A stretch of 63,240 bases of DNA, counting the filler, from Octopus bimaculoides (lineage: Eukaryota), in NCBI RefSeq assembly GCF_001194135.2. It is 7 parts of 7 records of this genome, joined end to end, with 100 filler letters (N's around TTAATTAATTAA, not from the genome) between each part and the next. Parts side by side here need not be neighbours in the genome. Positions count along the whole stretch, not along the records: positions 1 to 9,393 come from NC_068982.1; 6 more parts are not named here. One strand, written 5' to 3'. The translations under genes were made by a program, and so were the position numbers. Shown in pieces: positions 1 to 63,240 of the stretch. Position 1 is the stretch's first letter. Each line of letters starts with the position of its first letter. The notes beneath the pieces are model-generated. The model saw only the letters and a program-made list of their open reading frames with translations. It was not told where the DNA came from and ran no database searches.

Positions 1-220
1 CCTACTTTTAAATGGTAGGTCGTTTTAAGCATGTCAAAATAGTTACACAGAACAACCAGAAAGTGTGTGAAGAACAAGTGAAAGAATAAATTAAAGTATG
101 GTGGCTAAAGGAACCATATTTTAGACAGAACTTTCATTTAAAATTACAATTACATTTATAATAGATTCACATCTTTTATAAATTCCATTTACATATTTTA
201 TATGAACATTAAACGAGGAA

Positions 221-424
221 AGACGGCGAACTGGCAGAAACGTTAGCACACCAGGCATTGCGGCATTTCGTCGTCTTTACCTTCAAATTTCGCCGAAGTC
301 GGCTTCGTCTTTTATCCTTCCGAGATCGATAAAATAGGTACCAGTGATTGACTGGAGTCAATGTAATCGACTAGCCCCTTTCCCCGAAATTGCTGGCTTT
401 GTGTCAAAATTTGAAACCAATATT
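221..424 (+). mobile_element. tRNA-derived SINE, family A (central GTCGACTTTGCCTTTCATCCTTTCGGGGTCGATAAA-type domain), diverged copy
   Basis: Head GGCGAACTGGCAGAAACGTTAGCAC, central domain and AAATTTGAAACCAATATT tail align by eye to copies at 7912, 8715, 15975 and 42820. Confidence 0.8.
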
Positions 425-844
425 AAACAAACAAGTAAGTTGATTTGCAATTTTCTTGACCATGCAAGAATAAAAACAAAGTTTACCTTTGCGGGTCTAT
501 CCGATTTTATAACAATTCTGCTAATCGTTCGCCAAAGATAGATAAATAGAAACAGACAGATAGACGGGTGAGAAAAAGATGAGGGTGAAACATATTTACG
601 TATATGCCTGTCATATATGTGCATGTGTATATTGCATAACAGGTTATAAAGCATTAACAGTCGCTTGTGCATTTGAATTAAACATGTAACATGATTTCTG
701 CTCTTCTGCGTAAATTTTATTGTGAAAGAATCTATGTTCCAAAACATATGCCTCTATGATACAATTTTATACTGAAAAAAACAGAAGCCAACTTTTTTGT
801 TCATTCCTTTTTTTACCGTTTAGTCGTAGTGGGGAGTGCAGCAC

Positions 845-982
845 TTTGAACTGGTACTTTTATCAACTCTGAAAAGATAAAGGGAAAGCTGGCTTCGGCG
901 GGAATTGAACTTAGAGTGTAGAAAACCGGAATAAAAATGTTACAAGACAATTTTCCCCACGTGCTGCTAATCAGCCACCTTA
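845..982 (-). mobile_element. SINE family A, degenerate copy
   Basis: ACTGGTACTTTTATCAACTCTGAAAAGATAAAGGGAAAGCTGGCTTCGGCGGGAATTGAAC is a degenerate reverse complement of the family A central domain. Confidence 0.55.
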
Positions 983-1633
983 CAGCAGAGACTACAACAT
1001 TTTTAGTTTCTCATTCGGTGAAAGCTTTGGCTTTCAAAATCCGTTAAATGGTTGTTGCACCATGAGTTTGTTTTTCAGTTCACCTAGTTATTTGTATATT
1101 GTCATCTTATAATATTCGTTCAACAATATAGAGATTGGAGTTAAATGGTAACCTTGTGGTGTTTAGCAGTTCGGGAAAGAACTGCAGGAATATAGTATTT
1201 ATCTGTAACAGCTGAGATTTGTGAAACTTTGAACTCTTTAGCATTCAGGTTATTCTGTCGAATGTAATGCTTATTTATTTACATTATTTTGAATTAATCC
1301 CGCACGATCTTGTAGCCTCAAGATGATAATGTGATTGTTTATTTTTAGAATGACATTGTAGAATAGGTATGAAAGGCTGGATATAGCCTGTTTGAACGTA
1401 AAACAGGGTGAATATTTTGGCATGATAGGAGTTGCCAAACCAGTGGTTCGTAACCCCCACTTTTTTTTGTAGCGCCCCTTTCTTTTAAGTAGTTGTTATG
1501 TCTAGTGCCCACCTAAGTTGCGAGTGAAGTATCACGACTAAACTAACTTAACGTGGGTGATAATTCATAAATTTTGCTCTAAAAATGGATTTATAAGCTT
1601 TTTATAGTGAAATGATAAATTAATAAGGACAAA

Positions 1634-1868
1634 TACTCTTTTACTTGTTTCAGTCATTTGACTGCGGCCATGCTGGAGCACCGCCTTTAGTCGAGCAAAT
1701 CGACCACAGGACTTATTCTTTGTAAGCCTAGTACTTATTCTATCGGTCTCTTTTGCCGAACCGCTAAGTTACGGGGACGTAAACACACCAGCATCGGTTG
1801 TCAAGCGATGTTGGGGCGACAAACATAGATACACAAACATATACACGCACATACATACATACATACGA
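1634..1868 (-). mobile_element. SINE family B (CORE-like SINE with internal microsatellite), 3' half only
   Basis: Reverse complement of the 3' half of the full copy at 44947-45360; ends 4 nt (CGAC) past the internal (CATA)n. Confidence 0.85.
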
Positions 1869-1883
1869 CTTCATAAAAAAATC

Positions 1884-2819
1884 ATGAGGAAGTGCAACAG
1901 CACTGACATGGGCGATATTATAAAGTTTTGCAAAAACACGCCTAAGCTGATTTACCAAAACACGTGGAGCAACATCTACAGAAACACACCAAACATAAAC
2001 ACAATCATTTCAGCAGCGGCAACAGAGACAAATATAGAAAGCTTAAGCACACCCATATGGAAACAAATTAGAGAAAAGAAAGCGTATTTCAGCGCCAACA
2101 CAAACAACTACCACGACATACAAACATCGCTCGATATATTCGATGAGTGATTAAATCATCACAACATCGATCCAGAAGAATTCGGGAGACAAACTTTTGA
2201 AGTTTGCCATAAAATCAACCCAAAGGTCAATGGATTACACATAACAGGGGAAAGTAACTCCGGTAAGAGCTACATATTACGTAGCATCAGAAACGGACTT
2301 ATGAACTGCGGCAGAATGAGGTGTCAGGCCAGCGATAACTTCACGTTCGGGTCGTGCATCGACAAGACCCTCATCTATACAGACGAGATGTGGTTCACGA
2401 CTAACAACGTGGAGGAGGCCAAGTGCATTCTAGAAGGCACCAACACGTACATAAACATTAAACATCAAGCCGAAAGAATCCTCAAAAGAATGCCATCGCT
2501 TTCAACATCAAATCAAGACCCATGGAGGGTCGTTATGCAAGAGGAGCAGGCTATTAAAAACAGACTCTTCAGGTTCAGAACATCGACAAGCATGCCCAAA
2601 CTTAAAGAATGGGGAAAAGTCGAACTCAATCCTCTGATGTGGCTGACAATATGGAAGCCCTACATCGAGAAATACGTAACGAACACGTATAGCAAGATTT
2701 ATTTGGAAAACAACAAACCAAAACCATCGACAAGATTCAACGCAACAGAGATCGACAGCTGGTCACCCAACAAGAAAAGAGTCATGTTCGCAGTTCAAAG
2801 AAAACTTTGGAAGAGTTAG
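1884..2819 (+). pseudogene. NS1: Endogenous parvoviral element: NS1 SF3 helicase, hamaparvovirus/brevidensovirus-like, with in-frame TGA at 2148-2150
   Basis: ORFs 1884-2150 and 2301-2819 share one frame joined by 50 open codons: E*LNHHNIDPEEF...KINPKVNGLHITGESNSGKS. Walker A at 2247-2270, Walker B LIYTDE at 2370-2387, B' EEAKCILEG..INIKH, motif C STSN at 2502-2513, then KNRLF. Motif order and spacing fit parvoviral SF3; the brevidensovirus resemblance is from recollection, not a search. Confidence 0.9.
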
Positions 2820-3072
2820 AAGATGAGCCTACAAAAAGACCTTGTGTTCTCGACCCGACACTCGAAGCACAAGCTTGCATATATCACGGGCGAATAGACG
2901 GTACCTGCTACTTCGCCGGAGACGAAAGATCTGACGACGGAGATCAAGAGTGCGACAAAGAAGAATGGAGCCCCTTGGATTGCACTACTACCGAGCTGTG
3001 ACTACAAAACCACTTCGCATACATTAGAGAAAGAGAACTGACAGGAACATTAAATAGACTTTACAATTACAG
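2693..3072 (+). pseudogene. Overlapping -1 frame of the viral insert (frameshifted NS1 C-terminus or a second viral ORF)
   Basis: Frame open from after TAG 2690-2692 to TGA 2999-3001 (acidic, Cys/His-containing CIYHGRIDGTC), then open again (LQNHFAYIRERELTGTLNRLYNY) to the gap; composition matches NS1. Confidence 0.5.
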
Positions 3073-4059
3073 NNNNNNNNNNNNNNNNNNNNNNNNNNNN
3101 NNNNNNNNNNNNNNNNNNNNNNNNNNNNNNNNNNNNNNNNNNNNNNNNNNNNNNNNNNNNNNNNNNNNNNNNNNNNNNNNNNNNNNNNNNNNNNNNNNNN
3201 NNNNNNNNNNNNNNNNNNNNNNNNNNNNNNNNNNNNNNNNNNNNNNNNNNNNNNNNNNNNNNNNNNNNNNNNNNNNNNNNNNNNNNNNNNNNNNNNNNNN
3301 NNNNNNNNNNNNNNNNNNNNNNNNNNNNNNNNNNNNNNNNNNNNNNNNNNNNNNNNNNNNNNNNNNNNTTTATAATATCTGCTGTTTTTATATATGAAGC
3401 AATAAATTCCTTTAATGAGTTCTCATTAAAGTTGAACGATACATACGACTTTGTCTTTATTGCATGCAAGCATGTCTTTCTTTTTTTCTTTTTATTACTT
3501 ATTATTTATATATATTTATATTATATATAAATATATATAAAGAAAGAGATAAATGCATGACGTCATCACTGCCATCGAAGCTGGGTAAGTTATGAGATGC
3601 GCGCACACGCGAATCGCAGGTAAGCCATAATTTATTTTTCGCTGGTGCAGGTTAGACACTTGAAAATTAGACGGGGCACCTCTAGCACCAGGGATGCGGT
3701 ACAGTCAATGGTATTCTTTTCTATTCTAAACCATCGCCTGCTCTAGCCAAAACGAGCACTGGCAAACAAACCACTGCCCTAACCCCACCTATAAGGTGCC
3801 TTATGTTTCCGGATCGGTGGCATCAGTCGAAATGGATGAAAGCTGAAACGACTTCCTATTTATATCCTAAATGTAACGTCGATAGCAGGTCGGAGAACAG
3901 TACAACATACTAACATCGATGCAATTACGTAGAAATTAGACGGGGCACCTCTTTCTCCATCGGCATCGATGGCTGTGCGGTGTTTACTGAAAACACCTCC
4001 TACGGAATTCAATTTAATTATATAGCGAGCGGAGACTTAATCTAAATAATTGCAGAAAA

Positions 4060-4195
4060 AGCAATAAACAAGAAGTTTAACCAGAACCAAACAGCAGTAT
4101 ACAGAGATATGAGAAGAGAAGCAGTGAACATCACAGAAGCTCCTTCATGAGAAGACATTAACTCCTTTTGGAGGAAAATCTGGAGTGAAGAGATG
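4060..4195 (+). mobile_element. Fragment of R4/Dong-like non-LTR retrotransposon ORF (pre-RT region)
   Basis: Translates INKKFNQNQTAVYRDMRREAVNITEAPS*EDINSFWRKIWSEE, matching the N.F..NQ..FYR...P..E....FW..IW pattern of RLE-type LINEs. Confidence 0.55.
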
Positions 4196-6029
4196 TATGT
4201 ATGTATGTATGTAATTTAGCTAAGCATACAAATGTTGATGTAGAACAATAACTGCATCGTTTTTGTTTTCAAGGTGCTGCCCCAGCTTGACCAGAGCCCA
4301 ATGATTGAAACATTAAAACAATAGTGTAGTCAAACTGATGACAGATTACATCTAACTATCCTCCCAATCAGTACAGTCAATATTAACTAACTTCCCCCTC
4401 AGTTTTCATCAACAATTTCACTCGCGAAATTTGGTTAAAACTGAGGTGCCACGAATTTGGATCAAAATCATAAGCGAACTTCACAACTACACAACTATTC
4501 CCTGCGCCTTGTCTGTAAGAAAGACGGCTACTACGAATTATATCGTAAGTTTGGTCAGTCAGAACAGAGCTGATGTAAGATTAATCAAGTTGAATTGAGA
4601 CGACTGGAACAAAACAGCTTGCCGTAGCTGGCACTGGTACATTTATTCTATCGATCTTGGAAGGATGAAAGTTAGAATTAACCTTCAGAATGTAGAAGAA
4701 TGAAATTAAATACTACAAGTTAATTGGTCGAGTGTTCGGCGTTTTTTTTTGTTTTGTTTTTTTACTTACTTACTTGCCGCCCCTGATTTCATAAAACATA
4801 TAATGATAATTAAAGTTCAGAGCTGAACGAGGAATCAAACTGCAGAGGCGAGGAACTCCTATGTAATCGATATGTTTGCCAACCTTGCTATGTTCAGTTA
4901 ATACAGCACGCCCTGATAACAACATACCAAACTGACAGGTATCTTTTTACTAAAGCAATATCATATAAAGTCTTTTCGTCTTCTTTCTGATTACAGCCAC
5001 TGTTTTGTTGGCAAACAACACTTTACAACCAGAAATTCATTTGTCACGAAGAGATACCAGGGCATTTTCTATCAAGTGGTGGCGATGGTGATGATCATGA
5101 TGGCGACGACGACTATGACGATTATGATTACAACTACGTCGACGACGACGACGAAAACGAGACTTGAATGCCATTGTTTTGCTGCAATTAATTCTCCTCA
5201 ACTTGCCACAGCTCCCAACTTCATTCATACAACCTACACGTTACTAAAAGATTAGCTTCTACCACTAAAAATCGGGAGATGTCGTTATCAATCCAGTGCA
5301 TGGTATAGTGTAACGTTTACATCACTGACAGCGACAAATGATCAATACGATTTATATTTTTCTCATACTCCACTACTAATACTAATGTTTCTAGCAATAT
5401 TATTATAATTTACAGTCACCATTTTCCTGAGTTAGAAACTGGAGATCTTATATTTCAAAAGAAACAAATATCTATTATGAATAATTGAGTTGCCTAGCAT
5501 CATTACAGGTTACGGGACTTACATTTCGTGAGCTGCAAAAATCTTATTCATTTTTCTCTTCAGTGTTTTCAACCCGAGTGATATAAGCAACATTGATAAA
5601 ATAAACATTATTATACATTGTAGCCGTAAGGCCTATCTCCTCTAGGGTTTCATCATCTCAATAGCAGCAGCAGCATGGCGTGTCAAACATACATATTTTA
5701 GAAAACGGCGGCACACTTCCTGATTGCTCTTCTGTTGGCTTAACATTTACTGTTTGCTTCGATGCCAAGAATAATGTTTATGTTGAACAACTGCAAAGAG
5801 GAATGCAGCAAGCAGCGATCGTTTTATATTTGAAATTCTTGAAGAAACACTAGAGAGTAAAACTATTTTGGATTTTTTTTATTTGTCAGGTAATTTCCTT
5901 TCTTTTATTTATCCATTTTTATTTATTTCAGGGAAGCAGTTCGCTTTTGATCCTAACAACTGGTTAATTAAATTATATTGTTTTTATAGGTTTAGTATTT
6001 AGTTGAAGTTTTAATTTAAGATTGCAACT

Positions 6030-6168
6030 AATTTCGCCGAGGTCGGCTTTGCTTTTCACCTTTTCGGGGTCGTTCAAATGAGTACCAGTTGAACACTGGG
6101 GCCGATGTAATCGACTTACCACCTCTCCCTAAATTGCTGGCATTGTACCAAAATTTGAAATCAATTTA
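6030..6168 (+). mobile_element. SINE family A, 5'-truncated
   Basis: AATTTCGCCGAGGTCGGCTTTGCTTTTCACCTTTTCGGGGTCG...GTACCAGTT...AAATTTGAAATCAAT. Confidence 0.75.
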
Positions 6169-6412
6169 AGGTGGCAGCTCGTTATGTTGACGGTATTTCT
6201 AAAGATCAACTGTTAGCTAGCTTGCAATATTGAGTTCAAGTTCTCCTATAGGTCTGAAGGAGAACTTATGCCCTCCAATGTATTCCTTCTTTAGAATATT
6301 CTCTGTGTTTCAACTAATAAGATGAGCAAGGACAGTGTGGATAGATTGTCATCGGTGCTGTTCGGTGGAAAGATTGTCATCGGTGCCATACACTTAGTGA
6401 TTTGGTTCTTCT

Positions 6413-6564
6413 TCATCATCATCATCGTTTAACGTCCGATTTCCTTGCTAGCATGGGTTGGACGATTTGACTGAGGACTGGTGAAACCGGATGGCGACAC
6501 CAGGCTCCAATCTGATTTGGCAGAGTTTCTACAGCTGGATGCCCTTCCTAACGCCAACCACTCT
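6413..6564 (-). mobile_element. RTE-type 3' tail repeat (family C) ending in (GAT)n
   Basis: Near-identical reverse complement of 55490-55635. Confidence 0.85.
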
Positions 6565-6706
6565 TGTATATTTGAATTAGTATCACGTTATATAAAAGTT
6601 TAACTAATCACTATATGCAGCAGCTGTAACTGACAAATGTTTCAGTTTGCAGTACAGAACTCCACTTCGCTCTTGAGTCATTGGATAAGGAGGCAGGAAA
6701 CATATA

Positions 6707-7393
6707 CAGGCATACCTCACCCTACGTCATTAATTGGTTCCAGGAAACACGACTTGAATCGAATTTACTCGTCTCTAGGCTAAACCTATTGTTGACAGTG
6801 TTCTTTATCCCCGGGGCTTAAGGTTTGGTATGTGCTAAAATCTTGTCCTTATTATGTACAATCGTCGATACAGTTGTCCGACTCATTCCAAAAGATCGTG
6901 CAATTGCTACCACTTTTCCACCTTTTTCATATCGTTTTATCATAGCCAGTTTATCTTCCAGCGTTATAGCATCACACTTAGCACTTTCACTATGAATTTT
7001 CTTAGGAGTCATGGGAGTAAAAAATAAAGTCACAAATGAATGAGAAAATAGCCGATAAACAGACGTAAACAAATCTGAATTCAAAACAATCGCGGAATCA
7101 CGACTGACAACGACGCCTAACGGTAGATATTGGAACTACAGTGCAAGATGAGCTCCGAAAGACCGATAAATAAGACAACACAGCTGGTTTCATGATTTCG
7201 ATTGTACAGTAACATGATTTTATGTGCTTTTAACGGTTTTCTAGTGATATTTCTGCCAATATTTGTGGCAGACGTACATAAAATCGAGTAAAATGACTTC
7301 ACTTAATTGTGATTTTTCCATATATTATTTTTGAAAACTGACGTACAATCGAGAACAACTTAAATCGAAACGACTTAAGCCGAGGTATGCCTG
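6707..7393 (-). mobile_element. Tigger/pogo-like non-autonomous DNA transposon with N-terminal CENP-B-type HTH remnant
   Basis: TIRs CAGGCATACCTC / GAGGTATGCCTG, TA at 6705-6706 and 7394-7395; ORF 6818-7084 MTPKK...ITLEDKLAMIKRYEKGGKVVAIARSFGMSRTTVSTIVHNKDKI. Confidence 0.9.
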
Positions 7394-7656
7394 TATCTCC
7401 ATTTCAGAAATCAGAATGACTGTTCACCCATTGGAAAATACTTCTGGTTAAAAAAAAGTCGGAGTATTACACAAGATACGTTGAGTTCATTCTTAGAACA
7501 GATGAAGTGTGTTGTTTCCTCAGTTCAATGCTGCTCGGACAACATGGTTCTATAGTATTTAGCTTATGTCCTTCGGCAGGCCTACTTCTTCTGTCATCCA
7601 TTTGGGATAAATAAATAGCTACGACTACTACTACTAATAATAATTATTATTATTAT

Positions 7657-7795
7657 TATAGGATTGATGTTACTCCTCCAGAAATGAAAGAAACAATAAA
7701 GAAGAGTGCGACTGTCGAAATATTGTTCATTTGATAACAGTCGTATTCTTCTTTATTGTTTCTTTAATTTCTGGAGGAGTAACATCAATCCTATA
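7657..7795. repeat. Inverted repeat, 49-bp arms with 1 mismatch, 41-nt loop
   Basis: Arms 7657-7705 and 7747-7795. Confidence 0.9.
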
Positions 7796-7911
7796 AATAT
7801 TACCAAAATGAAGTAGCTTGACAAGTTTATTTTTGAACCTGTGGAAGACACACTAGATGTCGAAATATTGTTCATTTGATAACAGTTGCACTCCAATAAT
7901 AATAATAGTAA

Positions 7912-8130
7912 TAATCCTTTTCTACTTGAGGCACAAGGCTCGAGATTTTGGGGGAGGGGGCCAGTCGATTAGATCAACTCCAGTACGCATCTGGTACTTA
8001 ATTTATCGACCCCGAAAGGATGAAAGGCAAAGTCGACCTCGGTGGAATTTGAACTTACAATGTAGCGACGGACGAAATGCCGCTAAGCATTTTGCCCGGT
8101 GTGCTAACGATTCTGCCAGCTCGTCCCCTT
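7912..8130 (-). mobile_element. SINE family A, full length
   Basis: Reverse complement head AAGGGGACGAGCTGGCAGAATCGTTAGCAC, central domain and tail present. Confidence 0.85.
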
Positions 8131-8149
8131 AATAATAATAATTGCCCTG

Positions 8150-8712
8150 ATGTAACACCAGGCAGTGGCTCTCATGGCTTTTGATTTTAACTGATTGGAA
8201 GTGTTATCATGTACATTGTTTTGTCTTGGTATAAAAAAGATGGGCTGCAGCAAATATTTTGCTCAATACTACAGATTTGCTTGTCAGTTGCATGACCTTA
8301 AGCAATTGAGCATATCTGTTAATGGTTGATGCTATGTGCGTTTCTGATCACGAGCAGAAGTGGTGGGGGAGCATCATAGCCATGTGTTGAGATGAATTAT
8401 TTGGGGTCTGAATAATTCACCTCAGCAAACATGGGTGTTTTGTTCGTCATCCTTAAACAAACCTTATTCAAGGACCTTTTGAGCGGGATGGGATAGTCGA
8501 CCTGAAGAAAATTCTAATTGGGCCCCACCTGCAAGGTTATGCGCTGTTTATCTTGATATAAGATCACCATGTCGCGCACATATGGTTGTGATGCATGTGC
8601 CTGGTGTAACCTTATCAGATGGGTATATTGGGCTTCGTATATTTGTACCCCAGTGTCAGTTTGATGGCATGCGCTGCTCTCTCTCTCTCACTCAATAATA
8701 ATAATAATAATA
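8150..8712 (+). repeat. Probable interspersed retro-repeat 3' end with (AAT)n tail
   Basis: Non-coding block ending GATGGCATGCGCTGCTCTCTC..CACTC(AAT)n; single copy in this window, family assignment is from recollection. Confidence 0.4.
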
Positions 8713-8714
8713 AT

Positions 8715-8925
8715 AGTGGTTTCAAATTTTTCCACAAAGGCAGCAATTTTGGGGGAGGGGATGAGTCCATTACATCAACCTCAGTATTCAACTGGTACTT
8801 ATTTCATCGAAAGAATGAAACGCAAAGTCGACCTCGGCGGAATTTGTACTCAGAACGTAGAGACGGGCGAAACACCGCTAAGCATTTCGACCAGCGCGTG
8901 AACAATTCTGCCAGCTCGCCGCCTG
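8715..8925 (-). mobile_element. SINE family A, full length
   Basis: Aligns to 7912-8130. Confidence 0.85.
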
Positions 8926-9223
8926 AAGCCTAATCATCGCTGCCCAGGATCAGGCATTGAATACCAGCTCAGTGGAAAGGGATATATACCACAGAAGTGC
9001 AATGAATGTGTGGGAAGGAGGTCGAAAGTGTGACTCACATTTTTAGTGCTTGTGAAAGTCTTGCGCAGTCATGACAAAGTAGCCTAAAATCTTATGGATA
9101 TGAGATAACGGGTGCTTAGTACCAACACACACCGGAAAAGGTAATGGATGAAAAGGGGACTTTGACTTTTAGGCAGACAAGGTGTTAGAGTACCGAAGGC
9201 CAGATATAGTAACCTTTGCCTCA

Positions 9224-9392
9224 AGTAGAAAAGGATTATTACTATTATTATTATTGGAGTGCAACTGTTATCAAATGAACAATATTTCGACATCTAGTGT
9301 GTCTTCCACAGGTTCAAAAATAAACTTGTCAAGCTACTTCATTTTGGTAATATTTATAGGATTGATGTTACTCCTCCAGAAATTAAAGAAAC
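9224..9392 (-). repeat. Near-identical inverted duplicate of about 7760-7933
   Basis: About 170 bp reverse-complement identity; the ORF track gives MSKYCSFDNSCTPIIIIVIILFYLR on + (7857) and - (9293). Confidence 0.9.
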
Positions 9393-9393
9393 G

Positions 9394-9493
9394 NNNNNNN
9401 NNNNNNNNNNNNNNNNNNNNNNNNNNNNNNNNNNNNNTTAATTAATTAANNNNNNNNNNNNNNNNNNNNNNNNNNNNNNNNNNNNNNNNNNNN
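9394..9493. other. Artificial 100-bp scaffold linker N44-TTAATTAATTAA-N44 (also 25618-25717, 33847-33946, 48329-48428, 50580-50679, 59503-59602)
   Basis: Six occurrences with an identical 44+12+44 layout. Confidence 0.95.
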
Positions 9494-9525
<32 letters not shown>

Positions 9526-9559
9526 TGTGTGTGTGTATGTGTGGGTGTGCATGTCTGTG

Positions 9560-9772
9560 TATGTGACTGTGTGTCTGTGTCTGTGTTTGTCTCTCCCCGC
9601 CGCTTGACAACCGGTGTTTGTGTGTTTACGTCAACATAGTTTAGCGGTTCGGCAAAAGGAGGCCGTTAGAACAAGCACCTGACTAGTGTTGGGGACGATT
9701 CATTTGAGTAAAATTCTCCAGGGTGGTGCTCCAGCATGCCCGCAGTCTAATGAATGAAACAAGTAAAAGAAT
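9560..9772 (+). mobile_element. SINE family B, 3' half
   Basis: CGCTTGACAACCGGTGTTTGTGTGTTTACG...GTGCTCCAGCATG...GAAACAAGTAAAAGA. Confidence 0.75.
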
Positions 9773-9914
9773 AAAATATTTATATAGATACATACATGTG
9801 TGTGTGTGTGTGTGTAGCTTGTGCTGATAGTTCTCTATATTTTCAGTCCTTCAATCGATCGATCGATAAGATTGATCTCTGAATACACTCAAACACATTT
9901 CTGAAACAGCTGTT

Positions 9915-10231
9915 AAGCCAATGGCCTTGCTCTCCATCAGTTATCACGACGAGTGCTTCAGTTGGTTCGATCAACAGAACTGCCTGCTCGTGAATTTAAC
10001 GTGAATGTGACCGAGTACACCATAGGCACGCGCACCCTTAACGTAGTTCTCAGCGTGACATAAAATGTGACATGCATGGCCCCTTGTGAATTATAGGTAC
10101 AACTCATTTTTGTCAGCTGAGTAAACTGGAGCAACGGGAAATAAAGTGTCATACTCAACGCGCCGCTGGAAATCGAACTCAAGACCTGACGATTGGGAAC
10201 CTAATACTCTAACCACTACGCCACGCACCTT
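9915..10231 (-). mobile_element. tRNA-derived SINE family D
   Basis: Minus-strand A box TGGCGTAGTGG and B box GAGTTCGATTTCC; body shared with 11731-12059 and 43665-43975. Confidence 0.8.
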
Positions 10232-10258
10232 CTCTGTAAGCCTACGATAAATAAACAA

Positions 10259-10298
<40 letters not shown>

Positions 10299-24825: not shown

Positions 24826-25003
24826 TGACCCCACTACCGCACGAAAATGAGTGTTGGATTGATTAGGTTCCTAAAAGAATGAGCGGTTTGGTAAAGGATG
24901 TCGACAGAATGAGAACCACAAGTAAAAATAAGTATTGGGGTCGATTTGTTTGATTAAGCTCTTCAAGGCCGCAGTCCAATGACTGCAACAAGTAAAAAGT
25001 CTA
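24820..25003 (+). mobile_element. SINE family B 3' half, diverged
   Basis: Follows (GT)n; ends CAGTCCAATGACTGCAACAAGTAAAA. Confidence 0.55.
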
Positions 25004-25291
25004 GAATATAAATATATAATACGTAAGTGTGTGCGAGAGTGTCTGTCGTCTGTCTGTGTCTCTTTGTATATATANNNNNNNNNNNNNNNNNNNNNNNNNN
25101 NNNNNNNNNNNNNNNNNNNNNNNNNNNNNNNNNNNNNNNNNNNNNNNNNNNNNNNNNNNNNNNNNNNNNNNNNNNNNNNNNNNNNNNNNNNNNNNNNNNN
25201 NNNNNNNNNNNNNNNNNNNNNNNNNNNNNNNNNNNNNNNNNNNNNNNNNNNNNNNNNNNNNNNNNNNNNNNNNNNNNNNNNNNNNNNNNNN

Positions 25292-25325
<34 letters not shown>

Positions 25326-25336
25326 TATAGATATGT

Positions 25337-25379
<43 letters not shown>

Positions 25380-25565
25380 CATACATATATATATGAAATA
25401 TATACTCATACATTCATAAATATACATGTACATACATATATGTTTGTGTGCACGTATACTCTCATATATCTAGACACAAAAATACATTATGCATACATAC
25501 ATATACATATATATGTAGATACACACATACACACACACACACACACATATATATATACACATACA

Positions 25566-25617
<52 letters not shown>

Positions 25618-25734
25618 NNNNNNNNNNNNNNNNNNNNNNNNNNNNNNNNNNNNNNNNNNNNTTAATTAATTAANNNNNNNNNNNNNNNNNNNNNNNNNNN
25701 NNNNNNNNNNNNNNNNNATATATATATATATACA

Positions 25735-25975
25735 CACAGAGTGACCCCAAAAAGAAACCAGAACCCACAAATCTTTGAATAAAACTGTTAATTTTTGGGC
25801 ATTACTTGGACGATGCAGAGGAATAGATAGAGATGATGAACAGTGGTTCCAGCAAGACGGGGCCACCCCACATGCATCAAATGACTCCCTAGCCTGGCTG
25901 AGAGAGCGATTTCAGGAGAGACTGATCAACAGGAAGTGTGACGTTGAGTGGGCACCGCATTCAACGAACAGGAAC
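25735..25975 (+). mobile_element. IS630-Tc1-mariner transposase fragment
   Basis: WFQQDGATPHASNDSLAWLRERFQERLINRKCDVEWAPHS (second catalytic D region). Confidence 0.85.
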
Positions 25976-26241
25976 CCCACTAGATTTTTTTTTATCTGTG
26001 GGAGTATCTCAAGTATAATGTTTACCGGAATAACCCTCAAACGATTGGTGAACCGAAGGCAGCAATCGTATCAGGGCCACATGAACCCTGGTTGAGAACC
26101 ACTGGTTTAACCGATCAGTTGAAATTGAGGACAAACTGGACCATCTCTATCTGCTGACCTAAAAATACTCAATCTATAAATACTCTCTGGACGACTCAAA
26201 GCAGTTGGTCCATGTTACACACAAGCAGGAAATCTAATCTA

Positions 26242-26601
26242 CAGGGTGATTCAAAAGTCTCCATACATAGGAAAACATTATTTTTTTATGGGAGACAGTT
26301 TATAAGATCCCCTAGATCCCCTGATCTGATCCCTCTTGATTTCTATTTTTGTGGGCATTTGAAAGGCATGGTGTATCGTGGAAAGATAAAAGACATAAAT
26401 CATTTAATGGAACGCATCACCAACTCATTTGCACACGTATCACCAGATGTGCTATTACGAGTTCACAATGAGTTGGGTAAACGTATTGCAATGTGTATTC
26501 AAAACAAAGGTAACTATATAGAGCCTGTTAAATAAATAAAAAAAACTGTTCTTATAAAAAGATAAATTGCTCCTATGTATGGCGACTTTTGAATCACCCT
26601 G
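26242..26601 (+). mobile_element. Internally deleted Tc1/mariner element (360 bp)
   Basis: 31-bp TIRs CAGGGTGATTCAAAAGTC(T/G)CCATACATAGGA matching 30/31; TA at 26240-41 and 26602-03; encodes SPRSPDLIPLDFYFCGHLKGMVY...CIQNKGNYIE. Confidence 0.92.
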
Positions 26602-27730
26602 TAGTCGGTATCTGTCATACAGTCGTTACTGTCTGAGATGTTTTGGGAGGTTTTTAATACCTTATCTTTTATCTACTAACCCCGCTCAATCTCAGCGTGC
26701 GCCTGAAGAGGCATTGCGGTAACCTCTTGTACGATAGAATGGAACGTCTCTACGAACACTTCTAGATGCCCGAAGAAATCCGATCGCTCTACTCAGGTTG
26801 GGGTATCAACAGCAGTTAGACTAAAGGAACCACCCTTAGCACCACAGTCTAGTACCACAGACTTTACATTCATGGGCCAGGAAGATCCTCCGCACTTCGA
26901 GATATGAACCTTTTAGAAACAACACTTTTGTTTCTGCTTGATTCAAGCAGACAAGAAGATGCGTACATTTCGAAGTCATCGAGAATGGGGGCATAATCCT
27001 GGCGTTGATTTATAGATCACTCTGATTATGGACACCACATCTACATCTAGTGACCTAAGGTCATTTGAGTAAGTGACCTTAATAACAAGGCAGGTCTAGA
27101 ATTCGTGTATTTTATACAACGCACTTTGAGTACAGACAGACTGGTCAGGGTAGAGGATAAAACACAAAACAAACAGCAACAGCCACCACTAAAAACAACA
27201 ATAAAAACAAAACAAAATCAACAACAACAACAACACCAGTAATGATGATGATGATGATAATAATAAGAATAATAATAATAATACCAGCACAATATCAGTA
27301 GAAACCAGGTAAAAATGCTGACAGCAGCAAAGGCGCATCCAAAATAGAATCACTATAGAAGATAACGAGAATGATGATGTTGATGATGGTGATGATGATG
27401 ATGATGATCATTGTAGTAGTGGTGGGGGTAGTACAGGTGGTGATAGTGGTGGTGGTGATGGCGAAGAAGAAGTTGGCTGTATTTGCTGTATCATCAGCAG
27501 CAACGGCCTTCTTCGAGGAAGATGCCAAGGAGAGAGATCGATAAATCGATCGATAGATCTCACAGGAAACGTCCTACACCACACACAGCCCCAATACAAT
27601 ATACACATGTAGACTCAAACACACACACACACACACACACATACACACACATATACACACACATGAATAGACATACATACATAAATAAATAAATACATAC
27701 ATTGATACACACAGCACGCGTGTACATATA

Positions 27731-27768
<38 letters not shown>

Positions 27769-27774
27769 TACGTT

Positions 27775-27805
<31 letters not shown>

Positions 27806-27871
27806 GTATATACACATCTCCATAACCATGAGTGCACATAAATTGAAATACATAAATACACAAATATCTTC

Positions 27872-27917
<46 letters not shown>

Positions 27918-28001
27918 TTGTGTGTGTGTATATGTATGTATGTATGTATGTATGTTTGTATGTATGTCTTTACTTACATATACACATGCATACGTACATC
28001 C

Positions 28002-28037
<36 letters not shown>

Positions 28038-28275
28038 ATGAGAATACATACAAATCACACAAAATTGAATATTGCCATACATATGTCTATGTACACACAC
28101 ACACATATGTATATAATATATGCATATATATGTGTATATATATATATATGTATATATGTTACATATATATACACATACACACATATATATAAATATTTGT
28201 ACATATATGTATATATACATATAGTTATACATAAATGTATTTATATGTGTATTATGTGTGTGAGTCCGTTAGCTT

Positions 28276-28341
<66 letters not shown>

Positions 28342-28996
28342 CATATATATATATATACATACATACATATAAATATATTTACATAAATGCTTATATACAC
28401 ACATGTATACATTTATGTGCGTGTGTATATATATATATATATATATACATACATACATGCATACATACATACTTACATAGATAGACATACATATATACGA
28501 TCTTGCATACATACATACATACATAGAAGCGTACGTATATTCGTACACACACGCATGCATAAATGCCTACACACACATACATACATACGTACATACATAC
28601 GTACATACATACAAACACACACATACACACGCATACCTGCATTCATACACACGCACACACGTACGTACGTACGTACATACATACATACCAACCAACATAC
28701 CTATATTCATAAATACTTACGTACATATTTATATATACCTACATCTACACACACCCGTCACATGATGCAGAAGTAACATGTGGAGAAACGAAGACATCTT
28801 TACTCGCAATCAGCCATCTTCCTTCTTCTTTGTCTACTTATATTTTTCTTACCATTTTCCTTTTCTTTTCCTTCCTAGTTTCATTCAAGTCTTTTTGTTT
28901 CTTTTCTTCTTTTTGTATCGCTCTTTATATTTTATTTATTTTTTTTTCTATATATTTCTTCACAAATTTTGTTTCCTTACGCCATATTTTTTCCGG

Positions 28997-29034
<38 letters not shown>

Positions 29035-29180
29035 CTATTCATGATGGAATCCGCTACATGAATTTCACTTAGAAACAGACACCTTCATGAGAGCAGATGT
29101 ACATACATACATACATACACACATATATATATATATACACACACATACATACACACAGATATATATAATATATATGATTA

Positions 29181-29234
<54 letters not shown>

Positions 29235-29334
29235 CACAGAGAAAGAGAGAGAGAGTGACAGATTGATACATGTATATATGCACATGTGTTTATATATGTG
29301 TGTATAGATGTATATGTTCATACACACACACACG

Positions 29335-29370
<36 letters not shown>

Positions 29371-29513
29371 TATACATACATACACACGCCCACACACACA
29401 CACATATATATATACATACATATACGTATATATATATATATATGTGTGTATGAGTACATATGCGTGAATATAATTGTAGATATCAAAGATTCAAATGAAA
29501 GTATGTGCGTGCG

Positions 29514-29555
<42 letters not shown>

Positions 29556-30325
29556 CNNNNNNNNNNNNNNNNNNNNNNNNNNNNNNNNNNNNNNNNNNNN
29601 NNNNNNNNNNNNNNNNNNNNNNNNNNNNNNNNNNNNNNNNNNNNNNNNNNNNNNNNNNNNNNNNNNNNNNNNNNNNNNNNNNNNNNNNNNNNNNNNNNNN
29701 NNNNNNNNNNNNNNNNNNNNNNNNNNNNNNNNNNNNNNNNNNNNNNNNNNNNNNNNNNNNNNNNNNNNNNNNNNNNNNNNNNNNNNNNNNNNNNNNNNNN
29801 NNNNNNNNNNNNNNNNNNNNNNNNNNNNNNNNNNNNNNNNNNNNNNNNNNNNNNNNNNNNNNNNNNNNNNNNTATATATATATATGTATATATATATATA
29901 TGTATGTATGTATATATATGTAAATCATATATATACATATGTGCATGCATACACAACACATACACACACAAATACACACATATACATATACATGTAAATA
30001 CACATATGCACGTATGTTTCTATATGTAGGGAAATTACATATATGCGTATATATATATATCTGTACCCATGTGTGTGTGGGTATATGTGTCTGTGTATGC
30101 CCTGTGTGTGTGTGTATGTGTGTATTTATGATTTTCTGCAGTCAAGTGCATTAATTGAGGAAATGCGTGAATTTTTGTTGCTTTTGGAGATTGTTGGGAA
30201 CAGGGAAGAAGGGTCGGTTCCGTATCACACAGACATAACACGCACATACAAACGCACACACGCACACACACACACATACGCACACATGCACATACACACT
30301 CATATACATACACATACGCACAAAT

Positions 30326-30391
<66 letters not shown>

Positions 30392-30495
30392 GCGCGCGCG
30401 CACCCTGCACACAGACTCACAAAAACACAGGCACGGACACAGAAGCAGTTTGATAGACACTGACATACACATGCATACATACGTATATAAACATT

Positions 30496-30540
<45 letters not shown>

Positions 30541-30620
30541 AGCTACGTTTATGAGCATGCATGCGCCTGTAGCTATATATGTGTATAACGTGTGTGTGTG
30601 TGTGTGTGTATAGATATATA

Positions 30621-30784
30621 CGATGGGCTTCTTTCAATTTCCGTCTCCCAAATCCACTCACAAGGGTTTGGTCGGGCCGGGGCTATAGTAGAGTACACTT
30701 GCCTAAGGTGCCACGCAATGGGACTGAACCCGGAACAATGTAGTTAGTATGCAAGCTTGTTAACACAATGCCACTCCTGCGCCT
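30621..30784 (-). mobile_element. SINE family B 5' half
   Basis: Aligns to 17440-17603. Confidence 0.85.
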
Positions 30785-31001
30785 CACAACCACTCCCCCT
30801 CTCACTCTCTATCTATCTATCTATATATATATACATACATATATATGTGTGTATACATATACACATGTGTATATATACATATACATGTATGTATTTTTAT
30901 GTGTAGGTATTGTATATGTATATATGTATACATATACATATGCATATATATGTGTATATATATATCTATGTGTGCATGTGTACAATATACATGTGTGTGT
31001 G

Positions 31002-31061
<60 letters not shown>

Positions 31062-31366
31062 AATACTTATACAAAACAAATATATGTTTAAATACTTATA
31101 CATGTATGTGCATGCGTGTATAAATGCACGTACACCCCGTCCCCACATGTACAGTATATCCAAGGATTATTGATAAACCGTATGGACTTTCACGTGACCA
31201 GAATACACAAACTGTAATACATGTTTACCGGGATATAGCATGTATAATACGAAGCCGCATTCATTTCCACACAACTGCACGCCACCCCAACGCCAATTCA
31301 CTCACAAACATATACAATTGTATATGTACCTAAATCGACTCTAATACATACAATATATATTACTGC

Positions 31367-31404
<38 letters not shown>

Positions 31405-31429
31405 ATTCACAAACAATATAATTAATTTG

Positions 31430-31585
31430 GTAGAAAATGTGTAATTAGTGGTTGGAAAATACAGTTAATGAGTAGAAAATGTTATTGGTTGGTAGAAGAT
31501 GTAATTGTCCGGTGGAAAATATATTTAGCGGGTAGAAAATGTAATTTGAGTGTGGAAAATAGAATTAAAGTGTAGAAAATTGTTG
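31430..31585. repeat. Degenerate ~20-bp minisatellite (G[T/G][A/G]GAAAATGTAATT core), about 8 units
   Basis: TAGAAAAT/TGGAAAAT recurs at roughly 20-nt spacing. Confidence 0.7.
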
Positions 31586-31688
31586 TAGTGCTGTTTTAAA
31601 ATCTAAAATCCGCAAGCAAGGGAGATAACCGTCAGCTGATCAATATTTGTAGACGATATTGACAATATAAATTAGGTATAAAAAAATG

Positions 31689-33128
31689 TCTTCAACTCAT
31701 TCCACTGCGAAGGTCTGTGGAAAACAATGAGATCGTATGACATTCCTGAAATGCCGACGAGGATGGCGCAGGCCATGTACGACGACTTCGAGAGAACGGT
31801 AGTGGACGATGTGGGAAAGGCATAGGGGTTTAAGGTTACAACTAAAGTCAAGTAGGGACGTGTTATGTCAGGCTTCCAGTTTCTCGTGGCGATAGACTGG
31901 GTCATGCGAAGAACAACAGAAAGGCATCGGAATGACCTTAGATGAAACCTCACGAGCGCGTTCGAAGATCCCGAATTTGCGGAAGATGTAGCGTTGCTGT
32001 CATCCACTTACGAACACATCCGGAGCAAGACACAGAGCAGCAGACAACGGTGACGGAATTGGCCTTAAACTCAACCCAGACAACTGTAAAATAAGCTCGT
32101 GTGAGAATGGAAGCCAACGACGTGAAAGACGTCGAAGAATTTGTTAACCTCGGGACGACAGTCAAGAAAGACGGAGAGAGAACGGAACATATAAAAGAAC
32201 ACAATATCCAAAACCGTAGAGCATTCTACAATCTAACAAAGCAGAGACGTGCCGCCTGGGTAGGCAAGGTATGTAGTGCCTACCCCGAAGGAAATAGATC
32301 GATAGTAACATTTTCCTTTTATGGTAAAATATGCACCTAATTCAATAAAATTATGAAAGTTACATAAAATACAAAATATCTTTTTTTTTTTTGTAGATTA
32401 GGTAGGCATAATTCGTCCCTGCTTTCCAATCTCACTATTTAAGCTACACCTAATACTACTGTAGTACACGTGCTGCGTACATATCTACAACACCGTTTTC
32501 TTTACGCGCTATAAAGGCAGAAGTAAATCTGCCTCCAACTCAGTCGCGCGACTGTGTTTCGCATACTTTTTGCGTGTTTTACTACATAAACGTCACCAAC
32601 TGCCTACCCTGAGTAATTACTCACGGCATGTGCCTGTGACAAAGGAATGGGAAGCAAAGGTGTTGGTTGAGAAATGAAGCTGAAACAGTTCAAAATATCG
32701 GATGTGAAAACTGAGAAGTGACAAAAAATGGAAGAAAAATCACTGGACAGCTTCCAATTGACATGTTTAAGGAGAATACTTGACATCAAGTAGCTACAAA
32801 GAGTCCGAAATGACCCAATTGAGACAACAACGGACATCAACAGGATCAGTGACGATTAATGATGTAGATACTGGAACTGGATTGGACACATCCTCATATA
32901 AGATTGAAAAAGCGATTGTGTAGTGGCACTAAAGTGGAAGCCTGATGAGGAAAAAACAGCTGGGCGTCCTAAGAGCACATGACGAGGGTCCAGTGACAAG
33001 GAAAGGTGGCGAGAAGGGTGGAGAAGCTGGAATGAGACCAGAGCAGTGGTAGAAAACGGAGTTGGCTGGAGAGAAATCGTGTTGCAGCCTTTTGTGCTTC
33101 ATGGCTTGGAGAGAACTAAATAAATAAG
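31689..33128 (+). mobile_element. 5'-truncated, decayed RTE-clade LINE (RT to 3' end), interrupted by a MITE
   Basis: FNSFHCEGLWKTMRSYDIP...VK*GRVMSGFQFLVAIDWVMRRTT...FAEDVALLS (FADD motif); resumes ~32690 with LDSFQLTCLRRIL...WNWIGHIL...GRPKST...AFCASWLGEN*. Confidence 0.88.
32245..32630. mobile_element. MITE-like insertion inside the RTE copy
   Basis: Imperfect terminal inverted motif GCCG..GGGTAGGCA / TGCCTACCC..CGGC; AT-rich non-coding interior; LINE reading frame resumes after it. Confidence 0.5.
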
Positions 33129-33802
33129 CACTAACTAACGAAATTAGACCTATCTTTACATCGAACTGGTGAAAGTAACAGTCATATTTCAATCTTATTA
33201 AATCTCCTCAGTAAAATATAATCGTCTAGTAAAATAGTAAACACACACGCACACACACACGCACACGCACTCACGCACACACACACGCACACGCACATCT
33301 ATATGTTAGATTACTGGGCAGTAAGCCTCGCGGAATTTGTCCCCGACAATTGCGTTTAGAAAGTAACTCAGTGACGCCATGAGTATGATAAACAATAGCT
33401 AAGTCAATGCTGTTACATTTAGCAATATTTCAAAGCATTTTACAAGATCTTTGAAGAACTTGTTTATCGTTTCGCGAATGTTTGTTCGCTTGTTCAACAT
33501 TGCTTCTGTTCTCTGTGCTGCAACTGTTTCAAGTAGGGAAGAGAACAGCAAAGTTATTATTCAATGTTCTGTCTTACATTGCAAAGATGTCACGTTTTAA
33601 AGTGCCTTGTCTGTCTCGATTGTTGGTTGGCTGGTTTCGCGCGCACATGTTTGTGTGTACGTGGGGGCTACTGACGACTGTACGGAGGACTTAACGTTTC
33701 AAAAGAACGAAACCGATATTTTTGAGAAATACAGTCATACTTTCATAAATGTATGCATTGGAAAAGATATTCTGCATACATGCATAAGTACATACATACG
33801 TT

Positions 33803-33846
<44 letters not shown>

Positions 33847-34284
33847 NNNNNNNNNNNNNNNNNNNNNNNNNNNNNNNNNNNNNNNNNNNNTTAATTAATT
33901 AANNNNNNNNNNNNNNNNNNNNNNNNNNNNNNNNNNNNNNNNNNNNTACAGACACTCCCCATACACACATGCACTTACAAAAGACACAGACACATTGAAG
34001 GACACGCATGCATAGACACATACAATAGGAATACAAAATACAAAATGGCTGATAGTTAGCAAGGTGAGACACACATAAGAAAGAAGGAAACAAAGGACCA
34101 CTGATGAGGTCACAGAAGTGTGACGAAAGAACTCTGGCCGAAATAAGATTAAGATTAAGATTAATGTAATATAAAGCTGAAAAAAAAAAAATTAACACCA
34201 AATATACAGTGCGTGTGTTTTTATTGGCTAAACTGGCAATATGACCATCCCCAAGTACAACAATATATATATATATATATCATA

Positions 34285-34500
34285 ATCATCATCATTTAGT
34301 GTTACATCTGTTTTCCATGCAGGCATGAGTTGGATTGTTCAACATAATCCAACAACCCAGAGGGCTGCATCAACCTCCAATGTCTGCTTTAACGTGGTAT
34401 CTACATGCTAGATGCTCTACCATTTCACAAAATGTACTGGATGTTTGTTTTTTTCTTGTTTTTTTTGTTTTTTGTGGAACTAACATAAGTAAGATTGCCA
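34285..34500 (-). mobile_element. Family C (RTE tail) repeat, CpG-decayed
   Basis: CATCATCATTTAGTGTTACATCTGTTTTCCATGCAGGCATGAGTTGGA resembles 6413-6564. Confidence 0.6.
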
Positions 34501-35352
34501 AATAACTTTCAAGACAAGACCCCACAAATGAGTCAAGATATAGAATTGAGGGAGGTGATTTTATACCATGCTATAGAGGTGATGCATAGCTATGAGCATG
34601 GTGATATGTCAGGGCATACTTCAAGATGGAAGAAAGTGCATATAAGAGAGAACAGGGACAGAGAATAGAGAATTGGTGACAGGGTAGATTTATGAGAGTG
34701 TGAAAGTAGAGTGGAGATGGTTAGCGATGGGGTTAGAGAGAAATACAGGGCGTGGTGAATATGTGCAGAGGTGTGGTTAATGTTGAATCTCAATTTGGTG
34801 GGAAGATAAAGGAAAATAGAAATGGGTTAGTGAGAACATACAGGAGTGCTGGTGGAGAGCAACAGTATAATAAAACCATAGTTAAATGAGAAATAGAGAA
34901 TTGATATGAAGTGAAGGGGTAAGACAGGAATGCACTGTCATAGAGATGAAGGTCCAATGTTTGCAGGGTCAAATATAGTGAGTGAGAAACAAAGGCATTG
35001 GGTAGTCCTTTTATACTGGATATCGGATGAGTGTTCAGGGTAAAAAAAAAGGGCAGTCAATAGAAAATAAAGTAGGAAGGGATTCTACAAAATGTTTCAT
35101 GTAGAAATGTGTCATTTGTTATCATAAGAAAATATTAAGATAAAATACATGTAAATTTCAACAATGAAGAATTCTTGAAAATATACTTACTGCCAAATAG
35201 GAGATGCCAGGAATAAAATATAATCAACAAATGCCTCATGATTGCATAATATTCACAAATGTGTTCTTTCCAAAACACCAGCTCAAGGTTTAACCCAATA
35301 CTTTCTGAATTTCATTTATATTGTCAACATGACTACTATGAGAGCCACCCAC

Positions 35353-35453
35353 CTTTTCAGTACACACATCAGTTCAGGATACAGCTTACAAATAGATGGG
35401 GACACCAAATACTTGTTTTTGTTACATATGTCAATAATAGGCTCATTTAGTCC
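35353..35453 (-). CDS. Candidate coding exon of an unidentified gene
   Basis: ACAG|GGA acceptor (weak pyrimidine tract), AAG|GTGGGT donor, one open frame GLNEPIIDICNKNKYLVSPSICKLYPELMCVLK; no homology recognised. Confidence 0.25.
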
Positions 35454-36689
35454 CTGTTATTTCTAAATTACTACTTGACATTTAAGGAGAAATAAAGAGG
35501 TACTTATTTATTCAATTATTCTATCTCGGTAATTCTTATTGCTAAAACAACAGAATCCATTCAATAAAGATTAGAAGCAATCTTAATAGGTTACACTCCA
35601 AATCACTAAATATTATAATAGTAATAATCAGCATAGATCAAAATTTATAATAACTTATACTCTTTACCACTCTGTATCATTTTAGTTTCTGAAATAGTTT
35701 TCCACTCATTCTTTTTGTAAAATTTTCAACAATCTCATAAATATCTGAAAAAGTTAATCAATAACTGGATCATAAAGCAGATACAGCATGTTTCTTTGCT
35801 TAAATTAATTATTACAAGCCAAGACAATTGTCTTCTGACAAAGGTCAGTTTCAAAAATTTATTGCATTTAAAATTTTTTTCAATGGCCAAGTATTTCTTT
35901 TATGAATCCTCTACAATTTAAATGCTATAACTAAACTGTTACTACTTGTAAAACACGTTTGACTTAAGTCAGTTAACTGCATTCTTTAATTTGTGTTCCA
36001 CATTTCAAGTTATTCAATGATTTTAAATGATAATTTTGGAACTGGCACAAAGGAATAACAATGCTTCTCGTTATTTGATAGGTTTTTTAATAAAGATAAA
36101 CACACAAATTAACCATACTCAAACAGTAACCATTATTGGGTTAGTTATGAAAAAATACAAAAAATGGTTATTAAGGCATTATTAAATATGAAAAAAACAC
36201 CTCAATAAACATTTTATGTCTTTTAGACTTTGGCATAAAGCCAACAGTACTTCATGATCTATGAAAATCTGGGAACTCAAGGATAGTAATTGTGAATTTA
36301 GCCTAAAATGGAATATAGTCCATAGAGCTCAGCCATGCAAAGATAGCCAATATGGAGGTGAATTACGAAATTTACGAAATATTCAAATATAAGAATAAGC
36401 AAAACCTAATTAATAATAAATTAGACCTTAGAGTATCTTGTGTACATAGGATTACCCATACCTTCAAATACTTTAGAAGCAAATAACAATCTGTATATCA
36501 TACAATGATTTGGCAGCATAAGTTATCCAGGATGTCATATTATTCATAGCATATCCTCTATTATCTAGAAATATATGTAGTATTGCTTTCTAATAACCCT
36601 TAACCACTTTAATCTGCAATCCTTCAATATCTATATTACATATATTCCCCTTTGGTATTGGGATTTTCTTTCCTTATAATTATAATATA

Positions 36690-38088
36690 CTAGCAGAGGC
36701 ACCCGGCGTTGCTCGGGAATGAAATTGTTGCTAATATACTTGAAGAAAAAAAGGCAAAATATGCTGTATAGAAATTTGAGGACATTCTGTAGATGGACTC
36801 TCAGATGAATGATGGCTGGGCGCCTCTCATGAATGGGGAAAATTGAAGATGTGTCAAAAAGCCTCATTGGTACTTGGAAACTTTTACGAAAATTAAAATG
36901 GGGATCGTTGCCAGTGCCCCTGGACTGGCTCTTGTGCGGGTGGCACATAAAATACACCATTTCGAGCGTGGCCGTTGCCAGTACCGCCTGACTGGCCTTC
37001 GTGCGGGTGACACGTAAAAGCACNNNNNNNNNNNNNNNNNNNNNNNNNNNNNNNNNNNNNNNNNNNNNNNNNNNNNNNNNNNNNNNNNNNNNNNNNNNNN
37101 NNNNNNNNNNNNNNNNNNNNNNNNNNNNNNNNNNNNNNNNNNNNNNNNNNNNNNNNNNNNNNNNNNNNNNNNNNNNNNNNNNNNNNNNNNNNNNNNNNNN
37201 NNNNNNNNNNNNNNNNNNNNNNNNNNNNNNNNNNNNNNNNNNNNNNNNNNNNNNNNNNNNNNNNNNNNNNNNNNNNNNNNNNNNNNNNNNNNNNNNNNNN
37301 NNNNNNNNNNNNNNNNNNNNNNNNNNNNNNNNNNNNNNNNNNNNNNNNNNNNNNNNNNNNNNNNNNNNNNNNNNNNNNNNNNNNNNNNNNNNNNNNNNNN
37401 NNNNNNNNNNNNNNNNNNNNNNNNNNNNNNNNNNNNNNNNNNNNNNNNNNNNNNNNNNNNNNNNNNNNNNNNNNNNNNNNNNNNNNNNNNNNNNNNNNNN
37501 NNNNNNNNNNNNNNNNNNNNNNNNNNNNNNNNNNNNNNNNNNNNNNNNNNNNNNNNNNNNNNNNNNNNNNNNNNNNNNNNNNNNNNNNNNNNNNNNNNNN
37601 NNNNNNNNNNNNNNNNNNNNNNNNNNNNNNNNNNNNNNNNNNNNNNNNNNNNNNNNNNNNNNNNNNNNNNNNNNNNNNNNNNNNNNNNNNNNNNNNNNNN
37701 NNNNNNNNNNNNNNNNNNCAAGGTGTGTGTGTGTGTGTGTGCATGTGTATGTGTGTGAGACAGAGTGAGAGAGCGGTGTGTATGTAGTATTTACTCTCTC
37801 TCTCTCTCTCTCTCTCATACACATGAACACACAAAATAGAAAGTGAAGCTTTTTGCGGTTGTTATGTCAATACCGGAAGTTGACATTGAGGAACCTTTTT
37901 AAAGAAGTGAATCTTAAATATAAAGCAATATTATTTATTTTTAATTAAAAAAATCAAATGAAGAGCCTAAGATTTATCCGAGGTCAAATTATTCATGCAT
38001 TACAAGTATGGAAGCATTTGGTGAAGTCGATTTCACGTGAAAAACGATTACACACACATCTCTATTTTATATATAGTATAGATATAGA
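36690..38088 (-). mobile_element. Non-autonomous Helitron with both termini and a nested family C/RTE tail insert plus gap
   Basis: 5' end TCTATATCTATACTATATATAAA from 38088; 3' hairpin CCCGAGCAACGCCGGG (36702-36717) and CTAG (36690-36693); inserted between A and T with no TSD. Confidence 0.85.
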
Positions 38089-38601
38089 TAAATTTGCAAT
38101 GGATTACTAAATCTTGCACCTCCCTAACTATAAGGTATACCCTCTAGGAACTGTTATTATTCTACATAAATCAGTGTCTCAGATATATTTTACAAATATT
38201 TTACAAACCCATTTCCAGAGCTATCTTAATTTATTCTTTATGAAACAAAAATACTCATTCAAAATGTTACTAAATTTTAAATCGCGAGTAACAATCGAAG
38301 CATACACCATCAATACAGTCAAGCTATCAACTGGTGGTGTCAAAGTTTCAGACAAGTGCACAAGCGGCAACCAACGCGTTGTAGCTTGTAGTTGCCTGGT
38401 ATGATACAAATATAAACAAATAATGAACGCGTACAATCAGTTATTACGTCGCATTCAATATTTGTATCGATAAATTCATTACATGAGATGATTATGGATG
38501 ATATATAGAAAACTTACAAAGTATTAGAAGAGGTGCACCTTTTGTACATATTGCCTACAAAGAGTATGACACCGAATTTAGTGGAGTCATTCACGGGGAA
38601 G

Positions 38602-39120
38602 TTAAGCAAAGAGGGCTGTCCGGTCAATATGTGCCCACTGTTTGTACATAACTAAATCGCTGGAATCAAAATCATGTGATGAAAATACGTCTAACAAATG
38701 TTGTTCGAAGACAATTTTCCCAGGACATGATTCACACAGGAGCAACATATAATCATGATTGCTCATCGAACAGGCCATTTTGCCAAGCAAATCTTTATAG
38801 TTGTGACTACCGGGAATGGCAGCGACAATAAGTTTTGCATTTTGGTGTTGTTCACAGATGCATACTGATTGCATGTCTGCAGCAGTAACTGGAACACACT
38901 ATTTCAGTTTCAAGTCACAAAGCTTCAAAAAGCCTACCTTATCTGCAGGGTACCTCTTCCTGTATTTCACAAAATGTTTGTGCAGATTTACAAGCAATAG
39001 CTGTTTTTGCTGGCGGACCATTACTCCGTTATCTTTTACAGTAACAAATTCCTTTTTACCTAGGCAAGCACGCTCTCCCTCCCTTCTTTGGATTAAGATC
39101 AGCCAAAATACCCTTTCCTT
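38602..39120 (-). pseudogene. Decayed Cys-rich ORF fragment of probable DNA-transposon origin
   Basis: CLGKKEFVTVK...QKQLLLVNL...KVGF, then SVCICEQHQNAKL...YKDLLGKMAC...MLLLCESCPGK...YKQWAHIDRT; recalled as an invertebrate transposon-associated family, superfamily not assigned. Confidence 0.55.
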
Positions 39121-39394
39121 TCCTCAGTTGCTGTGATCTCCGCATCATATGATCACTTATATCAAAAATTTCGATACTTTGTTTTTGTGACAAAATTTCT
39201 GGCACAAGGGTTAATTATGCACAGTGATACGCAAAATTATATTCAGCGGAGCCAAATTACATTGTAAAATTGAAGGCAAAATGATTACAATACGTTTATG
39301 TATTGATGTGTGTTAATATTTTGAACTTAGAAGACTGTCGCGCATACATGCCACATGAGAAATGTTTGCATATTATGACCGTCTGTCGTTACTT

Positions 39395-39520
39395 TCTGAA
39401 CTCAAATTCTGCTGAGGTCGTCTTTACCTTTCGTCCTTTCGGGGTCGATACATTAAGTACCAGTTGTATACTGGGGTCGATCTAAACAACTGGTCCCCTC
39501 CACACAAAAATTTCAGGCCT
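39395..39520 (+). mobile_element. SINE family A, 5'-truncated
   Basis: CAAATTCTGCTGAGGTCGTCTTTACCTTTCGTCCTTTCGGGGTCGATACATTAAGTACCAG. Confidence 0.75.
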
Positions 39521-39705
39521 AGAAAAGTATATTGTAACAGTTACAGAGTATAGAAAGTAATGTAACACCAATGACTGTATAATCCAACCAAAATATCTCA
39601 GTTACACAGACGTAAATGGAATTACTATTTAACATTAAAAAACATCGTACATATTCAAAGAACCTTCTTAGTTTAGTGGTACGGAACGCTTTTTCTGGTA
39701 TTTGA

Positions 39706-39937
39706 TTCTTTTACTCATTTCAGTCATTTGACGGTGGCCATGCTGGAGCAGCACCCTTTAGTCGAAGAAATTGGCCCCTGGACTTATTCCTTGTAAGCCT
39801 GGTGCTTATTCTATCAGTCTCTTCTGCTGAACAGATAAATTACAGGGATGCAAACGCACCAACATCGGTTGTCAAGCAATGGTGGTGGTGGGACAAATAC
39901 AGACACAAACACACACATACATACATATGACGGGCTT
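39706..39937 (-). mobile_element. SINE family B 3' half
   Basis: Aligns to 1634-1868; ends GACGGGCTT just past the internal microsatellite. Confidence 0.8.
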
Positions 39938-40102
39938 GGAGGTAGTGGTGATGCTGGCTGATGCGATTTTGTGGTTTGCTGGTATGGCGAGAGAGATCAA
40001 GTGGGCCCCTAACTGGTTCCTTGATCTTAAAGGTGTAATGTGGATGTGTAATGATGAGCGGCTGGTGTGGTGGTGATGCTAACTGGTGCGGTGTGGTCTT
40101 CC

Positions 40103-40310
40103 TCACAGTACTTCATAGTAGACAACATTTTGTGTGTATGTTACACCATGTTTTTGGCCTTGTCTCTTATCCCAATTGAGTGTCATAACTCTTACTTTGA
40201 TGTTGTTCATAGCTCGTGCTTTTGCAAATGCGACATATAATTGGCCATGAGAAAATACCGGTTGAGACAAATGACTTGTTGACATTGACCTGTTGATGGT
40301 CGTAGTGTTG
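40103..40310 (-). mobile_element. Helitron RepHel PIF1-like helicase C-terminal fragment
   Basis: TTINRS...HLSQPVFSHGQLYVAFAKAR...TQNVVYYEVL* matches the MTINKSQG...PVFSHGQLYVA.SR...T.NVVY.EVL consensus. Confidence 0.9.
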
Positions 40311-40740
40311 ATGATCGACTACGACCATCAACAGGTCAATATCAGGACACCCAACCGATTAACACTCTGCTACTATCATAGCACTCCTTCTTCGAATCCA
40401 CAAGAGTTAACAAGTGAAACAGAGACAGGCAGAAACAAGAAAAATGCCTCTGTTATTTGAATACTACACAAATATGTCTTTAAAAAGACTTTTCTTTTAA
40501 ATTTACCAAAATTTAATTTTTCAATAATTTTTCAAAAATTTATTATTCATATTTACGGTTAAAAAGATCTCAAGGATCGAAACCGGTTCTGTAATGTTCT
40601 TTATAAAAGTATTTTAGCATTTTCTACTTTGTCTTTTTTCCATATATATATCTACTCATGTGTTCCATGTCTAGAAATGAAAGTATATGCATGAGAATAC
40701 ATACATAAAACAAAACATACAAATCTGCATGTATACATAC

Positions 40741-40802
<62 letters not shown>

Positions 40803-41084
40803 CTAGACATGCTCATCTATACTTGAATGATAAAATTCTGAGAAGTTTTACAGATTTTTAGAGTTCCAGTGATGACTGAGATCTGTAGTCTTTGAATCAG
40901 CTTTCTCCTTTCTGTCACATCATGTTGTATGTATGTATGCATGTATGTATGTATGTATGTGTGTGCATGTATGTATGTACATATGTATGTATGTATGTAC
41001 ATACGTATGTATGTATGTATTTAAAAATGTATGTATGTACATATGTATGTATGTATGTATGTATATCGCTACCTGAACTAAAGA

Positions 41085-41432
41085 AATTTAAGACAAGAAA
41101 GCAAGGTCTGGACTCTAAGGGCCTTAATGTTAATTTAGCAAAGACCAAAGTCTTAGTAAGAAGGAAAACAGACAAATCCCTTCAGAGAGATGGCTTTGCT
41201 CATTATATAGAAAAGGTGTTGGTAAAGACTCCATATAGTGTATCCAGTGCAAGCTTTGGACACATAAGAGGTGCAGTGATATTACAGGAAGGTTAACAGA
41301 GAAATTAGTCTTTGTGTTTAGCAGATGTAGCAGATACAATAAGAATGCACAGAGAATAGACACCCTCAAATTGCCAGTGTTGATCCTTAGTAGACAGCTT
41401 CCGTTACTTAGGCAGCCAAATTAACAGTGGAA
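41085..41432 (+). mobile_element. RTE LINE RT fragment (same family as 55637-56420)
   Basis: KQGLDSKGLNVNLAKTKVLV...GVGKDSI*CIQCKLWTHKRCS...LVDSFRYLGSQI. Confidence 0.8.
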
Positions 41433-42120
41433 GAAAAAATTATGGTGTCCCATAATCCTGTAATTCAAAAAGAGATAAATGGCATATGTATCAGATTAAA
41501 ATAAGTATTGGAATTGATATGAATAGCTAATTCCTTGCGAACAGTGCCCCAGCATGGCCAGTTCAATGACGAAAAGCAGTAAAAAGGCAAAAGAATAATT
41601 TTCAATGTAAACTTATTGCTGTCATGTTACATAATTGGTTAAATTACAATGGAAAGGAGCAACATTTTTTGCCATACTTTTGAAACAAGATCTTAATGAC
41701 TACATTGCAGGAAAAGTTACCTAGTTACTGTTTGTAGCAATTTTTGTAATAATTTAACAAGCCATAGCTCAGAGTTATCAAGGTAATTACAAACATTTTT
41801 GTAAGTATCAAAAGATTGTCATGAATTAGTTTAGTGGTCCTAATTTATCAATGTATTTCCTTTAATATTATTAAATAAATTGCTAAGTGCTCTATTTCAT
41901 TTAACTTATAACACCAATTCTCATAAACACACACAAATATATCCTGGACATTAAATATTTTAGATATTATATTTACTGATTTCTCTAAGTCAAATATCAG
42001 GTAAATTTTTTAATGGAAAGAATTATAGTTGAATTGATCTGAATATAATAGAGGACTTAAATTTTAAAAGATGGAAAGCAAGGTTTAAATCACTTCTGAT
42101 TTAATAATATGCCTAACTAG

Positions 42121-42691
42121 CAGCTCCATTGCATGACTTTTAGAGGGCCCCCTTGCAACTTTTTGTTTTGAGGCCCCATCCCTTCAATCAAAATTCATAA
42201 TCTATGCACCTTTTATTCCTAGCTATATTTTACTTTATTCTATCTGAAGTTCAATATTTCACATTATCCTAAAGAACATCTTTAAAAGTACAAGTTAAAT
42301 TCATTTAGGTCTATTACAAATTTCAATAAGTAAAACTTTCAGATATGAATAAAAGAGCACTTTTATAATCCAGGCAACTTTCAAAGACAAACAAGGTGCA
42401 CTTTTCACTTTGTGAAATCATCAATCAGTTCAAAATACTCAAGCTAAGAGAATAATCAAGCTGAAAATCTGGTACACGTTTGTGGTACAATGTAATACTT
42501 TTACAAGAACTTTTGCAGGTACAATGTATTACCATTTTATTTCTTGAAATTTTCAGTTAACATAGTTTAATTTTTGTTCAGCATCTTAACCAAAGTAAAT
42601 AAATCTGCATACTTTGATCACAACATGGAGCCTCTCAACTGCAGAGGCTCCCTGCAACTTTAGGGGTTGCAGGGACTTAGCGTCAGCCCTA
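42121..42691. mobile_element. Possible hAT-type MITE
   Basis: 8-bp direct repeat CTAACTAG at 42113-42120 and 42692-42699; GC-rich GGGCCCC subtermini; TIR match is poor. Confidence 0.35.
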
Positions 42692-42819
42692 CTAACTAGT
42701 TAAAACAAAGTCAAGTCCTTCAGTTGTGACCATCAGCACTACACTTGTTTCCACTATACTTTCTGACAGAAAACCTGATGTTCAAGACTATGTATATTTA
42801 ACAGTATTTAATTTTAGTA

Positions 42820-43036
42820 GGGCAGCAAGCTGGCAAAATCACTAGCACACAGGACAAAATGCTTAGCAGTATTTTGTTTGTCTTTATGTTCTGAGTTTGA
42901 ATTCTACCAAGGTTGACTTTGCCTTTCATCCTTTTGTGGGTCAATAAAATATGTACCAGTTAAATAATGAGGTCAATGTAATTGACTTACATCCTCCCTG
43001 AAAGTGCTGTCCTTGGTGTCAAATTCAAAGCCAATA
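42820..43036 (+). mobile_element. SINE family A, full length, CpG-depleted
   Basis: Aligns to 221-424 with consensus CpGs read as TG/CA. Confidence 0.75.
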
Positions 43037-43664
43037 TTTAATCTTATTCTTGTTGTGGCGTTCACATCAGTGATCTTTCTGTTTAACTTTCCATGTTTGA
43101 TTATCAAATGTACCAGTATCAACTCAACCAGCAACATTATTTCCTTTGGTTGGTACAGAAGATAGAGATGTAGACTACGCTGTTAATGGAGTCCAGTTCA
43201 GCTATCATATTGAATTCAAATGCAGCCTAATTTAACTTTATCTTCCATCCAATAAAGATGATAAAATAAATAGTATTAATACACTGGAAGGGTTAATCAT
43301 GTACAACTTGTCAAGAAAATAAAGCAGTTTTTAATTCTATATCTGAGTTTGTGAGAGAAATAATTTCAAACTACTGACATCATCATTCATGTTCTTGTTT
43401 CATAAGATTCAGATTAATATAATATCAAAGTGTCTATTGACTGGATTATGATATTTGATGCAGGTTGCCAACTTTCTTAACTCCTATACTTTGATATTCT
43501 GTATTAGAGAGCAATGTACTGAATTCCAGCCTATCCTAGGAAGATGTAGATGAATAAGAAGAGTTGTATCTTAAGAAATCTTTTTTATTACAGCCATCAG
43601 TGACTGGAGTTAGAGATGGGTTTTTCTACCCATTTTGGAACTACAAACTACTGGCACTCTGTCA

Positions 43665-43975
43665 GTTACAGCGATAAGCATTTCAGTTGATCTGATCAAT
43701 GTCACAGCCTGCTTGTAAAATTAATGTACATGTAGCTGAGCACTCCACAGACTTGTGTACCCTTAACATAGTTCTTAGGGAGATTCAGCATGACACACTG
43801 AATGTGACAAAGCTGGCCCTTTGAATTACAGGTACTACTAATTTTTGCCAGATGAGTGAACTATAGTAAGATGTAATAAAGTGTCTTGCTTGAGAGCAGA
43901 ATGCACTGCTGGGAATTGAACTCACAACTTTACAATCATGAACTGAATACCTCTAACTAGTAAGCCACATACATT
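43665..43975 (-). mobile_element. SINE family D, CpG-depleted
   Basis: Aligns to 9915-10231 and 11731-11890. Confidence 0.75.
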
Positions 43976-44946
43976 CACTCTGAAATTACTTATTGAATAC
44001 ATTACATTAGCAGTTCCCAGCATTTAATATATTTCACAAGATATATAATGTTCAAGAATACAATAAACCATAAATATAAGGATTTCAACATGATGTTTAC
44101 TGCAGAAATTAAATTTTTTAAAAATTTAAATATCAAAAAATATCAATACCAGTTATTGATTTGCCAGAATGAATCATGTTAAAATGTCAGTTACTGCCTT
44201 TGTAGATCAACACAAAATACAACATTTATACATATTTATGTTGTGGCACTTCGAGCTTACCTTATTTAAACATTATCCACTTTGTTAACTTATCCTGTAC
44301 TGCCAGACTAAAGGATGATACTTAGGTCACCTAGTCAAGGTAGAACTTAACATTATTTCTATTTCATATCTATTGAAATATGTATATCTAAGGTCTTGAA
44401 GCATTATTAGATGCTATGATATTGTTTAATCCCAGACTGGTCCTTAATAAACAGATCTATGATCAGACATTCATGCTGTAACCACCTCATCTTGATTAAA
44501 GAGTATATTCAGAACTATAATATCCAATGTATTCTTCTTTTTAAAGTAGTTGGGTGTTAAGGGATGTTTTGCTATTATCTCTAGCAGGGAAAATGACCAC
44601 AGAGTGGCTCTCAAATATAGTCTGTCTTTCTGGAGATACAGAATGATTGCATGTTCATATATAGATAATGATGTCAGTGCATAAATTCCTCACATTAGTG
44701 TGATAAGTAAAGTCAATGACTTGTTTTTCTGCATTCAAAGCTCCTGTTGTTACACAGCTATGTAGCATTAAATTTTGCCTACTTTCATTACTGAAAAGGT
44801 CACCTAAATAAGGTCTCTGTCTAAATAAAGCAACCCACTCCACAACATCCTGACAAATTCAAGTCAGCTAAATGCTCAGAGCTCTGCTAATTCTAAAGTG
44901 GGTGTTCTTGGTAGCAAATTTTCTTCAATCCTGACTTAATTCAAAC

Positions 44947-45112
44947 AGGCGTAGGAGTGGCTGTGTGGTAAGTAGCTTGCTTACCAACCACATAGTTCCA
45001 GGTTCAGTCCCACTGCGTTGCACCTTGGGCAAGTGTCTTCTACTGTAGCCTCGGGCCGACCAAAGCCTTGTGAGTGGATTTGGTAGATGGAAACTGAAAG
45101 AAGCCTGTCGTA

Positions 45113-45151
<39 letters not shown>

Positions 45152-45360
45152 TTGTGTATCTGTGCTTGTCCCCCCCAACATCGCTTGACAACTGATGCTG
45201 GTGTGTTTACATCTCTGTAACTTAGCGGTTCAGCAAAAGAGATTATTAGAATAAGTACTAGGCTTACAAAGAATAAGTCCTAGGGTCGATTTGCTCGACT
45301 AAAGGCAGTGCTCCAGCATGGCCACAGTCAAATGACTGAAACAAGTAAAAGAGTAAAGAG
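44947..45360 (+). mobile_element. SINE family B, full length (tRNA-like head, CORE-like CACCTTGGGCAAGTG, internal TA microsatellite, AAAGAG tail)
   Basis: Contains both halves seen separately elsewhere in the window. Confidence 0.9.
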
Positions 45361-45624
45361 TTAACTATGGTCTGGAAACCTGAAACATTTAGTACCCTTC
45401 TTAAATCAAGGTAGATTTATAAGCTGTACTTCTGCAGGTAAAACTATCATATACTCTGCTTACATTTCTTTAAATTCCACTCTTCAAAAGACAATAAAAT
45501 TTTCCTAAGTTGTTGATTGATGATAAAGAATGAAAGCAGAGGTATCCCATAGTCAACAATTGAATCAGCTGTTAATGTAGTGTTAATGTAACACTGACAG
45601 AGGTATGAAACACTATAGGCATGT

Positions 45625-45777
45625 ACTTACTTATTTAAGCCTTTAACTCCCCAGGGAGTATAGGCCATCAACAGCTTTTCTTCGCAGTTCTTGAGCTGTC
45701 TTTCCTGTTTCTCTCCAGCTGGAACCCTGCTTTTTCCACTGGGCAACTACTTCCACTCCTTCAGCCACCATATCCTG
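45625..45777 (-). mobile_element. RTE 3' end fragment
   Basis: Minus strand SSWRETGKTAQ..KAVDGLYSLGS* followed by an AAATAAGTAAGTA tail. Confidence 0.55.
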
Positions 45778-47056
45778 TAAGTTCACCGTCAACAATTCAC
45801 TGGTTTTTTTTTTGTTTTTCAGTAAAATAGTTTTTAATTATTATTGGTGAGGTACTACGGATATATTTTCTCAGTAAACTTTCCTTGTGGTGAAATTTCC
45901 TCATGGTGAAGTTTCTTCAGTGAATTGATGGTGAAGTTCACAGTGAAGTGATAATGGTGAACTTCCCTGTAATCTTCGACAACAGCGTCAAAAGGTTCGA
46001 AGCTCGCGTAGGTTGTAATTCACCTGCAAACGAAGCATTAAATTCTTTCTTACCAGATTATCAGCCTTATGAAATTCCTTTGCCCATGTTTTTTCTTCTG
46101 CAGCCATCCACATATCATTCAAGATCAACTACGTCAATCTTACCAGTTTTGAAGGCACAGCTCTTGCCTTTTGTCTCAGAAGGGATACAAAAGCCAAGGA
46201 TACAGCCCCCTTTATCCAGTCAAATTGTTCAAATAAAACAGAAAAAAAAAAACCCAAACACCTGCTACTATTCCTGTGAATTAATAAGCTGTATACTATA
46301 TCAAACTGAGCCCACAGCTCAAACATGTCTCACAGCTCAAACCTTATACTAAATATTTTATCCAATCATTTCTCTCCAGAATGGCAACCTCTACATGGAA
46401 TCACCTTCTCATAAGACATTAATTTACAGAAGTTGAAAAAAAGACATCATCTACATTCACATTAACAGTTTAGGAAAAACTGCAGATGTTCTCTGAACAT
46501 CATTTTTTCTCTTGCTCACACTATATAATAGTACTAACAAGAATTTCTTACAAAGGTACAAAGCAAAAAATTTTATAGGAGGACATAATTTGTCAACTAT
46601 ATTGACCCACGCCTTATCTAGTATTTTATTTCATTGCCCTCAGAAACATAGAAATGTGAAGTGTGTTGACACTGCTAACCCTTTGATGACTTAATTTCTG
46701 ATAGGTAAACAGTTTCAATAAATCTTTAGTGCCACTTTAGCATACAGTATACGTGGCCATTTAGCATGCTATCTGATGCTAATTCTAAACCATAGCTCTA
46801 ACATAACCCATAACAAGACATGCACACAATGTAAACAAAAGGAAAAACAAAAACGGATAAAGATTACATCAATTTTAATGCCGGATATTACACTCTGAAA
46901 AGCAAATGTGACATTCATTCCATGGAAGTACACAGAGTTCAGGCAGAGGTTGAAATTATATAACAGTTGTGCAATAAATTTTAAACACTTTGAAAAGCAA
47001 ATCTCACATTCATTACATGGAAATACACATGTACTATTCAAGAAGAGTGGTCCCGG

Positions 47057-47280
47057 TGTGCGCGTCCGCGCTAGCTAGTCGTGAGTAGTCGATCCTAAAC
47101 AAAGTAAATAAAACACAAAGTAATTTTTTTCTTGTTGAAGCTTCCCCATCTTATTCTTAAAATGTCGTTTTACGTTCTTCCAGGGTGTATTTTGGTGTCA
47201 CATCTATTTCTGCGCATCATGCGTACTCGCACTAGGTAGTCGTAGGATCGACTAGTCACGACTCTCTAGCGCGGATACAC
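47057..47280. repeat. CpG-rich imperfect inverted-repeat element
   Basis: TCCGCGCTAGCTAGTCGTGAGTAGTCGATCCTA versus TAGGATCGACTAGTCACGACTCTCTAGCGCGGA; flanked by direct repeat CAGAGGTTGAAATTAT at 46944-46959 and 47289-47304. Confidence 0.8.
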
Positions 47281-47616
47281 AGTTTAGACAGAGGTTGAAA
47301 TTATGTAAGTCGTGCAGGTGTGCTACAAATTTCAAAGCAAGTTTCGTTGAAAGATACAAACAGTGATTGAATCAATAATTTTTTTTTTTTTTTGTAGTCT
47401 AGGCACAAATTACGAAATTTTGGAGGAGGGGGCCAGTCGATGAGGGGTGTATTTTGATCAGAAATATAGTAACGAAAGGGTTAATAATCATTTGAGAAAT
47501 TTCTAATGCTTGCCAGCAATTTCTCCCAAAGGTCACTTTTTTCATGTCTGCGCCGCCACATGAATTCGCAGAGATACGAGTCAATTATAGAACGGTGTCT
47601 ACCACACCGTCGCTTG

Positions 47617-47908
47617 TTACCCCGTTTCAAACACACCCAAGTACTTGGGTGTGTGTGTTATCAACGGGGTTAAACTCGACAATTCACTTCGGATATCATC
47701 GTGATCTCCGTGACAGCTGCTAAGATGGGAGGAGAAGAAAGCTAATGGGTTGTGTGTGCGTGCTTGTTTTTGTCTGTGTGTGTGTGTGCGTGTTCTTGAC
47801 TGTGTGTGTGTGTGCGTGTATGCGTGCTTGTTCTTGCCTCTGTGTGCGTGCGTGCTTGTTCTTGTCTGTGTGTGTGTACGCACACACACAGAGACAAGAA
47901 CAAGCACG

Positions 47909-47941
<33 letters not shown>

Positions 47942-48042
47942 AAGAACAAGCAAGCATGCACGCACACACAACCCATTCGCTTTCTTCTCCTCCTCCCATT
48001 TCAGCAACTGTCACGAAAATATCCGCAGTGATTTGTCGAGTT
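47617..48042. repeat. Fold-back region: 24-bp perfect palindrome (47631-47654) inside a small hairpin, then a ~370-bp fold-back (47673-48042)
   Basis: ACACACCCAAGTACTTGGGTGTGT; arms AACTCGACAA..CGGATAT..GTGACAG..GATGGGAGGAGAAGAAAGC.AATGGGTTGTGTGTGCGTGC and their reverse complement; axis near 47879. Confidence 0.88.
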
Positions 48043-48855
48043 GTCACAGAAACAATCGACTGTGTGTTTTGGTTTTGTCGAGTTAAAAGTTAAGTGGTAA
48101 TCTTCAAGTTTAAAGAGGTAAAAAAAAGTAAATAAAAATACAAGGGAAATAACTTAACGTCTTACTAGTATTATCCGTACTACTCTGAAATGTTTTTTTT
48201 TTTAGCTGTTTATAAATAAATCACACACGTGATTGAATATCATAGTACCGGCTGAGAGATCGAAAATGCCTCGTGGAAGACTGGCTGGGTTCAGATGGAC
48301 TATATGTAATCTGAACCTTTCCCCCCTTNNNNNNNNNNNNNNNNNNNNNNNNNNNNNNNNNNNNNNNNNNNNTTAATTAATTAANNNNNNNNNNNNNNNN
48401 NNNNNNNNNNNNNNNNNNNNNNNNNNNNTATATATATATATATGTATGTATATATACATACATATATATGTACACATATATACATGCATACGTACACACA
48501 CTCAAACACATGTAAAAAAACACACACATATGCCCACATATACACACATCCCCCACACACAGATATATAGTTTTCATGGCAGTTTGCTGATGAGTTTATT
48601 AATATCAATCAATAAGGAAACGATTAGTCAGAATTAGTGAAAGTATTGTTACATGGAGCCGGGCATTTTTGGGGTTCAACTAAAGAAATAAAGCGAGAAA
48701 CTGTTTAACACTTTAGTCCTTATTTCACTCATATACGTATGTGTGCGCGTGTTCTGTGGGTCATATATATATATATATACCAATAGATATATATATACAT
48801 ATATGTATATAAATGCATATGCAGAAATACATATATATATACATATATATGCCTA

Positions 48856-48894
<39 letters not shown>

Positions 48895-49795
48895 AATATA
48901 TATATACATGAACATGTACACATATAATGTTTTCCGCACTTATATCGATATATTTTTTGTTTACATTTATCTATCTNNNNNNNNNNNNNNNNNNNNNNNN
49001 NNNNNNNNNNNNNNNNNNNNNNNNNNNNNNNNNNNNNNNNNNNNNNNNNNNNNNNNNNNNNNNNNNNNNNNNNNNNNNNNNNNNNNNNNNNNNNNNNNNN
49101 NNNNNNNNNNNNNNNNNNNNNNNNNNNNNNNNNNNNNNNNNNNNNNNNNNNNNNNNNNNNNNNNNNNNNNNNNNNNNNNNNNNNNNNNNNNNNNNNNNNN
49201 NNNNNNNNNNNNNNNNNNNNNNNNNNNNNNNNNNNNNNNNNNNNNNNNNNNNNNNNNNNNNNNNNNNNNNNNNNNNNNNNNNNNNNNNNNNNNNNNNNNN
49301 NNNNNNNNNNNNNNNNNNNNNNNNNNNNNNNNNNNNNNNNNNNNNNNNNNNNNNNNNNNNNNNNNNNNNNNNNNNNNNNNNNNNNNNNNNNNNNNNNNNN
49401 NNNNNNNNNNNNNNNNNNNNNNNNNNNNNNNNNNNNNNNNNNNNNNNNNNNNNNNNNNNNNNNNNNNNNNNNNNNNNNNNNNNNNNNNNNNNNNNNNNNN
49501 NNNNNNNNNNNNNNNNNNNNNNNNNNNNNNNNNNNNNNNNNNNNNNNNNNNNNNNNNNNNNNNNNNNNNNNNNNNNNNNNNNNNNNNNNNNNNNNNNNNN
49601 NNNNNNNNNNNNNNNNNNNNNNNNNNNNNNNNNNNNNNNNNNNNNNNNNNNNNNNNNNNNNNNNNNNNNNNNNNNNNNNNNNNNNNNNNNNNNNNNNNNN
49701 NNNNNNNNNNNNNNNNNNNNNNNNNNNNNNNNNNNNNNNNNNNNNNNNNNNNNNNNNNNNNNNNNNNNNNNNNNNNNNNNNNNNNNNNNNNNNNN

Positions 49796-49855
<60 letters not shown>

Positions 49856-49880
49856 TGTATGTATGTATCTATCTATCGAC

Positions 49881-49923
<43 letters not shown>

Positions 49924-50122
49924 GATGAAACGCCAGTGTTGAATGGTGGCAGCTGAGGAAGTAAATTTTCTCTACGTGGCCTGTGTGTTTTGTGTACTTC
50001 TTTATCATTTTGTCTACATTTTGTTTGCAATGTCCTCTAGCCAGATATGCATCTATATTTAAAGGTGAATGTAAGTATGTACATACATGTATGTATATAT
50101 ACATATACCCATTTATCATTTG

Positions 50123-50165
<43 letters not shown>

Positions 50166-51116
50166 GCATACAGAAGACAAAATATCAACGCACACACGCA
50201 CACACACGCTCGCGTGCGCACATGCACTCCGCACGCACACTCTTATATACGGGTATTTATATGTTTATGTTTGTGTGTGTATGTTTGTATGCATTCTATG
50301 TATGCATATAAACACTCTTATGTGCGTCTATGCATCAATATATATGCATATATATATATATATATATATATGTTAGACACACACATATGTATATATACAC
50401 ATCTATATTAATGTATGTACTATATCTATGCATTGTTTTATGCAAGTTAATAAATATATTACTTTAAGTATGCATACATTCATCAGTATACACTTATACA
50501 AACAGAGACATACATTAATACATATATATCTACATATGTATATATATTTGAAGGTTTAGATATATGTAAATGAATATACNNNNNNNNNNNNNNNNNNNNN
50601 NNNNNNNNNNNNNNNNNNNNNNNTTAATTAATTAANNNNNNNNNNNNNNNNNNNNNNNNNNNNNNNNNNNNNNNNNNNNGAAAACGGACGTTAAACGATG
50701 ATGAAGATGATGATGATATGGTGGAGAAGGGGACAGTTTGAGTTAAAAACTAAATTTCAGGTGGTTTTTTTCCTTCTTTTTCAAAATATTTAACTTTTTT
50801 GGCGGGGGTTCTACAAATAACAGTTCATTTAACTCTTTTTATTTTTATTTTATTTTTTTTTTGCCATATTTCTGTTGAAATAGGGTACCCATGTTTCAAT
50901 TAATTTTTAAGATAATGAAGAATTTAGTAAAATAACTTCATTATTAATCTAATGTTTGAAACATAGATTAATAAGAAATTTCAAGAGAAGGTTTGATTTT
51001 AAATCACTTTATAAAAGGGAATTTATATCATGGCATCAAAAGTCTACTACTTCACCAATTAATCAAAGGTAATATGTGTTTCATTCAAGAGAACTTATCA
51101 ATGCATATGTTGTTAC

Positions 51117-51261
51117 CTGGAGATCAGAAAAGCAGTAGCTTTCATATTCTCTGCACATAGACATGGCTAGTCGAAGGTTTGAGTTCATTTTTTGCCATAG
51201 AAACCATTGTGTGATGAATCTTTTACATATTTCCAATGCTAATAACCAATTAATTAAAAGC
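51117..51261 (-). CDS. Candidate coding exon of an unidentified gene
   Basis: Pyrimidine-rich acceptor CTTTCTGTTTTCCTTGCAAG|, donor CAG|GTAACA, open frame LLINWLLALEICKRFITQWFLWQKMNSNLRLAMSMCREYESYCFSDLQ. Confidence 0.35.
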
Positions 51262-51894
51262 CTTGCAAGGAAAACAGAAAGCAGCATCTCTAATGACCAA
51301 ATATTCAATTCATTTGTGCATCATATCATCTTTTTCAGTGAACAATTATTTTATCTTGGAAATTGGACAAACAGATAACTTTTGGATTTGAGATTAAATT
51401 CCAGGTAGAGTTGTGAAGTTTTGTTTGGAATTTTATTTTATCATCATGCATAATAGTTTATGCCGAATATCATGGCACCACTACTTGAATTTGAAATATC
51501 TTTTCATCTTTCTGTTGCAACATTATCCAAATTATCAGTTTAAATTCATAAATACTTTTGTTGGTTTCTGTTAAATAAATGATTAAGTCTATACAAATAA
51601 ATAATGTTCAATGAATTTTTATTGTTTTACAGATTATAGCACTTAATTCATTATTCAATTAAAAAAATAACAATGGAAGAAATATTGTTGATTATAAATA
51701 GAAAATGTATGTATCCTTTTCTTCCTGGAGAGAAATAAATTACAGACAGCAGATGTGTGTGTTGTAATTTCTTTTCAACTATTAAAGAATGTTTGACTTG
51801 TTTTAGTGCTGTTTTAATAATAAGGGATGTCTATTGTCTTTTAACCCTTTTGATTCCAACCTGCCAGAGACCACCCTTTGTTCTGTGATACAAA

Positions 51895-52215
51895 CATCAA
51901 GGCTGTGTTGCAAGAAGCTTGCTTCCCAAAACCATGATTTTGAGTTCAGTCTCACTATGTGGCACCTTGAGCAAGTGTTTTCTACTATAGTACCAGGTTG
52001 ACCAAAGCCGTGAGTGGATTTGTTTAACGGAAACTGAAAGAAGTCCATCAAAAAGACATACATGTATGTATGTCTATATCTATGTGTGTGTCTCTTTGTG
52101 TTTCTTCCAAGCAACTGCTTGACAACTGATGTTGGTTTGTTTATGTCCCTGTAACAAAAAGAGACCAATAAAATAAGTTCCAGGCATTTAATACATAAAC
52201 ACTGGGGTCAATTTG
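51895..52215 (+). mobile_element. SINE family B, degenerate near-full copy
   Basis: GGCTGTGTTGCAAGAAGCTTGCTTCCC...GGAAACTGAAAGAAG...GCTTGACAACTGATG. Confidence 0.7.
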
Positions 52216-52294
52216 CTCAACTAAACATTTTAATTTGTTGTTTCAGTAGGGCTTCATTCTAATGAAAGATCTATCAAAATTTCATGTTAATTTA

Positions 52295-63240: not shown

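What the first reader, a model, noticed from the sequence alone, without database searches (positions are those of the whole stretch)
1872..3072. Endogenous hamaparvovirus-like (brevidensovirus-type) NS1 in a cephalopod-type genome
Seen: a 312-codon frame with one internal TGA carries a complete SF3 helicase (Walker A GESNSGKS, Walker B LIYTDE, B' EEAKCILEG/INIKH, motif C STSN, NR finger). It is A/C-rich and compositionally distinct from the flanks. Established: this motif set defines parvoviral NS1. From memory, PKVNGLHITGESNSGKS, DNFTFGSCIDK, INIKHQAERILKRMP and LNPLMW resemble mosquito brevidensovirus NS1 more than vertebrate parvovirus or ambisense densovirus NS1. Inference: a germline fossil of a parvovirus lineage infecting cephalopods, a host group whose viruses are poorly known. 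The few lesions suggest a fairly recent integration.
Basis: partly seen in the sequence, partly recalled or inferred. Interest (0 to 1): 0.85.

Follow-up and report, generated by a model that had tools for sequence, protein, structure and literature searches.

The report
Parvovirus NS1 gene fossil in octopus DNA
This is a broken, half-length copy of a parvovirus replication gene embedded in octopus-type DNA. It is an ordinary viral fossil, but it comes from an unnamed virus lineage found across cephalopods whose complete relatives carry their two genes in reverse of the usual order.

Summary
Window 1857-3001 (+) is the 3' two-thirds of a parvoviral NS1 gene (Pfam Parvo_NS1, E=1e-20). All SF3 helicase motifs are present, and the fold model matches AAV2 Rep40/68.

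It is a dead fragment:
- About 200 N-terminal codons (the nuclease domain) and the whole capsid gene are missing.
- The rest carries one in-frame stop and two frameshifts.

Its 3' untranslated region continues across the N gap to at least 3482. The left junction lies in contiguous sequence, and a flanking repeat matches Octopus bimaculoides proteins.

At least 36 related protein clusters (44-77% identity) exist, two of them in a cuttlefish genome. Divergence between copies is concentrated at third codon positions. The copies therefore look like separate integrations of diverged viruses, not neutral duplicates.

The "brevidensovirus-type" label is not supported. The nearest named relatives are unclassified bird-gut "Parvoviridae sp." (33% identity in the helicase). 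IHHNV reaches 19%, and no mosquito densovirus is among the best 50 matches. The capsids of relatives do resemble the shrimp virus capsids (PmMDV, PstDV).

Unexpectedly, the three fuller cephalopod locus groups examined and three 3.4-4.2 kb virus-like contigs place the capsid gene upstream of NS1.

Verdict: a new member of a known kind (endogenous parvoviral element), from an undescribed lineage.

The parts
1620..1856 (.). Left host flank: non-viral sequence that ends in an A/C-rich tandem repeat (TRF 1819-1865) and runs straight into the viral fragment with no assembly gap
   Evidence: No parvoviral protein similarity anywhere in 1-1856. Only a weak, low-complexity trace of the NS1 interdomain linker back to about 1816 in another frame (E=0.26-5).
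1857..3001 (+). NS1 remnant, a broken gene. It lacks about the first 195-200 codons (HUH nuclease domain) and carries 1 in-frame stop and 2 frameshifts, one of them at the extreme 5' edge. It ends at the authentic stop codon.
   Evidence: Pfam Parvo_NS1 E=1.1e-20. tblastn against 36 relatives, best 73.5% over 302 aa. Nucleotide homology starts at 1857-1864 in all relatives. The tail is in a second frame, with its stop shared with L001.
2106..2642 (+). SF3 helicase domain with every catalytic motif present (Walker A 2247-2270, Walker B 2370-2387, B' 2412-2465, motif C 2496-2513, Arg finger 2553-2570)
   Evidence: AlphaFold model of the uninterrupted helicase stretch has pLDDT 81.9. Foldseek: AAV2 Rep40/68 E=1e-12, rmsd 2.2-2.4 A, then B19 NS1.
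2843..2908 (+). C-terminal Cys/His motif of NS1 (C-x10-C-x2-H-x6-C), read in the second frame
   Evidence: The same motif is in L001, L002, P0003, P0013, P0029 and P0035. A related CxxC...SQ..H.C motif is in the nearest non-cephalopod relatives and in bivalve copies.
3002..3072 (+). Start of the 3' untranslated region of the viral unit
   Evidence: tblastx similarity of window 2963-3070 to L001 2085-2192, which spans NS1's last codons and the sequence just after its stop.
3073..3368 (.). Assembly gap (296 N) inside the element
3369..3482 (+). 3' untranslated segment that continues the element after the gap. It holds a conserved AATAAA (3401-3406); homology to L001 ends at about 3482.
   Evidence: Aligns to L001 2411-2512 at about 71% over 102 nt (E=5e-8). 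AATAAA located.
3588..3615 (-). 28-nt GC-rich segment that matches L001's 3' untranslated region (2301-2328) in inverted orientation. It may be part of a terminal palindrome, so the right boundary of the element is uncertain.
   Evidence: 89% over 28 nt, E=1e-4.
3664..3682 (+). 19-nt motif AAATTAGACGGGGCACCTC, first copy
   Evidence: Two exact copies in the window against 0 in 200 shuffles. One copy (one base different) lies 575 nt after the NS1 stop in cuttlefish locus L003, at 9271-9289.
3933..3951 (+). Same 19-nt motif, second copy

Best explanation
Window 1857 to at least 3482 is an endogenous parvoviral element. It is the right-hand part of a roughly 4.3-4.6 kb parvovirus genome: the helicase two-thirds of NS1 plus the 3' untranslated region. 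The fragment became fixed in the germline DNA of an octopus-type cephalopod. Shown: the gene's identity, the truncation, the lesions, the contiguous left junction with host sequence, and the existence of a multi-copy cephalopod family. Inferred: the fragment entered by non-homologous joining of viral DNA at a chromosome break, as is accepted for other parvoviral fossils. The left part (capsid gene and nuclease domain) was lost either at integration or by a later deletion at the A/C-rich low-complexity linker. The fragment now makes no functional protein: no start codon precedes the P-loop in an open frame. Any present-day activity could only be at the RNA level, for example as a small-RNA source, and that is untested. 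The source virus belonged to a deep, unnamed parvovirus lineage that integrated repeatedly in cephalopods.
For: Identity: Pfam Parvo_NS1 E=1.1e-20; AAV Rep40/68 and B19 NS1 by sequence and by fold; all 50 listed BFVD matches that carry a name are parvovirus-type replication proteins. Endogenous and dead: homology begins at 1857-1864 in every relative; no capsid or nuclease-domain similarity anywhere else in the window; one stop and two frameshifts. Host context: the left junction has no gap; flanks hold four copies of a repeat whose ORF matches Octopus bimaculoides proteins and a CENP-B_N/pogo-type remnant. Right end: order and orientation are kept across the N gap relative to L001. Family: 36 protein clusters at 44-77% identity, two in the Acanthosepion pharaonis genome; some contigs recur in 2-8 sequencing runs; monophyletic in 100/100 bootstraps. 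Separate integrations: identity between window and L001 at codon positions 1/2/3 is 0.83/0.86/0.47, dN is 0.17 and synonymous sites are saturated. Complete units in relatives hold an HUH-type N-terminal domain and a capsid gene of PmMDV/PstDV type.
Against: No reads were available, so a chimeric assembly cannot be ruled out, and a 296-N gap lies inside the element. No orthologous or empty site was found, so fixation and age are unknown. The right boundary is uncertain, somewhere between 3482 and about 3951. All helicase motifs are intact and lesions in the retained part are few, so a young age or some retained use cannot be excluded. The host species is inferred only from a repeat family and from relatives.
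Confidence: 0.87

Rival explanations
1. Contamination or misassembly: the NS1 piece comes from an exogenous virus in the sequenced tissue and was joined to octopus sequence by the assembler.
For: An N gap lies inside the element. Nearly intact relatives exist as roughly 4 kb contigs. The helicase motifs are intact.
Against: The copy lacks about 60% of the genome unit and carries a stop and two frameshifts, which is unlike a replicating virus. The left junction is in uninterrupted sequence. Related copies sit inside 0.85 and 1.5 Mb cuttlefish contigs.
Confidence: 0.05
2. A co-opted (domesticated) host gene: the helicase part is kept and expressed by the octopus, for example as an antiviral or DNA-handling factor.
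For: All catalytic motifs are present. Divergence among family members is mostly synonymous. An intact 514-aa ORF exists in a relative.
Against: In the window, an in-frame stop precedes the P-loop and the next in-frame start codon lies after it. The tail is frameshifted. The synonymous-biased divergence is equally expected from viruses that diverged before integrating. No ortholog under constraint was found.
Confidence: 0.04
3. A viral fossil that works at the RNA level: it lies in a repeat-rich region, is transcribed, and feeds piRNA-type small RNAs against related viruses, as proposed for parvo-like integrations in starfish and anemone (PMC6085071).
For: The surroundings are full of transposon remnants. 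A precedent in other marine invertebrates was read.
Against: Nothing here measures transcription or small RNAs. This is a possibility, not a finding. It is also an add-on to the best explanation rather than an alternative to it.
Confidence: 0.15
4. A retro-copy of a subgenomic helicase-only viral mRNA (a Rep40/52-like transcript), inserted by host LINE machinery. This would explain why this copy and the L017-L020 copies all start near the nuclease-helicase linker.
For: Two independent copy types (the window, and L017-L020) begin at residues about 195-218 of NS1. A conserved AATAAA lies near the right end.
Against: There is no poly(A) tail. Homology to L001 runs about 75 nt past AATAAA and then ends in T/TA-rich sequence in the window and in (AC)n in L001. 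No target-site duplication was seen.
Confidence: 0.04

Closest known systems
IHHNV-derived and other parvoviral endogenous elements in marine invertebrate genomes (shrimp: PMC12287923, PMC8982415; broad survey: PMC5013282)
   Same: Fragmentary, multi-copy germline integrations of NS1 and capsid sequence from small, PLA2-less invertebrate parvoviruses. They carry stops and frameshifts and sit among host repeats.
   Different: The host class is Cephalopoda. NS1 is only about 19% identical to IHHNV in the helicase core. Fuller relatives have the capsid gene before NS1.
Unclassified 'Parvoviridae sp.' NS proteins from bird-gut viromes (Turdus hortulorum, Motacilla cinerea, Turdus pallidus)
   Same: These are the best named matches: 33% and 30% identity with TM 0.73-0.74 on the helicase. 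The profile search also finds them (P0054, P0062).
   Different: Identity is far below the genus level and they are not the resolved sister group. Their true hosts are unknown. Their gene order was not examined here.
AAV2 Rep40/Rep68 and B19 NS1 helicases (PDB 1s9h, 9bu7, 9rm5, 9kbh)
   Same: Same SF3 fold and motif order: rmsd 2.2-2.4 A over about 175 residues, 24% identity.
   Different: These are vertebrate Parvovirinae. They have no C-terminal Cys/His motif, and NS/Rep lies upstream of the capsid gene.
Capsids of Penaeus monodon metallodensovirus (6wh3) and Penaeus stylirostris densovirus/IHHNV (3n7x)
   Same: The capsid-gene profile of the relatives (not present in the window) matches them at E=1.7e-8 and 1.5e-6. 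Pfam IHHNV_capsid scores 22-24 bits, just under its cut-off. No PLA2 family was detected.
   Different: The match covers only a stretch of about 55-75 residues. The cephalopod capsid alone gives no Pfam or PDB hit.
Parvovirus-related sequence already reported from Octopus bimaculoides (KOF81493; Francois et al. 2016, supplement)
   Same: Same host group, so a parvoviral sequence in an octopus genome is not new in itself.
   Different: That sequence has a different motif set (for example GNTGKS, FKKLAEG) and is not a member of the family described here. It did not appear among the relatives.

Membership tests
Parvoviridae NS1/Rep | SF3 helicase domain with Walker A, B, B', C and the arginine finger | tested here: met
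Parvoviridae NS1/Rep | N-terminal HUH endonuclease domain | tested here: not met
   Absent from the window because the copy is truncated. An H-x-H-type motif and a matching N-terminal domain are present in relatives P0001, P0016, P0049 and P0064, so the loss is secondary.
Parvoviridae (virus family) | NS cassette together with a jelly-roll capsid gene in a 4-6 kb unit | tested here: met
   Met in relatives only: capsid plus NS1 units in L003, L004-L008, L010, L011 and L013, with capsid profile hits to 6wh3 and 3n7x. The window has no capsid gene.
Parvoviridae (virus family) | Linear ssDNA genome with terminal hairpins | tested here: inconclusive
   L003 has 40-bp and 28-bp stem palindromes after NS1. 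In the window the small hairpins are not better than shuffles (z = -1.6; L001 z = -2.6). The inverted 28-mer is only suggestive.
Brevihamaparvovirus / Penbrevirinae (mosquito brevidensoviruses, IHHNV) | NS1 groups with the genus or subfamily; about 35-40% identity is the genus-level guide (PMC11357303) | tested here: not met
   No mosquito densovirus among the best 50 of 848 BFVD matches; IHHNV ranks 44th at 19%. No reference-based tree could be built, because reference sequences were not obtainable with these tools.
Brevihamaparvovirus / Penbrevirinae | Monosense genome with NS genes upstream of the capsid gene | tested here: not met
   Relatives have capsid gene then NS1 on one strand with gaps of 0-220 nt.
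Brevihamaparvovirus / Penbrevirinae | Small capsid protein without a PLA2 domain, PstDV-like | tested here: met
   In relatives only: profile hit to 3n7x at E=1.5e-6, and no PLA2 or Parvo_coat_N family found.
Hamavirinae (chapha- and ichthamaparvoviruses) | NS1 homology beyond the helicase core and monophyly with the subfamily | tested here: inconclusive
   About 30% identity, but only over about 148 core residues. No named member lies among the nearest sequences.
Endogenous viral element | Physically joined to host sequence | tested here: met
   The left junction is contiguous. On the right, sequence is contiguous from 3369 into octopus-type repeats. Read-level support is not testable here.
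Endogenous viral element | Disabling lesions or truncation | tested here: met
   5' truncation, 1 stop and 2 frameshifts.
Endogenous viral element | Fixed in the germline: orthologous copy or empty site in related species | not testable with these tools
   No cephalopod genome collection can be searched by DNA. No protein above 77% identity was found, and the window's own ORF is not on record.

The most novel reading that the evidence does not exclude
The fragment is a fossil of an undescribed parvovirus lineage associated with molluscs, and possibly still circulating. In this lineage the capsid gene lies upstream of NS1 on the same strand, the reverse of the order stated for all parvoviruses, and NS1 ends in a Cys/His zinc-knuckle-like motif. 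The lineage has entered cephalopod germlines many times. If so, it would merit at least a new genus and perhaps a new subfamily, and it would give cephalopods their first parvovirus lineage.
Probability: 0.5. Interest if true: 0.72.

Novelty: new member of a known kind. Interest (0 to 1): 0.5.

Why it matters
Little is known about cephalopod viruses. A multi-copy family of parvoviral fossils in both octopus-type and cuttlefish genomes shows long-standing exposure of coleoid cephalopods to a distinct parvovirus lineage.

The fossils and the roughly 4 kb virus-like contigs together point to a clade with the capsid gene before NS1. That departs from the textbook layout, in which NS is on the left and VP on the right (PMC11357303). 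It would bear on how parvovirus expression strategies and taxonomy are defined.

The window's own copy is an ordinary dead fragment. It is useful mainly as a dated marker, once orthologous sites can be compared.

Tried and rejected
- **Naming the nearest viruses.** Alignment queries to the search for homologous proteins timed out twice. A single-protein query with P0049 returned six unnamed proteins. Thirty cluster look-ups gave only four names: two bird-gut 'parvoviridae sp.' and two bivalve genome proteins. IMG/VR scans found no relative. A subfamily-level tree with ICTV references could therefore not be built.
- **Helicase tree.** The neighbour-joining tree of unnamed hits does not resolve a sister group. 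The VP-first clade was the exact sister in only 2 of 100 bootstraps.
- **First structure model.** The full-length model of P0001 was poor (pLDDT 56). Its fold matches were replaced by those of a good helicase-only model.
- **Literature.** No paper on cephalopod parvoviral elements turned up, and none on a reversed cassette order. The search for the run accession was a false lead.
- **Repeat insertion splitting a longer copy.** Rejected: no remainder of the capsid gene or nuclease domain lies upstream, even at E up to 20.
- **Retro-copy of a subgenomic mRNA.** Rejected for lack of a poly(A) tail.
- **Tandem or circular integration as the cause of the capsid-then-NS1 adjacency.** Rejected: the intergenic gap is 0-220 nt, NS1 is never followed by a capsid gene (8 kb examined in L003), and three free roughly 4 kb contigs show the same order.
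- **Terminal hairpin in the window.** The fold energies are not significant.
- **Other negatives.** The 13-nt identity between 1859-1871 and 3439-3451 is probably chance. Rfam and tRNA scans of the window found nothing.

Full report
**1. The observation**

The frame that starts at 1872 reads as the first-stage reader described. The Walker A, Walker B, B', C and arginine-finger motifs lie at 2247-2570. They line up with the corresponding motifs of AAV2 Rep40 in a pairwise alignment. Pfam places the translation in Parvo_NS1 at E=1.1e-20, well above the curated cut-off. Papillomavirus E1 helicase is a distant second. Over 1857-3001 this frame has 3 stops against 12-28 in the other five frames. 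The stretch is A-rich: 0.38 against 0.31 in the flanks, with AT skew up to +0.42. The same bias is seen in relatives.

**2. What the piece is**

A search of 5.8 billion proteins found 36 clusters at 44-77% identity. All are from short run assemblies except two from the cuttlefish Acanthosepion pharaonis genome. The closest relative, P0001, is an intact 514-residue ORF. Its first 200 residues form an N-terminal domain with an H-x-H-type motif.

The window copy starts only at about residue 195-200 of that protein. Nucleotide homology to every relative begins at 1857-1864. Only a weak, low-complexity trace of the interdomain linker reaches back to about 1816 in another frame. Upstream lies non-viral sequence that ends in an A/C-rich tandem repeat. 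No nuclease-domain or capsid similarity exists anywhere else in the window.

At the other end, the C-terminal tail of NS1 continues in a second frame. It holds a C-x10-C-x2-H-x6-C motif conserved in the family, and it ends at a stop codon shared with L001 at 2999-3001.

The gene is therefore broken in four ways:
- a 5' truncation;
- one in-frame stop;
- one frameshift near the tail;
- one further frameshift at the extreme 5' edge.

No start codon precedes the P-loop in an open frame, so no working helicase can be made.

**3. The right side**

The N run at 3073-3368 is an assembly gap inside the element. The window just before the gap matches L001 up to and just past its NS1 stop. The window at 3386-3481 matches L001 2411-2512 (about 71% over 102 nt), including a conserved AATAAA. 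Order and orientation are kept across the gap.

Beyond about 3482 the two copies diverge into different low-complexity sequence. Two further features follow:
- A 28-nt GC-rich piece of L001's untranslated region reappears inverted at 3588-3615.
- A 19-nt motif occurs twice (3664 and 3933; none in 200 shuffles). It also occurs once 575 nt after the NS1 stop in cuttlefish locus L003.

L003 carries strong palindromes in that region, with stems of 40 bp and 28 bp. The small hairpins in the window are not significant. The right boundary is therefore at least 3482 and perhaps as far as about 3951.

**4. Host and integration**

The left junction is in uninterrupted sequence. The flanks hold four copies of one repeat family. 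A repeat-derived ORF from that family matches Octopus bimaculoides proteins at 74-83%. A CENP-B_N/pogo-type remnant is also present. Relatives sit in 0.85 and 1.5 Mb cuttlefish contigs. Several relatives recur in 2-8 independent runs. These facts, together with the lesions, make an endogenous element much more likely than contamination. Read-level proof is not available here.

**5. How the copies relate**

Between the window and L001, identity at codon positions 1, 2 and 3 is 0.83, 0.86 and 0.47. dN is 0.17 and synonymous sites are saturated. Other pairs behave alike. Most divergence therefore arose under coding constraint. This is the pattern expected of viruses that diverged before integrating separately, not of duplicates decaying neutrally. 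The few lesions in the retained part fit a modest time since integration, but no date can be given.

**6. Which parvoviruses?**

An exhaustive profile search found 1099 proteins at E<=0.001. After the cephalopod family come full-length NS1 proteins from 3.4-4.2 kb contigs. Of 30 clusters looked up, only four carried names: two bird-gut 'parvoviridae sp.' and two bivalve genome proteins, from Mactra antiquata and Mya arenaria.

A neighbour-joining tree of the helicase core makes the cephalopod family monophyletic (100/100) with the window next to P0001. It does not resolve the family's sister group.

A good model of an uninterrupted 222-residue stretch of the window's own helicase (pLDDT 81.9) gave these best named BFVD matches:

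| Match | Identity | Note |
|---|---|---|
| Turdus hortulorum parvoviridae sp. | 33% | rank 1 |
| Motacilla cinerea parvoviridae sp. | 30% | rank 2 |
| Chaphamaparvoviruses | about 30% | over about 148 residues only |
| Ichthamaparvoviruses | 25% | |
| IHHNV | 19% | rank 44 |

No mosquito densovirus appears in the top 50. In the PDB the order is AAV2 Rep40/68, then B19 NS1, then papillomavirus E1. The parvoviral assignment stands.

Brevi- and penstyl-type viruses now form Penbrevirinae (PMC13426907).

**7. An unexpected feature of the lineage**

In the three fuller cephalopod locus groups examined, a 444-559-residue ORF or its C-terminal end lies upstream of NS1 on the same strand, 150-220 nt away. 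These are L001, L003 in the cuttlefish genome, and L004-L009.

The same order holds in three virus-like contigs of the nearest non-cephalopod relatives, with gaps of 0-90 nt:
- L010, 3974 nt, from GCA_014845285.1;
- L011, 4187 nt;
- L013, 3401 nt.

A profile of these ORFs matches the capsids of Penaeus monodon metallodensovirus (E=1.7e-8) and PstDV/IHHNV (E=1.5e-6). Pfam IHHNV_capsid scores just below its threshold. No PLA2 family is detected. A more distant relative, L014, has the usual order of NS1 then capsid.

The short gaps leave no room for two genome ends, and NS1 is never followed by a capsid gene. Concatemeric or circular artefacts are therefore unlikely. A review states that all parvoviruses carry NS on the left and VP on the right (PMC11357303). 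I found no paper describing the reverse order, but the library is not exhaustive.

A C-terminal Cys/His motif links the cephalopod family, this clade and the bivalve copies.

**8. What is already known**

Parvovirus-related sequences in invertebrate genomes are common. One from Octopus bimaculoides was listed in 2016 (PMC5013282 supplement), but it has a different motif set and is not part of this family. I found no description of this family.

**9. Verdict**

The window's feature is a genuine but ordinary dead parvoviral fragment: a new member of a known kind. The lineage it comes from is the interesting part. Interest is 0.5 overall, and higher if the reversed gene order and a distinct cephalopod/mollusc parvovirus clade are confirmed.

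Noticed in passing
L001 1-1911; L003 4894-8696; L004-L009; L010 422-3853; L011 480-3801; L013 55-3315; contrast L014 114-3738: In the three fuller cephalopod locus groups and in three roughly 4 kb virus-like contigs, the capsid gene lies upstream of NS1 on the same strand with gaps of 0-220 nt. This is the reverse of the canonical parvovirus order. A more distant relative (L014) has the canonical order.
   Followed up: partly
window 2843-2908; also L001, L002, P0003, P0013, P0029, P0035, and P0050, P0053, P0079, P0088, P0178, P0188: The NS1 C-terminus carries a conserved Cys/His (zinc-knuckle-like) motif. It is shared in variant form by the cephalopod family, the nearest virus-like contigs and bivalve genome copies. 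Only 9 of 75 other full-length hits have it.
   Followed up: partly
window 3664-3682 and 3933-3951; L003 9271-9289: A 19-nt motif occurs twice in the window downstream of the fragment and once at a comparable distance after NS1 in a cuttlefish copy whose NS1 is only about 55-60% identical. It may be a cis element of the genome end, or part of a shared host repeat.
   Followed up: partly
window 7758-7938 and 9213-9392: An inverted duplication of about 180 nt, 99-100% identical, whose outer arm touches the end of the piece. It may be an assembly artefact or a very recent inverted duplication.
   Followed up: no
window 227-426, 6027-6169, 7889-8145, 8689-8940: Four copies (73-77% alike, both orientations) of one interspersed repeat. 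An ORF read through one copy matches Octopus bimaculoides 'uncharacterized proteins', so those gene models are probably repeat-derived.
   Followed up: partly
window 6818-7084 (-): An 88-codon ORF with a CENP-B_N DNA-binding domain (E=1.4e-12), a remnant of a pogo/Tigger-type transposase.
   Followed up: partly
L017-L020 (P0018 copies; NS1 homology from L017 1745): A second, independent copy type is also cut off near the nuclease-helicase linker (about residue 218) with no capsid gene upstream. The A-rich low-complexity linker may be a preferred breakpoint.
   Followed up: no
L003 8766-8807, 8974-9064, 9162-9265, 9358-9413: A series of palindromes (stems up to 40 bp) lies in the 700 nt after NS1 in the cuttlefish copy. 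They are candidates for the right-hand genome terminus. No matching inverted repeat was found on the left side.
   Followed up: partly
window 1859-1871 and 3439-3451: An identical 13-nt string lies at the left edge of the fragment and inside its 3' untranslated region. It is probably chance (E=0.036), but it could mark microhomology used in a rearrangement.
   Followed up: no
L011 380-393 / 3800-3813, plus repeats of AATTCCCTAC at 3800 and 3869: A perfect 14-nt inverted repeat lies near both ends of a virus-like contig, and the motif is repeated after NS1. It may be the inner part of terminal repeats.
   Followed up: no
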